Program-made: the position numbers and the translations under genes
Assembly (NCBI GenBank): GCA_041618295.1
Contig: JBFJNH010000011.1
Coordinates: 2,317-66,316 of the forward strand
DNA length: 64,000 bases
Origin: Marmoricola sp.
GTDB lineage: Bacteria > Actinomycetota > Actinomycetes > Propionibacteriales > Nocardioidaceae
Direction: 5' to 3'
Notes under the pieces: generated by a model
The model's input: only the letters and a program-made list of their open reading frames with translations
Told to the model about the DNA's origin: nothing
The model's database searches: none
In this document: piece after piece, positions 1 through 64,000 of the stretch
How the letters are laid out: the number at the start of each line of letters is the position of its first letter
Position numbering within the stretch: position 1 is the first letter of the stretch

Positions 1-1
1 C

Positions 2-625
2 TTCGCGCAGAAGGGTCCCGACACCAAGGTCCTCTTCTTCCCCGACCAGCACCTGGGTCGGAACACCGCCGTCCTCAAGCTCGGGTTCTCCTTGGACGAC
101 TGCATCGTGTGGAACCCGCTCCTGCCGGGCGGCGGCAACACGCCCGAGCAGCTCCGCGCGGCCCGCGTGATCCTCTGGAAGGGACACTGCTCGGTGCACG
201 GCCGGTTCTCCGCCGAGGTCGTCGACGAGCTCCGCGCGACCGTTCCCGACGTCCAGATCCTGGTGCACCCCGAGTGCGCCCACGAGGTCGTCCTGAAGGC
301 GGACCTGGTCGGGTCGACCGAGTTCATCATCAACACCATCGAGGCTGCACCAGCCGGCTCGACCTGGGCGATCGGTACCGAGCTCAACCTGGTCAAGCGG
401 CTCGCCAACGCGCACCCCGACAAGAACATCGTCTTCCTCGACAAGACGGTCTGCTACTGCTCGACGATGAACCGGATCGACCTCCCGCACCTGGTCTGGG
501 CGCTGGAGTCCCTGGTGGCCGGCACCGTCGTCAACCAGATCGAGGTCGACGGCGAGACCGAGAAGTGGGCCAAGGTCGCGCTCCAGCGGATGCTCGACCT
601 GCCCGGGCGCTCGCACAAGGACTGA
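2..625 (+). CDS. nadA: Quinolinate synthase A, 3' part (gene begins before the window)
   Basis: Open frame from nt 2; motifs FFPDQHLGRN, WKGHCSVH, VHPEC, GSTEFII, GTELNLV, CYCSTMNRI. Confidence 0.93.
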   Translation, partial: FAQKGPDTKVLFFPDQHLGRNTAVLKLGFSLDDCIVWNPLLPGGGNTPEQLRAARVILWKGHCSVHGRFSAEVVDELRATVPDVQILVHPECAHEVVLKADLVGSTEFIINTIEAAPAGSTWAIGTELNLVKRLANAHPDKNIVFLDKTVCYCSTMNRIDLPHLVWALESLVAGTVVNQIEVDGETEKWAKVALQRMLDLPGRSHKD

Positions 626-642
626 ACGTTCCTCGGGCGTCC

Positions 643-1851
643 TCAGGGCACCGCCGGCAGCTCGAACCAGAGCGCCGCTCCACCGCCGGGTGCCGACTCG
701 ACACCGATCCGACCGCCGCGGGCCCGGATGATCCGGGCCGTCGTCGCCAGGCCGATGCCGTGGCCCGCCACGTCGCCCACCTCGCCGCGGAAGGCGAGCC
801 CGAACACCGCTTCACGATCCCGCTCGGGGATCCCGGGGCCGTTGTCGGCCACCGTGATCCGTGCGGTCCCGCCGTCGACCACACCGCTGACGTACACGTG
901 CGCGACCCCGTACGGCGCAGCGAACTTCACCGCGTTCGCGATCAGGTTCTGCAGCACCGCACGCACCTCGGTCTCGTGCCCGATGACCCGGGGCAGCGGT
1001 TTGACCTCGATCTTCGCATCGGCGACCGCCCCACCGAGGTCGTCGATCACCTGCTCGACCAGCCGCTCCACGTCGACCAGGACCGGTGGCACCGCCGAGC
1101 CGGCGACCGCGAAGTCGAGGAGGTCGGTGATCGCCCGCTGCATCCGGCGGCCGCCTGCCCGCGCGTGCTCCAGCAACGCCTGGGCGTCGGTCCCCAGCTC
1201 GGTCTCGTCCTCCAGCAGCTCCAGGGCGAGCTCGACCGCGGTCAGCGGGGCTTGCAGGTCGTGGCTGATCTGGCCGGCGAACGCCTCCAGCGATTCGTTG
1301 GAGCTGTGCAGCTCCCGGTGCGAGTCCGCGAGCCGGGTGAGCGCCCCGGCCAGCTCCAGTTGGGTGCGGCGCATCTCCAGCACGTCGACCACCGCCGCCG
1401 CCAGGGCCCGCCGCGCGGCCAGGTGCTCGTCGTTGACCTCGACCAGAGCCTGGTCGAAGGCGCAGATGGTGCCGATCACGGTCCCGGTCGGGGTCACCAG
1501 CCGGGCCGAGACGTAGGAGCGGATCGCAGCGATCTCCCCGGTCACGTACGGGCTGGCCGCGAACGGCATCTCCCGCGTCGCGTCGGTGACGACGTAGTTC
1601 TCGACGTCCTTCTCGATCACGGTGCTGCAGAAGGAGTGCTCCCGAGGAACCCGCAGGTGGTCCCGGTTCGTGGTCGCCACGTGGACGACGTCGGTGGTGG
1701 AGACCACGTTGACCTCGGCGACCGACATCCCGCACAACATGGCGGCGAGATCGGCGATCCGTTCGAGTGCCGGCAGGTCGTCGTCCCCGAGGATCGCGTA
1801 CGCGCGAAGCTCTGCCTCCCGCTCCAGGTCCCTCCTGGCCTCTGCCAACAC
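643..1851 (-). CDS. GAF-domain sensor histidine kinase (GAF + HisKA + HATPase_c)
   Basis: REHSFCSTVI GAF motif, ISHDLQAPL H-box, NLIANAVKF N-box, DNGPGI, GHGIGL; GTG start at 1851 chosen, ORF extends to 2064. Confidence 0.85.
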   Translation of the reverse strand: MLAEARRDLEREAELRAYAILGDDDLPALERIADLAAMLCGMSVAEVNVVSTTDVVHVATTNRDHLRVPREHSFCSTVIEKDVENYVVTDATREMPFAASPYVTGEIAAIRSYVSARLVTPTGTVIGTICAFDQALVEVNDEHLAARRALAAAVVDVLEMRRTQLELAGALTRLADSHRELHSSNESLEAFAGQISHDLQAPLTAVELALELLEDETELGTDAQALLEHARAGGRRMQRAITDLLDFAVAGSAVPPVLVDVERLVEQVIDDLGGAVADAKIEVKPLPRVIGHETEVRAVLQNLIANAVKFAAPYGVAHVYVSGVVDGGTARITVADNGPGIPERDREAVFGLAFRGEVGDVAGHGIGLATTARIIRARGGRIGVESAPGGGAALWFELPAVP

Positions 1852-1988
1852 GTCATAAGTGTCGCAAACCGGACCGTCGGCCGTCCCCGGTTCCGCTGGA
1901 CTGGCATCCGGGACGCCGACGCACGCCGCGAACCAGGGGCCGGGTAACCTGCACTCGATCCGTCCCTCTCCGCTGATAGGCAACGAAC

Positions 1989-2564
1989 GTGTTCGGTCGC
2001 ACCGAGAAGAACCAGACCCCCGTGGAGTCCACGGAGCCGGTCGCCGGCAAGGGCCGTCCCACACCCAGCCGCAAGGAAGCCGAGGCCGCGGCCCGGGAGC
2101 GCGCCCGGGCGAGCGTCGACAAGAAGGCCGCCCAGAAGCTGCTCCGCGAGCGCCGTGCCGAGGCCAACCGCAAGATGCGCGAAGGCATGAAGGCCGGGGA
2201 CGAGCGCTACCTGCCGGTCCGCGACCAGGGACCGGTGAAGCGGTTCGTCCGGGACTGGGTCGACTCCCGGCTCACGTTCGCGGAGTTCCTGCTGCCGATC
2301 CTGATCCTGATCATGATCGGGTCCAGCTTCGCCGAGCGCGGATCGACCGTCGAGGCGCTCGTCGGCTACCTGTGGACGGCGAGCATCCTGCTCCTGCTGA
2401 CCGACACCGTCCTGCTGAGGTTCCGGCTGAAGAAGGCGCTCAAGGCGAAGTTCCCGGACGAGAGCCTCAAGGGGACGACCTTCTACGCCTACATCCGGAT
2501 GCTTCAGGTCCGCTTCATGCGGATGCCGAAGCCGAAGGTGAAGCTCGGCGGGAAGCCGGTCTAA
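1989..2564 (+). CDS. DUF3043-type membrane protein
   Basis: GKGRPTPSRKEA, DERYLPVRDQGPVKRFVRDWVDSR followed by two hydrophobic helices. Confidence 0.8.
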   Translation: MFGRTEKNQTPVESTEPVAGKGRPTPSRKEAEAAARERARASVDKKAAQKLLRERRAEANRKMREGMKAGDERYLPVRDQGPVKRFVRDWVDSRLTFAEFLLPILILIMIGSSFAERGSTVEALVGYLWTASILLLLTDTVLLRFRLKKALKAKFPDESLKGTTFYAYIRMLQVRFMRMPKPKVKLGGKPV

Positions 2565-2812
2565 CCCGCCTCGAGCGACATCGGGCCGTAGACCTCGCGG
2601 TCACCCTCGAACAGGGTGACCGCGGCGACCCCCTCCTCGGCCAGGTCTGCCCAGAACTCCCCCACCCACGACTCCGCGTCGCTCCGGGTCGGGAACTCCT
2701 GGCGGCCGTCCTTCGGGTCGAGGACCCGTCCGTCGGCGTCGAGCGCCTGCCACCACCAGGGCACGGTCGGTGCCGGGCTCGAGAACGCACCGGGCTCAGG
2801 GACGTTGGTCAT
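2561..2812 (-). CDS. Small conserved actinobacterial hypothetical protein
   Basis: FPTRSDAESWVGEFW...VTLFEGDREVYGPMSL; starts 4 nt after the gcvT stop. Confidence 0.7.
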   Translation of the reverse strand: MTNVPEPGAFSSPAPTVPWWWQALDADGRVLDPKDGRQEFPTRSDAESWVGEFWADLAEEGVAAVTLFEGDREVYGPMSLEAG

Positions 2813-2816
2813 CGTT

Positions 2817-3929
2817 TCAGTCCTCTCGTACGCCGGGCTGGACGAACGGCGGTTTGGTCACCACGAACACCTCGGAGCGGCCGCGGACGTCGACGGTCAC
2901 CTGGGCGCCCTCGCCGACCTCCGTACTGATCAGGGCCAGCGCGACGCTCTTCTTCAGGGTGGGCGAGAACGTGCCCGAGGTGATCTCGCCGATCGGCTGG
3001 CCGTCAGCGCCGTGGACGGTCATGTGCGGGCGGGCGATCCCCCGCCCGGCGGCCACCAACCCGCGCAACGTGCGGGCCGGACCACGCTCCTTCTCGGCTG
3101 CCAGGCTCTCCTTGCCCCAGAACGCGGCCTTCTTCCAGCCGACGGCCCAGCCGAGGCGCGCCTGCACCGGGGTGATGGCGAGGCTGATGTCCTGACCGTG
3201 CAGCGGGTAGCCCATCTCGGTGCGCAGCGTGTCCCGGGCTCCGAGGCCGCAGGGCTGCACGCCGTACGCCGCACCGGTCTCGAGGAGGGCGTCCCAGAGC
3301 GCCGGCGCCACCTTGTTTTCAGCGATGAGCTCGTAGCCGCGTTCACCGGTGTAGCCGGTCCGGCAGACGACGACGTCGGCGTCCCCGAACGGCGCCTCGA
3401 CGAACGCCATGTAGTCCAGCCGGTCCGCATCACCACCGACCGGGAAGCCGAGGGCGGCCAGCACCTCGTCGGACTTCGTGCCCTGGACCGCGAGGACGCA
3501 GTGGGTCTCGTGGTGATCGGTGATGGTGATGCCCGCGGGCGCCCTCGCCTGCAACCGGCGGGCGACCTCGGCGGTGTTGGACGCGTTCGGGACCAGCAGC
3601 AGGTGATCGTCGGCCTTGAGGTAGACGATCAGGTCGTCGACGACACCGCCCGTCTCCTCGTCGCAGCACAGCGTGTACTGCGCCTGCCCCGGCGCGATCC
3701 GACCCAGGTCGTTGGTGAAGCAGGAGTTGAGGAACTCCAGCGCGCCGGAACCGCGGACGACCAGCTTGCCGAGGTGGCTGACGTCGAAGACGCCGACCGC
3801 CTCGCGGACCGCGGTGTGCTCGGGAACGACGCCGGCGTACTGCAGCGGCATCTCCCAGCCGCCGAACTCGGAGAACTTGGCCCCGAGGGCCTGATGACGG
3901 TCGTGCAGCGCTGACTGCTTGAGAGACAT
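2817..3929 (-). CDS. gcvT: Glycine cleavage system aminomethyltransferase T
   Basis: [50 protein letters not shown]. Confidence 0.96.
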
Positions 3930-3958
3930 GCGCAGAAGTTACCGCAGGCCGCCGCGCG

Positions 3959-4136
3959 GCTCGGGCACTCGGTGGTCGTCGCTGCGCTCCTCATCGCTCC
4001 GCCGGCACCGGAGCAAGCTCCGTGCGGCTCCGCTCGTTCGCGTAGCCTCGACCCGTGATCGTCGCTGCGCTCCTCAACGGGATCTCGGCCACTCGACCAC
4101 GAGCAAGCTCGGGCACTCGGTAGCCTCGACCCGTGA
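3959..4136 (+). repeat. Tandem copies of an interspersed REP-like element (motifs GTCGCTGCGCTCCTCA and GAGCAAGCTC)
   Basis: Motifs at 3977-3993, 4011-4020, 4042-4079, 4100-4136; matching copies at 10903-11037 (minus) and 12522-12615. Confidence 0.8.
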
Positions 4137-5641
4137 CGACCTACACCTTGCGCAAGGGTTCGGCCGACAAGGTCCGCACCGACCTCGTCGTCATCGGCGT
4201 CTGCACCGGGAAAGGCGGCGTGGTCGCCGCTCCGGGCGGCGAACCGGTGGCCACGTCGTACGGACGGGGTTTCGCGCCGCTGCTGTCGTCGCTGGGTTTC
4301 ACCGGTTCGTTCGGCGAGACCGCCCGAGTCCCCACGCACGGCCACCTCAACGCCGGCCAGCTGTTGCTCGTCGGGCTCGGCGACCGGGACACCCTGACCA
4401 CGGAGAAGGTACGGCGGGCCGCGGGCGTCGCCGCCCGCAACGTCGGCAACACCGCGTCGGTCGCGCTGGCGCTCCCTGCCGTCGACGGCGACCACATCCG
4501 CGCGGTCGTCGACGGCTTCGCCTCCGGCCTGTACCGGTTTACCGCCTTCACCTCGACGTCGGGCGGATCGAGGTCACGGGGCGGCAAGTCCGGCAGCGTG
4601 GCGGACGTGGTCATCCTCAGCGACGCCGCCCGCCGCGCCGACGCCCTCGCCGCACTGCGCACCGCGACGGTCCTCGCCGACGTCACCAGCACGGCGCGGG
4701 ACTGGGTCAACACGCCGCCGAACGCACTGGTCCCGACCGCGTTCGCCGCGGCGATCAAGAAGCTCAACGCCACCTCAGCGGTGGGCTACGAGCTGCTCAC
4801 CGCCGCCCAGCTGAAGAAGCTGGGGGCCGGCGGCATCCTCGGCGTGGGCCAGGGCTCGGCGAACCCCCCGTGCCTGGTCAAGCTGACCTGGGCGCCGAAG
4901 GACCCGCGCGGCTCGGTGGCCCTGGTCGGCAAGGGCATCACGTTCGACTCCGGCGGCCTGACCATCAAGCCGGGCGGTTCGATGCCCGCGATGAAGTCGG
5001 ACATGGCCGGTGCCGCTGCGGTCGCCGCCGCGATCCACGCGATCGCCGAGCTCGAGATCCCGGTGGCCGTGACCGCCTACCTGCCGCTGGCCGAGAACAT
5101 GGTCGGCGGTTCGTCGATGCGCCCCGGCGACGTCCTGACGATGCTGTCGAAGCAGACCGTCGAGGTGACCAACACCGACGCCGAGGGACGGCTGATCCTG
5201 GCCGACGCGCTCACGATGGCGGTCCGTGACGAGCCGGACGCGATCATCGACGTGGCCACCCTCACCGGGGCCTGCGTCGTGGCCCTCGGCGACCGGATCG
5301 CGGGACTCTTCGGCGACACCCAGACCGTGGCCGCCGTCGAGGCCGCCGCCGATCGTACCGGCGAGCTGTACTGGCACCTGCCGATCCCCGAGGAGCAGCG
5401 CCGCAGCGTCCGCACCGAGAGCAAGGTCGCCGACCTGCTCCAGGCGAACTGGGTCCGTTGGGGCGGTGCCCTGTACGCGGCAGCCTTCCTGGAGGCCTTC
5501 ACCGGGGACGTGCCGTGGGCTCACCTGGACATCGCCGGGCCGAGCTACAACACCGGCGGCCCGTGGGGACAGATGCCCAGCGGCGCCACCGGCTTCGCGA
5601 CCAGCACGCTGGTCGAGTACGTCGCGTCGATCGCCGGCTGA
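4133..5641 (+). CDS. pepA: Leucyl aminopeptidase (M17)
   Basis: LVGKGITFDSGG, MKSDMAG, NTDAEGRL, DVATLTGA, WAHLDIAG. Confidence 0.95.
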   Translation: MTTYTLRKGSADKVRTDLVVIGVCTGKGGVVAAPGGEPVATSYGRGFAPLLSSLGFTGSFGETARVPTHGHLNAGQLLLVGLGDRDTLTTEKVRRAAGVAARNVGNTASVALALPAVDGDHIRAVVDGFASGLYRFTAFTSTSGGSRSRGGKSGSVADVVILSDAARRADALAALRTATVLADVTSTARDWVNTPPNALVPTAFAAAIKKLNATSAVGYELLTAAQLKKLGAGGILGVGQGSANPPCLVKLTWAPKDPRGSVALVGKGITFDSGGLTIKPGGSMPAMKSDMAGAAAVAAAIHAIAELEIPVAVTAYLPLAENMVGGSSMRPGDVLTMLSKQTVEVTNTDAEGRLILADALTMAVRDEPDAIIDVATLTGACVVALGDRIAGLFGDTQTVAAVEAAADRTGELYWHLPIPEEQRRSVRTESKVADLLQANWVRWGGALYAAAFLEAFTGDVPWAHLDIAGPSYNTGGPWGQMPSGATGFATSTLVEYVASIAG

Positions 5642-5651
5642 CCGCCCGGGC

Positions 5652-6029
5652 TCAGCCAGCCGGTGGCGGGGAGGAGAACGGGTTCGGCGCCTTCTGCCGC
5701 TTCTGCCGGTTGTTGTAGTCCCGCATCCGCTGCGGGATGCCGACCACGGCCGCGTCGTACGACGGGATCCCGAGCTTGTTGGCGAAGTCGTGCGCCCACT
5801 GGACCGACTGCACCCGGCGCCGGGTCCACTCACCGTCGTGGGCGACCAGGAGCAGGGTCACCTCGCTGACCGTCGTCCGCGGTTCCACGAACCCCTCGAC
5901 GCCGCGACGGCTCGAGATCCACTCCTTGAGGTGACGGACGTCGGCCGAATCCGCGGCGCGCACGGTCGATCCGGTGGGTCCGCCACGGGTCATGCCTTCG
6001 CGGCGGCGGAATCGATCGAACAGGCCCAT
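5652..6029 (-). CDS. Conserved actinobacterial hypothetical protein
   Basis: EGFVEPRTTV..LLVAHDGEWTRRRV..YDAAVVGIPQRMRDYN; ATG at 6029 preceded by CACAAT-N7. Confidence 0.75.
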   Translation of the reverse strand: MGLFDRFRRREGMTRGGPTGSTVRAADSADVRHLKEWISSRRGVEGFVEPRTTVSEVTLLLVAHDGEWTRRRVQSVQWAHDFANKLGIPSYDAAVVGIPQRMRDYNNRQKRQKAPNPFSSPPPAG

Positions 6030-6160
6030 GGAGGCAATTGTGCGGCATGGCCGGTGAAGGCGCCCCACCGACCTCGCCCTGCGCGTGTCGCCCCCGTGGT
6101 GGACACGGCCGGAAGAAGTGCAAGGATGACCAGGTCAACACGCGAGCGAGCGGAGGGACC

Positions 6161-7555
6161 GTGGCGGACGCCAACCACGTCGATGTGGTGATCCTGGGCG
6201 CAGGGTCCGGCGGCTACGCATGTGCGCTCCGCGCCGCGCAGCTCGGTCTGTCGGTCGTCCTGGTCGAGAAGCACGACCTCGGTGGCACCTGCCTGCACGT
6301 CGGCTGCATCCCGACGAAGGCGCTGCTGCACGCGGCCGAGATCGCCGATGCGGCCCGCGACTCCGAGCAGTTCGGGGTCCGAGTGACCTTCGAGGGCATC
6401 GACATGGCCGCGGTCAACGCCTACAAGGACGGTGTCGTCCAACGCCTCTTCAAGGGCCTGACCGGACTGATCAACGGCCGCGGGATCACCGTTGCCGCCG
6501 GATCGGGACGCCTGGTCGCCCCGAACACGGTCGAGGTCACCGGCGCCGCGGGCACCACGTCGTACGTGGGGAAGAACGTGGTGCTGGCCAGCGGCTCCTA
6601 CGCGCGCAGCCTGCCCGGTCTGGAGATCGACGGCGACCGGGTGATCACCTCCGAGCACGCGCTCAAGCTCGACCGGGTACCGGCGTCCGTGGTGGTCCTG
6701 GGCGGTGGGGTCATCGGGTGCGAGTTCGCGAGCGTGTGGCGCTCCTTCGGCGCCGAGGTGACCATCGTCGAAGCGCTGCCACGGCTGATGGCGGCCGAGG
6801 ACGCCGACTCCTCGAAGCATCTCGAGCGCGCGTTCCGGAAGCGCAAGATCAAGGCGCTGACCGGCAAGCCGTTCCAGAAGGTCGAGCTGACCGAGAGCGG
6901 GGTCCGGGTACACGTCGAGGGCGCCGAGCCGATCGAAGCCGACCTGCTGCTCGTCGCCGTGGGTCGCGGGCCGACCACCGAAGGCCTCGGCTACGACGAG
7001 CAGGGGATCGCGATGGACCGCGGCTTCGTCCTCACCGACGAGCGACTGCGGACCAACGTCCCCGGGATCTACGCCGTCGGCGACATCGTGCCCGGTCTCC
7101 AGCTGGCCCACCGCGGCTTCGCCCACGGGATCTTCGTGGCCGAGGAGATCGCCGGACTCACCCCGACGCCGATCGACGACTCCGGGATCCCCCGGGTCAC
7201 CTACTGCGATCCGGAGCTCGCCTCGGTCGGCCTGACCGAGGCGCAGGCCCGCGAGCGCGAGGGCGACGAGGCCATCGAGACCCTCGTCTACGACCTCGGC
7301 GGCAACGGCAAGAGCCAGATCTTGAAGACGCAGGGCAGCGTCAAGCTCGTCCGCCGCAAGGAGGGCCCGGTCCTCGGCGTCCACCTCGTCGGCGCCCGCG
7401 TCGGCGAGCTCATCGGCGAAGCCCAGCTGATCTACAACTGGGAGGCGTTCCCCGCGGACGTCGCCCCGTTGGTGCACGCCCACCCGACCCAGAACGAAGC
7501 CCTCGGCGAGGCCCACCTGGCCCTCGCCGGCAAGCCCCTGCACGCACACTCCTGA
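6161..7555 (+). CDS. lpdA: Dihydrolipoamide dehydrogenase (E3), sucB-linked copy
   Basis: GAGSGGY Rossmann motif, GGTCLHVGCIP disulfide, HPTQNE; GTG after GGAGG. Confidence 0.95.
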   Translation: MADANHVDVVILGAGSGGYACALRAAQLGLSVVLVEKHDLGGTCLHVGCIPTKALLHAAEIADAARDSEQFGVRVTFEGIDMAAVNAYKDGVVQRLFKGLTGLINGRGITVAAGSGRLVAPNTVEVTGAAGTTSYVGKNVVLASGSYARSLPGLEIDGDRVITSEHALKLDRVPASVVVLGGGVIGCEFASVWRSFGAEVTIVEALPRLMAAEDADSSKHLERAFRKRKIKALTGKPFQKVELTESGVRVHVEGAEPIEADLLLVAVGRGPTTEGLGYDEQGIAMDRGFVLTDERLRTNVPGIYAVGDIVPGLQLAHRGFAHGIFVAEEIAGLTPTPIDDSGIPRVTYCDPELASVGLTEAQAREREGDEAIETLVYDLGGNGKSQILKTQGSVKLVRRKEGPVLGVHLVGARVGELIGEAQLIYNWEAFPADVAPLVHAHPTQNEALGEAHLALAGKPLHAHS

Positions 7556-7582
7556 GCACACCTCACGACCCGAAGGACCCAC

Positions 7583-9349
7583 ATGTCGACTCCCGTCACC
7601 CTTCCCGCGCTCGGCGAATCCGTCACCGAGGGAACTGTCACGCGCTGGCTCAAGCAGGTCGGCGACACGGTGACGGTCGACGAGCCGCTGCTCGAGGTCT
7701 CCACCGACAAGGTCGACACCGAGATCCCCTCGCCGGTCGCCGGGGTGATCCTGTCGATCGACGCCGCTGAGGACGAGACCGTGGAGGTCGGCGCCCAGCT
7801 CTGCGTCATCGGCGACGCCGGCGAAGCCGGTGGCAGCGCCCCGGCGCCCGCCGCTGCCGAAGCCCCCGCCGCCCCGGCCGAGCCCGCCGCTCCCGCCGAA
7901 GCCCCCGCGGAGCCCGCCGCCCCGGCTGCCCCCGAACCGGTTGCCGCTGCAGAACCGGCCGCTCCGGCGCCGGCTGCCGCGTCCGCTGACGCGGGCACGT
8001 CGGTCACTCTTCCCGCGCTCGGCGAATCCGTGACCGAGGGGACCGTCACCCGCTGGCTCAAGCAGGTCGGCGATGCCGTCGCCGTCGACGAGCCGCTGCT
8101 CGAGGTCTCCACCGACAAGGTCGACACCGAGATCCCCTCGCCGGTCGCCGGGACGCTGCTCGCGATCCGGGTGAACGAGGACGAGACGGTGGAGGTCGGC
8201 GCCGAACTGGCCGTGATCGGAGCGGCCGGTGCTGCTCCGGCGCCCGCGGCCCCGGCGGAGCCTGCTCCGGCCGCACCGGTCGCGGAGGCTCCCGCGCCTG
8301 CAGCCCCGGCGGCTGCGCCGGCTGCTCCCCCGGCTGCTCCCCCGGCCGCTCCGGCCGCTCCGGCTGCTGCCCCGGCCCCACCGGTGGCCCCGCCCGCTGC
8401 TCCTGCCCCGGCGCCCGCTGCCCCCGCCGGCGACGGCGGCGGGAACTACGTCACTCCGCTGGTCCGCAAGATGGCCGCCGAGCACGGCGTCGACCTCGCC
8501 TCGGTCACCGGCACCGGGGTCGGCGGCCGGATCCGCAAGCAGGACGTCCTGGCTGCTGCGGAGGCCAAGAGGTCCGCTGCCCCCGCGGCAGCACCGGCGG
8601 CCTCAACCCCGGCCGCGGCCCCGTCGGCACCCAGCCCGCTGCGCGGGACCACCGAGAGCATCAGCCGACTCCGCCGAGTGATCGCGGAGCGGATGACTGA
8701 GTCGCTGCACATCTCGGCCCAGCTGACCCAGGTGATGGAGGTCGACGTCACCAACGTCGCGCGCCTCCGCGAGTCCGCCAAGGCCGACTTCCTGGCACGC
8801 GAGGGCGTGAAGCTCACCTACCTGCCCTTCTTCGCGAAGGCGGCGATCGATGCACTCAAGTCGCACCCGAAGCTGAACGCCCACCTGAACCTCGAGGCGG
8901 GCGAGATCACCTACTTCGACCGCGAGAACGTCGCGTTCGCCGTGGACACCGAGCGAGGCCTGCTCACCCCGGTGGTCAAGGACGCCGGCGACCTGTCGAT
9001 CGCCGGACTCGCCAAGAAGATCGCCGACCTCGCCGAGCGGACCCGGACCAACAAGATCACCCCGGACGACCTGACCGGCGGCACCTTCACGATCACCAAC
9101 CTGGGCAGCTTCGGGGCCCTCTTCGACACCCCCATCATCAACCAGCCGCAGGTGGCGATCCTCGGTCCCGGCGCCGTGGTGAAGCGGCCCGTGGTGATCG
9201 ACGACCCCAACCTCGGCGAGACGATCGCGGTCCGGCACATGGTCAACCTGGCGCTGACCTACGACCACCGCCTGGTCGACGGCGCCGACGCCGGCCGCTT
9301 CCTCCAGGACGTGAAGGCGCGACTGGAAGCCGCTCAGTTCGAGGTCTGA
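7583..9349 (+). CDS. sucB: 2-oxoacid dehydrogenase E2 with two lipoyl domains
   Basis: Two near-identical lipoyl domains ([14 protein letters not shown]), Pro/Ala linkers, E3-binding [13 protein letters not shown], catalytic YDHRLVDG. Confidence 0.95.
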
Positions 9350-9354
9350 CGGGA

Positions 9355-9507
9355 GCCCTTCGAGACGGGCCCAACGGCCCTCCTCAGGGACCCACGGGGA
9401 GCGGACGGAACCACCGCCCGCGCTTCGCCGCACGCGCGGAGCGCGCCATTCCGCACAACGTTCATGTGGCCCGGGCACATGGTCGGCTCTGAGGGAGCGA
9501 AGCGACC
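9355..9507. repeat. REP-like/hairpin-rich spacer between convergent sucB and lpdA
   Basis: CTTCGAGACGGGCC..GGCCCTCCTCAG and GAGGGAGCGAAGCGAC, the reverse complement of the GTCGCTTCGCTCC motif. Confidence 0.5.
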
Positions 9508-10905
9508 TCAGAGGTTGATCATGTGTCCGGCGATGCCTTCGACGGCTTCCTTGACGGCCTCCGACAGCGTCGGGTGGGCGAAGACGTTGCGGGAGACCTC
9601 GTCAGCGGTCAGGTCCCACTTCTGGGCGAGGGTCAGGGCCGGCAGCAGTTCGGTCACGTCCGGACCGATCATGTGCGCGCCGAGGATCTCGTTGTACTCC
9701 GCGTCGGCGACGATCTTCACGAAGCCGACCGCGTCGCCCAGACCCATGGCCTTGCCGTTGGCCGAGAACGGGAACTTCGCCGTCTTGACGTCGTACCCCT
9801 TCTCCTTCGCCTGCTCCTCGGTGTAGCCGAAGGAGGCGACCTGGGGCTGGCAGTACGTCGCCCGCGGGATCATGTCGAAGTCGATCTCCATCGTCTCGGC
9901 GCCGGCGATCGTCTCGGCCGCCACCACCCCCATCGACTCGGCGACGTGGGCGAGCATCATCTTGCCGGTGACGTCGCCGATCGCGTAGACGCCGTCGACG
10001 TTGGTGCGCCCGCGGTCGTCGATGGCGATCGCGCCGCGGTCGGTGGTCGCGACCCCGGTGTTCTCCAGCCCGTACCCGGTCAGCCGCGGCGCGAACCCGA
10101 AGGCGGCCAGGAACTTGCCCGCCTCCAGGACCTGCTCGTCACCCCCGGAAGCCGGAGCCACCGTCACCCGCACACCGGAGCCGGTGTCCTCGACGCCCTT
10201 CACCGCGGTCCCGAGCAGGACGTTGATACCGAGCTTCTTGTAGTGCTTCAACAGCTCCTTGGAGACCTCGGCGTCCTCGGTCGGGACCATCCGGTCGAGG
10301 AACTCCACGATCGTGACGTCGACACCGAAGTTCTTCATCACGTAGGCGAACTCGACACCGATCGCGCCGGAGCCGCCGATGACGATCGAGGACGGCAGGT
10401 TGCTGTCGAGGATCTGCTCCTCGTAGGTCACGACGTTCGGGGAGAGCTCGACCCCCGGGACCAACCGGACGGTCGCCCCGGTGGCGATGATGATCGTGTC
10501 GCCGGTCACCGTCCGGACCGAGCCGTCGGCTGCCTTGACCTCCAGCGTCTTCGGACCGGTGAACGTGCCCCAGCCGTGGATCTCCTCGATCTTGTTCTTC
10601 TTCATCAAGAAGTGGACGCCCTTGACGATGCCGTCCGAGACGGCCCGGCTCCGGGCGTGCGTGGGGCCGAAGTCCATCGACGCGTCGCCGGTGATCCCGA
10701 ACTTGTCCTTCTCGTGGGTCAGGACGTGCGCGAGCTCGGCGTTCTTCAGCAGTGCCTTGGAGGGGATGCAGCCGACGTTGAGGCAGACACCGCCCCAGTA
10801 CTGCGACTCGATCACAGCGGCCTTCAGGCCCAGCTGCGACGCGCGAATGGCGGCAACGTACCCACCGGGACCAGCACCGACGACGACAACATCGAAATCG
10901 CTCAC
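9508..10905 (-). CDS. lpdA: Dihydrolipoamide dehydrogenase (E3), second copy
   Basis: [26 protein letters not shown]. Confidence 0.95.
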
Positions 10906-11037
10906 GCTGCAAGCCTACCGAGCGCCCGAGCTTGCTCGTGCGCCCCACCCGGGGCAGCGCGGCGTGATCACCACGATGCCGAGTCAGTAGGCGCAGCAGC
11001 GTTGAGGAGCGAAGCGACGATCACGGGATGAGGCTAC
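10903..11037 (-). repeat. Copy of the interspersed element abutting the second lpdA start
   Basis: 11000-11037 matches 4042-4079 at 35/38 nt; 10918-10938 matches 4100-4120 at 20/21 nt (reverse complement). Confidence 0.8.
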
Positions 11038-11108
11038 AACCGTCAGCGGGACCGCTGACCAGCCGGTGAGGGCGGAGGCGCCGACCGGCCGCGTGGCAAG
11101 GTGGGAGC

Positions 11109-11996
11109 ATGCGTTTCCTCATCGCCGGCGCCTCCGGCTTCCTGGGCAACCACCTGCGGGACAGCCTGGTGCTCGCCGGCCACGACGTGACCTCCCTGGT
11201 ACGTCGGGAGGCCGGCCCGGGGCAGGCCCGGTGGGACCCGTACGCCGGCCGCCTGGACGCAGGCCTCGTGGAACAGGCCGACGTGGTCATCAACCTCGCC
11301 GGCGCCCCGACGCTCGGCAACCCGCACTCGAAGCGGTGGGCCACCGACCTGCTGGAGAGCAGGGTCACGACGACACGGGTGCTCGCCGAAGCCATCGCCG
11401 CGTCCGGACGGCGTCCCGACTTCCTCGCCGGCAACGGCATCTCCTACTACGGGGACCGGGGCGCGGAGGTCCTGACCGAGTCCGCCGAGTCCTCCGGTGA
11501 CGCGTTCCTCACCGAAGTGACTCGGCAGTGGCAGGCCGCCGCCGAGGTCGCGGCCGGCGCCGGTGCGCGGGTGTGCGTCCTGCGGACCGCCCCGGTCCTG
11601 GACCGGCGCAACCCTCCGCTGAAGCAGCTGCTGCTGCTGTTCAAGGCCGGCCTGGGTGGCAAGCTCGGGTCGGGCGAGCAGTACTTCCCGGTCATCTCGC
11701 TCCAGGACTGGGTCGCCGCGGTCACCTTCCTCGCCGTGCACAACGAGGCCAGTGGTCCGGTCAACCTGTGCTGCCCCACGACGCCGACGAACGCCGAGTT
11801 CACCCGCGAGCTCGCCGCCCTGGTGCACCGGCCCGCGTTCTTCCGGGTGCCCGGACCGGTCCTGAAGCAGGCGGCCGGACGGATGGCGCCGGAAGTCCTC
11901 GGATCGGTCCGTGCAGTCCCCCAGGTGCTTCTCGACAGCGGCTTCCGCTTCGCCGACCAGGACGTCAGCGCGGTCCTCCGCACCGCTACCGGCTGA
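11109..11996 (+). CDS. TIGR01777-family NAD-dependent epimerase/oxidoreductase
   Basis: IAGASGFLG, VINLAGA, SRVTTTRVL, GSGEQYFPVISLQD, LLDSGFRF. Confidence 0.88.
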   Translation: MRFLIAGASGFLGNHLRDSLVLAGHDVTSLVRREAGPGQARWDPYAGRLDAGLVEQADVVINLAGAPTLGNPHSKRWATDLLESRVTTTRVLAEAIAASGRRPDFLAGNGISYYGDRGAEVLTESAESSGDAFLTEVTRQWQAAAEVAAGAGARVCVLRTAPVLDRRNPPLKQLLLLFKAGLGGKLGSGEQYFPVISLQDWVAAVTFLAVHNEASGPVNLCCPTTPTNAEFTRELAALVHRPAFFRVPGPVLKQAAGRMAPEVLGSVRAVPQVLLDSGFRFADQDVSAVLRTATG

Positions 11997-12465
11997 CCAC
12001 GGCGGCGACCCGCCAGGAGCCGCCGAGCCGCCGCAGCTCGACCACCCGGCGTACGGGCTGACCGGCCGGCAGGCGGCGTACGTCGGACCCGCTGCGGACG
12101 CTCGCGGGCAGCAGCCGTTCGACGACCTCGAGGCGGAGCAGCGCGTCGTCGCGGACCAGGACCCGAACCCGCAGCCGCTGGTACTGCAGACCGCTCACCC
12201 GGAGGCCACGCTCGAGGTAGCTGCGCAACAGGCGCACGTCCCGCCGCCCTGCTTCGGCCCCGGGTAGGTACAACGCACTGAGCGCCGCCGCGTCCCCGGC
12301 CGACCAAGCTGCTGCCCGGGCGGCGTCCCACTCCCGGAGGACGTCAGCAGCCGGGTCCGGAGGCGGCGCCACCGCGGAAGCCCGAGGCGAGCCGGCCGGA
12401 CCTGCGCACCCGCCGACAAGGCAGACCAGGGCCAGGGCGGCAGTCCACCGAGCCAGCAGGAGCAT
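11986..12465 (-). CDS. Hypothetical lipoprotein (NTF2-like C-terminus possible)
   Basis: Signal peptide with lipobox-like LVGGC, then [22 protein letters not shown]. Confidence 0.6.
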
Positions 12466-12521
12466 CGGGCCAGCGTGCCGGAACCGTCCGCGACCGCGTC
12501 GGAACCGTCCACAGGGACGGC

Positions 12522-12615
12522 GTAGGCTCGTACCGTGGTCCTCACTGCGTTCGTCAACGACACGTCGCCCCCTCGGCCTCGAGCAAGCTCGGGCGCTCGG
12601 AGGCTCGTGCCGTGA
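12522..12615 (+). repeat. Degenerate copy of the interspersed element abutting the lipB start
   Basis: Colinear with 4042-4136 (30/38 nt in the first block; CGAGCAAGCTCGGGCGCTCGG in the second). Confidence 0.75.
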
Positions 12616-13346
12616 CCCCCGCGACAAGGCTCGAGTACCGCCACCTCGGTCTCGTGGAGTACCGCGAGGCCTGGGAGCTCCAGCGCCAGGTGCACGCCGA
12701 CGTCCAGGCCGGCGCACCCGACACCACCCTGCTCCTCGAACACCCGCCGGTCTTCACCTGCGGCAAGCGCACCACCCCCGAGGAACGTCCCGTCGACGCC
12801 GGCGGCGCCGACGTCATCGATGTCGACCGCGGCGGCAAGATCACCTTCCACGGGCCCGGGCAGCTGGTGGGGTACCCGATCGTCCGGCTGCCCGACCACG
12901 TGCTGGTCGTGGACTACGTCCGCCGGGTCGAGGAGGCGCTGATCGGAGTCTGCGCCGAGCTCGGCGTCGAGACCGCGCGGGTCCCGGGTCGCAGCGGCGT
13001 CTGGCTGCGCGCCGACGCCACCACCGGGCGTCCCGAGCGGAAGATCGCGGCACTGGGCATCCGGGTCAGTCGCGGCGTCACGATGCACGGCTTCGCGATC
13101 AACTGCGACGTCGACCTCGGCTGGTACGACCGGTTCGTCCCGTGCGGGATCGCCGATGCCGGCGTGACGTCGCTCTCGGTCGAGCTGGGACGCGACGTCA
13201 CCACCGCCGAGGTGATCCCGCTGGTGGAGGCGCACCTGGACCGACTGCTGGCGTGGGCGCCGTACGACGCGACGCCTGACTACGAACCGCGGCCCGCGCC
13301 GGGTCGGGGCGGTCTGCGTGTCCCTGTCCTCAATCCGCTGGCCTGA
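12612..13346 (+). CDS. lipB: Lipoyl(octanoyl) transferase
   Basis: [50 protein letters not shown]. Confidence 0.96.
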
Positions 13347-13417
13347 GCCGGTTCTACGAGATGCTTCCTGGGTACGTGGCCTGAGCATCCTGACTCGGAA
13401 AGGGACCTGCCGGAGCG

Positions 13418-14446
13418 ATGAGTGGTGACCTGGTCGTCCAGACCCACGGCCTGCGCAAGGTCTACCGCGACCGCGGCCGCAAGGTCGTCGCCGTCGACGA
13501 CCTCGCACTCACCGTCGAACGCGGCGGCGTCCACGGTTTCCTCGGACCGAACGGTTCGGGGAAGACGACCACCATCAAGATGCTCCTGGGCCTGGTCCGC
13601 CCCGACAGCGGGTCGGTCGTCGTCCTGGGCCAGCAGTTCCCGGCCGGGATCCCGACAGCGTTGGCCGGGGTCGGCGCCCTGCTCGAGCGGGGTTCGTTCG
13701 CCCCGGACCTGAGCGGCCGGCGCAACCTCGAGCTCCTGGCCCGGGCGGCGTCGCTGCCGCCGAGCCGCGTCGACGAGGTCCTCGAGACCGTCGACCTGCG
13801 CGAGATCGCGCGCCGGCGCTACCGGGGCTACTCCCTCGGCGTACGCCGCCGCCTCGGCGTGGCCGCCGCGCTGCTGAAGAAGCCGGAACTGGTGATCCTC
13901 GACGAACCGTCGAACGGGCTGGACCCGGCTGGCATCCGCGACATGCGCGACACCATCCCGCGGCTCTCCGCCGAAGGCGTCAGCGTTCTGCTCAGCTCGC
14001 ACATCCTGGCCGAGGTCCAGCAGGTCTGCTCCTCGGTCTCGATCATCGGAGACGGCCGACTGCTCGCGGCGGGCCAGGTCGGCGAGCTCCTCGGCGAGAG
14101 CACCGCACGGACCAGGGTCGGGGTGACGGAGCCGGATCGCGCCACGGCCGTGCTGCTCGCGGCCGGTTACGAGGTGGTCCGGGAGGGCCCCGACCTGCTG
14201 GTCGAGGGGCACGAGCACCCCGAGGAGATCAGCCGACGCCTGGCCGAGCAGGGCCTCTACGTCCACGAGCTCTCCGCGATCAGGCCGACCCTGGAGACCT
14301 TCTTCCTCAAGCTCACCGGTCACCGCCCGGCCCGCCCGGAGGACCCGGACCAGTGGGCCGCCGACCAGACCGCCGAGCACGTCGTTCCGACCGGTCTGAC
14401 CGATCTGACCGATCTGATGCCCCCGACGAACGGGGACCCCTCATGA
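13418..14446 (+). CDS. ABC exporter ATP-binding subunit
   Basis: GPNGSGKTT, YSLGVRRRL, ILDEPSNGLDP. Confidence 0.9.
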   Translation: MSGDLVVQTHGLRKVYRDRGRKVVAVDDLALTVERGGVHGFLGPNGSGKTTTIKMLLGLVRPDSGSVVVLGQQFPAGIPTALAGVGALLERGSFAPDLSGRRNLELLARAASLPPSRVDEVLETVDLREIARRRYRGYSLGVRRRLGVAAALLKKPELVILDEPSNGLDPAGIRDMRDTIPRLSAEGVSVLLSSHILAEVQQVCSSVSIIGDGRLLAAGQVGELLGESTARTRVGVTEPDRATAVLLAAGYEVVREGPDLLVEGHEHPEEISRRLAEQGLYVHELSAIRPTLETFFLKLTGHRPARPEDPDQWAADQTAEHVVPTGLTDLTDLMPPTNGDPS

Positions 14447-15411
14447 TCCGGCTGATCGGCGTCGAGCTGGCCCGTTACACCTCCCGCCGCGTCCTGCTGC
14501 TCCTGGTCGTGCTCACCGCGGTGCTGGCCGGCCTGGTCGCGTTCCAGTCGGCCTGGGAGACCCGTCCGCCGAGCGCCGCCGAGATCGCGACCGCGCGGGC
14601 CAACGCGGACATCGAGGCCACCCGCGCCGGGGTCGAGGCCGACATCGAGCAGTGCATCAAGGACTCGCCGCTGGGCACCGAGGCCGGCTTCGCCGAGCAG
14701 CAGTGCCGCGACATGTTCGCCCCGGCGGACACCTCCTACCTCCCCCGCAACGAGCTGGACCTGAGCGGCACCATCCAGGGCAACGGCACCGGAGTCGCCC
14801 TCCTGGTGGTCGGGCTGCTGATGATCGCGGCGAGCATCTTCGCCGGCTCGGACTGGGCCTCGAGCGCGATCCGCAACCAGCTCCTCTTCGAGCCGCGGCG
14901 GACCCGGCTCTGGGTGGCGAAGGCGAGCGCGGTCTCCCTGGCCAGCGGTGCGGTCGCCCTGGTGGCGCTCGGCGGGTTCTGGTTGGCGCTCTACCTGGTT
15001 GCGGCCGATCGCGGCCTCCCGCACGGGTCCGCCGTGGTCGGTGACGTCGGCTGGCACCTGCTGCGCGCGGTGGTCCTGGCGGTGGGCGCGACGGCGGGGG
15101 CCTTCGCGCTCACGATGTTCTTCCGGAACGCGGTCGCGACGCTCGCCCTGCTGTTCACCTACAGCATCGGTGGCGAGATCCTCGTGTACCTGCTCCCGGT
15201 GGACGGGATCGCGCGGTGGTCCCTGGGGAACAACGTCTTCGGCTGGCTCGAACAGCACTTCGAGTACGTCGACCCGACCGCGCGCTGCGTCCTGGGCAGT
15301 TGCGGCGGGGCGGAGCACCTCAACCATCTCGAGACCGGCCTGTACCTGCTGGCGCTGCTGCTCGTCGCGGTCGCTGCCTCCTGGGCCGCTTTCCGGCGGC
15401 GCGACGTCTGA
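14443..15411 (+). CDS. ABC-2 type permease
   Basis: ATGA overlap with the ATPase; multiple TM helices; GSDWASSAIRNQLLFEPRR. Confidence 0.85.
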   Translation: MIRLIGVELARYTSRRVLLLLVVLTAVLAGLVAFQSAWETRPPSAAEIATARANADIEATRAGVEADIEQCIKDSPLGTEAGFAEQQCRDMFAPADTSYLPRNELDLSGTIQGNGTGVALLVVGLLMIAASIFAGSDWASSAIRNQLLFEPRRTRLWVAKASAVSLASGAVALVALGGFWLALYLVAADRGLPHGSAVVGDVGWHLLRAVVLAVGATAGAFALTMFFRNAVATLALLFTYSIGGEILVYLLPVDGIARWSLGNNVFGWLEQHFEYVDPTARCVLGSCGGAEHLNHLETGLYLLALLLVAVAASWAAFRRRDV

Positions 15412-15579
15412 GATCGGGAAACCCCGTCGTCGCACAACGGCGAACGGCGCCGCCAGGCCGTTGCGACACGAGTTGCTAACGAAGAACGCCGTACCGCGCG
15501 TCGACCATTGACCTGACCCGGTTGATACGCAAATGTGGCGGCCATCACACGCACAACTCACCGGTGGGCGGAGGGCTCC

Positions 15580-16368
15580 TTGTTCGGCGTGCAGAACCTC
15601 GAGGTCGTGTACGACGACGTGGTCCTGGCTCTTCGCGGGGTCTCCCTGGAGATTCCGGACGGGAGCATCGTCGCTCTCCTCGGAGCCAACGGCGCCGGCA
15701 AGTCCTCCTTGCTCCGGGCGTTGTCCGGGCTCCTCGACATCCACGAGGGCAAGATCCGCAAGGGTGCGGTGACCCTCGACGGCGAGTCCGTCGGCCAGCT
15801 CTCGGCATCGGCCTTCGCCGCGCGCGGGATCAAGCACGTGCTCGAAGGCCGCCGGGTCTTCAAGGAGCTGACCGTCGAGGAGAACCTCCGCGTCGGCGCC
15901 TACTCCGCGCGCCGCGACCTCACCACGAACCTCAGCCGGGTCTACGACCTGTTCCCGCGCCTGGTGGAGCGCCGGTCGGGGACGGCCGGGTACCTCTCCG
16001 GCGGCGAGCAGCAGATGCTCGCGATCGGACGGGCGTTGATGTCCGGGCCGCGCTACCTGCTCCTGGACGAACCCAGCCTCGGCCTGGCCCCGATGGTGGT
16101 CGAGCAGATCCGCGACATCGTGGTGGAGATCAACCGCCAGGGCACCGGGGTGCTGCTGGTCGAGCAGAACGCGACGATGGCGCTACAGATCGCGAACCAC
16201 GGCTACGTGATGGAGACCGGGCGGATCGTGATGGACCGGCCGGCAGCAGAACTCCTCGCCGACGACGACGTCCGGGAGTTCTACCTCGGGCTGCACTCCG
16301 AGGGCGCCGAGAAGTCCTCGTTCCGGGACGTGAAGCACTACCGGCGGCGGAAGCGGTGGGCTTCGTGA
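15580..16368 (+). CDS. LivF-like ABC ATP-binding protein
   Basis: GANGAGKSS, LSGGEQQMLAIGRALM, LDEPSLGLAP; TTG after GGAGG chosen (alternative ATG at 15535). Confidence 0.9.
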   Translation: MFGVQNLEVVYDDVVLALRGVSLEIPDGSIVALLGANGAGKSSLLRALSGLLDIHEGKIRKGAVTLDGESVGQLSASAFAARGIKHVLEGRRVFKELTVEENLRVGAYSARRDLTTNLSRVYDLFPRLVERRSGTAGYLSGGEQQMLAIGRALMSGPRYLLLDEPSLGLAPMVVEQIRDIVVEINRQGTGVLLVEQNATMALQIANHGYVMETGRIVMDRPAAELLADDDVREFYLGLHSEGAEKSSFRDVKHYRRRKRWAS

Positions 16369-17183
16369 GCGCGGACGCGGATCCCGGTCCGCTGCTGACC
16401 TTCACCGACGTACGGCTCTCCTTCGGCCAGGTGCGGGCGATCAACGGGGTCAGCTTCCAGGTCAACCCGGGCGAGCTGTTCGCGGTCATCGGACCGAACG
16501 GCGCCGGCAAGACCAGCGTCTTCAACGTGATCTCCGGGGTCTACCGACCGCAAGAGGGGGAGGTCCGACTCGGCGACACGTCCCTGCTCGGGCTGCCGCC
16601 CCCGGCGATCGCCAAGCTCGGCGTGGCCCGGACCTTCCAGAACATCGAGCTCTTCTCCAACCTCACCGTCCTGGACAACTTGCTGCTCGGCCGCCACCAG
16701 CACATCGGCTACGGCCCGCTCGCCGCCCTCGGCTGGTGGGGAAAGGCCCGGAACGAGGAGCTCCGGCACCGCGCGGTGATCGAGGAGATCGTCGACTTCC
16801 TCGAACTCGCGCAATGGCGCAAGTTCCCGGTGGGGCTGCTCCCCTACGGCGTCCAGAAGCGCGTCGAGCTCGGCCGGGCGCTGGCGATGGACCCGAAGCT
16901 GCTCCTGCTCGACGAACCGGTCGCCGGGATGAACCTCGAGGAGACCGAGGACATGGCCCGGTTCATCCTCGACATCAGGGAGGAGCTCGGGATCGCGATG
17001 ATCATGGTCGAGCACGACATGGGCCTGGTGATGGATCTCGCCGACCGGATCATGGTGGTCGACTTCGGGACCCCGATCACCACCGGGACGCCCGCCGAGG
17101 TGCAGCGGGACGAGAACGTCATCGCCGCCTACCTCGGTGGCGAGCTCGACAGCGGCACCGCGGCCGAAGGAGCACACGGATGA
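16365..17183 (+). CDS. LivG-like ABC ATP-binding protein
   Basis: GPNGAGKTS, ARTFQNIELF, LPYGVQKRVELGRAL, LLDEPVAG; GTGA overlap. Confidence 0.9.
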   Translation: MSADADPGPLLTFTDVRLSFGQVRAINGVSFQVNPGELFAVIGPNGAGKTSVFNVISGVYRPQEGEVRLGDTSLLGLPPPAIAKLGVARTFQNIELFSNLTVLDNLLLGRHQHIGYGPLAALGWWGKARNEELRHRAVIEEIVDFLELAQWRKFPVGLLPYGVQKRVELGRALAMDPKLLLLDEPVAGMNLEETEDMARFILDIREELGIAMIMVEHDMGLVMDLADRIMVVDFGTPITTGTPAEVQRDENVIAAYLGGELDSGTAAEGAHG

Positions 17184-19024
17184 GCGGCGCGCGCACCATC
17201 ACGCACCTGGTCCGCGACCACGCTGCCGCGATGCCCGACGCTGTCGCGATGCGCCACAAGGACCTCGGCATCTGGCAGGAGATCACCTGGGCGCAGTACT
17301 GGGACACCGTCCTGGACACCGCGCACGCGCTGCTCGCGCTCGGGGTCAAGCCCGGTGACCGGGTCTCGGTGCAGAGCGAGGACCGGCCCGAGTGGCTCTA
17401 CCTCGACCTGGCCACCGTCGCGATCCGGGCGATCACCGTCGGCCTCTACCCCACCAATCCGGCCGCCGAGGTCCAGTACCTGCTCTCGCACAGCGGCTCG
17501 ACCCTCCACCTCGCCGAGGACCAGGAGCAGCTCGACAAGTTCCTCGAGGTCGGAGCGGACTGCCCGGAGGTCCGGAAGGTCGTCTACGTCGTGAGCCGCG
17601 GTATCGCGCACCAGTACGACGACCCGCGCCTGATCAGCTGGACGGACCTGCAAGCCCTCGGAGCCGAGCACCGTGCCGCCCACCCCGACGCGGTCACCGA
17701 CCTGATGGACCAAGTGCAGCCCGACGACGTGATCACCCTCGTCTACACCTCGGGCACCACCGGCCCCCCGAAAGGTGCGATGCTGACGGTCGCGAACGTC
17801 AACTTCGCCATGCAGGTCGTCCTGGAGGACGAGGGTTTCATCTCACCGCCCCCGAACAAGGACGACCTGACCCTCTCCTACCTGCCGCTCTGCCACGTCG
17901 CGGAGCGCTTCTTCACCACCTGGTACAACGCCGGCGCCGGCACCCAGGTCAACTTCGCCGAGTCGATCGACACGGTGCCGCAGAACCTGCGAGAGGTGCA
18001 GCCGACCGTCCTGCTCGCCGTCCCCCGGATCTGGGAGAAGTTGCTGGCCGCAGCCCGGATCAAGATCGACTCCGCCACCCGGTTCAAGCGCGCCTACGGC
18101 CGGTTCTGGCTCGCCCAGGCCGACCGGATCGGGGACGTCCTGGCCGCGAACGGCGGCGAGCACACTCTCAGCAGCCGGATCCGCTACCGGATCGGTTGGG
18201 TGCTCTTCTACCGCGCGCTGCTCGAACGGCTGGGCCTGCGGCGGGTCCGGTACGCCGTCTGCGGCGCAGCACCGATCGCACCCGAGGTGCTCAAGTTCTT
18301 CATGGGCATCGGCATCCGGGTGGTCGAGGTCTACGGGATGACCGAGAACACCGCGATCGCGACCTCCAACCGACGCGGCCGGGTCAAGCTCGGCACCGTC
18401 GGCGAGCCGCTCGAGGGGATCGAGGTGCGCCTGGACGAGGAGACCGGCGAGATCCTGACCCGGCACCCGGCGAACTTCGCCGGCTACTGGGACAACCCGG
18501 AGGCGACCGCCTCGGCGATCGACGCCGACGGCTGGCTGCACACCGGCGACGTCGGTGAGTGGATCGACGGGACCCACCTGCGGATCACCGACCGGATGAA
18601 GGACATCATCATCACCGCGGGCGGCAAGAACGTCTCGCCCTCGGAGATCGAGAACGCACTCAAGGCCTCGCCGTTCATCAAGGAGGCCGTCGTCCTCGGC
18701 GACCGCCGCAAGTACCTGACCGCGTTGATCGGGATCGAGCTCGACACCGTCGGCGAGTGGGCGCAGCGCCAGGGACTGGCGTTCACGACGTACCGGGACC
18801 TGGCCGAGAAGCCCGAGGTGCGGGCGCTCGTCCAGGGGATCGTCAAGGAGGTCAACGGCCGGTTCAGCTCCGTCGAGCAGCTCAAGGACTTCCGGATGCT
18901 CCCCAAGGAGCTCGACCACGAGGACGGCGAGCTGACCGCGACCCAGAAGGTGAAGCGGTCGGCGATCGACAAGGCGTTCAGCGAGCTCGTCGACTCCATG
19001 TACGCCGAGGGGGCGTCCCGATGA
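17180..19024 (+). CDS. Long-chain acyl-CoA synthetase (AMP-binding, FadD-like)
   Basis: YTSGTTGPPKG, YGMTE, GWLHTGDVG, DRMKDIIITAGGKNVSP. Confidence 0.92.
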   Translation: MSGARTITHLVRDHAAAMPDAVAMRHKDLGIWQEITWAQYWDTVLDTAHALLALGVKPGDRVSVQSEDRPEWLYLDLATVAIRAITVGLYPTNPAAEVQYLLSHSGSTLHLAEDQEQLDKFLEVGADCPEVRKVVYVVSRGIAHQYDDPRLISWTDLQALGAEHRAAHPDAVTDLMDQVQPDDVITLVYTSGTTGPPKGAMLTVANVNFAMQVVLEDEGFISPPPNKDDLTLSYLPLCHVAERFFTTWYNAGAGTQVNFAESIDTVPQNLREVQPTVLLAVPRIWEKLLAAARIKIDSATRFKRAYGRFWLAQADRIGDVLAANGGEHTLSSRIRYRIGWVLFYRALLERLGLRRVRYAVCGAAPIAPEVLKFFMGIGIRVVEVYGMTENTAIATSNRRGRVKLGTVGEPLEGIEVRLDEETGEILTRHPANFAGYWDNPEATASAIDADGWLHTGDVGEWIDGTHLRITDRMKDIIITAGGKNVSPSEIENALKASPFIKEAVVLGDRRKYLTALIGIELDTVGEWAQRQGLAFTTYRDLAEKPEVRALVQGIVKEVNGRFSSVEQLKDFRMLPKELDHEDGELTATQKVKRSAIDKAFSELVDSMYAEGASR

Positions 19025-19908
19025 CCGAGTTCCTGACCGCGATCAGCGCCGGCACCGGCAACGGCGCCGTCTACGCCCTGCTCGCCCTCGGCTTCGTGAT
19101 CATCTACAAGTCGATGCAGGTGATCTCGTTCGCCCAGCCGGCGTTCATGATGGCCGGCGCCGTCCTGGTCTCCTACCTCGCGCCGAAGGTCGGGTTCGTC
19201 GGCGCGGTGATCCTCGGCACCATCTCGATCGCCGTGGTGGCCCTGATCGTCGAGCGGGTGGCTGTGCGGCCGATGGTCGGCAAGGCCACCTTCGTGATCG
19301 CGATCATCACTATCGGCATCGACATCGTCGTCAGGGTGGTCACCGGCGCGTTCATCGGCGTCGACCCGCTGGTCCTGGGCGACCCGTGGGGCCTGGAGGT
19401 CGTCAAGGTCGGCGGGGTCAACGTCGAGGAGCGCCACCTCGCTGCGTTCCTGGTGGCCGGGGTGGTCGTCGGCCTGCTGCTGCTCTTCTTCCGCTACACC
19501 TCGCTGGGCCTGGCGATGCGCGCTGCCGCGCTCGACCAGGAGGCGGCGATGGCCCAGGGCGTCAACGTCGGCACGGTCTTCGCGGTCTCCTGGGGACTGG
19601 CCGGCGGGCTGGCTGCGATCGCCGGCGTCTTCGCGGCCGCGGGCGACCCGATCACCAACAACTTCTGGATCATCGGGTTGGCGGCGCTGCCGGTGATCAT
19701 CCTCGGCGGCCTGGACTCGTTCGGCGGGGCGATCGTCGGTGGCCTGGTGATCGGGATCGCGGAATCGGTGGTGGCCTCGTACCACAGCGTCTGGTTCCCG
19801 TTCCTCGACAAGAACATCGGCACCCTGGTGCCGTTCCTGCTGATGTTCGCCGTGCTGCTGGTCCGGCCCTACGGCCTCTTCGGCACCAAGGAGGTGGAAC
19901 GGGTATGA
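19021..19908 (+). CDS. LivH-like ABC permease
   Basis: GAVYALLALGFVIIY, GLAMRAAA, ILGGLDSFGGAIVGG, RPYGLFG. Confidence 0.9.
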   Translation: MTEFLTAISAGTGNGAVYALLALGFVIIYKSMQVISFAQPAFMMAGAVLVSYLAPKVGFVGAVILGTISIAVVALIVERVAVRPMVGKATFVIAIITIGIDIVVRVVTGAFIGVDPLVLGDPWGLEVVKVGGVNVEERHLAAFLVAGVVVGLLLLFFRYTSLGLAMRAAALDQEAAMAQGVNVGTVFAVSWGLAGGLAAIAGVFAAAGDPITNNFWIIGLAALPVIILGGLDSFGGAIVGGLVIGIAESVVASYHSVWFPFLDKNIGTLVPFLLMFAVLLVRPYGLFGTKEVERV

Positions 19909-21047
19909 CCGTCTCCCCCGTCGCGCGGTCCCGTCGCTCGCGTCCGCTTCGCGGCCGACCCGAGCTGTACACGTCGTACCGGCAGGACATGGCGCTGCTG
20001 AACACCCGGGGCAAGCGGGTGAGCGTCCTGCTGATGGTCCTGGTGGCCGCAGTGCTGCCGATGCTGCTCACCGACGAGTTCCTCACGATCGCGGCGACCG
20101 GGATGGTCTTCGCGATCGGGGCCATCGGCCTCAACCTGCTCACCGGCTACGCCGGTCAGGTCTCACTCGGGCACGCGTTCTTCGTCGGCGTCGGCGCCTA
20201 CACCGCGGCGTACCTCTCCGGCGACCCCGACGGCCGGTACCTGGGCCTGGGCGTCGACAACGTCCTGATCTGGCTGCCGGCAGCAGGACTGGTCGCCGCG
20301 GCCACCGGGTTCCTCGTCGCCCCGATCGCCACCCGGCTCCGCGGTCTCTACCTGGCCGTGGTCACCCTGGGGTTGGTCTTCATCGGCGAGTACGTCTTCA
20401 GCGAGTGGCGCGAGCTCTCCGGCGGCGGAGGCATCGGCCGGGAGGCCGCCACGCCGATCCTCTTCGGCAACAACCTGGCCCGCGACGGCGCGTCGTACAC
20501 CGAGGAGCAGAAGCTCTACTGGCTGTTCCTGGTCACCCTGATCGTGCTGGCGGTGCTGGCGCGCAACCTGGCGCGGTCGAAGATCGGCCGGGCGTTCGCC
20601 GCGGTCCGGGACCGGGACGTCGCCGCTGGCGTGATGGGCGTGGAGCTGTCCCGCTACAAGCTCATCGCCTTCACCGTGTCGTCGTTCTACGCCGGCGTCT
20701 GCGGAGCACTGATGTTCGTCGGGGTCGGGCAGTTCGGGCCGACCCAGTTCGGGCTGCTGATGTCGATCCAGTTCATCGCGATGGTGCTGATCGGCGGGGT
20801 CGCGACCATCTCGGGGTCGATCATGGGCGCGATGCTGATCGCGGCACTCCCCCGGATCTCCAGCGAGCTCCCGGCGTTGTTCTCGTTCATCTCGACCGCG
20901 CCCAACGAGCACCCGAACATCTTCGAGATCGAGCAGGTGACCTACGGCGTCCTGATCGTGGCGTTCCTGCTGTTCGAGCCCCGGGGTCTGTTCGGGATCT
21001 GGTGGCGCGCGCGTACCTATTGGAAGAGCTTCCCTTTCTCGTACTGA
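19905..21047 (+). CDS. LivM-like ABC permease
   Basis: GLNLLTGYAGQVSLGH, RLRGLYLAVVTL, GRAFAAVRDRDVAA, FEPRGLFG. Confidence 0.9.
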   Translation: MTVSPVARSRRSRPLRGRPELYTSYRQDMALLNTRGKRVSVLLMVLVAAVLPMLLTDEFLTIAATGMVFAIGAIGLNLLTGYAGQVSLGHAFFVGVGAYTAAYLSGDPDGRYLGLGVDNVLIWLPAAGLVAAATGFLVAPIATRLRGLYLAVVTLGLVFIGEYVFSEWRELSGGGGIGREAATPILFGNNLARDGASYTEEQKLYWLFLVTLIVLAVLARNLARSKIGRAFAAVRDRDVAAGVMGVELSRYKLIAFTVSSFYAGVCGALMFVGVGQFGPTQFGLLMSIQFIAMVLIGGVATISGSIMGAMLIAALPRISSELPALFSFISTAPNEHPNIFEIEQVTYGVLIVAFLLFEPRGLFGIWWRARTYWKSFPFSY

Positions 21048-21082
21048 GTCGGGGCGGAGAGAAGAACAACCGAGGAGGAACA

Positions 21083-22366
21083 GTGAACAGGACCACACTG
21101 CGGTTCGCAGCCCTGGCATCAGCGGCAACGCTCGTGCTCACGGCCTGCGGTCGTGACGACGACAACGAAGGGACCGCGAGCGGTCCCGGGATCACGAGCG
21201 AGCCCTGTCCCGACGCCGTCGACGACAGCAAGGGGTGCATCTACCTGGGAGTCATCTCCGACCTCACCGGCCCGTTCGCCCCGGTCGGCGTCCCGCTGAC
21301 CGCTGGCGGCAAGGCGTTCTGGGACAAGGTGAACGCTGACGGCGGCATCGGCGACTACGAGGTCAACGTGACCGAGTACGTCCGCGACAACAAGTACAGC
21401 CCGGACACCCACGCCCAGGTCTACGGCCAGATCAAGGACAAGGTCCTCGCGATGGCCCAGTCGCTGGGAACCGTGGCCACCGAGGCGATGCTCCGCGACG
21501 CCGACGCCGAGTCCCTCGTCGTCCTGCCGGCCACCTTGGGCTCCAACTGGATCTTCGAGGACCGGGTCACCGAGATCGGCACCAGCTACTGCGCCGAGGC
21601 GATGAACTCGGTCGACTACGGCGTCGACGAGCTCGGGGCGACCGGGGTCGCAGCCATCCACTTCGAGGGCGACTACGGCGACGACGCCGCCGTCGGCGCG
21701 AAGATCGCCGCCGAGGCCCGCGACGTTGACTTCACCGACATCACGATGGCACCCGGCGGCGACGCTGCCCCGGTGGTCGCGGAGCTGATGCGGTCCAAGG
21801 CGAACCTGGTGGTGATCTCGACGAGCCCGACCGAGCTCGCCCAGGTCGTCGGCGGGGCCGCTCAGGCCGGGTTCCGGGGCAAGTTCATCGGCTCGATCCC
21901 GACCTGGAACAAGGCGCTGCTGGGCACTCCGGCGAAGCCGGCCCTGGAGGCGCTCTACCTGTGGGCCAGCTCGTTCCCGGGTTGGGACGCCGACACCGCG
22001 GGCCACGAAGCCATGCGGGCCGCAGCCGAGGCCGCCAAGCAGGACCCGAACGAGTACTTCGCACTCGGCTGGTCCGGCGCCTACGTGATGAAGGCGGCGC
22101 TGGAGAAGGCCATCGAGGACGACGACCTGAGCCGTGAGGGTCTCCTCAAAGCGGCGACGTCGCTGACCGGCGTCGACAGCCAGGGCATGCTGCCCGACGG
22201 TTCGGGCAACTACGCCGGCGACCCGAACGAGGCAGCGGTGCGCAGCACCTTCCTGCTGAAGCCGGCCGAGACCGGCAGCTCCGGTGCGACCGTCGAGGTC
22301 GACGCCTTCACTGGTCCGACCGCGGAAGGCTACGACTTCAAGGAGGCGTGCTACCTCCAGAAGTAG
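21083..22366 (+). CDS. ABC substrate-binding lipoprotein (type 1 periplasmic-binding fold)
   Basis: GAGGAGG RBS, lipobox LTAC, LGVISDLTGPFA. Confidence 0.88.
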   Translation: MNRTTLRFAALASAATLVLTACGRDDDNEGTASGPGITSEPCPDAVDDSKGCIYLGVISDLTGPFAPVGVPLTAGGKAFWDKVNADGGIGDYEVNVTEYVRDNKYSPDTHAQVYGQIKDKVLAMAQSLGTVATEAMLRDADAESLVVLPATLGSNWIFEDRVTEIGTSYCAEAMNSVDYGVDELGATGVAAIHFEGDYGDDAAVGAKIAAEARDVDFTDITMAPGGDAAPVVAELMRSKANLVVISTSPTELAQVVGGAAQAGFRGKFIGSIPTWNKALLGTPAKPALEALYLWASSFPGWDADTAGHEAMRAAAEAAKQDPNEYFALGWSGAYVMKAALEKAIEDDDLSREGLLKAATSLTGVDSQGMLPDGSGNYAGDPNEAAVRSTFLLKPAETGSSGATVEVDAFTGPTAEGYDFKEACYLQK

Positions 22367-22382
22367 GACCAGCAGCATTCGG

Positions 22383-22413
22383 TCGGGGGCGGGTCCGGCG
22401 GACCCGCCCCCGA
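22383..22413 (+). terminator. Intrinsic terminator hairpin
   Basis: Perfect 14-bp stem TCGGGGGCGGGTCC / GGACCCGCCCCCGA with 3-nt loop, 17 nt after the stop. Confidence 0.8.
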
Positions 22414-22451
22414 TTCGTTCCCGGGCAACCGGCGGAGCGTAGGCTGGGGAG

Positions 22452-23417
22452 GTGACCCAGGCTCCCGGATCCCCGCCCTCCGCCCAGCCCGAGGGACGGA
22501 AGCTGCTCCGCCTCGAGGTGCGCAACGCGGAGACCCCGATCGAGCGCAAACCCGAGTGGATCAAGACCCGGGCGAAGATGGGTCCGCAGTACCGCGAGCT
22601 CCAGCAGCTGGTGAAGTCCGAGGGGCTGCACACTGTCTGCCAGGAGGCCGGGTGCCCGAACATCTTCGAGTGCTGGGAGGACCGCGAGGCGACCTTCCTG
22701 ATCGGCGGTGACCAGTGCACCCGCCGCTGCGACTTCTGCCAGATCGACACCGGCAAGCCGCAGCCGTTGGACCGCGACGAACCGCGCCGGGTCGCCGAGT
22801 CCGTGCAGACCATGGGGCTGCGCTACGCGACCATCACCGGCGTCGCCCGCGACGACCTGCCGGACGGCGGAGCCTGGTTGTACGCCGAGACGGTCCGTGC
22901 GATCCACGAGCTCAACCCGGGGACCGGTGTGGAGAACCTGATCCCCGACTTCAACGGCGAACCCGACCTGCTGGCCGAGGTCTTCGAAGCGCGGCCCGAG
23001 GTCCTGGCGCACAACCTGGAGACGGTCCCGAGGATTTTCAAGCGGATCCGTCCGGCCTTCCGCTACGAGCGGTCGCTCGACGTGCTGACCCAGGCGCGAG
23101 CGTTCGGCCTGGTGACCAAGTCGAACCTGATCCTCGGGATGGGCGAGACCCGCGAGGAGGTCAGCCAGGCTCTGGTCGACCTGCACGCGGCCGGCTGCGA
23201 GCTGATCACGATCACCCAGTACCTGCGCCCCTCGCCCCGGCACCACCCCGTCGAGCGGTGGGTCAAGCCCGAGGAGTTCGTCGAGCTGCAGGCCGAGGCA
23301 GAAGCGATCGGTTTCGCCGGGGTCCTCTCCGGCCCGCTGGTCCGGTCGTCGTACCGGGCCGGGCGGCTGTACCAGCAGGCGATCGACGCGCGGACGGACT
23401 CGACCACGGCCGTCTGA
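22452..23417 (+). CDS. lipA: Lipoyl synthase
   Basis: [27 protein letters not shown]. Confidence 0.97.
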
Positions 23418-23488
23418 GCGATCTCGACTAGGCTCGACCACCGAGCACTCACCCCGGACGCTCCCCCAGAACAGCGAAGGCAACACCC

Positions 23489-24187
23489 ATGGCGAAGAAG
23501 GTCAAGGACCCGAACAAGCCCGGCCGGATCAAGCAGATCCGGCAGAGCTACCAGATGACGAAGAAGAGCGACCCAAGGATCGGCCTGATCCTCCTGGGAA
23601 CGTTCCTGCTGGCGGCCGCGGGTGGTGTGGCCGCGCTGTTCCTGATCGGGATCCCGCTCGTCTTCGCGATCACCTCCGGAGTCCTGGTCGGCACCCTCGC
23701 AGTCCTGATCGTCTTCGGCCGCCGTGCTCAGACGGCCGCCCTGGCGGGCATCGAGGGGCAGCCCGGGGCCGCTGCCGCCGCGCTCAGCATGCTCCGGCGC
23801 GGCTGGAAGACCGACCCCGCCATCGGGTTCACCAAGCAGCAGGACGTCGTCCACCGCCTGGTCGGGCCTCCGGGGATCATCCTGATCGGCGAGGGCAACA
23901 TCAACCGGCTCAAGCCGCTGATGACCTCCGAGCGCCGCAAGCACGAGCGGGTGGCGGCCGAGGTGCCGATCCACGAAGTGTACGTCGGCAACGGGCCCGA
24001 CGAGGTGCCGCTGCGCAAACTCGTCCGGCACGTCTCCAAGCTCGGCCGCAAGATCAAGCCGGCCGCGATGACCGACATCCTCAACCGGCTCAAGGCGCTG
24101 GACGCGAACCGGTCCAACATCCCGCTGCCGAAGGGCCCGGTGCCGACCTCGATGAAGGGTGCCCGCGGGAACCTGCGCGGTCGGTGA
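23489..24187 (+). CDS. DUF4191-type membrane protein
   Basis: EGQPGAAAAAL, QQDVVHRLVGPPGIILIGEG, PLPKGPVP; lies between lipA and glnA. Confidence 0.85.
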   Translation: MAKKVKDPNKPGRIKQIRQSYQMTKKSDPRIGLILLGTFLLAAAGGVAALFLIGIPLVFAITSGVLVGTLAVLIVFGRRAQTAALAGIEGQPGAAAAALSMLRRGWKTDPAIGFTKQQDVVHRLVGPPGIILIGEGNINRLKPLMTSERRKHERVAAEVPIHEVYVGNGPDEVPLRKLVRHVSKLGRKIKPAAMTDILNRLKALDANRSNIPLPKGPVPTSMKGARGNLRGR

Positions 24188-24193
24188 GGACTC

Positions 24194-24910
24194 CTACTCG
24201 TTCTGCAGGATCTCCCCCGCTGGCGGGGCGGTGATCGTCACCGGCTCGCCCCAGTCGGTCAGGGTCAGCACCAGCTCGTTGTCGCCCAGGTCCGCCTGGG
24301 CTCGGCGGACCAGGTCGCGCGCGTCGACGAACAGGGTGACCACGAGGTCCTCGGAGAGATCGACGCCCGGCATCGCGTCGAGCATCCCGGAACCGAGCGC
24401 CTCGCCATCGAGGGTCACCTCGTAGCGGGTGACCTCCACGCCGTCGACGGTCTCGGTGCCGCGCTCCCGGACCGAGGTGACCGCGTCGGCGATCCCGGTC
24501 AGCGCCTGCTCGGGGTCGAGATCGGCGAGTCCGCCGAGGAGCGAGAGCGACGGGTCGTCGCGGGTGAGCTTCACGAACTTGGCCCCGGCGTTCTGCTTCA
24601 GGTAGAAGAAGCCGTCGACCGCGACCACCTCGATCGTCTGACCCAGCAGCGTGGCCGTGATCCCGGCCGCGGGCTCCGTACCGTCGTAGCGGAACACCGC
24701 GGTGGCGCTGACGCCGCTGCCCACGGTCAGCTCCGCCTGCGCGCTCCCCTGCTCCTTGACCGCGCCGACCAGGCGGTCCACGAAGGCGACCTTGTCCACC
24801 CCCGCGTCGGCGGGCTCGGACTCGGAGGCCTCACCGCAGGCGGCGAGCGAGACGACGAGGAGGACGACCGAGGCGAGGAGCCCGGTGGTACGGGAGAGGG
24901 TTCGGGACAT
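24194..24910 (-). CDS. Lipoprotein, LppX/LprAFG-like
   Basis: Lipobox LAAC; GTETVDGVEVTRYEV; LTDWGEPVTITAP. Confidence 0.65.
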   Translation of the reverse strand: MSRTLSRTTGLLASVVLLVVSLAACGEASESEPADAGVDKVAFVDRLVGAVKEQGSAQAELTVGSGVSATAVFRYDGTEPAAGITATLLGQTIEVVAVDGFFYLKQNAGAKFVKLTRDDPSLSLLGGLADLDPEQALTGIADAVTSVRERGTETVDGVEVTRYEVTLDGEALGSGMLDAMPGVDLSEDLVVTLFVDARDLVRRAQADLGDNELVLTLTDWGEPVTITAPPAGEILQNE

Positions 24911-24939
24911 GGACCCAGCGTAGGTGGCAGGGCGAAGCC

Positions 24940-25332
24940 CTACCGGCGGGTGAAGACCGCCGAGCGGGTCCAGAGGTCGTGCAGCCCGCGCCCGTCCTGG
25001 CGGAAGACGAGCGGCGGGATCAGCAAGCAGACCAGGAGCTGGCGCTGGAGGGCCCGGAACAGGGTGAGCGGGCGCCCGTCGATCCCGTGCACGCCGATCC
25101 GCAGCAGCTTCTGCCCGAACGAGGCCCCGGTGAGGGCGATCCCGATCGCGGACTCGAACCAGAAGATGGCCAGGTTCAGCACCACGAAGGCCTCGTGCTG
25201 CACGTCCTGGAGGATGAAGAACGTGACGGCGTAGCTCGCCAGCCAGTCGATCACCAGCGCGGCGACGCGCTGCAGCCAGGAGGCGGTCTCGGGCACCAGC
25301 AGGTGCCCGGCGGGAGTAGTGGGTCCAGACAT
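24940..25332 (-). CDS. RDD family membrane protein
   Basis: RVAALVIDW, SFGQKLLRI, GRGLHD; divergent from glnA. Confidence 0.85.
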   Translation of the reverse strand: MSGPTTPAGHLLVPETASWLQRVAALVIDWLASYAVTFFILQDVQHEAFVVLNLAIFWFESAIGIALTGASFGQKLLRIGVHGIDGRPLTLFRALQRQLLVCLLIPPLVFRQDGRGLHDLWTRSAVFTRR

Positions 25333-25401
25333 CGCCACGACCCTACCCACCCCCGGGAAAGGGTCCGGTACCCGAGGGTGGACGTCCGGGACCTGGTACG
25401 T

Positions 25402-25428
25402 GTTACATGCCCGAAACAAACCCGATAC
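25402..25428 (+). promoter_or_regulatory. GlnR-type binding site upstream of glnA
   Basis: GTTAC-N6-GAAAC-N6-GATAC fits the Streptomyces GlnR box gTnAc-n6-GaAAc. Confidence 0.75.
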
Positions 25429-25545
25429 GGTCGATTAACCGGCTCGACCTAGCGTCGACTCGCGCCCAGGCGCGCAGTGACTCACCGTCGCGTCGCTCAC
25501 CTCACCACACTCTGATCTCGGTCGCGCTGCGACCAAGGAGGACGA

Positions 25546-26967
25546 ATGTTCCAGAACAGCGAAGAGCTCCTGAAGTTCATCAAGGACGAGGGCGTCGAGA
25601 TGATCGACGTCCGCTTCTGCGACTTGCCCGGCATCATGCAGCACTTCACCGTGCCGGCCTCGTCCTTCGACCAGTCGGTCTTCGACGACGGTCTGGGCTT
25701 CGACGGCTCCTCCATCCGCGGCTTCCAGGCCATCAACGAGTCCGACATGCAGCTGTACCCGGACCCGACGACGGCCTACCTCGACCCGTTCCGGAAGTCG
25801 AAGACGCTGAACGTGAACTTCTTCATCCACGACCCGATCACCGGTGAGGCCTACTCCCGCGACCCGCGCAACATCGCCAAGAAGGCGCTTGCCTACCTGG
25901 CCAGCACCGGCATCGCGGACACCGCGTTCTTCGCCCCCGAGGCCGAGTTCTACATCTTCGACAACGTCCGCTACTCCACCGGCGTCAACGAGGGGTACTA
26001 CCACATCGACTCCGTCGAGGGCTGGTGGAACTCGGGCAAGGAGGGCGAGGACAACCTCGGCTACAAGACCCGCCTCAAGGGTGGTTACTTCCCTGTCGAG
26101 CCGTACGACCACTACTCGGACCTGCGGGCCGACATGGTCAAGAACCTCGAGGCCTGCGGCCTGCTCGTCGAGCGCGCCCACCACGAGGTCGGCACCGCCG
26201 GCCAGGCGGAGATCAACTACCGCTTCGACACGCTGCTCAAGGCCGCGGACGACGTGATGAAGTTCAAGTACATCATCAAGAACACCGCCTGGCAGCAGGG
26301 CAAGTCGGTCACCTTCATGCCGAAGCCGATCTTCGGTGACAACGGCTCGGGCATGCACGTGCACCAGTCGCTGTGGAACGCCGGCGAGCCGCTCTTCTAC
26401 GACGAGACCGGCTACGGCGGCCTCTCGGAGATGGCCCGTCACTACATCGGCGGCATCCTGAAGCACGCCCCGGCGCTGCTGGCGTTCACCAACCCGACGG
26501 TGAACTCCTACCACCGCCTGGTGCCGGGCTTCGAGGCCCCGATCTCGCTGGTGTACTCCTCGCGCAACCGGTCGGCGTCGGTCCGGATTCCGATCACCGG
26601 CTCGAACCCGAAGGCCAAGCGCATCGAGACCCGGTTCCCGGACCCGTCCGCGAACCCGTACCTCGCCTTCTCGGCGCTGATGCTCGCCGGTCTCGACGGC
26701 ATCAAGAACAAGATCGAGCCGGCCGCTCCGATCGACAAGGACATCTACGAGCTGCCGCCGGCCGAGATGGCCGAGATCGCCCAGGTGCCGACCTCGCTCG
26801 GCGCCGTGCTGGACGCCCTCGAGGCCGACCACGACTTCCTGACGGTCGGCAACGTCTTCACGCCGGACCTGATCGAGACCTGGGTCGACTTCAAGCGCAC
26901 CCAGGAGATCGCGCCGGTGCAGCTGCGGCCGCACCCGCACGAGTTCGAGCTGTACTACGACATCTGA
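25546..26967 (+). CDS. glnA: Glutamine synthetase type I (beta)
   Basis: [46 protein letters not shown]-terminal [12 protein letters not shown]. Confidence 0.97.
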
Positions 26968-27034
26968 GTCGTGAGCTGATCGAGCTTCTTGAGCTCGACC
27001 AACCGATGGCCCCGGAGCTTCTCCGGGGCCATCG
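26952..27034 (+). repeat. Left direct repeat (attL-like): glnA 3' end plus terminator
   Basis: First 23 nt identical to 31957-31979; the whole 83/84-nt copies differ by 8 substitutions and 1 indel. Confidence 0.9.
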
Positions 27035-27041
27035 TTGTTTT
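27004..27041 (+). terminator. glnA intrinsic terminator
   Basis: 14-bp stem CGATGGCCCCGGAG / CTCCGGGGCCATCG, loop CTT, followed by TTGTTTT. Confidence 0.85.
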
Positions 27042-27058
27042 CAACCGACACCAGCGAC

Positions 27059-27330
27059 GTCATCCACGTCGAAGTCCTCATCTCCGCCCTCGGGCAGTGC
27101 CCCAGCGCCCCGCGTGGCCAATTCCCGCTGCACGCGAGACCATCGCCCGCCCGGCCTTCCACTCTGCCTGAGTGTGGCCACGACGTCGACTTCACCGGCA
27201 AGCGCGTTGCCGTGATCGGAGCCGCGCGAGCGCGATCCAGTTCGTGCCCGAGATCCAGGGACGTCGCCCAACTTTGGCGCACTTCCAACGCGCCGCGGGC
27301 CATACCCGCTGCCGCGCGGTTCGACCCCGA
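27059..27330 (+). pseudogene. Fragment of a flavin-containing (Baeyer-Villiger-type) monooxygenase
   Basis: Frameshifted pieces VLISALGQ / RPAFHSA* / HDVDFTGKRVAVIG / ASAIQFVPEIQ..FQR. Confidence 0.8.
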
Positions 27331-27427
27331 GTTCTCGCGGCTGCATCACGGCGCCTTCGGAAAGGTGCCCGCCACTGACCTAGTTGACCGAGCGTGCGCT
27401 GTGGTTGGGGTGGCTAGCTGCGGCACT

Positions 27428-28066
27428 TCAGGGAGACATCTGTCGGAAGGTTGACCCGACGCCGAGAAACAGAGCAGTGAGGTCATCGACGAGCCGGTCG
27501 CGGTCGGAATGGAGTTCGCCCGTCAATGCGGCACTCATGGTCGCGGCGAACCCTCCGAGTGCGAATCGGGTGGTGGTGATCACTGCTTGGGATTCCACGT
27601 CCTCGCCGCGCCAGACCGCCGGCGAGTAGTGGGCCAGCAGGCTGGCGAATCGATGGAGTTCCGTCGCGTACGCCGGGCCCAGGACGTGCGAATGGAGCGG
27701 CTCGACGAGCAGCACCCGACCTTTGCGCGGATCATCGAGGAGCAGGTCAATCATCGCGCTCAAGACATCGCGGACGCGCGCTGCAGTACGGCGAGGTGCC
27801 GCGAGCATGGCAGCAACAGCGCGCCGCTCGGCCTCGGCCGTAAGCATTCCGAAGACCGCGAGCTGGAGCTCATCAAGATCGCTGAAGTAGTTGTAGAAGT
27901 AGCGCGGTGCGACCCCGGAGTGACTGAGTACCTTTCGCACGGTGGGTTGGCCAAGTTGAGGGTCGCCCATCAGGTCCAGGGCGGCCTCAAGTATCCGTGA
28001 TCGACGATCCTCGTCGCGCTCGGCCGACGTCATCCCACCATATACGCGGCCCTGTGTGATGCCCAC
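27428..28066 (-). CDS. TetR-family transcriptional regulator
   Basis: RILEAALDLMG..TVRKVLSHSGVAPRYFYNYFSDLDEL HTH; LLDDPRKGRVLLVE. Confidence 0.88.
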   Translation of the reverse strand: MGITQGRVYGGMTSAERDEDRRSRILEAALDLMGDPQLGQPTVRKVLSHSGVAPRYFYNYFSDLDELQLAVFGMLTAEAERRAVAAMLAAPRRTAARVRDVLSAMIDLLLDDPRKGRVLLVEPLHSHVLGPAYATELHRFASLLAHYSPAVWRGEDVESQAVITTTRFALGGFAATMSAALTGELHSDRDRLVDDLTALFLGVGSTFRQMSP

Positions 28067-28073
28067 GACAATA

Positions 28074-28130
28074 TCTTGACACAGTCGTGTCCAGATTGCC
28101 TAAGATCATCTGAACACGACATGCGACAGA
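28074..28130. promoter_or_regulatory. Two related 22-bp palindromic operator-like sites overlapping a TTGACA/TAAGAT promoter
   Basis: TCTTGACACAGTCGTGTCCAGA (28074-28095) and TCTGAACACGACATGCGACAGA (28109-28130); TTGACA 28076, TAAGAT 28101 (19-nt spacer). Confidence 0.6.
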
Positions 28131-28140
28131 TAGGATTTCG

Positions 28141-29043
28141 ATGGCTTCGAAGAGCGGTCTCCTCGCCGGTAGCGGTGACGACATTGGTGCGCAGTTGGCG
28201 GCGGACTGGCGCATCCTGCTAGTGGCGCCAACCGCTCTCGTGCTGCAGGTTGCGCACCCGGTGATCGGCGCGGGCGTTGGCCGCTACTCCAACTACTCCA
28301 CGGATCCGTGGGGTCGTGCTGTTCGCTCCGTCTGGCCCGTGCTCGCCATGGTGATGATCGAGGACCGAGGCTATGGTGCGGACCTGCGGGCCCTCCATAA
28401 GGGGATTGGTGGCGTCGATCATCTCGGCAGGAGGTACCACGCCTGGGAGCCTGAAGCGGCATTCTTCGTGCTCGCCACGGCCTGCTACATCAGTGATCAG
28501 CTCCGGACCCTCTTCGGAACGCCGCTCACTTACGCCGAGCGCGAGGCCGTTTTCTTCGCCTGGCGGCGCGCTGGGCTGTCCTTCGGCATCCCCGAGCGCG
28601 AGCTTCCGACGGACCTCGACGCCTACGACTTGTGGTTCGCTGACGTGCTTCAAGACCGGCTCGAGGACCACCCGACGGTCCGCGAGCTGCTGGGCACTCT
28701 GCACAGCATTCCGCCGTTGCCGGGCGTACCTGGTTGGCTCTGGCGGCCGCTCGCGCGGCAGTTGATCGGCCCGGTGGCGATGCTGGTCGTCGTCGGAACC
28801 CTGCCTCCTCTGATCAGAGAACGGCTCGGCCTCACGTGGACTTCGAAGGACCAGCGTCGGCTGAACGCCTTCACCCGCCTCATGCGAGTCGTCAATGTCC
28901 TCATCCCGAGGCCGCTGCGTTCGGTGAACCGGCTTGTCGTGCGGCGCTACGAACAACAGATGAGGCAGTACGCTGCCCGGGGTGCCGAGCTGGGCATCGC
29001 GCCCTCGATCGCCTCTGACAAAGCGGGCCGTGATGTTGCCTGA
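28141..29043 (+). CDS. DUF2236 / MpaB-Lcp-like oxygenase family protein
   Basis: LVLQVAHPVIGAGV, DPWGRAVRS, LRALHKGIGG..RRYHA. Confidence 0.82.
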   Translation: MASKSGLLAGSGDDIGAQLAADWRILLVAPTALVLQVAHPVIGAGVGRYSNYSTDPWGRAVRSVWPVLAMVMIEDRGYGADLRALHKGIGGVDHLGRRYHAWEPEAAFFVLATACYISDQLRTLFGTPLTYAEREAVFFAWRRAGLSFGIPERELPTDLDAYDLWFADVLQDRLEDHPTVRELLGTLHSIPPLPGVPGWLWRPLARQLIGPVAMLVVVGTLPPLIRERLGLTWTSKDQRRLNAFTRLMRVVNVLIPRPLRSVNRLVVRRYEQQMRQYAARGAELGIAPSIASDKAGRDVA

Positions 29044-29530
29044 TGCGGCTGACCTGAGTCCGCACCATGACGCGTGCTACGTCTGCGGCCCCGGAAACCC
29101 GGCTGCGACCGGGTTGAGCCTGCGTTCCGCGGGCGGGGGAATCATTGGTGAGGTCGTGCTGGACGTTCGGCACCAGGGCGTGCCCGGACTCGCCCATGGG
29201 GGTGCGATTGCCGCACTCATGGACGAGGTGTCCGGGTCGCTTCTCATTGCGGCCGGCCTTCGTTTCGTCACCGCCCAACTCGACGTCACCTACGTCGCGC
29301 CCGTCGCCATCGGCCGGCCTCTGGTGCTCCGGGCGTGGCTCGCCGGCAGTGCGGGCCGCAAGCACACAGCGAAGGCCGAGCTTCGAGAAGGTGGACTGTT
29401 GCTCGCCGAGGCGACCGGCTTGTTCCTGACAGTCTCGCCTGATCACTTCATCGCAGCCGGGGCATCCAGCGGGGGTTCGTCCGTGTTCGGCGCCGATCAC
29501 CCCACCGGACAGGCGACAGGTTCACGGTGA
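29033..29530 (+). CDS. PaaI/hotdog-fold thioesterase
   Basis: CYVCGPGNP, HQGVPGLAHGGAIAALMDE, TAQLDVTY; overlaps the upstream gene. Confidence 0.85.
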   Translation: MLPDAADLSPHHDACYVCGPGNPAATGLSLRSAGGGIIGEVVLDVRHQGVPGLAHGGAIAALMDEVSGSLLIAAGLRFVTAQLDVTYVAPVAIGRPLVLRAWLAGSAGRKHTAKAELREGGLLLAEATGLFLTVSPDHFIAAGASSGGSSVFGADHPTGQATGSR

Positions 29531-31584
29531 CGGCTGACATCACTCGAGGGGCGTGGCCGCAGGGTTCACCGCTTCCGCCACCGATCCTGATCGAGGCCGA
29601 GTCGCGGACCGTGCGCCGCGGCGTACCGGACCCCCGGATTCCCTTGCCCCGCGTGGCCTGGCCGACCATCGGCCTGTTCTTCGCCGGAGCGGCTGTCTGG
29701 GTCGTAGGAGCCTGGCTCTTCCTCGCCGAGGGCGTGACGGCCTGGTTGACGGTTCCTGTCCTGGCTGTCGTCTCCTTCGCTCAGTTCACCGTGCTCCATG
29801 AGTGCGTGCACCACGCAGCGGGCCGCCTGACCTGGGTCAACGAGGTCTTCGGACGCATGTCGGTGGTGTTCTTCGGTGCGGCAGGAACCTTTGCGGGGTT
29901 CCGCTTCCTGCATATCGAGCACCACCGGCACACAAACGAAGCGATGGACATCGACCCCGACATGTGGGTCAGCCACGGCCCGAAGTGGCAACTCCCAGCC
30001 CGCTGGGCGCTGCTCGACGTCGGCTACATGTTCTTCTACTTCAAGCGGATCAAGTCACGACCGACCAAGGAACAGGTCGAGGTGTGGGGCACTTTGGCTG
30101 CCTTCAGCGCCGCCACCCTCGGATGCATCGCCGCCGGCTGGGGATGGGAGTTCATGGCGCTGGTCTGGCTGCCGCAGCGCCTGGGGATGACCCTGATCAC
30201 CTACTGGTTCGGCTGGCTTCCCCATCACGACCTCAACACCACGGCCGCGGAGGACAACTTCCGGACGACCAGGACGCGGGTTGGCATGGAGTGGCTGCTC
30301 ACGCCGGTACTGCTCTACCAGAACTACCACTCGGTTCATCACCTACACCCATCCATACCGTTCTACCGCTACATCGACGCCTGGAAACGCAACGAGGGTG
30401 TCTACCTCGATGCCAACGTCCCGCTGGCCACCGTCTGGGGTCGCGAGCTAACCAGGAGCGAGTACGTCGCGTGGCGCGGACTCGCCGAGCCATGCTCCTC
30501 GGCGATGGCGCGCGAACCGGGCGTCGCGATCGGCCCGGGCGGGTTTCACCCGTTGACCGTCTCGGAGGTCCGGCCGCTGACACCAGATGCCGTTTCGATC
30601 ACCTTCGATATCCCGGACCATCTGCGGGAGGACTTCAGGTTCGTTGCCGGCCAGCACGTGGTGGTCCGCCACGACCTCGACGGTCAGGAACTGCGGCGCA
30701 CCTATTCGATCTGTAGCTCGGCCTCATCGGGCGTCATCCGGATCGGCGTACGCCGTCTCCCGGAGGGCCGGATGTCGGGGTTCCTCAACTCGATAGAACC
30801 CGGCCAACTGCTCGAGGTCTCGACGCCACGTGGCCGGTTCACCCTCGACCCGGAGCCGGGCGCTCGTCAGCACTACGTCGGCATCGCGGCCGGCAGTGGC
30901 ATCACGCCGCTGATCTCAATGCTCGCCACCGCCCTGTCACAGCAGGAGCACAGCCGCTTCACCCTGCTGTACGGCAACCGGTCTACCGAATCGACGATGT
31001 TCCGTGACGAGCTTGCGATGCTGGTGCGCCAGTTCGAGGGTCGGCTGGAGGTCGTGGATTTCCGTGACAACGAGGACGTCATCGACGACGGTATTCAGCC
31101 CGGGAGGATCACGACTGACTACCTCCGTAGTCGCCTTCACACCGATCTCGCATCAGAGCAGGTCGACGGGTGGTACCTCTGTGGCCCCGAACCGCTCGTG
31201 CGCGCCGTCAAGGAAGTCCTGGCCGAGTCCGGAGCAGCACCTGGGACGGTCCACAGCGAGCTGTTCTCAGCCGCAGCCGCGGCCACCAAGGTGGCCGATG
31301 ACGTCATGGCGTGCACCCTCACAGCCAGGCTTGGTGGCGCGGAAGTCACCATCAACGCGAAGCCCGGTCAGACGGTGCTGGCCGCGCTACTCGACAACGC
31401 CGTGCCCGCGCCGTACTCCTGCATGGGCGGTGCGTGCGGGACCTGCCGAGCACACATCATCCGCGGGGATGCAGTCATGGACCAGAACCACGCACTCGAA
31501 GACCCCGACATCGCAAGCGGCTACATCCTCACCTGTCAGGCCCGCCCTCGTACGTCGGCCCTGGAGGTGGACTACGACGCCTGA
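29527..31584 (+). CDS. Membrane di-iron desaturase/hydroxylase fused to FAD/NAD(P)H reductase and [2Fe-2S] ferredoxin
   Basis: His boxes HECVHH, HIEHHRH, HSVHH; RTYSI, AAGSGITP, YLCGP; CMGGACGTC..C. Confidence 0.88.
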   Translation: MTADITRGAWPQGSPLPPPILIEAESRTVRRGVPDPRIPLPRVAWPTIGLFFAGAAVWVVGAWLFLAEGVTAWLTVPVLAVVSFAQFTVLHECVHHAAGRLTWVNEVFGRMSVVFFGAAGTFAGFRFLHIEHHRHTNEAMDIDPDMWVSHGPKWQLPARWALLDVGYMFFYFKRIKSRPTKEQVEVWGTLAAFSAATLGCIAAGWGWEFMALVWLPQRLGMTLITYWFGWLPHHDLNTTAAEDNFRTTRTRVGMEWLLTPVLLYQNYHSVHHLHPSIPFYRYIDAWKRNEGVYLDANVPLATVWGRELTRSEYVAWRGLAEPCSSAMAREPGVAIGPGGFHPLTVSEVRPLTPDAVSITFDIPDHLREDFRFVAGQHVVVRHDLDGQELRRTYSICSSASSGVIRIGVRRLPEGRMSGFLNSIEPGQLLEVSTPRGRFTLDPEPGARQHYVGIAAGSGITPLISMLATALSQQEHSRFTLLYGNRSTESTMFRDELAMLVRQFEGRLEVVDFRDNEDVIDDGIQPGRITTDYLRSRLHTDLASEQVDGWYLCGPEPLVRAVKEVLAESGAAPGTVHSELFSAAAAATKVADDVMACTLTARLGGAEVTINAKPGQTVLAALLDNAVPAPYSCMGGACGTCRAHIIRGDAVMDQNHALEDPDIASGYILTCQARPRTSALEVDYDA

Positions 31585-31956
31585 CGCCTCATGTCGGCGC
31601 GTGGCCTCGGTCGGGTCCGCGGCGACGACGGCGATGGCGATGCGGTGGCGACGGCGGATCAGAAGCTCCGTAGAGCCCAAAGAATCTGGTTCTCCTGGTT
31701 TCTGGACGCCGCGCCTCCAGTCCCCGTTCGCACCGATCTGATCCGCGGCGTCGGAGCTGGTGTCGGCCCAACCTTCGAGCCCGAACAGACAACGTTCACC
31801 CGGGCGCCGGCGTCTATAGAGCGGCCGGAATCTTGACAGATCGAGGCGGGTCGCCCGGCAATAGGCGGGTGACGCACCGGGTAGCCTGCTACGAGCCCGG
31901 TACAAACAGCCGGCAATCCTCGACGTTTGCGCAGGTCACCATGGGTCGGTCAGTCA

Positions 31957-32040
31957 GTACTACGACATCTGAGTCGTGAACTGATCGAGTTCCACCTGCT
32001 CGACCAACCGATGGCCCCGGAGATTCTCCCGGGGCCATCG
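31957..32040 (+). repeat. Right direct repeat (attR-like): second copy of glnA tail (YYDI*) and terminator hairpin
   Basis: GTACTACGACATCTGAGTCGTGA..CGATGGCCCCGGAGATTCTCCCGGGGCCATCG. Confidence 0.9.
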
Positions 32041-32103
32041 GCATGTCACGGCCACTCCCCTGACCTCGAGCCGCTGAGAACGTGCGTCTGGTACAACTCG
32101 TCG

Positions 32104-33702
32104 ATGAGGTTCCAGCGCACCGCCGCCCTGCTCGCGCTCGCCCTGCTCCTCTGGGCCCTCGGTCCGCTCGTGCTGGTCGTCGCCGTGCTGGCTCTCCGCT
32201 TCCCGCGGGTACGGCGCTGGGTGCGGCCGACCTGGCGCGTCGTGGCGGCCTGGTCCGGGGCGGTCGCCGTCCTGGTCGGGGCGGTGGTTCTCGTCCCCGA
32301 CGGCTACCTGCCGATCCCGCCGGGTTCCGGCGCCCTGGTGACCCCGGGCTACGTCGGCAGCCCGGCGATCCCCGACCCGATCGATCTTGAGGTACCGCAG
32401 CACCCGCGCCTGGCCAGCAACGGCAGCAGCTCGATGCACAACGACGGCTGGGCCTCCGACGCCTATGCCGGGCCGGGCCCGCTCGGCGAGTCACCCGAGG
32501 TCGACACCGCCTGGTACGGCCTCGAGGAGTGCGCGACGATCGCCTTCGACTCCCAGCAGCGGCTCATCGCCCTGTGCGGCACCATCTCCGGGCCGGTGAT
32601 GCACGTGCTCGACCCCGAGACGATGCGTGCCCGGGACACCCTCGAGCTGCCCGAGCGCCGCGACACCGGAAACGGCAAGAAGCCGTGGGAGGATCTCTGC
32701 GGCGGCGCCTACTTCTTCCTCGACGACCGGGACCGCGCCATCACGGCCACCACCGAGCGCAGCATCGTCGCGGTCGCCACCGCTGGCGACCAGGGTGAGC
32801 CCGACCTCACCGTCCAGTCGACGTACGACCTCAGCGAGCACGTGCCCGAGAACGACTGCTTGATCGCGCTGATGCCCGACTGGGAGGGCCGGATCTGGTA
32901 CGAGACCGAGGACGGCCGGGTCGGGTTCGTCGACCCCGGCAACGGTCGCACCACCGTGCTCGACCTCGGCGAGGAGATCGCCAACTCGTTCTCGGTCGGC
33001 GCCGACAGCGGCGTCTACGTCGTCACCGTCAACGCCCTCTACAAGCTCGGCGTCGATGCTGCCGACCGGCCCACGGTCACCTGGCGCACCCCCTACGACC
33101 GCGGCACCGGCACCAAGCCCGGGCAGCTCAGCCGCGGCAGCGGTACGACGCCGACGCTGATGCCCGGCGGCTTGGTGGCGATCACCGACAACGCGGAACC
33201 GCGGATGAACGTGCAGTTCTACGAGACCGACGACGGCAGCCTGGTCTGCCAGCGCGCCGTCTTCGAGAACGGCGCGAGCGCAACCGAGAACTCGCTGGTC
33301 GCGGTGGGGGACGGCGTCGTGGTCGAGAACAACGCCGGCTACGACGGTCCGTTGCGGACGATGTTCGGACACGTCACCGAGGGCGGCTTCGCACGCGTGG
33401 ACGTGGCTGGCGGGACGTGCGAGCTCGTCTGGACCTCCTCCGAGGTGGCGCCGACGTCGGTCGCGAAGGTGTCGCTGGAGACCGGTCTCGTCTACGCCTA
33501 CACCAAGCGGAAGAGCTGGCTCGGGGTCAACGCCTGGTACTTCACCGCGATCGACGCCCGCACCGGTCGTACGGCGTTCTCGGTGCGCACCGGGCTCGGC
33601 ACGCTCTTCAACAACCACTACGCCGCGGTGACCCTAGCCCCGGACGGTTCGGCGTACGTCGCCACCCTGGCCGGCATGGTCCGGGTGCGCGACCGGGACT
33701 GA
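32104..33702 (+). CDS. Membrane-anchored hypothetical protein, probably beta-propeller-like
   Basis: N-terminal TM helices then repeated beta-rich blocks (PDWEGRIWY, GSGTTPTL, AITDNA, NNHYAAVTL). Confidence 0.65.
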   Translation: MRFQRTAALLALALLLWALGPLVLVVAVLALRFPRVRRWVRPTWRVVAAWSGAVAVLVGAVVLVPDGYLPIPPGSGALVTPGYVGSPAIPDPIDLEVPQHPRLASNGSSSMHNDGWASDAYAGPGPLGESPEVDTAWYGLEECATIAFDSQQRLIALCGTISGPVMHVLDPETMRARDTLELPERRDTGNGKKPWEDLCGGAYFFLDDRDRAITATTERSIVAVATAGDQGEPDLTVQSTYDLSEHVPENDCLIALMPDWEGRIWYETEDGRVGFVDPGNGRTTVLDLGEEIANSFSVGADSGVYVVTVNALYKLGVDAADRPTVTWRTPYDRGTGTKPGQLSRGSGTTPTLMPGGLVAITDNAEPRMNVQFYETDDGSLVCQRAVFENGASATENSLVAVGDGVVVENNAGYDGPLRTMFGHVTEGGFARVDVAGGTCELVWTSSEVAPTSVAKVSLETGLVYAYTKRKSWLGVNAWYFTAIDARTGRTAFSVRTGLGTLFNNHYAAVTLAPDGSAYVATLAGMVRVRDRD

Positions 33703-33789
33703 CGTCGCCCGTCGTGCCCGCCGGGACGTGATGGTCGCGACCTGCCCCTAGCGGGGTACCGTGGTCCGGTTCATCATCGAGGGAGCAGC

Positions 33790-34194
33790 ATGAGCGAAGC
33801 AGCACACGTGGGCGACGACGCCTGGGCGGAGGTCGGGCGGTCGACGTACGTGTCGTTCACGAGCTACCGCAAGAACGGGGCGCCGGTCTCGACCCCGGTC
33901 TGGATCGCTCCCGACGGCGATGACCTCTACTTCTTCTCGGACACCGGCGCCTTCAAGGTCACCCGGGTTCGGAACAACCCGGCCGTGACCCTGCAACCCT
34001 GCGACGTCCGTGGCCGCGTCAAGGAGGGCTCCCCGGTGGTCTCCGGGGTGGCCGAGGTGCTCAAGCACTCCGACAGCCCTCGGGTACGCCGCATCGTCAA
34101 CCGGAAGTACCGCGTGCAGGGAACCATCGGCACCCTGTTCAGCCGTCTGCGCGGTGCCGATGCGTCCGTCGGGATCCGGATCCGGCGAGCCTAG
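33790..34194 (+). CDS. PPOX-class F420-dependent oxidoreductase
   Basis: YVSFTSYRKNGAPVSTPVW, KVTRVRNNPAVTLQPCDVRG. Confidence 0.85.
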   Translation: MSEAAHVGDDAWAEVGRSTYVSFTSYRKNGAPVSTPVWIAPDGDDLYFFSDTGAFKVTRVRNNPAVTLQPCDVRGRVKEGSPVVSGVAEVLKHSDSPRVRRIVNRKYRVQGTIGTLFSRLRGADASVGIRIRRA

Positions 34195-34216
34195 ACACTC
34201 CGAGGTTCTTCGTCGC

Positions 34217-35632
34217 TCAGGCTCGTGCCGACGGCGCCAGTCCGCTCGCACGTCCCGGACCAGCGCCCGGCCGGTCGGTCCGGTGCAACGGGATCCGCGC
34301 CTCGAAGGTGGTCCCGTGGGGCTCCGCAGGCATCGCTCGGATGCTGCCGCCGTGACCCTCGACGATCGACTTGGTGATCGCCAGGCCCAGCCCGGTTCCT
34401 GCGATCCCCGCCTTGGCCGCGGTCGAGGCCCGGTAGTAGGTCTCGAAGATCTGGTCGATCTGGTCCGCAGGGATCCCGATGCCGGTGTCACTGACCCGGA
34501 GAACCGCGTCCACGCCGTCCGCCCGGACCTCGACGCTGACCGCACCACCCGCCGGGGTGAACTTGATCGCGTTGCCCAGCAGGTTGTCCACGACCTGGCG
34601 GAGCCGGTCGGCGTCCCCGCGGATCGGCGCAGCCGAACAGCGTGCGGTGAGCTCGAGCGTCGCCCGCTGGGCCCGCTCGGAAGCAGCCTCGACGGCATCG
34701 CCGACGATGCCCGAGAGATCGACGTCGGCCGCGTCAACCAGCGCGCTCGGTGAGGCCCCGCGACCGAGGTCACCGACGAGCCGCTGCACCTGGCGCGCCC
34801 GGTCCCGGATCACCGTCGCCTGCCGGCGGACCTCGGCGGGAACCTCGTCACTCTCGGCGATCACGTCGGCGTACCAATCGATCACCGTGATCGGGTTGAC
34901 CAGGTCGTGGCTGACCATCGCCAGGAAGTCCTCCCGCGAACGCTCCAGCTCTCCGAGCACCAGCACCTGACGCTGCTCCTCGGCCAACAGCTCGGCCCGG
35001 GTACGGGCGAGCTCGGTCGCGACGGCAGCATCCCGGCCGACGCGACGGTGCTCGCGGATCAGCTTGCGCATCGTCCAGCCGACGATCGCCAGGGCCAGAC
35101 CGAACGCCGCGGGCAGCACCCAGCGCAGCCGGGTGACGAGCTCGATCTCGGTGCGGGTGGCCTCGGCGAGCTCCACCCGGTGGCCGGAGACCGCGGCGCC
35201 CAGAAGTCGTTGGATCGAATCCAGAGCCGGACCCGCTACCCGGTCGTCGACCCCCACGACCGGGGAGTCCAGGGTCGAGCGGACCTGGTCGACGTACCGC
35301 TGGTTGAGGAGCTTCAAGCTCGCCAGCGTCGGCCCGTCACGCCGGTCGGTGGCCGTGTACGCGTCCTCCAGCGCACGGTCCACGTCCGCGATCGCAGCCT
35401 CCAGGCGCACCCGGGCTTCCGGGCCCGGGGCGCGCCGGTAGCCGGCCTCGGCAGCAGCCTCCGCCGCGACCGCACTGAGCACGCCGCTGTAGGCGATCAC
35501 AGCTTCCCTGGTGTTCAGGGTCTCCCGCTGCGCCTGCCGGATCGAGTCCAGGGCCGACCACGACATGACGGCGAGAGCGAGCAGGACGATGCCGAGGACC
35601 ACCGACGCGAGCAACGACGTACGCGTCCGCAT
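34217..35632 (-). CDS. Membrane sensor histidine kinase with extracytoplasmic helical domain
   Basis: Two TM helices, VSHDLVNP, NLLGNAIKF, DTGIGI, GTGLGL. Confidence 0.85.
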   Translation of the reverse strand: MRTRTSLLASVVLGIVLLALAVMSWSALDSIRQAQRETLNTREAVIAYSGVLSAVAAEAAAEAGYRRAPGPEARVRLEAAIADVDRALEDAYTATDRRDGPTLASLKLLNQRYVDQVRSTLDSPVVGVDDRVAGPALDSIQRLLGAAVSGHRVELAEATRTEIELVTRLRWVLPAAFGLALAIVGWTMRKLIREHRRVGRDAAVATELARTRAELLAEEQRQVLVLGELERSREDFLAMVSHDLVNPITVIDWYADVIAESDEVPAEVRRQATVIRDRARQVQRLVGDLGRGASPSALVDAADVDLSGIVGDAVEAASERAQRATLELTARCSAAPIRGDADRLRQVVDNLLGNAIKFTPAGGAVSVEVRADGVDAVLRVSDTGIGIPADQIDQIFETYYRASTAAKAGIAGTGLGLAITKSIVEGHGGSIRAMPAEPHGTTFEARIPLHRTDRPGAGPGRASGLAPSARA

Positions 35633-35697
35633 GGTGCCGCCTTCCCGGTTGCCTCGTTCGTGGACCAGGTGCCTCCCCAACATGGCACATTTGGGTC

Positions 35698-37038
35698 ATG
35701 ATCGGCATAAATCGCCTCGCCCTGAGCCGTCCGCGGCCCCTGGTCGCCGTTGCCGTCCTCGCCGCAACGGTCAGCCCGCTCCTCGCCGGGTGCGGCGGCT
35801 CCGAGCCGGACACCGACTCCGTCCGCACCGTCACCGTGTGGCGCCACGCCGGTACCGATGCCGAGTCCCGGGCGTTCACCGCTCAGGTCCGCGACTTCAA
35901 CACCGCGCACCCGGACATCCGGGTCGAGGTCACGACGATCCCGGAGGGCGACTACAACGACGAACTCCAGGCGGCGGCCGCCGGCCGTCAGCTGCCCGAC
36001 ATCGCCGAGATCGACGGCCCGCTGGTGGACAGCTACGTCTACCAGGAGCAGCTCGCCGTCCTCGACGACCTCCTGCCAGAGGCGACGCTGGCCGCCCAGC
36101 TCCCCTCGCTGCGCACCCAGGGCACCGTCGACGGCCGCACCTACGCCGTCGGCGTCTTCGACTCCGGCCTCGGCCTGTACGCCGACCGCCGTCAGCTCCG
36201 GGCCGCCGGGATCACGTCCTGGCCGACGACCCCCGCCGAAGCGTGGACCAGCGACGAGTTCCAGGAGGTCCTGCGCAAGCTCGCCGCACGCGACCAGGAC
36301 GGCAAGGTGCTCGACCTCAAGCTCAACTACGGGGTCGGCGAGTGGCTCACCTACGGGTTCGCTCCCCTGGTGGCCTCGACCGGCGGCGACCTGATCGACC
36401 GGAGCACGCTGAGCCCGGTGGGCCACCTCGACGGTCAAGCGGTGACGACGACCCTCCGAACCCTCGCCGGCTGGGCGCCGTACGTCGACCCCAACACCGC
36501 CGACGACGCCTTCACCTCCCGGAACGTCGCCCTGTCCTGGGTCGGTCACTGGGTCTACAACGACTACACCACCGCCCTCGGGACCGACCTCTTGGTGCTC
36601 CCGCTTCCGGACCTCGGCCGGGGGTCGAAGTCCGGACAGGGCAGCTGGGCCTGGGCCGTCACCCGGCAGGCCGAGAACCCCGACGACGCGGCCGTGTTCC
36701 TCGACTACCTGCTCAGCACCCGCCAGGTCCTCCGGATGACGAACGCCAACGGTGCCGTCCCGGGGACCCAGGACGCGCTCGCCGAGTCCCGGCTCTACGG
36801 ACCGGGCAGCCCGCTGCGCCTGTTCGCCGACCAGCTCCTGGCCAGCTGCGAGGACGACGCACCTTCCCCGAACTGCGTCACCGTCCCCCGGCCCGCGACA
36901 CCCGCCTACCCGACCCTGAGCGCCCAGTTCGCCCTCGCCGTCTCCCGGGCGCTGACCGGCGGCGACTGGCAGGGCGCCCTGAGCACAGGCACCGCACGCG
37001 TCCAGGCCGACCTGGACGCCAACGACGGGTACCGCTGA
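35698..37038 (+). CDS. Sugar-type ABC substrate-binding lipoprotein (solo)
   Basis: Lipobox LAGC, FNTAHPDIRVE, QLPDIAEIDG, VALSWVGHW. Confidence 0.8.
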   Translation: MIGINRLALSRPRPLVAVAVLAATVSPLLAGCGGSEPDTDSVRTVTVWRHAGTDAESRAFTAQVRDFNTAHPDIRVEVTTIPEGDYNDELQAAAAGRQLPDIAEIDGPLVDSYVYQEQLAVLDDLLPEATLAAQLPSLRTQGTVDGRTYAVGVFDSGLGLYADRRQLRAAGITSWPTTPAEAWTSDEFQEVLRKLAARDQDGKVLDLKLNYGVGEWLTYGFAPLVASTGGDLIDRSTLSPVGHLDGQAVTTTLRTLAGWAPYVDPNTADDAFTSRNVALSWVGHWVYNDYTTALGTDLLVLPLPDLGRGSKSGQGSWAWAVTRQAENPDDAAVFLDYLLSTRQVLRMTNANGAVPGTQDALAESRLYGPGSPLRLFADQLLASCEDDAPSPNCVTVPRPATPAYPTLSAQFALAVSRALTGGDWQGALSTGTARVQADLDANDGYR

Positions 37039-37064
37039 GTCTGCGGGTTCCCCGGCCCCGCTCG

Positions 37065-37535
37065 CTAATCCGCGCCCGGGAACCCGTGCTGGCGCCAAGC
37101 CTCGTAGGTCACCACCGCGGCGGAGTTCGCGAGGTTCAGCGACCGCCTGCCGGCCAGCATCGGGATCCGCAGCCGCTCGGTGACCCGGGGGTGCTCCAGG
37201 ACGTTGTCGGGAAGCCCGGTCGGCTCGGGCCCGAAGAGCAGGACGTCGCCGGGAACGAACGCCACCTCGGTGTACCAGCGGGTCGCCCGTGCGGTGAACG
37301 CGAAGACCCGGGAGTCAGCCAGCGCCGGAGCGCTCAGCGCCGCCTCGAGATCCGGGTGCACCACCATCGAGGCCAGGTCGTGGTAGTCCAGCCCGGCGCG
37401 CTTCAGCTTCGGTTCGGAGAGGTCGAAGCCGAGCGGCTCGACCAGATGCAGAGTCACCCCGGTCCCGGCCGCCAACCGGATCGCGTTCCCGGTGTTGGGC
37501 GGGATCCGGGGCTCGAGGAACATCACGTGGAACAC
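37065..37535 (-). CDS. trmL: tRNA (cytidine/uridine-2'-O)-methyltransferase
   Basis: PRIPPNTGNAIRL, LLFGPEPTGL, RSLNLANSAAVVTYEAWRQ. Confidence 0.92.
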   Translation of the reverse strand: MFHVMFLEPRIPPNTGNAIRLAAGTGVTLHLVEPLGFDLSEPKLKRAGLDYHDLASMVVHPDLEAALSAPALADSRVFAFTARATRWYTEVAFVPGDVLLFGPEPTGLPDNVLEHPRVTERLRIPMLAGRRSLNLANSAAVVTYEAWRQHGFPGAD

Positions 37536-37572
37536 GCTGCACGGTATCCCGCCTACGATGTCCGGGATCGCC

Positions 37573-38577
37573 ATGCCTCCCACCGACCTCAGCCCCCGCA
37601 AGCTGTTGCTGGTCGTCGACGCGCCCTCCTTGCTGCACCGCAACCACCACGCCCGTGCTCACACCGGGATCACCGACCGATCCGGTCGGCCAGCCTGGGC
37701 GCTGAACGGGATGCTGCGCCAGATCCTGGAAGCCATCGACGCCTTCGCCCCGGACGCAGTGATCTTCGGTCTCGACGACCGGACCTCCTCGGTGCGCTCG
37801 GACCTCTACCCGGACTACAAGGCCGGCCGTGCCGCCAAGGACGCCGCCCTCGTCGACCAGCTCGAGCGGGCGGGTGCACTGCTCGACGCTCTCGGCCTGG
37901 CGACCCTGACACCCCCCGGACTCGAGGCCGACGACGTCAACGCCTCGGGTGCCGCCTGGGCCCGCCGGCACGGGTGGGACTGCGTGATCATCACCTCCGA
38001 CCGCGATGCGTTCGCGCACATCAGCGAGCACACCCAGGTGCTGCGGCTGATCAACGGCGGGATCAACGGTTCCCCGCTGCTCAACCCGAAGCGGCTCTTC
38101 GCGCTGTACGGCGTCGCCGCCGAGCACTACCTCCAGTACGCCGCGCTGCGCGGGGACGCCAGCGACAACCTCCCCGGCGTCACCGGCATCGGCGAGAAGA
38201 CCGCTGCTGCGCTGCTCGCCCAGGTCGGCTCGATGCAGGCCGTCTGGGCCGACCTGGAACAGAACGACGGCCGCGCCCTGGTAGCGACGCTCGACGCCTG
38301 GGCCGACGAAACCGGCTCCCGCCGACTGGGGGCGAGTGTCGTACGCCGGCTCAGCGCGCCCGGGGCCCGGGAACGCTACGAATTCAACATCCGGATCATG
38401 GAGGGCCGCGACGACCTCGACCTCGGCCTGACCCCCGACGTCCCGGGGACCCCGGGGCTGCTCCCGCTGGATCCTGCCCGGGTCAGCACCGTGGTCGGCT
38501 TCCTCGGAGTCGAGGCGACCACGTCGTACGCGATCCGGGTGCTGAGCACCGACCCGGCCTCGACCGCGCTGCGGTGA
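37573..38577 (+). CDS. Stand-alone 5'-3' exonuclease / flap endonuclease
   Basis: VDAPSLLHR, YPDYKAGR, EADD, TSDRD, GDASDNLPGVTGIGEKTA. Confidence 0.88.
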   Translation: MPPTDLSPRKLLLVVDAPSLLHRNHHARAHTGITDRSGRPAWALNGMLRQILEAIDAFAPDAVIFGLDDRTSSVRSDLYPDYKAGRAAKDAALVDQLERAGALLDALGLATLTPPGLEADDVNASGAAWARRHGWDCVIITSDRDAFAHISEHTQVLRLINGGINGSPLLNPKRLFALYGVAAEHYLQYAALRGDASDNLPGVTGIGEKTAAALLAQVGSMQAVWADLEQNDGRALVATLDAWADETGSRRLGASVVRRLSAPGARERYEFNIRIMEGRDDLDLGLTPDVPGTPGLLPLDPARVSTVVGFLGVEATTSYAIRVLSTDPASTALR

Positions 38578-38612
38578 CGCCCCGGGGGACCTGCGATTCC
38601 TAGAATGGCCCC

Positions 38613-39305
38613 ATGTGCTTCGCTCCCGAGGCGGACCTGGTGGCCGGCGTCGTCGTCACCGCGATCGGTGTCGACGCGCTGCGCCGTACGACGCGGCCCG
38701 AACTGGTCCCGCTGGCCGCACTCCCGCTGGTCTTCGGGGCGCACCAGCTGATCGAGACCTTCGTGTGGTGGCACCAGCGCGGCCAGGTGCCCGACTGCGT
38801 GGGCGAGCCCGCGACCTGGTTGTACGCGTTGATCGCCCTGACCCTCGTCCCGATCCTGGTTCCCTTCGCGTTCGCGCGCAGCGGCACGATCCGGTCCGTC
38901 CCGGTCGCGCGGGCGCTGGTCGGAGCCGGCGTCGTTTCGGGCGGCATCCTGTTCGTGACCCTGCTGCGCGGACCGATGCACGCCACCATCGAGGGCCACA
39001 CCCTCGACTACCACGTCGGCACCCCGTGGCTTCCGGTCACACTGGGGCTCTACATCGTGGCGACCTGCGCGCCAGGGCTGCTCGCCCAGGACCACTCGCT
39101 GCGCCTGTTCGGCGCGAGCAACCTGGTGGTCGTGGCGCTGCTGATCTGGCTGGCACAGTCGGCGCTGGTCTCGTTGTGGTGCCTCTGGGCCGCCGTCAGC
39201 AGCGTCCTGCTGAACATCTACGTGCGGAGGCGAACGGCGGACGGGGACGCGTCTCGACAGCCTCGACGACCGGGGGCGTCCGCAGCACCCTCCGACGCCC
39301 GGTAA
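38613..39305 (+). CDS. Membrane protein (DUF6629-like)
   Basis: MCFAPEA, LPLVFGAHQLIE, SLWCLWAA; TAGAAT-N6-ATG. Confidence 0.65.
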   Translation: MCFAPEADLVAGVVVTAIGVDALRRTTRPELVPLAALPLVFGAHQLIETFVWWHQRGQVPDCVGEPATWLYALIALTLVPILVPFAFARSGTIRSVPVARALVGAGVVSGGILFVTLLRGPMHATIEGHTLDYHVGTPWLPVTLGLYIVATCAPGLLAQDHSLRLFGASNLVVVALLIWLAQSALVSLWCLWAAVSSVLLNIYVRRRTADGDASRQPRRPGASAAPSDAR

Positions 39306-39314
39306 ATTCACCCG

Positions 39315-40880
39315 GTGTCCGACAACCGCCCCCGCCGCACCTTCGCCGTCATCAGCCACCCCGACGCTGGCAAGTCCACGCTCACCGAGGCGCTGGCGCT
39401 GCACGCCCGGGTGATCACCGAGGCGGGCGCCGTCCACGGCAAGGGCGACCGCCGGGCCACCGTGTCGGACTGGATGGCGATGGAGAAGGCCCGCGGCATC
39501 TCGATCACCTCGGCGGCGCTGCAGTTCACCTACCGCGACCACGTGGTGAACCTGGTCGACACCCCCGGTCACAGCGACTTCTCCGAGGACACCTACCGGG
39601 TGCTCTCCGCGGTCGACTCGGCCGTGATGCTGGTCGACGCCGGTAAGGGCCTGGAGCCGCAGACCCTGAAGCTCTTCCGGGTCTGCGCTCTGCGCGGGAT
39701 CCCGGTGATCACAGTGATCAACAAGTGGGACCGGCCCGGTCTCTCGCCGCTGGCCCTGATGGACGAGATCGAGCAGCAGATCAAGCTGCGGCCCACGCCG
39801 CTGACCTGGCCCGTCGGTGAGGCCGGCGACTTCCGCGGGGTGCTGGACCGCCGTACGGGCGAGTTCGTGAAGTACACCCGGACCGCGGGCGGCGCCACCC
39901 GGGCCCCCGAGCGCCGGATGACGGCCGCCGAGGTCGAGGAGGTCGATGCCGCGGTCTGGGCCGACGCCCTGGACGAGCACGAGCTGCTGTCCCTCGACGA
40001 TGCCGACCACGACCAGGCACGGTTCCTCGCGGGCGAGACCACCCCGGTCATGTTCGCCTCGGCGCTGCAGAACTTCGGCGTCGCCCAGCTGCTCGACCTG
40101 CTGCTGGAGCTGGCCCCCGGCCCGAGCGCGACCGCGGGGGTCGACGGCTCGCTCCGCGAGGTCGACGACGCGTTCAGCGCGTTCGTGTTCAAGGTCCAGT
40201 CCGGGATGAACAGCTCCCACCGCGACCGGCTCGCGTACGCCCGGGTGGTCTCGGGCACCTTCGAGCGCGGGATGGTGGTGACGCACGCGTCGACCGGGCG
40301 GCCGTTCGCGACCAAGTTCGCCCAGTCGATGTTCGGTCGCGAGACCACCTCGGTCGAGGTCGCCTCGCCGGGCGACATCATCGGTCTCGTCAACGCCCAG
40401 GCCCTTCGCGTCGGCGACACGATCTACGAGGGCGACCGGATCGACTACCCGCCGGTGCCGAGCTTCGCGCCCGAGCACTTCATGACCGCCAGCGCGAAGG
40501 ACATCGGGCGGTTCAAGCAGTTCCGCAAGGGCATCGAGCAGCTCGACCAGGAGGGCGTCGTCCAGGTGCTGCGGTCCGACCTGCGCGGCGACCAGAGCCC
40601 CGTCCTCGCCGCGGTCGGTCCGCTGCAGTTCGAGGTGGTCGAGGAGCGGATGGCCAACGAGTTCAACTCCCCCATCCGTCTCTCCCGGCTCGACTACGGG
40701 GTGGCGCGCCGTACCGACGCCGCCGGCGCCCAGGTACTGAGCGGGGTCCGTGGCGCCGAGGTGCTGCAACGCACCGACGGGACCTACCTGGCCCTGTTCA
40801 TCGACAAGTGGCGGGCCAACAACGCCGCCCGGGAGAACCCGGACGTCCTGCTCGAGGAGCTCCCTGCCGGCGGGAGCTGA
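39315..40880 (+). CDS. prfC: Peptide chain release factor 3
   Basis: ISHPDAGKSTLTE, SDWMAMEKARGISI, DTPGHSDFSEDTYR, NKWD, GPLQFEV. Confidence 0.95.
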   Translation: MSDNRPRRTFAVISHPDAGKSTLTEALALHARVITEAGAVHGKGDRRATVSDWMAMEKARGISITSAALQFTYRDHVVNLVDTPGHSDFSEDTYRVLSAVDSAVMLVDAGKGLEPQTLKLFRVCALRGIPVITVINKWDRPGLSPLALMDEIEQQIKLRPTPLTWPVGEAGDFRGVLDRRTGEFVKYTRTAGGATRAPERRMTAAEVEEVDAAVWADALDEHELLSLDDADHDQARFLAGETTPVMFASALQNFGVAQLLDLLLELAPGPSATAGVDGSLREVDDAFSAFVFKVQSGMNSSHRDRLAYARVVSGTFERGMVVTHASTGRPFATKFAQSMFGRETTSVEVASPGDIIGLVNAQALRVGDTIYEGDRIDYPPVPSFAPEHFMTASAKDIGRFKQFRKGIEQLDQEGVVQVLRSDLRGDQSPVLAAVGPLQFEVVEERMANEFNSPIRLSRLDYGVARRTDAAGAQVLSGVRGAEVLQRTDGTYLALFIDKWRANNAARENPDVLLEELPAGGS

Positions 40881-41020
40881 TCCTCAGGAAGATCCGTGTA
40901 TCAGCCGGGGTAGCTCCGCCCTCATCAGATCTGTCACGACTTCGGGCGGCTCGGGCACCCGAAGCGGTGACGGGCGGGGCCGACCAGCCCCGCGTCAAGG
41001 ACCTGAACGCAGGGGGCTCC

Positions 41021-42415
41021 ATGAGCCAAGCAGATGTTCCCGCACACGAGCACCGGCTCTTCGGGCTGCGCTTCCAGCGACGCGAGACCGAGCTGCGGTA
41101 CCGGCGCTGGCGGGTCGACACCGCGATCCCCTTCGCGCGGATCGGGTACGTCGGCTCGATCCCGAGCTGGATGATGGTGCTGGTCGCGGTGCTGGTTCTG
41201 GAACCGGCCGCCGCCGACGGCGCGGCCGGCTGGATCATCGGGTGGATCGTGCTGCTCCTGGTCCTGACGGCGCTCACCGTCCCGGCAGCGCTCCGCCTGG
41301 CGGTGACGCCCCTGGCCGCCCTCGCCAACTGCGTCGCCGGGTTCCTGATCGTCCACCTGCTCGCCGACCTGCTCCTCACCGGCGAGCTGAGCCAGTCGCG
41401 GGCCGGGGTGATGACGGCCGGTCTGATCGTGGTGATGTTCTTCGGCTTCGCGGTCTTCCGCATTCCGCCCGGGATCGCGACGCTCGCCGCGACGCCGTAC
41501 ACCGTCTTCGGCACCTCTCAGCTCGTCGAGGCCTACCGCGCCGGTGAGCTCAACGCAGTCGAGACCGGGTCGCTGGGAGCGGCGCAGTGGATCGCGTTCC
41601 TGGGCTGCCTGCTGGTCTGCACCGTGATCGAGATCGTGGACCGGCGTGCTTTCGTCAAGGACCAGATCATCGACGAGCAGCAGGCCGAGCTGCGCAACAG
41701 CCGCGAGACGATCCGTCGCTACGTTCCCCGCCCCGTCTTCGAGCACATCGTGCACGGCGACATCGACGGGATCGACGCACCGACGCGCCGCCGGGTCACC
41801 GTCCTGTTCGCCGATCTCGTCGGGTTCACCGACCTGGCCGACCGGGTCGACCCCGAGGTGCTGACGCAGGTGGTCAACGACTACATGACCGCGATGAGCC
41901 AGCTCGTCGACGACCACGGCGGGATCGTGAACGAGTTCGCCGGGGACGGGTTGATGGCGCTCTTCGGCGCCCCTGACGAGATGGACGCCGACGAGCAGGC
42001 GGTCAACGCTGTGCGGGCAGCCCAGGCGATGCAGGCGCGGCTCCCGTCCCTCGACCTCTTCTGGCACCGGCTCGGCGTCACTGAGTCGATGCAGACGCGG
42101 ATCGGGATCGACGCCGGCATCCTGAGTGTGGGCAGCTTTGGTTCCGAGGGTCGGATGACCTACACGGCGATCGGGATGCACACCAACATCGCCGCCCGGC
42201 TCCAGGCCCACTGCGAACCCGGTCAGATCCTGATCAGCGACTCGGTCCGGTACCTGGTGAAGGACCGGATCGAGTGCGAGCCCCGTGGCGAGGTGCAGTG
42301 CAAGGGCGTCCACTACCCCGTCCGGGTCCACACCCCGACGAACAAAGCCCCGGCGTCAGGGCGGCCGGTCGTCGCCAACCACGCGAACGGCCACCTCCCG
42401 GCCGCTCAGGGGTGA
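41021..42415 (+). CDS. Membrane-bound class III nucleotidyl cyclase
   Basis: Several TM helices; LFADLVGFT, NEFAGDGLM, YTAIG..TNIAARL. Confidence 0.88.
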   Translation: MSQADVPAHEHRLFGLRFQRRETELRYRRWRVDTAIPFARIGYVGSIPSWMMVLVAVLVLEPAAADGAAGWIIGWIVLLLVLTALTVPAALRLAVTPLAALANCVAGFLIVHLLADLLLTGELSQSRAGVMTAGLIVVMFFGFAVFRIPPGIATLAATPYTVFGTSQLVEAYRAGELNAVETGSLGAAQWIAFLGCLLVCTVIEIVDRRAFVKDQIIDEQQAELRNSRETIRRYVPRPVFEHIVHGDIDGIDAPTRRRVTVLFADLVGFTDLADRVDPEVLTQVVNDYMTAMSQLVDDHGGIVNEFAGDGLMALFGAPDEMDADEQAVNAVRAAQAMQARLPSLDLFWHRLGVTESMQTRIGIDAGILSVGSFGSEGRMTYTAIGMHTNIAARLQAHCEPGQILISDSVRYLVKDRIECEPRGEVQCKGVHYPVRVHTPTNKAPASGRPVVANHANGHLPAAQG

Positions 42416-42443
42416 CCAGGGGGAGCTCGCAGGACGGGTGCCG

Positions 42444-42923
42444 TCAGTCCCGGCGCCCCTTCAGCCGCCGACTGACCGCGCGCTCGGCTTCCCGGGCCGC
42501 TTCCCGCTCGGCGAGGGTGTTCCGTTTGTCCCAGGTCTTCTTGCCGCGTGCCAGCGCGATCTCGACCTTCGCCCGTCCGTCCTTGAAGTAGAGCGTCACC
42601 GGCACGATCGTCAGACCGCTCTCCTTCACCTTCCGCTCGATCTTGTCGATCTGCGCGCGGTGCAGCAGCAACTTCCGCTTGCGGCGCGACCCCTCGTTCA
42701 CCCACCGGGACTGGGCGTACTGCGGGATGTGGACGCCGTGCAGCCAGATCTCCTGGTTCTCGACGTCGGCGAAACCCCCGACCAGCGACGCCCGGCCGGC
42801 GCGGAGCGCCTTCACCTCGTCGCCCAGCAGGACGATGCCCGCCTCCCACGACTCACCGAGGTGGTAGTCGTGCGCAGCCTTGCGGTTCCGCGCGATCACC
42901 GGGTCGGTCGACGGCTTCTTCAC
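42444..42923 (-). CDS. smpB: SsrA-binding protein (divergent, atypical context)
   Basis: [37 protein letters not shown]. Confidence 0.92.
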
Positions 42924-42966
42924 CCCGGCATCCTCCCAGGAGCCGGGCCGAACCCGCTGACCCGGC

Positions 42967-43149
42967 TCAGGCTGCCTTCGGGGTCCCCGTGGAGCGCGGC
43001 GTATCGGCGGAGTGCTCGATGCTGCGGTGCACCAGGGCGATGAAGGAGACCAGCAGCGAGACCACGACCACGATGATCGCGGTCAGGATCAGGACCCAGG
43101 TCAACGGGCTCATCGTGTCGGAGTAGACGCTGGCGTCGGTCGGGTTCAT
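42967..43149 (-). CDS. Small single-TM hypothetical protein (60 aa)
   Basis: GAGGGAG RBS, ATG at 43149, hydrophobic [23 protein letters not shown]. Confidence 0.55.
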
Positions 43150-43211
43150 CAGGACTCCCTCTCGTGCGGATCTTCTTCCCCCAGGCTGGCGCGACCACGG
43201 CGTACGGCGCA

Positions 43212-43298
43212 GGGGCGGAGGTCCCCGGGGTGCGGGCCCTTGGACCCGATCCAGCCCGGCCCGGGGCCAAAGACCCGGAAGAACCGGACCACCAGCCC
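43212..43298. promoter_or_regulatory. Four DosR-like boxes in a divergent promoter
   Basis: GGGGCGGAGGTCCC 43212, GGGCCCTTGGACCC 43234, GGGGCCAAAGACCC 43263, CGGACCACCAGCCC 43285. Confidence 0.6.
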
Positions 43299-43334
43299 TG
43301 AGGCGCCACGTCCTCACCGGCCAGGATGGAGCCC

Positions 43335-43919
43335 ATGGAACGGAACCGAATCGTCCAGGACCGCGCGCGCCCGACCGCGGCCCTCCCCCTTGTTCTCGCC
43401 CTCCTGCTGGCTCTCGCCGCAGCCTGCGGGAACGACCAGGACGGTGCTGCCCGCACCGAACCTGACGGGGTGACCACCTACGAGGTCGACGCGGGCATCC
43501 ACGTCACCACGCCGGTCGACTACCCGCAGACACCGCCGGTCGGCGGCGAGCACAACCCGGTCTGGCTGAACTGCGGGATCTACGACTCCCCGGTGCCGAA
43601 CGAGAACGTCGTGCACTCGCTGGAGCACGGTGCGGTCTGGGTCAGCTACGCCACCGACCTCGCCGACACCGAGGTGGCCAAGCTCCGGGCGTTGATGCCG
43701 TCGACGTACGGGATCCTCTCCCCGATGGCCGGACTCCCCGCCCCGGTCGTCGCGACCGCCTGGGGCAAGCAGCTCCTGCTGGACGACGCCGACGACCCCC
43801 GCCTGAAGCAGTTCATCGCGGTGTTCGCCAACAGCCCGCAGGCGCCTGAGGCCGGGGCCTCGTGCACCGGCGGCTCCGACGGGACCCTCCCCCTCGACGT
43901 CGCGGAGCTGATGGAATGA
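43335..43919 (+). CDS. DUF3105-type lipoprotein
   Basis: PPVGGEHNPVWLNCGIY, VHSLEHGAVW, ATAWG, PEAGASC; alternative ATG at 43326. Confidence 0.85.
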   Translation: MERNRIVQDRARPTAALPLVLALLLALAAACGNDQDGAARTEPDGVTTYEVDAGIHVTTPVDYPQTPPVGGEHNPVWLNCGIYDSPVPNENVVHSLEHGAVWVSYATDLADTEVAKLRALMPSTYGILSPMAGLPAPVVATAWGKQLLLDDADDPRLKQFIAVFANSPQAPEAGASCTGGSDGTLPLDVAELME

Positions 43920-44581
43920 GCGCCTCGAGCCCGCGCCGCGGACGGCTGCTCACCCTGCTCGTCGCGTGCGTCGTCGCGGCCGCGCTCGGAGTCGCCGCAG
44001 GTGCCCTCTGGAGGACCGACGCCAGGCCGGGCGACGACAGCGCGGAAGTCGGCTTCGCGCGGGACATGCAGGTCCACCACGCCCAGGCGGTCGAGATGGC
44101 GACCATCATCCGGGACCGCACCCGCGACCTGACGATCCGCTCCCTGGCCTACGACATCCTCACCAGCCAGCAGCAGCAGATCGGCCAGATGTACGCCTGG
44201 ATCCGGAGCTGGGGGCTTCCCCAGCTCTCCGGTCGCACCGCGATGGTGTGGATGGGCGAGATGGACCACGGCGCCATGGCCGGCACCGACGACGAGCACG
44301 CCCTGACGATGAGCCTGCTGCCGGACGGCCGGATGCCCGGGATGGCCAGCGCGGCGGACCTCGCCGAGCTCCGGACCGCGGAGGGCCGGGCCGCGGAGAT
44401 CCGGTTCCTCGAGCTGATGATCGTCCACCACCGCTCCGGCGTGATGATGGCGCAGGCCGCGTTGGACCTCTGCGAGGACGAGCAGGTGCTCGAGCTCGCC
44501 CGGTCGATGGCCGCAGCCCAGACCGCGGAGATCCGGACGATGACCGACCTGCTGGAGGAACGCGGCGCCGGGACGCCGTGA
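43916..44581 (+). CDS. DUF305 ferritin-like protein
   Basis: FARDMQVHHAQAVEMA, MPGMAS, FLELMIVHHRSG. Confidence 0.88.
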   Translation: MSASSPRRGRLLTLLVACVVAAALGVAAGALWRTDARPGDDSAEVGFARDMQVHHAQAVEMATIIRDRTRDLTIRSLAYDILTSQQQQIGQMYAWIRSWGLPQLSGRTAMVWMGEMDHGAMAGTDDEHALTMSLLPDGRMPGMASAADLAELRTAEGRAAEIRFLELMIVHHRSGVMMAQAALDLCEDEQVLELARSMAAAQTAEIRTMTDLLEERGAGTP

Positions 44582-44718
44582 CGCCCCGCATCACCTCCGC
44601 AGGGCCGGACCATTGCGAAACCCCGGCCGGAGGTCCAGGATCGAAAGATCCACCAGACGGTCCGGCGCCGTTCTCGGGTCCTGACGTCGCCCGCCTCCAT
44701 CCAGGGGAACGAGGAATC

Positions 44719-45075
44719 ATGACGACCGAGCAGCGCAACATCGAGAAGCCGAACGAGACCCGCCCGTTCAAGGCGCACGGACACATGGACGTCGTCACCC
44801 TCGGGGACTTCACCCTCGGACGAGGGACCTTCGAGCCCGGCTGGCGCTGGTCGGAGGACGTCAAGCCGATCGCCGGCACGGATTCCTGCCAGACCCGGCA
44901 CACCGGCTTCTGCCTGTCGGGAGTGATGGGCGTCCGAGCGGACGACGGCTCTGAGTTCACCCTGAGCGCCGGGGACGTGGTCGTGATCGAGCCGGGCCAC
45001 GATGCCTGGACGGTCGGCGACGAACCGTGCGTCTTCCTCGACACCGGCGTCGCGGCGTACGCCCTGCCGGGCTGA
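44719..45075 (+). CDS. Cupin-domain protein
   Basis: EPGWRWS, CQTRHTG, EPGHDAW; GAGGA RBS. Confidence 0.85.
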   Translation: MTTEQRNIEKPNETRPFKAHGHMDVVTLGDFTLGRGTFEPGWRWSEDVKPIAGTDSCQTRHTGFCLSGVMGVRADDGSEFTLSAGDVVVIEPGHDAWTVGDEPCVFLDTGVAAYALPG

Positions 45076-45120
45076 CGGACCGACCCACTCGCAGCACGCA
45101 CGGCGCCGTTCGGCCTTCGG

Positions 45121-45912
45121 TCAACGTCGCGGGGGCAGGTCCGAGACGCGCAAACCCCAACGCGGCGCCCGCCGTTCCCGCCACGCCGCGGGACCCTCGG
45201 CCGCGTCGGGGTGCCGCATCAGCAGGCGGTGGGCGTCGGTCTCCCGCTCGGCCACCTCCGCTGCGGCGAGGTCCGCCCGCAGGATCCGCTTGCTCAGTGC
45301 CAGTGCCGCCGGGCTGACGTTGCCCGCGACGTCCCGCGCGACCTCGAGCGCCGCGCCGAGGATCTGGTCCGCCGGGAGCACCCGGGAGACGATCCCCCAG
45401 GCGAGCGCCTCGGCCGGGGTGAACGTCCGCCCGGTGAGCAGCAGCTCCGCCGCCACCCCGCTCCCGGCGAGACGGGGCAAGGTGTGGTGGCTCCGGGCGT
45501 CGCCGATCATCCCGCGCCGCACCTGCGGGATCGCCAGCTTCGCCCCCTCCGCGACGAACCGGAGGTCGCACTGCAGGGCAAGGGTCAGCCCGATACCGAT
45601 GGCGTGCCCGTTCAGGGCCGCGATGACCAGGGTGGAGAGCTCACCCGGCGCGGGCCGGACCGGGGACGCGGAAAAGCTCTCGCCGGGATCGTCGAAGGAA
45701 CCCGACCCGGCAGCGAGATCGGCTCCCGCGCAGAACGACCGACCGGACCCGGTGATCACGATCGCCCGGACGTCGTCGTCGTGGTCGCAGCGGTCGAGCA
45801 CCTCGCCCAGGGCGGCCGCGGTACCGGCCGAGAAGAGGTTGAGGCCGTCGCCGCCGTCGAGGACGACGAGGGCGACGCCGCCCTCGACCGTCAGGGTCAC
45901 CTCGGTGGCCAT
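45121..45912 (-). CDS. Enoyl-CoA hydratase/isomerase family protein
   Basis: RSFCAGADL, ALNGHAIGIG, ELLLTGR, EGPAAWRERR. Confidence 0.88.
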   Translation of the reverse strand: MATEVTLTVEGGVALVVLDGGDGLNLFSAGTAAALGEVLDRCDHDDDVRAIVITGSGRSFCAGADLAAGSGSFDDPGESFSASPVRPAPGELSTLVIAALNGHAIGIGLTLALQCDLRFVAEGAKLAIPQVRRGMIGDARSHHTLPRLAGSGVAAELLLTGRTFTPAEALAWGIVSRVLPADQILGAALEVARDVAGNVSPAALALSKRILRADLAAAEVAERETDAHRLLMRHPDAAEGPAAWRERRAPRWGLRVSDLPPRR

Positions 45913-45968
45913 CGTGCTCCTCGGGGGTGTGCCGGGACCGACTGCGCGGCCGGTCGCTCACGCCGGTC

Positions 45969-46033
45969 ACCCTAGCGGCTGGCCACCGATATCTCACCGG
46001 GACGTTCGACTCCGGGCGAGGGCCCTTGGCCCC
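45969..46033 (-). promoter_or_regulatory. -10 TAGGGT plus two DosR-like boxes upstream of the enoyl-CoA hydratase
   Basis: GGGACGTTCGACTC 45999 and GGGCCCTTGGCCCC 46020; -10 at 45969-45974 (minus). Confidence 0.55.
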
Positions 46034-46296
46034 TTTGTCAACGGAGCCGGGCAGGCGTTGAATGGGGAACAGGAGACGATGGAAGGTCCAGTTCGAGGGA
46101 TGGAGCGGAGTCCGGGGTCCCGAGTCCCCGGCGCCCGCTCAGACTCACAGCCGTGTACGACGGCGACGGACCCCCATCGTCTCCGTTCGCGTTCACGTCC
46201 TCCTCGATCGGCGCATCCGACAACGTGCGCACCCCGGGACGCGCGGAACCGCCTGTCCGCCGGGAGGAGGACAGGCGGCCCGCTGCCTACCGACCG

Positions 46297-46887
46297 TCAC
46301 CGCAGGAGGGGAACCCTTGCGACCAGGTCGGATGCTGCCCACTGCTTGCCGAATCCCCAGACCGAGCCTGCGTTGGCGAGGGTCAGGGCGACCAGGCTGA
46401 TCGCACCGAGAATGTGGTCGTCGAGCACCGGGTTGTTGTCCGGCGGCAGTACGACGGTCCACATCATCAGGTAGAGAAGTGCTCCACCCATCCCGGCGAG
46501 GCGCATGCCGATGCCGAAGGTGAAGGCGACGCCGATCCCGAGCAGAGCGATCATGAACGCCCAGTCAGCCCAGGCATCGCCGGCGATCGAGTGGTAGAAG
46601 CTGTCGAACGGACCGTCGGCACCGAAGGTCAGGAAGCCCTTGGTCGGACTTCCGCCGTTGATCCAGGCGGCATCCCCGAACCGGTCGACCACGCCGGCCT
46701 GGTCCCGGCCGGTCGCGAACCCGAGCGCGAGGAGCTTGTCGAAGAACGCCCACAGAAAGGTGAGCCCGAAGCCGATCCGGAGCGCAGCGAGCGCCTTCGC
46801 CGCAACGCCCGGGATGCTCACGGGCTCGTCGTGCGTCGACCGCCACGACTCGGGGCGGTGCAAACGGTGTTCGTGTGTGGTGGTCAT
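46297..46887 (-). CDS. DoxX/DoxD-like membrane protein
   Basis: LRIGFGLTFLWAFFDKL, WINGGSPTKGFL, NPVLDDH; AAGGAGG RBS. Confidence 0.85.
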   Translation of the reverse strand: MTTTHEHRLHRPESWRSTHDEPVSIPGVAAKALAALRIGFGLTFLWAFFDKLLALGFATGRDQAGVVDRFGDAAWINGGSPTKGFLTFGADGPFDSFYHSIAGDAWADWAFMIALLGIGVAFTFGIGMRLAGMGGALLYLMMWTVVLPPDNNPVLDDHILGAISLVALTLANAGSVWGFGKQWAASDLVARVPLLR

Positions 46888-47026
46888 GGTGTTTCCTCCT
46901 TGGTTGCCTCCAGCCTCGCGGTCCGGGGTGGCGCTCCGGCAGGGTCGGCCGGTTCTGGTTTCCGGGCCTTTTGCACTGATCCTTCGGGACCATCGGGCGA
47001 ACTCGGCGTACGACATCCGGCCCGCC

Positions 47027-47446
47027 TCACCGCACGGAGACCGGTGCGGTGTCGCCGACGCGACGACCGGACAGCTCCCGGATGGTCAGGCGGAGGAACA
47101 GGTTGCGGAGACCGCCCGCCCAGGGCGTCGGCTCCCAGATCCGCCGGATGTGCTCGATCTGCCGGCTGTCGAGCACCGCCTCCGTCCGCCCGCGGGCCAG
47201 GACGCTCCACCCTTGCCGGGAGACCTCGTCGACGTGGTCGACCTCGAAGGCGATGACCGCGTCCCGCCCGTGGGTGGCCAGCAGCGTGAACGGGCTGGTC
47301 CGGAAGACGATCGCCTCGTCCACGAGCGCGTAATTGACCGGGATGATGTGGGGCCCGTCCGGCGCCACCACCGCCGCCCGGCCGACCTGACGCTCGACCA
47401 GGAGGGCCCGGCACTCGTGCTCGCTGAGATCGTGCAGCACACCCAT
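47027..47446 (-). CDS. Pyridoxamine 5'-phosphate oxidase-like protein
   Basis: ECRALL..VGRAA, PHIIPVNY, AFEVDH, GWSVLARG. Confidence 0.85.
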   Translation of the reverse strand: MGVLHDLSEHECRALLVERQVGRAAVVAPDGPHIIPVNYALVDEAIVFRTSPFTLLATHGRDAVIAFEVDHVDEVSRQGWSVLARGRTEAVLDSRQIEHIRRIWEPTPWAGGLRNLFLRLTIRELSGRRVGDTAPVSVR

Positions 47447-47599
47447 GGCGTCCCCCTGGTTCCCTCGCAGCCGGAGCATCCAGGGTGCGCCCGGAGCCGG
47501 CTCGAGATCAGGGCCGTTGGTCCTCGCCCGGACCGACGCTGGACCCTGGGAGCATCCCCGGGTCCGGGAGACGCTGGCCCAACGTGGAGAGGAGTGACC

Positions 47600-48094
47600 A
47601 TGACCAAGGAGCCCCGGAACCCAGGTGGGCCCGTCGTGATCGGTCTGGACGACAGCCCGGGCGGACGAGCGGCGCTGAGGTTCGCGCTCGAGGAGGGTGT
47701 CGCCCGCGGCGTCGCGGTCGAGGTCGTGACGACGTGGCTGCTCGACACGGTGATCCGGGACCGGATCACCGACCAGATGATCGAGGACGAGGGCAGGATC
47801 GTCGCGATGATGCAGGACCAGATCCTGGCAGAGGTCGCCCGCGACCTTCCGGCGATGCCTCAGGTGTCGCGCCTCGTCCTGCACGACGCTGGCGGTGCTC
47901 CGCTGGTCGAGACCGCGAAGAACGCCTGCATGCTCGTCGTCGGCAGCGGCCGCAAGGGCCCGCTGGCCCGCACGTTCCTCGGTTCGGTGAGCGAGTACTG
48001 CGTCCGGCACTCCCGGGTCCCGGTGGTCGTGGTCGCCGATCCGGCGCTGGTCCCCGAGAGCGCACACGACGCGACCTTGGCCAGCGTGCACTGA
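47600..48094 (+). CDS. Universal stress protein (single domain)
   Basis: VVIGLDDS, MLVVGSGRKG, LGSVSEYCVRHSRVPVVVV. Confidence 0.88.
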   Translation: MTKEPRNPGGPVVIGLDDSPGGRAALRFALEEGVARGVAVEVVTTWLLDTVIRDRITDQMIEDEGRIVAMMQDQILAEVARDLPAMPQVSRLVLHDAGGAPLVETAKNACMLVVGSGRKGPLARTFLGSVSEYCVRHSRVPVVVVADPALVPESAHDATLASVH

Positions 48095-48098
48095 GGAC

Positions 48099-49823
48099 TC
48101 ACGGGACCGGCGCCACCCAGAGCAGCACGGTGCCGCTGCCGTCGCGTGCCGAGGCCACGGTGAACGACCCCTGCCGCCGAGCGGCGCGGACGGCGAGGTT
48201 GTCGAGCCCGCTGCGCCGGTCGGAGTCCCCGAGCCCGCGACCGTTGTCGGCGATCCGCAGCTCGATGCGTTCGGTCGACGCCGTCAGTGCGACGACGACC
48301 TCGTCGGCACCGGAGTGCCGGGCGACGTTCGTGAGTGCCTCGCGCAGCACCGCGACCAGGTCTTCGCTCAGCCCGTGGTCGACGACCGTGTCGACCGGAC
48401 CTGCGAACCTGACCTCCGGTTCGACGGTCAGTACCCCTTCCAGGCTGGCAACGACGTCGAGGACGGCCGCGCGCAACCCCGGTCCCTGGGGGCCGGTGCT
48501 GTCGCGGAGCTCGAAGATCGAGTTCCGGATCTGACGGATCGCGACGTCGAGGTCCCCCACGACCTGCTCGACGCGGTCGGCGCTGCCGCGGTCCGACATC
48601 CCGGCGGCGATGCTCTGGAGCGTGAGACCTGAGGCGAAGAGCTGTTGGATGACGTGGTCGTGGAGATCGCGGGCGATCCGGTCGCGATCCTCGAAGAGCC
48701 GCATCCGCTCCTTGGCGCGCTGAGCCTCCGAGAGCTCCAGCGCCACCGCCGCCTGGTTGGCGAACGAGGTGGCCATCTCCAAGTCGGCGGTGCTGAACCG
48801 CGGACCGTTCCCGAGGCGACCCACGACCAGCGCACCGGTTGCCGCCTCCCGCCCGGTCAGCGGCAGCACCATCGCCGGTCCGATCGGCAGCAGCGTGCGT
48901 AGGTACAGCGAACGTTCCGGCTGGTCCGCGGGACCGGTGACCAGGGCCGGCGACCCGGTCCGGAGCACCATCTCGGTCAGGGTTCCGGCCATCGGATAGC
49001 TCTGGCCCTCGAAGGTGTCCGCCTCCATGCCGACAGCGACCGCGATGGACAGGTGCTGCCCGCCACCGGCCGGCAGCACCAGCGTGACCACGTCGGCCCG
49101 AGCCAACCGGTGAACCTGCTCGGCGATGCTGCGCAGCGCCTCGACGCCCGGCGCGTTGACCATCCGTACCGCGGCCTCGGCGGCACCCGCCGACCACTCC
49201 TGGCGACGCTCGGCGTCCTCGTAGAGCCTGGCGTTCTCGATCGCCACGGCGGCGGTCGCCGCCAAGGCTGAGGCGAGCTCCACGTCGGAATCGGTGAAGT
49301 CACCGGTACGACGTTCGGTCAGGTACAGGTTGCCGAAGACCTCACCACGGATCGTGATCGGCACGCCGAGGAAGGTGCTCATCGGCGGGTGACCCGCCGG
49401 GAATCCCACCGAGCGCCGGTCGTCACCGAGGTCGTGGAGCCGGATCGGCACCGGATCCTCGATCAAGGCACCCAGGACCCCCTTGCCCTGCGGAAGGTCC
49501 CCGATCCGGTCGACGGTCTCCTGGTCGATCCCGACGTGGATGAACCGCTCCAAGCCGTGGCCGTCCGAGCTGAGCACCCCCAGCGCGCCGTAGCGCGCCT
49601 CCAGGAGCTCGCACGCGGCTTCCGCGATCCGCTGGAGCACGACGTCGAGGTCGAGGTTGGAGATGATGCTCTCGTTCGCTTTGAGCAGTCCGCGCAGGCG
49701 CTGGTGGGCGCTGCGGACGTCCTGCGCCCGGTCCACCAGCTGCGCGAGCAGCTGGTCGAGGTCCAGGGTGGGCGCGAACCCGTCGCCCAACCGGTCTGCG
49801 TCACCGACGCCCGATCCCTCCAT
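48099..49823 (-). CDS. DosS/DevS-like tandem-GAF sensor kinase (HisKA_3)
   Basis: [48 protein letters not shown]. Confidence 0.9.
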   Translation of the reverse strand: MEGSGVGDADRLGDGFAPTLDLDQLLAQLVDRAQDVRSAHQRLRGLLKANESIISNLDLDVVLQRIAEAACELLEARYGALGVLSSDGHGLERFIHVGIDQETVDRIGDLPQGKGVLGALIEDPVPIRLHDLGDDRRSVGFPAGHPPMSTFLGVPITIRGEVFGNLYLTERRTGDFTDSDVELASALAATAAVAIENARLYEDAERRQEWSAGAAEAAVRMVNAPGVEALRSIAEQVHRLARADVVTLVLPAGGGQHLSIAVAVGMEADTFEGQSYPMAGTLTEMVLRTGSPALVTGPADQPERSLYLRTLLPIGPAMVLPLTGREAATGALVVGRLGNGPRFSTADLEMATSFANQAAVALELSEAQRAKERMRLFEDRDRIARDLHDHVIQQLFASGLTLQSIAAGMSDRGSADRVEQVVGDLDVAIRQIRNSIFELRDSTGPQGPGLRAAVLDVVASLEGVLTVEPEVRFAGPVDTVVDHGLSEDLVAVLREALTNVARHSGADEVVVALTASTERIELRIADNGRGLGDSDRRSGLDNLAVRAARRQGSFTVASARDGSGTVLLWVAPVP

Positions 49824-49887
49824 GATCGTCAGGGTAGCGACTCACCCGCGCGTGCGCCGGACGAAGGGGGAAACGGGACGAAGTGGC

Positions 49888-50505
49888 TCAGTCCAGCCGT
49901 TCCCCCGAGCGCCGGGTCTGTGCCGGGAAGTAGACCCCGACCACCCCGGGGACGCTCGCGACGAGCACCTCCGCAACCGCGATGTCGCTGCGCTCAGCAG
50001 GGCCGGAGACGCTCACCACCCCGTCCACGACCTCGGTCGTCCAGTCGTAGCCGGCAGACCTGATCAGCTCATCCACAGCCGCCTCGATGTCACCGTCCCG
50101 CTCGGCAAGAACATGGACCAGGTCGCGACGACTGACCATCCCGACGACGCGGCTTCCCGAGACGACCGGAAGGCTCTTCGCGACCGTACTCACCATCAGC
50201 TCGGTGGCCTCGGCCAGGTCAGCATCCTCGCGGATGGTGAGGACGTGACGACTCATCACCTGCGCGACCCGGGACCGCGGCGGCCCGGCACTGACCTGGA
50301 CCGGGATCTCGTGGGCACGCTGGTCGGGGAGGAACGCCTCGAGAAGGACGTCCGCCTCGCTCACCACGCCGACCAGCTCGCCAGCGTCGTCGAGGACCGG
50401 CATCGAGGTGATCGCGTGCTGCGCGAGCAGCTCGACCGCACTCTTGATCGAGGTCTCCGGTGTGACCGTGACCACCGGGGTCGTCATCACCTCGCGTACC
50501 AGCAT
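49888..50505 (-). CDS. CBS-domain protein (possible C-terminal BON-like segment)
   Basis: VREVMTTPVVTV, MPVLDDAGELVGVVSEADVL, VGMVSRRDL. Confidence 0.87.
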   Translation of the reverse strand: MLVREVMTTPVVTVTPETSIKSAVELLAQHAITSMPVLDDAGELVGVVSEADVLLEAFLPDQRAHEIPVQVSAGPPRSRVAQVMSRHVLTIREDADLAEATELMVSTVAKSLPVVSGSRVVGMVSRRDLVHVLAERDGDIEAAVDELIRSAGYDWTTEVVDGVVSVSGPAERSDIAVAEVLVASVPGVVGVYFPAQTRRSGERLD

Positions 50506-50775
50506 GGTTCCTCCTCGGAGTCGTCGCGCACCTGCCGCGATCTCGGTAGGTCCAGTCTCGGATCGATGCACGGCGGCCGGCACCGCCGAAGGTCCCAGGA
50601 ATCGGCCCCATCGGACCTGATCCGCCGCGGGTTCACCGCGGACACGCCCGCCACGACGCCCCGACCGATGCCCCGACCGATGCCCGTGTGGACCCCGATC
50701 TCGGGACCAAGGACTCCTGATCCGCACCCGGCTCCGGAGCGAGGATCAGAGCATGACCAAGCAAGGAGGTGTGTC

Positions 50776-52862
<2,087 letters not shown>

Positions 52863-52868
52863 GACCCC

Positions 52869-53519
52869 TCAGCCCTTGTCGAGCAACCGCGAGGCGAGGA
52901 CCGCTGCCTGGGTGCGCCGTTCGACCCCGAGCTTGGACAGGACGTTGGACACGTAGTTCTTGACGGTCTTCTCGGCGAGGTACATCCGTTCGCCGATCTG
53001 GCGGTTGGTCAGACCCTCGGCGATGAACCCCAGCAGCTGGAGCTCCTGCTCGGTCAGCTCCGCAAGCTCCGGCGCCGTGGTGACCGGGTTGCGGACCCGG
53101 TCCAGCACCCGGGCGGTGAGGGCCGGGTCGATCAACGACTGACCCGCGGCGACCTGGCGGACCGCGGAGAGCAGCCCCGAGCTCCGGACCTCCTTGAGCA
53201 CGTAGCCGGCGGCACCGGCCATGATCGCGGAGAAGAGTGCCTCGTCGTCGTCGTACGAGGTCAGGATCAGCGCGTTGATCGTCGGGTCGACCGAGCGGAT
53301 CGTGCGGCACACGTCGATCCCGGAGCCGTCCGGCAGCCGGGCGTCGAGGATCGCCACGTCGGGACGCAGCGCCGGGATCCGGTTGGCCGCGTCGACGGCG
53401 GAGCCGGATTCACCGATGACCTCGATGTCGCCGGCCGCCTCGAGGAACGTCCGGATCCCTTGCCGGACGATCTCGTGGTCGTCGAGCAGGTAGACGCGTA
53501 TTTTCTTCGCTTCATCCAT
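52869..53519 (-). CDS. dosR: DosR/DevR-like LuxR-family response regulator
   Basis: LLDDHEIVRQG, LDARLPDGSG, LTSYDDDEAL, EKTVKNYVSNVLSKLGVERRTQAAV. Confidence 0.85.
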   Translation of the reverse strand: MDEAKKIRVYLLDDHEIVRQGIRTFLEAAGDIEVIGESGSAVDAANRIPALRPDVAILDARLPDGSGIDVCRTIRSVDPTINALILTSYDDDEALFSAIMAGAAGYVLKEVRSSGLLSAVRQVAAGQSLIDPALTARVLDRVRNPVTTAPELAELTEQELQLLGFIAEGLTNRQIGERMYLAEKTVKNYVSNVLSKLGVERRTQAAVLASRLLDKG

Positions 53520-56500
53520 GCTCACACTGTGCCAGGTCGGACCGAGCAGGGGCAGGACATCGGCCCAGGTCGAGGACCCGGTCGACCCGGTCCAGGCCCA
53601 CCGCGCTGTGCGAGATCCAGACCACGCTCCGGCCACGGGACGCCGAGAGCAGATCAGCGGCGACCCGATCCGCGGTCACCGTGTCCAGCTGGGCCACCGG
53701 TTCGTCGAGCACCAGGACCGGCTGGTCGGCGAGGATCGACCGTGCCAGACCCAGTCGGGACCGCTCGCCACCGGAGACCAGGTCGTGGCCGTCACCGATC
53801 CAGGTGTCCAGGGCGTCGGGCAACCCGTCGAGCCAGTCCCCGAGGTGGACCGCCCGGAGCGCGGCCTCGACCTCGGTGTCCGAGGCCTCCGGCCGGGCGA
53901 GGCGGACGTTCTCCACCAGAGTCGTGGCGAAGATGTGCGGGTCGTCCGAGACGTAGCCGACCTGTCCCCGGACGTCGTCGAGGAGCAGTGCGGGCAGCGC
54001 CTCCGAGCCGAGGCTGACCTGGCCGGAGACCGGGTCGACGAAACGGATCAGGGTCGCCGCGAGGGTGCTCTTGCCGCACCCGCTCGGCCCGACCACCCCG
54101 AGGGTCTCCCCCTCGGCAAGACGCAGGTCCAGGCCGCTGAGGACCGGACGTCCGTCCCACCCCAACGCGGCGCCGAGCAGCTCGACGTCGTGGGAGCCTG
54201 CCAGCGGCAACGGGGCTACCGGGTCCTGGACGGCTGGCGCCATCGTGTCGAACGCGGCCAACCTCTCCTCGGCGGCCTCGACCCGCTCGACAAGGGCGGC
54301 CGCCTCCACCACGCCGAGTCCCAGGTCGGCGAGGGCGACCGGGGTCAGCAGCAGCAGCGCGAGCATCGGCGCCGACAGGGTGCCGGCTTCGAGCGGACCC
54401 GCGCCGACGGCCGCAACGGCGCCCACCCCGGCAACGGCACCGACCCGGACGCAGGCCCGTGCCGCCGCTGTCATCGACGCCGCCCGACGCCCCGCCTGGG
54501 CGAGGGTGCTGCTGACGGCGTCCAGAGCGCCACGCACAGAGCCGTGCGCCTGCCACATCCGGAGCTCGTCGGCCCGCGCGGCCAGATCGAGCATCAGCGC
54601 CGAGAGCTCGCCCCGGGACGCGACCAGGGCTCGTTCGGGGGCCCGGGTTCCCAACCGGGCGACGAGGTACGCCGTCCCGACCGCGAGCACCGACGTCGCC
54701 GCGATCGCGGCCCCCGCGGCGGGAAGGACGATGGCGGCGACGAGCGCCACCAGGAGGGAGACGGCCGCGAAGGTCCGCAACGGAAGCCGGACCCGCAGCT
54801 CGCGGTCGGTGGCCGCGTCCACGTCGTCGACGACGGACGCCAGGACGTCTCCGCGGTGCCGCCCGAGCCGACCGGGCGTCAGCGGCACCAGGCTGCGGTA
54901 CACCGCGACCCGACGTTCGGCCAGGCCGCGCAGGGCGTTGTCGTGCGAGACCAGCCGCTCGGCGTACCGGAAGACCGGACGACCGAGGCCGAACGCCCTG
55001 ACCCCGACGATCGCGACCAGCAGCGTCAACGTCGCGGGCTGCTCCGCGGCCTTGACGATCAGCCAGCCGGCGGTTGCCGTCAGAGCCACCCCGCAGAACG
55101 CTGAGCAGATTCCCAGGACCGTGCTCAGTACGAACCGCGGCGGTGCCACGGGCGCCGGCGGCGAGTTCTCCGGAGCGGCCGCCGCACCGGCACCACCAGG
55201 TCCGGCGACCGGCGCGGACGCCGCGGGGTCAGCCGCGACGAGCGTCGGTGTCGCCGGGGGCGCCAGTTCCAGCACCCGGTCGGCGAGCGCGACGACCTCC
55301 GCGTCGTGGCTGACGACGACCACGCCGGCATCAACCGCCAGCGCGGCGATGACGTCGCCGATGATCCTCCGGGTGATCGGGTCCAGGTGCGCCGTCGGCT
55401 CGTCGAGCAGGACCCACGGGCGGCCGGCCAGGACCGCTCGCGCGAGCGCGAGGCGCGCCCGCTCCCCCGCGGACAGCAGCGCAGCGTCCTCGGTGACCTC
55501 GACGTCCAGACCGCCGAACGAACCGATCCGCTCAGCCAGGGCGACCGTCGTCAGCGCGTCCCAGAGGGCCTCGTCACTCGCCCCCGGGTCGGCGAGCCGC
55601 AGGTTGTCGGCCACGGTGCCGGGCACGAAGGTCGGTCGCTGCGGCACCCACGAGACCTGGGAACGCCATGCGTCGCCAGCAGCCGGGACCCCTCCGGAAC
55701 CGACGCTGCCGCTCGTCGGCTCGAGCAGACCGGCGAGCAGCGCCAGCAGCGTCGACTTGCCGCACCCGGACGGCCCGGTGACGACGGTCAGCGATCCGGG
55801 CGCCGCTGCGAAGCTGATCGGCCCGACCGCGGCCTGCGCGCGACCCGGGTAGGTGAAGGAGACCTCGTCGGCGATCACGAGTCGGTGCGAGGCTGGCCCC
55901 TCCGGGTCCACGGCCTCGGACCGCGGGCCGATCGCACTCAGGGCCTCGAAGGTGGCGATCCCCTCCGCGGAGGCGTGGAACTCGGCACCCACCCGGCGCA
56001 GCGGCCAGTACGCCTCGGGCGCGAGCAGCAGCACCACCAGGCCGGTTCCCAGGTCGAGGTTTCCCGCGGCGAGCCGGACTCCGATGACGACAGCGACCAG
56101 GGCCACCGACAGGGTCGCGACCAGCTCGAGGACTGCCGACGACGCGAAGGCCACCCGCAGCGTCCGGACCGTTGCCGCGCGGTAGCGGTCCGTGACCCGG
56201 CGGATGTTCGCCTCCTGGGCGACAGCACGGCGGAAGGCCACCAGCGTCGGCAGCCCCCGGAGGACGTCGACGAAGTGCCCGGACAGGGACGCCATGGCGC
56301 GCCACTGCTCGAGCGCACGGTCCCGGGTGGCCAGTCCGACCAGGGCGCCGAAGACAGGGATCAAGGGCAGGGTTGCCAGCACCAGGAACGCACTGAGCAG
56401 GTCCTGGCTGGCAATGGCCAGGACGGTCAGTACCGGCAGAACACCGGCCAGGACCAGCGCCGGCACGTACCGGGTGAGGTACGGCTCGGCTGCCGAGACA

Positions 56501-56850
56501 CCTCGCGTCGCCAGCGCGGTGAGCTCACCGTCCCCCAGGTCCGCCGCCCGCCCCTCCAGGACGGAGCGGGCGATGCGCGTGCGCATGTCCGCGCTGACCT
56601 GGGACGCCGCCCGCGCCGCAGCGACATCACCTGCCCAGCGGACGGCGGCATGCAGCAGGGCGGCCGCGAGGAGAACCGCCAGCGGCCGACCGACGTCGCC
56701 CCCACCGACAGCGGCGACGACCGCCGCGGCCAGCGCGAAAGCTTCGACGATGACGACCAGGCTGGCGACCACCCCGGCGCCGACGACCACGGTCAGGGGT
56801 CGGCGGGCGACCGCGAGCTGCGCCCGCATCCGGGGGTCACCCGGCCTCAT
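53512..56850 (-). CDS. cydDC: Fused CydD-CydC thiol/heme ABC exporter
   Basis: Two TM+NBD halves in one frame (GPSGCGKST twice; LSAGERARL, VSGGERSRL); LLLAPEAYWPLR; FRYAERLVSHD. Confidence 0.9.
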   Translation of the reverse strand: MRPGDPRMRAQLAVARRPLTVVVGAGVVASLVVIVEAFALAAAVVAAVGGGDVGRPLAVLLAAALLHAAVRWAGDVAAARAASQVSADMRTRIARSVLEGRAADLGDGELTALATRGVSAAEPYLTRYVPALVLAGVLPVLTVLAIASQDLLSAFLVLATLPLIPVFGALVGLATRDRALEQWRAMASLSGHFVDVLRGLPTLVAFRRAVAQEANIRRVTDRYRAATVRTLRVAFASSAVLELVATLSVALVAVVIGVRLAAGNLDLGTGLVVLLLAPEAYWPLRRVGAEFHASAEGIATFEALSAIGPRSEAVDPEGPASHRLVIADEVSFTYPGRAQAAVGPISFAAAPGSLTVVTGPSGCGKSTLLALLAGLLEPTSGSVGSGGVPAAGDAWRSQVSWVPQRPTFVPGTVADNLRLADPGASDEALWDALTTVALAERIGSFGGLDVEVTEDAALLSAGERARLALARAVLAGRPWVLLDEPTAHLDPITRRIIGDVIAALAVDAGVVVVSHDAEVVALADRVLELAPPATPTLVAADPAASAPVAGPGGAGAAAAPENSPPAPVAPPRFVLSTVLGICSAFCGVALTATAGWLIVKAAEQPATLTLLVAIVGVRAFGLGRPVFRYAERLVSHDNALRGLAERRVAVYRSLVPLTPGRLGRHRGDVLASVVDDVDAATDRELRVRLPLRTFAAVSLLVALVAAIVLPAAGAAIAATSVLAVGTAYLVARLGTRAPERALVASRGELSALMLDLAARADELRMWQAHGSVRGALDAVSSTLAQAGRRAASMTAAARACVRVGAVAGVGAVAAVGAGPLEAGTLSAPMLALLLLTPVALADLGLGVVEAAALVERVEAAEERLAAFDTMAPAVQDPVAPLPLAGSHDVELLGAALGWDGRPVLSGLDLRLAEGETLGVVGPSGCGKSTLAATLIRFVDPVSGQVSLGSEALPALLLDDVRGQVGYVSDDPHIFATTLVENVRLARPEASDTEVEAALRAVHLGDWLDGLPDALDTWIGDGHDLVSGGERSRLGLARSILADQPVLVLDEPVAQLDTVTADRVAADLLSASRGRSVVWISHSAVGLDRVDRVLDLGRCPAPARSDLAQCEHG

Positions 56851-57899
56851 CAGGCGTTCCCCGCGACTGTCTCCCGATGCGTTCCGGGCTCCGCAGGACC
56901 GGTGGCGCCGGGGATGTGGTGGGTGGCGATCCGCCGCCGGAAGACCCAGTAGGTCCAGCCCTGGTACCCGAGTACGACCGGCGTGAAGATCGCCGCGACG
57001 ATCGTCATGATCTTCAAGGTGTAGTCGGTCGCCGCCGCGGTGGTCGTCGTCAGGTCGACGCCGCCGCTCAAGCTGGTCGGCATCACGTCCGGGAACAGGG
57101 CCAGGAAGAGACCGGCCACGGCGAGCGCGATCGCGACGAAGGTGCCCGCGAACCCCCACCCTTCCCGTCCGCGTTCGATCGCGAACAGGCCGGCGAGCAG
57201 AGCGACCGCAGCGAGCACGAACGCGATCCCGGAGCTGAGGTCGCCGGTGTCCAGCTGGGTCCACAGCAGGAACCCGACCGCGGCCACCGCAGCGACCAGC
57301 CCGACGCCGCCGGCGATGGTGCGCGCCTGCCGGCGGATGTCGCCGTCGGTCTTCAGGGCCAGGAACATCGCACCGTGGGCCACGAAGAGCAGCAGCGTGG
57401 TCGCCCCGCCGAGGAGCGCGTACGGGTTCAGCAGGTTGAAGAACCCGCCGACGTACTCGCCGTCGGCGTCGATGGGGACACCGCGCAGGATGTTCGCGAA
57501 CGCAACTCCCCACAGCACCGCGGGAAGCAGCGAGCCGAAGAAGATCGCCTTGTCCCAGGCGGCGCGCCACCGGTCGTCGTCTCGCTTGGCGCGGTACTCG
57601 AAGGCCACGCCGCGGACGATGAGCGCGACCAGGATCAGCAGCAGCGGGAGGTAGAAGCCGCTGAACAGCGTGGCGTACCACTCGGGGAAGGCCGCGAAGG
57701 TCGCGCCGCCGGCGACCAGGACCCAGACCTCGTTACCGTCCCAGACCGGACCGATCGTGTTGATCAGGACGCGGCGTTCCGCCTCCGACCGGCCGAGGAC
57801 GGGAAGGAGGATGCCGACGCCGAAGTCGAAGCCTTCGAGGACGAAGTAGCCGATCCAGAGGACGGCGATGAGCGCGAACCAGACAGTCGTGAGCTCCAT
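56850..57899 (-). CDS. cydB: Cytochrome bd ubiquinol oxidase subunit II
   Basis: YFVLEGFDFGVG, GPVWDGNEVW, YQGWTYWVFR. Confidence 0.96.
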   Translation of the reverse strand: MELTTVWFALIAVLWIGYFVLEGFDFGVGILLPVLGRSEAERRVLINTIGPVWDGNEVWVLVAGGATFAAFPEWYATLFSGFYLPLLLILVALIVRGVAFEYRAKRDDDRWRAAWDKAIFFGSLLPAVLWGVAFANILRGVPIDADGEYVGGFFNLLNPYALLGGATTLLLFVAHGAMFLALKTDGDIRRQARTIAGGVGLVAAVAAVGFLLWTQLDTGDLSSGIAFVLAAVALLAGLFAIERGREGWGFAGTFVAIALAVAGLFLALFPDVMPTSLSGGVDLTTTTAAATDYTLKIMTIVAAIFTPVVLGYQGWTYWVFRRRIATHHIPGATGPAEPGTHRETVAGNA

Positions 57900-57923
57900 G
57901 ATGTTCTCCTGTGTCTTCCCGGC

Positions 57924-59360
57924 TCAGTAGGCGAACGCCAGGGGGCGGTCGGGGTCGGTGTCGGTCGGGTCGGGGACGACGGGATCCTGCTCCGCACCGG
58001 CCTTGACGTACTTGAGGATCAGCCCGACCTCGACGACCGCGAGCACCGCGTACACGGCGGTGAGCACGACCAGCGACGTCGCCGCCTCGAAGGTGCTCAC
58101 CCCGGGCGAGACAGCCCGCTCCGTCGTCATCAGGCCGAACACGGCCCACGGCTGCCGACCCATCTCGGTGAACAGCCACCCGAAGGTGTTGGCGAGCAGC
58201 GGCAGCAACGGCAGGCTGATCGCCACCCAGGTCCAGGTGCGACCGGACGGGGTCCGCTCCCGGCGGGTCAGGAACAGGATCATCGCGGCGAGCAGCGCGG
58301 CCAGGACACCGAGTCCGATCATCAACCGGAACGTCCAGTACGTGAGCGGGATGTACGGCGTGTAGTCCCCGGGCGAGTAGTACGCCGCCCCGGGATCGCT
58401 GCCGTAGGTCTCGCGGTACTTGGCGCGCAGGTCGTTGATGCCCTCGACCTCGCCGTCCGTCGACCCGGTGGCCAGGTAGGAGAGCAGATTCGGCACCTTG
58501 ATCGAGAACTTCTCCTCCTTGCCGTCGGGGGTACCGATGGTGACGAGCGAGAAGCCTGCGGAGCTCTCGGTCTCGTAGAGCGCCTCAGCGGCAGCCATCT
58601 TCATCGGCTGCACCTCGGTCATGATCTTGCCGGCGACATCACCCGAGACCGCCACGCCGAGGGCGGCGACCAGCATCACCGCGGCACCGGTGCGGATGCC
58701 GGTGCGGTAGACGTCCTGGTCCTCGGCGTTCCGCTTGCGCATCATCGACCAGAGGCTCACCCCGACCACGAAGGCCCCGGCTGTCATGTACGCCGCGATG
58801 ACCGTGTGCGGGAAGGTGACGAGCTGGACCTTGTTGAACATGACCGCCCAGAAGTCGTTCATCTCCGCCCGGCCGGTCTCCGGGTTGAACTCGTACCCCA
58901 CCGGGTTCTGCATCCACGAGTTGGCGGCCAGGATGAAGTACGACGAGAACAGGGTGCCGATGTGCACCAGCCAGATGCAGGAGACGTGCACCTTGGGTGT
59001 CAACCGGTCCCACCCGAAGATCCACAACCCGAGGAACGTGGATTCGAGGAAGAACGCCAGCAGACCCTCCACGGCCAGCGGGGCACCGAAGACGTCGCCG
59101 ACGAAACGGGAGTAGTCCGACCAGTTCATCCCGAACTGGAACTCCTGGACGATGCCGGTCACCACGCCGAGCGCGAAGTTGATCAGGAACAGCTTCCCGA
59201 AGAACTTGGTCAGCCGGAGCCATCGCTCGTTCCCGGTACGGACCCACGCCGTTTCGTACCCGGCGATCATCGCGGAAAGCCCGATCGTGATCGGAACGAA
59301 GAGGAAGTGGTACACGGTGGTGATGCCGAACTGCCATCGGGCGATGTCGAGGACGTCCAC
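57924..59360 (-). CDS. cydA: Cytochrome bd ubiquinol oxidase subunit I
   Basis: RWQFGITTVYHFLF, EFQFGMNW, QPMKMAAAE, EMGRQPW; GTG after AGGAG. Confidence 0.96.
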   Translation of the reverse strand: MDVLDIARWQFGITTVYHFLFVPITIGLSAMIAGYETAWVRTGNERWLRLTKFFGKLFLINFALGVVTGIVQEFQFGMNWSDYSRFVGDVFGAPLAVEGLLAFFLESTFLGLWIFGWDRLTPKVHVSCIWLVHIGTLFSSYFILAANSWMQNPVGYEFNPETGRAEMNDFWAVMFNKVQLVTFPHTVIAAYMTAGAFVVGVSLWSMMRKRNAEDQDVYRTGIRTGAAVMLVAALGVAVSGDVAGKIMTEVQPMKMAAAEALYETESSAGFSLVTIGTPDGKEEKFSIKVPNLLSYLATGSTDGEVEGINDLRAKYRETYGSDPGAAYYSPGDYTPYIPLTYWTFRLMIGLGVLAALLAAMILFLTRRERTPSGRTWTWVAISLPLLPLLANTFGWLFTEMGRQPWAVFGLMTTERAVSPGVSTFEAATSLVVLTAVYAVLAVVEVGLILKYVKAGAEQDPVVPDPTDTDPDRPLAFAY

Positions 59361-59394
59361 GATCAAACTCCTGGGTCAGGGGGAGGATGTCTCG

Positions 59395-59459
59395 ACGCTA
59401 GGGGCCCCGCCGGCGACCTCGACACGGCCGTTCGTCCCCGGTCGTAGGACCATCGGCCT
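59395..59459 (-). promoter_or_regulatory. -10 TAGCGT plus two DosR-like boxes upstream of cydA
   Basis: CGGCCGTTCGTCCC 59425 and AGGACCATCGGCCT 59446; -10 at 59395-59400. Confidence 0.65.
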
Positions 59460-59481
59460 ACGTCCGTGGGCCGGTCGACGC

Positions 59482-60426
59482 CTACCGCAGCAGGACTCCG
59501 TCACGCTCGAGCTCCAGGTCGATCACGCTCTCCGTTCCGACCCCGATCGGGCCGACCTCGAGGGGGCACCGGGAGGCACGCTGGAGGGCTCGCGGGACGC
59601 TGCTGAGGTGGGCCCAGTGACCGACACCGGAACGACGTCCGACGAGGACCACGGCGGCCTGAGTCGACGCCTGCAGCAGCGCGTCGACGGGACTCTCCTG
59701 GACGACCCGCACCTCCACGGCGACGTCGGGGACCGAGGAGCGGACCGCGGCCGTCGACCGGAGGATCCGTTCCCGGAGCTCCGTCGACCAGGCCTCCGCC
59801 TGCGACGTCGGCACCAGGTCCTCGTAGCCGGCGGGCACCTGCCAGGCGTGCAGGATCACCAGTGACCCGCCGGACCGACGGGCGTGCTCGAGCCCCCGGA
59901 TCAGCACCGCCGGGGCCACGCTCGGGTCTTCGAGCCCGACGACGACGTCCCGGTACGACGACCGGGGCCGCCAGTCACCGGGCACCACGGTCACCGGGGT
60001 CGGGGTGCGCTTGGTCACGCCCGCCACGACGCGCCCGGTGGCGTGGTGCCCTGCCACGAGCTTTCCCGGGTCCGGACTGACGCGTCGACCCAGGACGACG
60101 AGGACGGCGTCCCTCGCCGACTCCACCAGCACGGGTACAACGGCACCCTGCTGGAGGGTCGTCCGCACCTCGAGGGACGGTTCGGCGAGGCGCACGCGAC
60201 GGGTGAGGTCGAGCAGCAACGCGCTGCCGACGGCGTACGCCCGGTCCGGGGCAGCCGGACCCAACGGCGGCACCGGACCGAGCGTCGGCACCGCGTGCAC
60301 CAGGCGCAGCGGGGCACCCACCTCGACCGCGACCCCCAGCCCGTACTGGACGGCGCCGAGAACGGCCGGTGACCCGTCCACCCCGACGACGACCTCAGGT
60401 GCGAGCCTGGGGCCGTGGTCCGTCAT
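59482..60426 (-). CDS. Universal stress protein (tandem domains)
   Basis: VVVGVDGS, PTPVTVVP, RASRCPLEV. Confidence 0.85.
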   Translation of the reverse strand: MTDHGPRLAPEVVVGVDGSPAVLGAVQYGLGVAVEVGAPLRLVHAVPTLGPVPPLGPAAPDRAYAVGSALLLDLTRRVRLAEPSLEVRTTLQQGAVVPVLVESARDAVLVVLGRRVSPDPGKLVAGHHATGRVVAGVTKRTPTPVTVVPGDWRPRSSYRDVVVGLEDPSVAPAVLIRGLEHARRSGGSLVILHAWQVPAGYEDLVPTSQAEAWSTELRERILRSTAAVRSSVPDVAVEVRVVQESPVDALLQASTQAAVVLVGRRSGVGHWAHLSSVPRALQRASRCPLEVGPIGVGTESVIDLELERDGVLLR

Positions 60427-61277
60427 CAGGACACCACGACGACGGGGCAGGCGGCGCGGTGCAGGGTCTCGTGCGCCACCGAACCGAGCACCAGCGCCTG
60501 CACCGGTGTCCGTCCGCGCGAGCCGACCACCACCGCGGAGGCGTCGTCGGAGAGCCGGGCCAGCACCCGCGCGGCCCGTCCCGCGGCCGACGTCCCACGG
60601 ATGGACACGCCGGGGAAGTCGGCGGTCACCTCGGCAACCACCTCCGCCGCCAGTCGTTCGGCATCGTCGGCAACGCTCAGGTCGGGGTGGTCGGGCAGCA
60701 CGCCGATGGCGCCGTGCAGGACGAAGGCGGGTTGGTGGAACGCGTTGACCGCGAGCACCTGCTCCCCCGTGAGGACCGCCCGCTGGGCCGCGAACCGCAG
60801 CGCGCGCACACTCGACGCCGAGCCGTCGACCCCGACGACGATCTGGCGGGCGACTGGGTTGTGAGCCGGCCGCACCACGACGACCGGGCAGGGCGCCCGG
60901 CCGACCAGGTGCTGGCTGACCGAACCGATCCAGCTGCCGTCGAGGCGGTGGTGCCCGCGACTACCGAGGACGACCATCTCGGCGTCCTCGGCCTGGTGCA
61001 TCAGCACCGGCAGCGGCCATCCGTGCTCGACCCGGACGTCAGCCTCCAGACCGGCGGCCCCGGAAACCAGCTCGCGCGCCCGGGCGGCGGTTTCGTGCGC
61101 GACGGACGTCTCGTGCGCCCGGACGGCAGCGGGCATTCCCTGGCCGTCGGCACCCGCGACGACAACCCGCAACGGGAGCTCGCTCTGCTCGGCGGTCCGG
61201 AGGGCCCACTGCAGGGCGAGGTCGGCGTCGGCGGATCCGTCGTACCCGACCAGGATGGGGCGCTTCTGCGGTGTCAT
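60426..61277 (-). CDS. Universal stress protein (tandem domains)
   Basis: ILVGYDGS, VLGSRG, GSVSQHLVGRAPCPVVVV, LGSVAHETLHRAACPV. Confidence 0.9.
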   Translation of the reverse strand: MTPQKRPILVGYDGSADADLALQWALRTAEQSELPLRVVVAGADGQGMPAAVRAHETSVAHETAARARELVSGAAGLEADVRVEHGWPLPVLMHQAEDAEMVVLGSRGHHRLDGSWIGSVSQHLVGRAPCPVVVVRPAHNPVARQIVVGVDGSASSVRALRFAAQRAVLTGEQVLAVNAFHQPAFVLHGAIGVLPDHPDLSVADDAERLAAEVVAEVTADFPGVSIRGTSAAGRAARVLARLSDDASAVVVGSRGRTPVQALVLGSVAHETLHRAACPVVVVS

Positions 61278-61411
61278 GGGTCCAGGCTGCCCCGGCCCCC
61301 GGCGCGGGGTGCAGAGCCGAACGGGCCACCCCCTCGGGACCGAACGACCTGAGGGCCGGGGTCGAACGACCCTGCCACCGGGTAGGTGCGGGCCACGAGC
61401 CTGGACCCATG
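61275..61411. promoter_or_regulatory. Symmetric divergent promoter with three DosR-like boxes
   Basis: GAGCCGAACGGGCC 61314, GGACCGAACGACCT 61337, GGGTCGAACGACCC 61359; AGCCTGGACCCATG on both strands. Confidence 0.65.
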
Positions 61412-62302
61412 AACACGACAGAGATCCCCGCAGGTGCCGTAGTCGTCGGTGTCGACGGCTCGCACCACAGTGACCACGCGATCGAGTGGGCGGCACGGCA
61501 CGCCCAGGACGAGAACAAGCACCTCGTCCTGCTGTACGCCGTCGGCAACCCGGCGACCACCGCTGCCTGGATGACGTCCGGTGGCCTCAACCCGGCGACC
61601 TACCTGGCTGAGGCCGAGGTGGCGGGCCAGGCCATCCTGGACACCGCCGCAGCCCGGGTGGCGCCCACCCGACCGGAGGGCACGGTGCACACGGTCGTGG
61701 CCGGCGCGGACGCCCGGGAGGCGCTCCTCGAGGCCGCTCGCCACGCCAGCCTGGTGGTGATCGGCTCACGGGGTCGGGGCCCTCTGAGCAGCCTGCTGCT
61801 GGGCTCGGTCGGCGCGACCGTCGCGGCCCACAGCACCTGCACCGTGGTCGTCGTACGGCCGCACCACCACGGCGAGGTTCGCCGCGGCGTCCTGGTCGGC
61901 AGCGACGGCTCCCCCGGATCGACCGCCGTTCTCGAGTTCGCCTACCGCCAGGCCGCCGAGCTCGGACTCCCGTTGACGGTGATGCACACCGCCTGGGACG
62001 CACTGGCCACCATCTCCGACGCCCACGAGATCCACGTCGACGACCCGGAGTACGCACCCGCCGCCCTGGTGCTCGCCGAGTCGCTCGCCGGGCTCTCGGA
62101 GAAGTACCCCGACGTGCCGGTCACCCGCACGATCGTCCGCGGGGCGCCTGCCGCCGGGCTGCTGGCCCTGGCGGACACGATGCACCTGGTCGTCGTCGGG
62201 CACCAGCGGGTCGACCCGGTACGCCGGGTCCTGTTCGGGTCGGTGGCTCTCGGGGTCCTCGAGCACGCGAAGACCGTCGTCGCCGTCGTCCCGCAGCCGT
62301 AA
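61409..62302 (+). CDS. Universal stress protein (tandem domains)
   Basis: VVVGVDGS, VIGSRGRG..LLGSVG, LFGSVALGVLEHA. Confidence 0.9.
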   Translation: MNTTEIPAGAVVVGVDGSHHSDHAIEWAARHAQDENKHLVLLYAVGNPATTAAWMTSGGLNPATYLAEAEVAGQAILDTAAARVAPTRPEGTVHTVVAGADAREALLEAARHASLVVIGSRGRGPLSSLLLGSVGATVAAHSTCTVVVVRPHHHGEVRRGVLVGSDGSPGSTAVLEFAYRQAAELGLPLTVMHTAWDALATISDAHEIHVDDPEYAPAALVLAESLAGLSEKYPDVPVTRTIVRGAPAAGLLALADTMHLVVVGHQRVDPVRRVLFGSVALGVLEHAKTVVAVVPQP

Positions 62303-62307
62303 CCAGA

Positions 62308-62342
62308 ACGCCGCCGTGACCACGTCGTGGTCCCGGCGGCGT
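62308..62342. terminator. GC-rich hairpin between convergent genes
   Basis: ACGCCGCCG-T-GACCAC/GTC/GTGGTC-C-CGGCGGCGT stem with one mismatch. Confidence 0.6.
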
Positions 62343-62391
62343 CTGCGTGTGCCGGGGGGGCCGGGGGGTGCTAACCGGGTCGTAGCTCAGG

Positions 62392-62976
62392 TCAGCACCC
62401 GGTCTCGGCGCCGTTCGAGTTCCCGTTCGTCTCTCCGTTCGACGACGCCCGCGCCGCGGCCAGTCCGGCCAGTCGTCGGCCCCAGGCTCCGGCCCGCTCG
62501 ACCTCGCCGGGGACCAGCGGCCCGGCGATCCCCTCGACGTAGAAGCTCCTGCGATCGAGGACGGTGAACCCCGCCTTGCGGAGGGTGCGGGCAGCGCGGT
62601 GCGCTGCCGACCCGGGCCAGTGCTTGGCCTTCAGCACCCGGGTGTCGAAGACTGCGACCAGCGGCCGCGGACGGGAAGCCGGGAGCACGTCCTCCAGGGT
62701 TCCCAACCACTCCCGGACGCCGATCGGCTCCCGCCGCGGATCGGCTCCCCGGGCGACCGCCTCGGCCCGCGATTCCGGCCGGCTCAGGGTCAGGGCGTGG
62801 GTCGGTGCAGCCACGACCAGCAGGTCGCAGCCGGCGAAGTGCCGACCCTGCGCGTAGGCAGCCCCGACCTCGACGAGGTCTGCTTCGCCACCCGCGGACC
62901 CCAGCCCCTGCTCGACGGCAGCCGCGAGCAGGTCGGTGTTGCCGAACATGGATTCACAGATGATGACTGATCTCAT
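62392..62976 (-). CDS. Flavodoxin-like protein
   Basis: ESMFGNT loop, VAAPTH, AVFDTR, GEVERAGAWG. Confidence 0.85.
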   Translation of the reverse strand: MRSVIICESMFGNTDLLAAAVEQGLGSAGGEADLVEVGAAYAQGRHFAGCDLLVVAAPTHALTLSRPESRAEAVARGADPRREPIGVREWLGTLEDVLPASRPRPLVAVFDTRVLKAKHWPGSAAHRAARTLRKAGFTVLDRRSFYVEGIAGPLVPGEVERAGAWGRRLAGLAAARASSNGETNGNSNGAETGC

Positions 62977-63028
62977 GACGGACTCCTTGCCTCACCTCCA
63001 CCCTTGCTGACACCTGCGGGCACCGGTA

Positions 63029-63063
63029 GGGCCGAAGGACAGCACCGACGGGACCTAGGTCTC
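63029..63063. promoter_or_regulatory. Two DosR-like boxes upstream of the flavodoxin gene
   Basis: GGGCCGAAGGACAG 63029 and GGGACCTAGGTCTC 63050, 21 nt apart. Confidence 0.65.
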
Positions 63064-63089
63064 GCCCGTTCGCCGCGACCGGGGATGCC

Positions 63090-63142
63090 TTGACGCACGG
63101 ACGGTTCATTCATACATTCATCCGAACTTTGTATGAATGAAC
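63090..63142 (+). promoter_or_regulatory. Housekeeping-sigma promoter overlapped by a 13-bp perfect inverted repeat
   Basis: TTGACG(63090)-N17-TACATT(63113); GTTCATTCATACA 63104-63116 / TGTATGAATGAAC 63130-63142. Confidence 0.7.
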
Positions 63143-63151
63143 GGAGTCCGC

Positions 63152-64000
63152 ATGAAACTCGGCACCCGAGCCGTCGTCCTCGGCGGGAGCATGGCGGGCC
63201 TCTGCGCCGCTGGCGCACTCGCGCCGCACTTCGACGAGGTGCTGATCCTCGAGCGTGACGTGCTGCCCGCGGACGCGGAGCACCGTCGTGGCGTTCCGCA
63301 GAGCAAGCACCCGCACTTCCTGCTCAACTCCGGCCGCCGGGCGATCGGCGCGCTGTTCCCCGACTTCGAGGACGACCTGATCGCCGCCGGCGGCCTGCAC
63401 CTGATGCCGTCCATGGACGCGGCCTACCTCGAGGGCCCGGGCTGGTCGTCGCGGAAGCAGTCCGCGATGACGATGGTCTACAGCTCGCGGATCCTGATCG
63501 AGCGGGTGCTGCGCGACCAGGTGCGCAAGGTCGGCTCCATCACCATCCGCGAAGGTGTCGCGGTGACCGGCCTCAGCACCAACGGCACCCCCGGCCGGGT
63601 CACCGGCGTCACGTTCGCCGCCGGCGCCGAGCAGCACCAGGTCGACGCCGATCTCGTCGTCGACGCCCTGGGCCGCGGCTCGTCGGTCTCCGACTGGCTC
63701 GTCGCAGCCGGCTGGCCCGCCGTACCGGTCCAGACCCTCGACGCCGGCGTCACCTACACCTCCCGGTGGTACGACCTACCGGACGCTGCGGACCGCCCTG
63801 CCTCCTGGTGGTGGCAACACCTGGTGATCATGCCGACGCAGGACAAGGGCGAGCACCCCGAGGAGCACGAGTACCTCTGCAACTTCTTCCCCGTCGAGGG
63901 CAACCGGGCGATCGCCTGCATGGGTTCCTGGGGCCTCCCGATGGCTCGGAGCACCGAGGACTTCGTGGCGTCCGCCGCGCGGGTACGCGCTCCCCTGTTC
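63152..64000 (+). CDS. FAD-dependent oxidoreductase/monooxygenase, 5' part (runs off the window)
   Basis: VVLGGSMAGLCAA, ERD..RRGVPQSKHPH, DLVVDALGRGS. Confidence 0.85.
   Translation, partial: MKLGTRAVVLGGSMAGLCAAGALAPHFDEVLILERDVLPADAEHRRGVPQSKHPHFLLNSGRRAIGALFPDFEDDLIAAGGLHLMPSMDAAYLEGPGWSSRKQSAMTMVYSSRILIERVLRDQVRKVGSITIREGVAVTGLSTNGTPGRVTGVTFAAGAEQHQVDADLVVDALGRGSSVSDWLVAAGWPAVPVQTLDAGVTYTSRWYDLPDAADRPASWWWQHLVIMPTQDKGEHPEEHEYLCNFFPVEGNRAIACMGSWGLPMARSTEDFVASAARVRAPLF

Follow-up and report, generated by a model that had tools for sequence, protein, structure and literature searches.

A probable non-autonomous genomic island at the 3' end of glnA in a Marmoricola genome

Results

Gene content of the glnA locus

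The window analysed here is the whole 64,000-nt stretch of a Marmoricola sp. contig. It carries an intact glnA and, directly behind it, an islet of 4.9 kb (27035-31956) with a copy of the glnA tail at either side. The features of the locus were as follows (positions in the window).

25546-26967, + strand: glnA, type I glutamine synthetase of 473 aa, the intact target gene (Pfam Gln-synt_C 4e-136, Gln-synt_N 1.5e-29)
26952-27035, + strand: repeat on the putative attL side (copy 1), with core TACTACGACATCTGA at 26953-26967 (the end of glnA), UTR hairpin 1 at 26980-26998, terminator hairpin at 27004-27034 and a T tract
27095-27400, + strand: pseudogene of an FMO-like, Baeyer-Villiger-type flavin monooxygenase with the motif DVDFTGKRVAVIG (blastn, translation)
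27428-28066, - strand: tentative TetR-like regulator in divergent orientation to the cargo operon (TetR_N match at E = 3e-4, short of the Pfam threshold; GC3 0.71)
28141-29043, + strand: MpaB/Lcp-type (DUF2236) oxygenase (PF09995, E = 1e-51)
28982-29530, + strand: hotdog-fold (4HBT) thioesterase (PF03061, E = 1.4e-9)
29527-31584, + strand: fusion of a membrane fatty-acid desaturase, an FNR-type reductase and a 2Fe-2S ferredoxin, 685 aa (FA_desaturase, FAD_binding_6, NAD_binding_1, Fer2)
31876-31957, + strand: conserved "a2" P arm of the putative attR, with TACAA-type repeats and the motif GTTTGCGCAGGTCA at 31925-31938, 19 nt before the core and tail
31957-32040, + strand: repeat on the putative attR side (copy 2), the displaced glnA tail with core at 31958-31972, hairpin 1 at 31985-32003 and terminator hairpin at 32008-32040, without the T tract

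The glnA gene was 81-93% identical to the single glnA of genus relatives and 94% identical to glnA of Nocardioides kongjuensis. The first-pass annotation had described a duplication of glnA tail, spacer and terminator, and our comparison of the two copies agreed with it in every detail: they start 5005 nt apart, and their first 23 nt, GTACTACGACATCTGAGTCGTGA, which include the last 16 nt of glnA, are identical, whereas the rest differs by 8 substitutions and 1 indel. The loop of UTR hairpin 1 and its immediate flanks hold six of the substitutions, and the other differences listed, 1 substitution and the indel, are in the terminator loop. Overall identity was 88%, with perfect blocks of 23 and 25 nt inside the 84-nt duplication, and folding predicted the same two hairpins in both copies (z = -6.3 and -6.0). 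The duplicated sequence was found just twice in the 3.67-Mb genome, so it is not a dispersed repeat, and its 24-nt invariant block was expected 0.00 times in shuffled sequence. Copy 2 was nearer to the native UTRs of the relatives G007 (contig C5), G023, G093 and G044, with 77, 73, 70 and 69 matches versus 72, 65, 65 and 67 for copy 1, and the likeness runs past the hairpin for copy 2 but ends with the hairpin for copy 1. From sequence likeness, copy 1 is read as the island-borne copy (P' side) and copy 2 as the original chromosomal copy (B' side).

The islet had also been described as AT-rich and as starting with a pseudogene. The shift in composition is real but modest: GC was 0.657 versus 0.701 genome-wide, which is within the lowest 4.3% of 4.9-kb windows, and GC3 was 0.71-0.82 in the islet genes versus 0.90-0.96 in neighbouring genes. 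The pseudogene (approximately 27095-27400) is a frameshifted internal fragment of a flavin monooxygenase, which shared 72-86% identity with 8 paralogous loci of the same genome in blastn and aligned at E = 3e-7 to the paralog on contig C10, itself PF00743 FMO-like. The full-length desaturase fusion was absent from all 40 relatives compared and was seen only in the window's genome (G000), which also has a 47% paralog on contig C23. Together, the TetR-like regulator, the MpaB-type oxygenase, the thioesterase and the self-sufficient desaturase look like a cassette for the oxidation of lipids or acyl chains, and their composition is foreign.

Pfam showed regulator and enzyme genes only in the islet, with no integration or conjugation genes, and relaxase, coupling-protein and mating-pore genes were all missing. 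The absence of an integrase, noted at first sight, held for the tyrosine type in searches with Pfam and with phmmer using 12 diverse tyrosine integrases (26900-32100); for transposases and serine recombinases, Pfam on the called ORFs, the sole search covering these, gave no match in the islet. The single PF00239 match of the window's genome is on a different contig. No integrase adjoins glnA in this genome or in that of G014, and a close relative of the island-borne integrases described below was not found in the window's genome, where the best match had 36% identity.

Integrase-bearing elements at the same site

The first-pass annotation had proposed a search for other glnA-tail islands with an integrase, and such islands, named a1 here, were found in G022, G005, G082, G103 and N. 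kongjuensis. In the last of these, a conjugative element of approximately 61 kb stands behind glnA; it carries a TrwC relaxase, a TraG/VirD4-type coupling protein and Tad genes and ends in Xis and Int, after which come the motif and the displaced native tail TACTACGACCTGTAG. The G022 island (16.7 kb) carries Wadjet-like genes, an HTH_17 protein and Int, and has the same Xis-Int end as the N. kongjuensis element, with Xis and Int 37 nt from the displaced tail. In G005 and G082 a convergent Int adjoins glnA, and Janibacter sp. Y6 has an Int 91% identical to that of G022, followed by the same motif and tail.

An island-borne tail has taken the place of the original last codon and stop codon of glnA in both G022 and N. 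kongjuensis; glnA of G022 now ends in ATC TGA, and its displaced tail retains ATA TAG. Only CTACTACGAC(AT) was identical at both junctions of these two elements, so the crossover lies within those 10-12 nt. An a1 element evidently supplies the final codon, the stop codon and the terminator of glnA.

The glnA end in the genus

Displaced glnA tails were searched with TACTACGACATHTRR in 103 genomes, with no match for the reversed control. The scan gave 23 displaced tails in 19 of the 103 genomes, to which G014 is added with a variant tail. Nine genomes carry a pair of tails at a distance of 2.2-25 kb on the same contig and strand. The closest relative, G014, shows three tails with two a2 islands in tandem, and at many glnA ends (e.g., G019, G116) there are small islets with only toxin-antitoxin remnants. 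Empty sites were also seen, as had been suggested for a check: in G007 (contig C5), G023, G093 and G044, glnA has just one tail, with a UTR of the same type behind it. The displaced tails mark the glnA end as a recurrent attachment site in this genus.

The gene at 32104 had been supposed to follow glnA directly at an empty site, but it is no ancestral neighbour of glnA, because synteny with relatives downstream of glnA starts only at approximately 37550. The DNA beyond copy 2 (32104-37386) is likewise non-syntenic, so a single insertion does not account for the whole history of the locus. The motif CTGACCTGCG is part of the hairpin directly after glnA in some relatives, e.g., G083, so the motif alone does not prove an occupied site.

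The conserved a2 arm

The arm of approximately 80 nt at the right end of the islet has relatives of 87-89% identity over 81-99 nt in G022 (contig C15), G062 (contig C273), G118 and G014 (two sites). Between these sites the boundaries of homology vary by no more than 14 nt, and each site has different cargo next to it. Exact matches to a 45-nt pattern, 36 nt from the end of the a2 arm plus 9 nt from the start of the core, were found in 18 metagenome contigs. In G022, N. kongjuensis and Janibacter, the motif of the a2 arm also stands beside Int, at a distance of 18 nt from the displaced tail; the a1 and a2 ends have only the core and this 14-nt motif (GTTTxCGCAGGTCA) in common, and the arms are otherwise different.

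Searches with 12 queries gave no tyrosine integrase in the a2 contexts examined, and not even a fragment of one in the two fully covered G014 islands. The Resolvase-domain search (PF00239) in 12 genomes, with G014, G062 and G118 not among them, gave no serine recombinase within the islands that it covered. Sometimes a2 islands stand in tandem arrays, and in G062b and the metagenome contig L146 an a2 arm and core are followed by an a1 left end. Simple folding of the a2 arm gave no attC-like symmetric hairpin. Since a2 sites are also present in genomes without any a1-type Int (the window's genome and G014), most a2 copies may be fossils. The left junction of the islet has no P' motif of the TGACCTGCG type that a1 elements carry and borders directly on the truncated pseudogene, so it could be a scar of deletion or illegitimate joining and not a functional attL.

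Discussion

The islet is probably a non-autonomous, att-flanked, CIME-like genomic island that was placed at the glnA 3' end by site-specific recombination of a tyrosine integrase. Integration at this att site had been proposed from the window alone, and it is now supported by the empty sites, the integrase-bearing glnA-tail islands and the lack of a dispersed repeat. The window shows flanking direct repeats, a full-length glnA with an island-borne tail and sporadic presence, as in integrative islands, and its islet lacks an integrase of its own by the att site. As in CIMEs, candidate attL and attR are kept, integration and conjugation genes are absent, and a related ICE uses the same site; accretion beside a CIME-like island was seen in relatives and in the metagenome but not in the window's own genome.

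The attP of such an a2 island would consist of the arm, the core and a copy of the glnA 3'UTR with its terminator. After integration, the island-borne copy 1 would terminate glnA, and the native copy 2 would be pushed 5 kb downstream. Integration and excision would need Int, and probably Xis, in trans from a co-resident a1-type element; that a1 Int acts on a2 arms is suggested only by the shared core and motif and by the two accretion junctions. The islet is presumably stranded at present, since nothing close to the island-borne integrase is encoded in its genome, and its left cargo appears to be decaying already, judged by the monooxygenase pseudogene. The islet had been called either decayed or mobilised in trans. 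The same arm beside unrelated cargo, with no tyrosine integrase detected in any further instance examined, favours a non-autonomous family.

Alternatively, a complete a1-like ICE or island at glnA could have lost Int, Xis and its left end on the spot and never have been mobilised in trans, so that the arm is a chance survivor. The monooxygenase pseudogene right at the left junction, the genome without a close integrase relative and the many small glnA islets with toxin-antitoxin remnants only (G019, G116) are what such a wreck would leave, but independent deletions would not spare the same arm of approximately 80 nt, with boundaries within 14 nt, beside different cargo in the window's genome, at two sites in G014, in G022 C15, G062 and G118 and on metagenome contigs. 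Nor does the stretch of TACAA repeats that precedes the motif in a2 derive from int, because the int stop codon of a1 elements lies 5 nt from the motif, and both fully covered G014 islands are free of tyrosine-integrase fragments. We regard this history as unlikely.

Entry driven by homology, with no integrase at all, would explain other aspects of the repeat. Circular or linear DNA carrying the glnA tail and terminator of a related strain could have entered by a RecA single crossover (Campbell type) or by homology-facilitated illegitimate recombination in the 84-nt homology, which would duplicate the segment. The duplication of 84 nt at 88% far exceeds the 10-12-nt identity of a1 elements, it holds two perfect blocks (23 and 25 nt), the left junction with its truncated gene looks illegitimate, and G113 and G014 also repeat the tail and part of their own UTR type. 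However, perfect blocks of this size are poor RecA substrates, and on its left side the repeat begins no more than one base away from the core edge of the integrase elements (TACTAC, which in the window has one further shared G in front of it). Homologous recombination is also not expected to leave, directly left of the repeat, an a2 arm with an integrase-associated motif at a spacing of 19 nt, versus 18 nt beside Int. We consider such an entry quite improbable for the islet, but this route may have been the first source of the element's UTR copy. Artefact or chance, be it a chimeric assembly, the relic of a second glnA gene or a dispersed terminator repeat, is hardly credible: the assembly is a draft of 147 contigs, but the islet sits within a contig of 67.7 kb, a collapsed repeat would not show the 9 differences between the copies, the sequence upstream of copy 2 has no resemblance to glutamine synthetase, the genome has two copies only, and the same architecture occurs in approximately 20 other genomes and 18 metagenome contigs.

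The non-autonomous island favoured here belongs to a known kind of mobile DNA. CIMEs and ICE-CIME accretion have been defined (PMC6323972, PMC8369830), with Streptococcus thermophilus CIMEs and Streptomyces scabiei TR1 (CIME) with TR2 (ICE) as examples. Like the islet, CIMEs are att-flanked, have no integration or transfer genes and share their att site with related ICEs, and like the glnA islands of relatives they form tandem arrays and island-plus-ICE junctions. In contrast to CIMEs, the left att side of the islet is a copy of the target 3'UTR and terminator instead of a short repeat, and the a2 arm is unlike the ICE (a1) arm outside the 14-nt motif, so that use of an ICE integrase is conjectural. 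An ICE proper differs further in its relaxase, coupling and mating-pore genes, which the islet lacks and of which the N. kongjuensis element has TrwC and TraG/VirD4. Classical tyrosine-integrase islands at 3' ends of tRNA, tmRNA or protein genes (Islander/TIGER logic, PMC4383910) likewise restore the split target, mark their far end with a displaced fragment, are sporadically distributed and have foreign composition, but the window's island encodes no integrase.

The first-pass annotation did not know glnA as a common target, but it has already been reported as attB in Bacillus. SPbeta-like Bacillus prophages of the Lzh-a42 type insert at the glnA 3' end with a tyrosine integrase, and B. subtilis 168 has a degenerate remnant beside glnA (bioRxiv 10.1101/2021.11.22.469490). 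The two systems share the gene and its end, an intact glnA, a tyrosine integrase and decayed remnants at the site, and their duplications are 106 bp in the prophages versus 84 nt in the window. The former are phages of Firmicutes, whereas the latter are ICEs, defence islands and cargo-only islands of Actinobacteria, and the use of glnA in both is probably convergent use of a conserved gene end.

We also consider, tentatively, that a2 islands may be dedicated recombinase-less cargo modules, each with an arm-plus-core site of approximately 90 nt and its own glnA 3'UTR and terminator, which are arrayed behind glnA and moved by Int/Xis of unrelated-looking ICEs; this is possible but doubtful. Like integron cassettes, a2 units have no recombinase and a conserved end site, form head-to-tail arrays at one chromosomal site and would take their integrase from elsewhere. 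Unlike integrons, there is no IntI-type integrase or attI by the array and no attC-like fold, and a2 units are multi-gene units of 5-18 kb with their own regulators, so the likeness is one of logic only. If true, this would mean that Nocardioidaceae have an integron-like platform for gene capture, with an essential gene of nitrogen metabolism as its anchor.

For the window, integration of an island accounts for the displaced second terminator of glnA, and the landing site explains the foreign lipid-oxidation cassette behind it. The a2 arm marks islands without a detected tyrosine integrase, whose cargo is metabolic, metal-resistance or regulatory, and it could serve as a simple sequence tag for delimiting islands in these genomes and MAGs. 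The system also offers a candidate Int/att pair for site-specific engineering of high-GC actinobacteria and a tractable case in which to ask how non-autonomous islands borrow an ICE recombinase. The last 10-15 nt of glnA are a heavily used att site in Nocardioides/Marmoricola-type actinobacteria, with a displaced tail in about one-fifth of the genomes, and its users include a conjugative element of approximately 61 kb, a Wadjet defence island and small cargo-only islands. The islet is one among many cargo islands, most of them without an integrase of their own, at the glnA site in Nocardioides-like bacteria.

Duplication of the glnA tail

Recomputation agreed exactly with the first-pass annotation on the duplicated glnA tail: the final 16 nt of glnA and the next 68 nt recur 5005 nt downstream, the initial 23 nt of the two copies are identical, and the remainder carries 8 substitutions and 1 indel, with most of the differences in hairpin loops. 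Folding gave both copies a small hairpin and, after it, a GC-rich terminator hairpin of 13-14 bp (z = -6.3 and -6.0 vs shuffles), and a T tract is found 3' of copy 1 only. The 24-nt invariant block of the repeat had an expectation of 0.00 in shuffles. The repeat occurs just twice in the whole 3.67-Mb genome, so a dispersed repeat or terminator family, a refuting case that the annotation had itself raised, was rejected. No similarity to a remnant of a second glnA was found 5' of copy 2, where the sequence is occupied by the a2 arm described below, and no known RNA family was detected in 25000-34000 at E <= 1.

Features of the glnA locus (window positions)
25546-26967, + strand: glnA, with Gln-synt_N and Gln-synt_C domains
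26952-27035, + strand: repeat copy 1
about 27095-27400: frameshifted internal fragment of an FMO-like/Baeyer-Villiger-type monooxygenase (paralogue alignment)
27428-28066, - strand: TetR-like regulator (weak match, Pfam)
28141-29043: MpaB/Lcp-type oxygenase (Pfam)
28982-29530: 4HBT thioesterase (Pfam)
29527-31584: fusion of fatty-acid desaturase, FNR-type reductase and 2Fe-2S ferredoxin, 685 aa (Pfam)
31876-31957: a2 arm, about 80 nt, directly 5' of copy 2
31957-32040, + strand: repeat copy 2

The glnA 3'UTR (26968-27034 and 31973-32040 in the window, and in the relatives G007 contig C5, G023, G093 and G044) is a conserved two-hairpin unit that varies mainly in the loops. The small RNA GlnZ of E. 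coli derives from the glnA 3'UTR of that species (bioRxiv 10.1101/2022.04.01.486790). The displaced copy 2 of the UTR would be without a promoter.

Contents and composition of the islet

The islet, that is, the DNA between the two copies (27035-31956), had been described as looking more AT-rich, headed by a pseudogene and devoid of a visible integrase or transposase ORF, and these points were borne out, the first to a modest degree and the third for tyrosine integrases. Its GC content was 65.7% vs 70.1% for the genome, within the lowest 4.3% of equal-sized windows, and GC3 was 0.71-0.82 for the islet genes vs 0.90-0.96 for the neighbouring genes. The monooxygenase fragment at its start resembles 8 paralogous loci of the genome at the DNA level, one of which is a PF00743 member to which the fragment aligns with E = 3e-7; this pseudogene shows decay of the islet at its left edge. 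Pfam searches found no integrase, relaxase or transposase in the islet, phmmer with 12 diverse tyrosine integrases as queries gave no match in 26900-32100, and tblastn at E <= 10 found no integrase remnant in 31585-31956 or 27035-27430, where very permissive tblastx returned noise only.

The cassette looks like one for lipid or acyl-chain oxidation, and its desaturase fusion is presumably a self-sufficient acyl desaturase, by analogy with the mycobacterial DesA3/Rv3230c pair. The full-length fusion was missing from all 40 of the 40 relatives searched, and the sole match in species genomes was 37% identical (Amycolatopsis sacchari), so that no donor of the cargo could be named. A paralogue of the fusion with 47% identity lies elsewhere in the same genome (contig C23:6345-8276). 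The end of the fusion gene (31570-31584, GACTACGACGCCTGA) matches the att core TACTACGACATCTGA at 12/15 positions, which is probably a coincidence, as chance alone would give about 0.4 matches of this kind in 30 kb.

The glnA tail as an attachment site in the genus

The glnA tail is a busy attachment site in the genus. A search of 103 genomes with the pattern TACTACGACATHTRR returned 77 tails joined to glnA and, in 19 genomes, 23 displaced tails (copies of the glnA end that lie apart from glnA), and the reversed control gave 0 matches. Nine genomes had two tails on one contig and strand.

Distance between two tails on one contig and strand
G000 (this genome): 5.0 kb
G019: 2.2 kb
G116: 2.2 kb
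G113: 3.4 kb
G105: 7.7 kb
G085: 10.8 kb
G107: 14.7 kb (two units)
G022: 16.7 kb
G024: 25.2 kb

No two islands had the same cargo, which included toxin-antitoxin remnants, a two-component system, transporters and acyl-CoA enzymes. Islands with an integrase (a1 elements), for which a search had been proposed, were present in G022, Nocardioides kongjuensis, G005 and G082. The G022 island contained a Wadjet-like set (DUF2397, DUF2398, SbcC-like protein, DUF2399/DUF3323), an IS element, an HTH_17 excisionase-like gene and a 388-aa tyrosine integrase; 37 nt, with the motif GTTTCCGCAGGTCA among them, separate the stop codon of this integrase from the displaced tail. In G022 glnA now ends in ATC TGA and the displaced tail retains ATA TAG, and therefore the element provides the final codon, stop and terminator. 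In G005 and G082 a different Int lies convergent, directly after glnA.

Proteins at least 90% identical to the G022 Int occur in N. kongjuensis, Marmoricola MAGs and Janibacter sp. Y6, and the Janibacter gene is followed 3' by the same motif and tail. The order of the N. kongjuensis element, reconstructed by walking contigs, starts with glnA (94% identical to that of the window) and attL with TGACCTGCG motifs, continues with restriction, methylase and helicase genes, TrwC relaxase, Tad/T2SS genes, Prim-Pol, ParB, NlpC/P60, a TraG/VirD4-type coupling protein, ArdC and SSB, and ends with Xis, Int, the motif, the displaced native tail TACTACGACCTGTAG and then thiC. The whole is an ICE of about 61 kb. 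It swaps the native glnA end ...GAC CTG TAG for ...GAC ATC TGA (L056:4845-4960, L046:11160-11275), which changes the C-terminal residue of GlnA from Leu to Ile. The identity common to its junctions is CTACTACGAC only, and therefore the crossover lies within those 10 nt.

The motif GTTTCCGCAGGTCA was also seen outside the window in the Marmoricola genome, at C5:40190, C7:75692 and C2:100924, the last with a displaced tRNA 3' fragment 15 nt away and a tyrosine integrase (C2:113865-114809) at a distance of about 13 kb. It seems to belong in general to the att arms of an integrase clade whose target specificities differ.

A third element family (displaced tails of G019, G060, G110 and G116; L012, L029, L075 and L118) repeats a longer piece of glnA, GTGTTCGAGCTCTACTACGACATCT..., and has a GC stem around CTGCGGAAACGCAG at its left end; the two whole units seen (G019 and G116, about 2.2 kb each) carry toxin-antitoxin or nuclease genes (HigA-like, HepT, GIY-YIG).

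Empty sites in relatives

At 13 same-genus loci glnA and its upstream genes were conserved, and similarity stopped at the stop codon or the terminator. The empty site had been expected as glnA directly followed by the gene at 32104, and this form failed, since that gene never adjoins glnA in relatives; the search itself succeeded, since four relatives (G007 C5, G023, G093 and G044) have a single tail with the window's UTR type and are empty sites. Their UTRs are nearer to copy 2 than to copy 1, and the similarity extends past the hairpin for copy 2 and ends at the hairpin end for copy 1, which argues that copy 2 is the native 3' end and that copy 1 arrived with the island. No identical glnA protein, which could have given a same-species empty site, is on record in other assemblies. 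G007 carries a second glnA: its two genes show 91% and 82% identity to that of the window, and the extra one lies on the short contig C2 (17 kb) and is followed by a left end of the small-islet type; this could reflect mixed strains in the assembly or a second copy.

The genes in 32104-37386 (a 532-aa protein without Pfam match, a small ORF, a 488-aa gene on the - strand and a 489-aa gene) did not occur near glnA in any relative examined, and in the close relative G085 synteny came back only at about 37550. No third, degenerate tail bounding this stretch was found at <= 3 mismatches; it could be a rearrangement, or an older island whose ends have eroded.

A family of islands with a conserved arm

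The a2 arm, which marks the family of the window's islet, is 87-89% identical to the sequence that immediately precedes displaced tails in G022 (C15), G062 (C273), G118 and two G014 sites, with homology boundaries <= 14 nt apart among sites. It contains GTTTGCGCAGGTCA at 31925-31938, 5' of copy 2 and 19 nt before the core. A 45-nt pattern that straddles the junction of arm and core, with 36 nt from the end of the arm and 9 nt from the start of the core, had exact matches in 18 metagenome contigs. The neighbours of the arm are unrelated at each site: P450, ferredoxin and AraC; MMPL and P450; arsenic resistance; Mrp antiporter, copper oxidase, cytochrome bd and NicO; and the lipid cassette in the window. 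No tyrosine integrase was found in any of these a2 contexts, including the two complete G014 islands and as much as 13 kb 5' of the arm in metagenome contigs, and no serine recombinase (Resolvase domain) inside the islands examined in 12 genomes other than G014, G062 and G118.

G014, the closest relative by glnA, holds two tandem a2 islands (17.9 and 10.5 kb) with a variant core, which ruled it out as an empty site, and its three tail copies each carry about 25 nt of its own UTR type. The long repeat including the UTR, present in G014 as well as in the window, thus seems to be characteristic of a2 islands and not an accident of this islet. In G113, too, the tail is repeated together with that genome's own terminator type. 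In G062b and in the metagenome contig L146, an a2 arm and core are followed at once by an a1 left end, the arrangement expected from ICE accretion beside a CIME (cis-mobilizable element). In the single-contig genome G118, an a2 arm and glnA tail (C1:1171644-1171726) lie about 1 Mb from glnA (C1:135943) in opposite orientation, which points to a secondary attachment site or to a large inversion, one endpoint of which would fall in the island region.

Proposed mechanism and alternatives

The mechanism that we propose starts from the observed site, a1 crossover position, conserved a2 arm and arrays, with no detectable tyrosine integrase. The circle of an a2 island would consist of arm, core, UTR copy and cargo, and it would integrate by Int-mediated exchange within the core, so that the island's own UTR and terminator stay behind glnA and the native UTR is displaced. 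Int, and probably Xis too, would be supplied by a co-resident a1-type element. The element may originally have acquired the UTR copy by an imprecise event, in a host of the same UTR type, and have carried it ever since. The closest Int to the a1 type in the Marmoricola genome has 36% identity at most, and therefore the window's islet is probably now stranded.

Decay in situ of a full integrative element is a simple explanation that agrees with the pseudogene, but it does not fit a repeated, sharply bounded arm beside different cargo. RecA-mediated Campbell insertion via the 84-nt homology could account for the long repeat, but it leaves unaccounted for the arm and the motif, which stand at the core's left edge at integrase-type spacing (19 vs 18 nt). 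An artefact is very unlikely, since the copies differ at nine positions, the islet lies inside a 67.7-kb contig and parallel cases are numerous. The interpretation first given to the locus, with the glnA 3' end as the integration site of the islet, gains support from the empty sites, the other islands and the a2 arm.

Relation to known systems

There is precedent for glnA as attB: in Bacillus, SPbeta-like prophages that encode a tyrosine integrase insert at the 3' end of glnA, which stays intact, with a duplication of 106 bp, and a degenerate remnant persists at this site in B. subtilis 168 (bioRxiv 10.1101/2021.11.22.469490). Literature text searches found no published account of glnA-tail islands in Actinobacteria, which is absence of evidence only. 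CIMEs are defined by loss of integration and transfer genes with attL and attR kept (PMC6323972), and TR1 of Streptomyces scabiei, with the ICE TR2, is an actinobacterial example (PMC8369830). The islet has the structural features of this class, and we regard it as a probable CIME-like island. That the a2 islands form a dedicated trans-mobilised cassette system is a tentative and rather unlikely extension of this reading, and if it were true, the finding would gain interest.

Follow-up and report, generated by a model that had tools for sequence, protein, structure and literature searches.

The 64,000-nt stretch of DNA analysed here (the window) carries a second smpB gene, smpB2, which is likely to encode a functional SmpB protein of a horizontally transferred paralog lineage, expressed as a leaderless cassette of its own and situated, in this genome, at the border of a hypoxia-type island. 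This reading brings together the intact set of functional residues in the protein, its place in a distinct and widely retained clade, the promoter element that it shares with canonical smpB genes, and a comparison with close relatives that accounts for its present position behind a small gene with DosR-like boxes. The features concerned are collected in Table 1.

Table 1. Positions of smpB2 and the features around it, counted from the first letter of the window.
Feature	Position	Strand	Description
Terminator-like hairpin with T-run	42337..42362	(-)	Terminator scan; about 80 nt past the smpB2 stop
smpB2	42444..42923	(-)	159-aa ORF, GTG start; second SmpB
TGgGAGGAT, putative extended -10	42930..42938	(-)	6 nt before the GTG; leaderless arrangement
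Hairpin	42940..42968	(-)	GC-rich with a core stem of 8 bp; separates the small ORF from smpB2
Small ORF	42967..43149	(-)	Gene for a 60-aa single-pass membrane protein; conserved small family
CAGCCT, candidate -10 of the small-ORF promoter	43183..43188	(-)	Read from the sequence; putative
DosR-like boxes	43212..43298		Exact boxes at 43212-25, 43234-47 and 43263-76; weak fourth at 43285-98
DUF3105 gene	43326..43919	(+)	Pfam PF11303, 151.8 bits; divergent from the small ORF
Hypoxia-type island core	48099..53636		Two GAF-GAF-HisKA_3 kinases (DosS/DosT-like) and a NarL-type response regulator (DosR-like); Pfam

At the level of the protein, the product of smpB2 matches the Pfam SmpB family (PF01668) with 190.6 bits over profile positions 1-142 of 143, the curated cut-off of the family being 27 bits, and its best match among solved structures is the SmpB of M. 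smegmatis (5zey_C, E 5e-50). The AlphaFold2 model (pLDDT 82.7) has the SmpB beta-barrel followed by a long C-terminal helix, and when it was compared with the PDB by Foldseek, the top 21 matches were all SmpB, with core TM values of 0.87-0.89 and rmsd values of 1.5-2.5 Å. The tail is intact (GKKTWDKR, conforming to GKK-aromatic-DKR), and the initial annotation of the gene as a clear SmpB with an intact DKR tail is thereby borne out.

The genome (3.67 Mb) has two SmpB matches, one on the contig of the window (C11) and one on contig C1. On C1, a canonical smpB stands after ftsE, ftsX and an M23 peptidase gene, and the sole tmRNA gene of the genome, ssrA (C1:109547-109918, 170.6 bits; tag peptide by ARAGORN ANTNRNSFALAA), lies 4 kb beyond it. 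The order ftsE-ftsX-(M23)-smpB-ssrA is typical of actinobacterial SmpB without being defining, and it is found at the C1 copy and not at smpB2. The suspicion that the window might hold a second SmpB is thus confirmed: the search of the genome for an smpB beside ssrA led to the C1 locus, so the window copy is not the only smpB, and the two proteins, both intact, share 62% identity. Equally, the statement that the window contains neither tmRNA nor ftsE or ftsX holds, since ARAGORN reports no tRNA or tmRNA there, no Rfam family matches, no ftsX or M23 gene was found, and the only ftsE candidates are generic ABC ATPases at 25-32% identity. No second tmRNA that could pair with SmpB2 was found in this genome (the additional Rfam tmRNA matches are 76-nt tRNA-like sequences under the cut-off), and the other two-SmpB genomes that were checked have a single tmRNA in 7 of 7 cases. 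With one tmRNA per two-SmpB genome, SmpB1 and SmpB2 must therefore share it.

The relationship of the two copies was resolved by a maximum-likelihood tree of 104 SmpBs, in which the 20 second copies, that of the window included, form one distinct paralog clade, SmpB2 (bootstrap/SH-aLRT 100/100, stem 0.22), nested among the canonical SmpBs of Nocardioidaceae. The deep branches of this clade belong to the window's own genus, which named loci show to be a Nocardioides/Marmoricola-like genus of Nocardioidaceae, and the second copies of Kribbella (genus g3, likewise recognised from named loci) are nested within it beside the window copy (subclade of 12, support 100/99). A constraint uniting the Kribbella second copies with the canonical Kribbella SmpB was rejected (delta lnL 80, p-AU 0.0015), and between this genome and one Kribbella genome SmpB2 is 89% identical, compared with just 67% for SmpB1. 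From the nesting of the clade, the rejected constraint and the difference in identity, we conclude that the SmpB2 paralog arose from a canonical Nocardioidaceae smpB and reached Kribbella by horizontal transfer.

In its present distribution, SmpB2 is recovered at an identity of at least 80% from 91 of about 98 sampled Kribbella genomes, the exceptions being mostly incomplete assemblies, and from 0 of about 290 remaining genomes of the order at the same threshold. It is patchy in the window's genus, where roughly 40% of genomes have it, and is found in 0 of 369 genomes that belong to the class but not to the order. Phage and plasmid collections yielded no SmpB2-like match at an identity of at least 70%, and the weaker matches look like ordinary smpB from large records that are of chromosome scale or derived from a host. 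The actinobacterial genus g150 (loci L146-L148 and L150; 4 of 4 genomes sampled) likewise has a stable second smpB that is not in an ftsEX context. The second copies of that genus are sister to its own canonical SmpB, which indicates an origin separate from that of SmpB2, and they keep GTEVKSL and are without the SmpB2 signature.

Conservation of the functional residues is central to the interpretation of the paralog. In an alignment with E. coli SmpB, residues E31, L91, K124, Y24 and A130 are invariant in SmpB2 as well as in the canonical copies, and the tail positions G132, K133, K134 and D137-K138-R139 are likewise kept in SmpB2. From the mutagenesis literature on E. coli, we take E31, L91 and K124 to be the residues required for tmRNA binding, and Y24 and A130 to be those for the choice or setting of the frame. 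With the known tmRNA-binding and decoding-centre contact residues all kept, SmpB2 looks competent. The position that stacks on G530 (136) is occupied by Trp in the window protein and in 19 of the 20 SmpB2 sequences. Studies of the roles of SmpB tail residues place His136 there in E. coli and Tyr in Thermus (PMC3895274, PMC8363625); the position is usually His or Tyr, Phe is inactive in E. coli, and Trp lies outside the residues tried (PMC3895274). As a marker of the SmpB2 clade, this Trp was ruled out, being present in 15 of 90 canonical SmpBs too.

Other positions set the clade apart. The segment GDEVKAL and a second segment had been singled out as unusual in the initial annotation, and both indeed depart from sites that are 93-100% conserved in the reference set of 90 canonical actinobacterial SmpBs, the window protein carrying T35D, S39A, E68Q, G72S, T73R, T75V and H77E. 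Across the clade, the changes comprise Q12R (20/20), S39A (18/20), E68Q (18/20), G72A/S and a variable T35 (Asp in the window), together with an N-terminus that is rebuilt relative to canonical SmpB, to which the window's subclade adds R17A, D49G, T73R, T75V/F and H77x. All of these distinctive changes fall on sites that are 90-100% conserved in the 90 canonical sequences, and on the AlphaFold2 model they occupy helix 1, the EVKSL helix and the strand-loop region 68-82. Part of the changed region may correspond to the loop that touches the tRNA-like domain of tmRNA, and, given the changes at otherwise invariant sites, the activity of SmpB2 could differ from that of canonical SmpB. The median dN/dS of SmpB2 is about 0.12 (pairwise about 0.1-0.25), similar to that of canonical SmpB, and is a rough figure in that dS is probably saturated or biased at a GC3 of about 0.93; by this measure SmpB2 is evidently under purifying selection.

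The immediate surroundings of smpB2 are dominated by the small ORF, which lies on the same strand and ends 43 nt before the smpB2 GTG. The existence of this co-oriented small gene, proposed in the initial annotation, is substantiated by a GC3 of 0.95, by its independent call in Logan contig L127 and by a family of 8 homologs in which the N-terminal and transmembrane region is conserved. The DosR-like boxes said to precede it are likewise present as three exact GGGNCNNNNGNCCC matches; the 3.67-Mb genome has 235 such matches, and this is its only place with at least two of them within 35 bp. The three boxes stand 70-120 nt upstream of the small ORF and 290-350 nt upstream of smpB2, and no box was found in the 43-nt gap between the two genes. 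Two close relatives, L153 and L157, both contigs found through homologs of the small ORF, allow this arrangement to be compared: the 29/22-nt spacing of the triple box recurs in L153, and the small-ORF homolog of L156 likewise has boxes in front of it. Measured from the centre of the proximal box, the candidate -10 of the small ORF is 30.5 nt away, and GAGCCT is found at an equal offset in L153.

The box region of the small ORF is shared with the divergent DUF3105 gene, in the same arrangement in L153 and L157. Since the genome has no other such cluster of boxes and the spacing is kept in L153, the small ORF and the DUF3105 gene appear to be good regulon candidates, and the DosR-like boxes are assigned on sequence grounds to the promoter region of these two genes. 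For synteny among congeners, the DUF3105 gene was of no use, its homolog being present in only 5 of 61 genomes at an identity of at most 55%. Beyond its core, the hypoxia-type island includes cydAB and three USP genes, extends up to 62302 (Pfam), and also has ABC (cydDC-like) genes, a pyridoxamine-oxidase-family gene and a CBS-BON gene.

Comparison with the relatives further clarifies how the small ORF and smpB2 came to be adjacent. Homology between the window and L153 is continuous from 46977 to 42998, is then interrupted, resumes 19 nt upstream of the smpB2 GTG and ends 4 nt past its stop, and in both L153 and L157 the small ORF and smpB2 are kept apart by a sulP/STAS transporter gene that is read in the opposite direction. 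As read from this comparison, the 43-nt adjacency evidently arose when about 1.9 kb including sulP was deleted, and the same deletion also shortened the tail of the small ORF. The 8-bp hairpin described earlier is present in the junction that is unique to the window lineage; it folds at -37.4 kcal/mol (z -2.67), has no T-run behind it and is not called by the terminator scan. The terminator-like hairpin downstream of smpB2 lies inside the 3' end of a convergent cyclase gene.

Across the 20 smpB2 loci, no conserved gene neighbourhood was found. The prfC gene, 1.5 kb away, was considered as a functional link and is treated as coincidence, its position not being conserved in L153 or L157. In four basal smpB2 loci an SRPBCC gene stands directly upstream, and in four Kribbella loci tRNA-Arg(CCT) is nearby.

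Equally important is the promoter with which smpB2 appears to be equipped. A possible -10 of its own had been suggested in the initial annotation, and GAGGAT-N6-GTG is found at 42935-42921 (-). The corresponding geometry, TGn-nAnnnT-N5-8-start, recurs at 43 of the 46 canonical smpB genes of Nocardioidaceae against a background of 0.4%, and it also occurs at the canonical smpB of this genome. ANNNT-N6/7-start is present at 19 of 20 smpB2 genes and at 45 of the 46 canonical ones (background 8%). In the canonical -10, TG, A2 and T6 are fixed and the other hexamer positions vary (e.g. ACACAAT, which is not Shine-Dalgarno-like), and the Kribbella smpB2 -10, CAGAAT, is not Shine-Dalgarno-like either. 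At the window smpB2, GGGAGGAT is also a perfect Shine-Dalgarno sequence, and if transcription were to read through from upstream, the GGAGG of this element could also serve to bind the ribosome. Since the element of this genome is Shine-Dalgarno-like, the leaderless reading here relies on orthologs such as those with the Kribbella CAGAAT. In L153 and L157, where smpB2 is divergent from sulP, the gene must for that reason have its own promoter.

On these grounds, smpB2 is most likely expressed as a leaderless mRNA from its own promoter, and we infer that it forms a self-contained cassette of about 0.5 kb that carries the ancestral smpB promoter. The caveat that smpB2 may be uncoupled from the small gene was therefore well placed, the gene having a putative extended -10 of its own. 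The same geometry at the canonical Nocardioidaceae genes suggests that smpB may be served by its own promoter even inside the ftsEX cluster.

Taken as a mechanism, the preferred reading would have SmpB2 bind the tRNA-like domain of the single tmRNA of the cell and, like canonical SmpB, enter stalled ribosomes at their vacant A site. Its lineage would have split from canonical Nocardioidaceae smpB, persisting in part of the window's genus, and would have passed horizontally to the ancestor of Kribbella, in which it is now nearly universal. The only conserved upstream sequence of the cassette is the putative extended -10 (TGnGAGGAT here, CAGAAT in Kribbella) located 6 nt before the GTG, and such a promoter would uncouple the supply of SmpB from the ftsE-ftsX-M23-smpB cell-division cluster. 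In this genome, the deletion of about 1.9 kb would have put smpB2 behind a box-driven small gene at the border of a DosR-type island, where hypoxic read-through may add to its expression, as a local and unproven effect.

Whether hypoxia has a larger part than this is the main point on which explanations diverge. SmpB2 might be a rescue factor for hypoxia or dormancy, transcribed mainly as a small-ORF-smpB2 operon from the DosR boxes and thus a member of a DosR-type regulon, a reading that is unlikely but draws on several observations: the unique triple box upstream of the small ORF, conserved in L153 and matched by the boxes at the L156 homolog; two genes on the same strand and close together, with GGAGG at Shine-Dalgarno distance and an intervening hairpin without a T-run; and an island with DosS/T/R-like genes, cydAB and USP genes. 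In three related genomes smpB2 also stays within 2 kb of this box-controlled promoter, and single boxes occur closer to it: L157 has an exact box 58 nt before the smpB2 start (0.008 expected by chance), and L153 has, at nearly the same distance of 60 nt, a box with one mismatch. These single boxes, however, are shared with the divergent sulP and may equally serve that gene, and the intervention of sulP on the opposite strand means that there is no operon in either relative. Moreover, smpB2 retains the housekeeping-type extended -10 of canonical smpB, the GC-rich hairpin may lower read-through, and in none of the 19 other smpB2 loci is there a box cluster within 500 nt, a dos gene nearby or the small gene. 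The proposal in the initial annotation of a paralog for ribosome rescue under hypoxia is therefore upheld as to the paralog; the adjacency being specific to this lineage, with boxes that serve the small gene, a hypoxia role of smpB2 is not established, and its hypoxia link is best described as local and unproven, and not as a trait of the family. A broader variant is distinctly improbable, namely that SmpB2 is a specialised rescue factor whose changes retune the engagement of tmRNA or the decoding centre, either for non-growing cells and hibernating ribosomes or for escape from titrators or inhibitors of SmpB, and which was recruited here into a DosR-type dormancy regulon; if true, it would amount to 'two SmpBs, one tmRNA' with divided labour.

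It is very unlikely that SmpB2 is simply a redundant duplicate, without a distinct role and kept by chance or for dosage. In favour of this are the complete set of known functional residues, the promoter type of canonical smpB, the single tmRNA partner, the lack of a conserved functional neighbourhood and the loss of smpB2 from many genomes of the window's own genus; yet retention in about 91 of 98 Kribbella genomes at the low dN/dS, the conservation of the clade-specific substitutions themselves (with Q12R and S39A as examples), and acquisition and fixation after horizontal transfer into a genus that already had smpB all speak against it. The idea that SmpB2 is a protective variant, insensitive to an inhibitor of trans-translation such as a natural product or a phage decoy with a tRNA-like domain that titrates SmpB, has only the slightest probability. 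Actinomycetes have duplicated, transferred 'resistant target' genes, and smpB2 is a housekeeping gene that was duplicated and horizontally transferred among soil actinomycetes; we know of no natural product that targets SmpB. Some phages do encode a tmRNA, or else a gene for the TLD by itself, which may titrate SmpB (PMC4131195), but the loci examined show neither biosynthetic nor phage genes next to smpB2, and the phage and plasmid collections are without an SmpB2-like gene at an identity of at least 70%.

The existence of such a paralog is of interest beyond this genome. SmpB2 constitutes a natural experiment on which surfaces of SmpB can change without loss of function, and with it one can ask if an exchange of the protein partner serves bacteria as a means of adjusting trans-translation. 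Since trans-translation is an antibiotic target in mycobacteria (PMC12071686), natural SmpB variants may also inform the specificity of inhibitors.

With regard to known systems, canonical SmpB (M. smegmatis 5ZEY, E. coli b2620) is equalled by SmpB2 in length, fold, tmRNA-binding and decoding residues and basic C-terminal helix, and the canonical Nocardioidaceae smpB has the same extended -10 and start-codon geometry. Unlike canonical SmpB, SmpB2 stands away from ftsE-ftsX-M23 and ssrA, is without conserved neighbours, and forms a separate clade with fixed Q12R, S39A, E68Q and G72A/S and a rebuilt N-terminus that has been transferred between families. SmpB is generally treated as the single-copy partner of tmRNA. 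A census of smpB in 2014 mentions extra copies only on one plasmid (PMC4131195), and our literature searches turned up no account of an SmpB paralog encoded on a chromosome; the 'SmpB-like' domains of CoCoNuT restriction systems are a different thing from SmpB paralogs.

Stress-specific paralogs of translation components in Actinobacteria include alternative ribosomal proteins that do without zinc, as well as the S30AE-type hibernation factor that DosR regulates in mycobacteria. Like these, SmpB2 is a second translation-associated copy, here adjoining a stress regulon, but it is without a regulator site conserved across the family and has a housekeeping-looking promoter. Similarly to the alternative ribosome-rescue factors ArfA, ArfB, BrfA and ArfT, SmpB2 would give the cell a further means of rescue next to tmRNA and canonical SmpB; those factors, however, are unrelated proteins that act without tmRNA, whereas SmpB2, as a true SmpB, is expected to require it. 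SmpB2 thus differs from the SmpBs described so far in being a stable, selected and transferred second copy that has signature substitutions, shares the tmRNA of the cell and has no fixed neighbours.

The small membrane-protein gene beside smpB2, the second SmpB gene of the window, encodes a member of a conserved family whose N-terminus begins M(N/D)Px and whose variable tail ends in Ala-Ala in most members. DosR-like boxes lie upstream of this gene in the window and in three other loci (L153, L157 and L156), and in L156 a gene for a short S30AE protein, of hibernation-factor type, is convergent with it. In the close relatives L157 and L153, the divergent sulP–smpB2 intergenic region also holds a DosR-like box, 58-60 nt upstream of the smpB2 start, exact in L157 (GGGTCTATGGTCCC) and with one mismatch in L153; this box-bearing stretch has been lost from the window.

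The prfC gene (release factor RF3) is located 1.5 kb away from smpB2, and the only gene between the two encodes the class III cyclase; this arrangement is not conserved in relatives L153 or L157 and is therefore probably coincidental. The hypoxia island contains a minus-strand gene for a 196-aa protein, conserved in L127 (a contig of an independent assembly) and L153 and without a Pfam match even at E 1; boxes upstream of it had been noted in the initial annotation.

TGn-nAnnnT occurs 5-8 nt ahead of the start codon in 43 of 46 canonical Nocardioidaceae smpB genes, despite their location within the ftsE-ftsX-M23-smpB cluster, which suggests that the cluster contains an extended -10 promoter from which smpB is transcribed as a leaderless mRNA. 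The tmRNA gene of the genome under study lies 4 kb past canonical smpB, with genes for a trypsin-like protease and an SDR protein among the ORFs of the interval, compared with a gap of about 1.2 kb in Kribbella.

Several Kribbella genomes place smpB2 just downstream of tRNA-Arg(CCT), replaced in one genome by tRNA-Arg(TCT), where it opens a variable stretch bounded by conserved flanks. This layout resembles an insertion hot spot; the flanks that were scanned showed no integrase. Tandem repeats occupy the region just 5' of smpB2 in two congeners: L035 has about five copies of a 22-nt unit (ccggccccgcatgcccaaccgc), whereas the L037 unit measures about 50 nt. Duplication of smpB is also seen in another actinobacterial genus, g150 (genome size 6.6-7 Mb), in which all four genomes (G623, G667, G724, G774) carry a second copy; in the tree these copies are sister to the g150 canonical smpB on a long stem (0.46), and their origin is independent of smpB2.

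Coordinates of features in the window and in compared loci
Feature	Locus	Position	Remark
Small membrane-protein family	window	42967-43149
	L153	4001-4267
	L155	4001-4252
	L156	4001-4234
Intergenic DosR-like box	L157	5926-5939
	L153	5999-6012
prfC	window	39315-40880
196-aa protein gene	window	46297-46887(-)
Canonical smpB start region with motif	L009	6945-6967	further canonical starts: L047-L114
tmRNA gene	G000	C1:109547-109918	C1, contig with canonical smpB
tRNA-Arg beside smpB2, Kribbella	L028	7901-7975
	L045	5889-5963
	L046	5376-5450
	L044	4447-4521
	L029	8617-8693
Tandem repeats	L035	about 7820-7960
	L037	about 7900-8040
g150 second smpB	L146, L147, L148, L150		compared with L141-L144
SRPBCC gene, basal smpB2 loci	L024	7483-7980
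	L023	8500-8976
	L030	8567-9112
	L035	6596-7078

Each of the four basal smpB2 loci has a co-oriented SRPBCC (polyketide-cyclase/START-like) gene upstream of smpB2, directly adjoining it in three of them, and G6PD and/or GH15 genes are close by in three basal loci. The encoded SRPBCC protein aligns weakly with E. coli RatA (29% over 63 aa). In E. coli, ratA, the gene for an SRPBCC ribosome-association toxin, adjoins smpB in divergent orientation.
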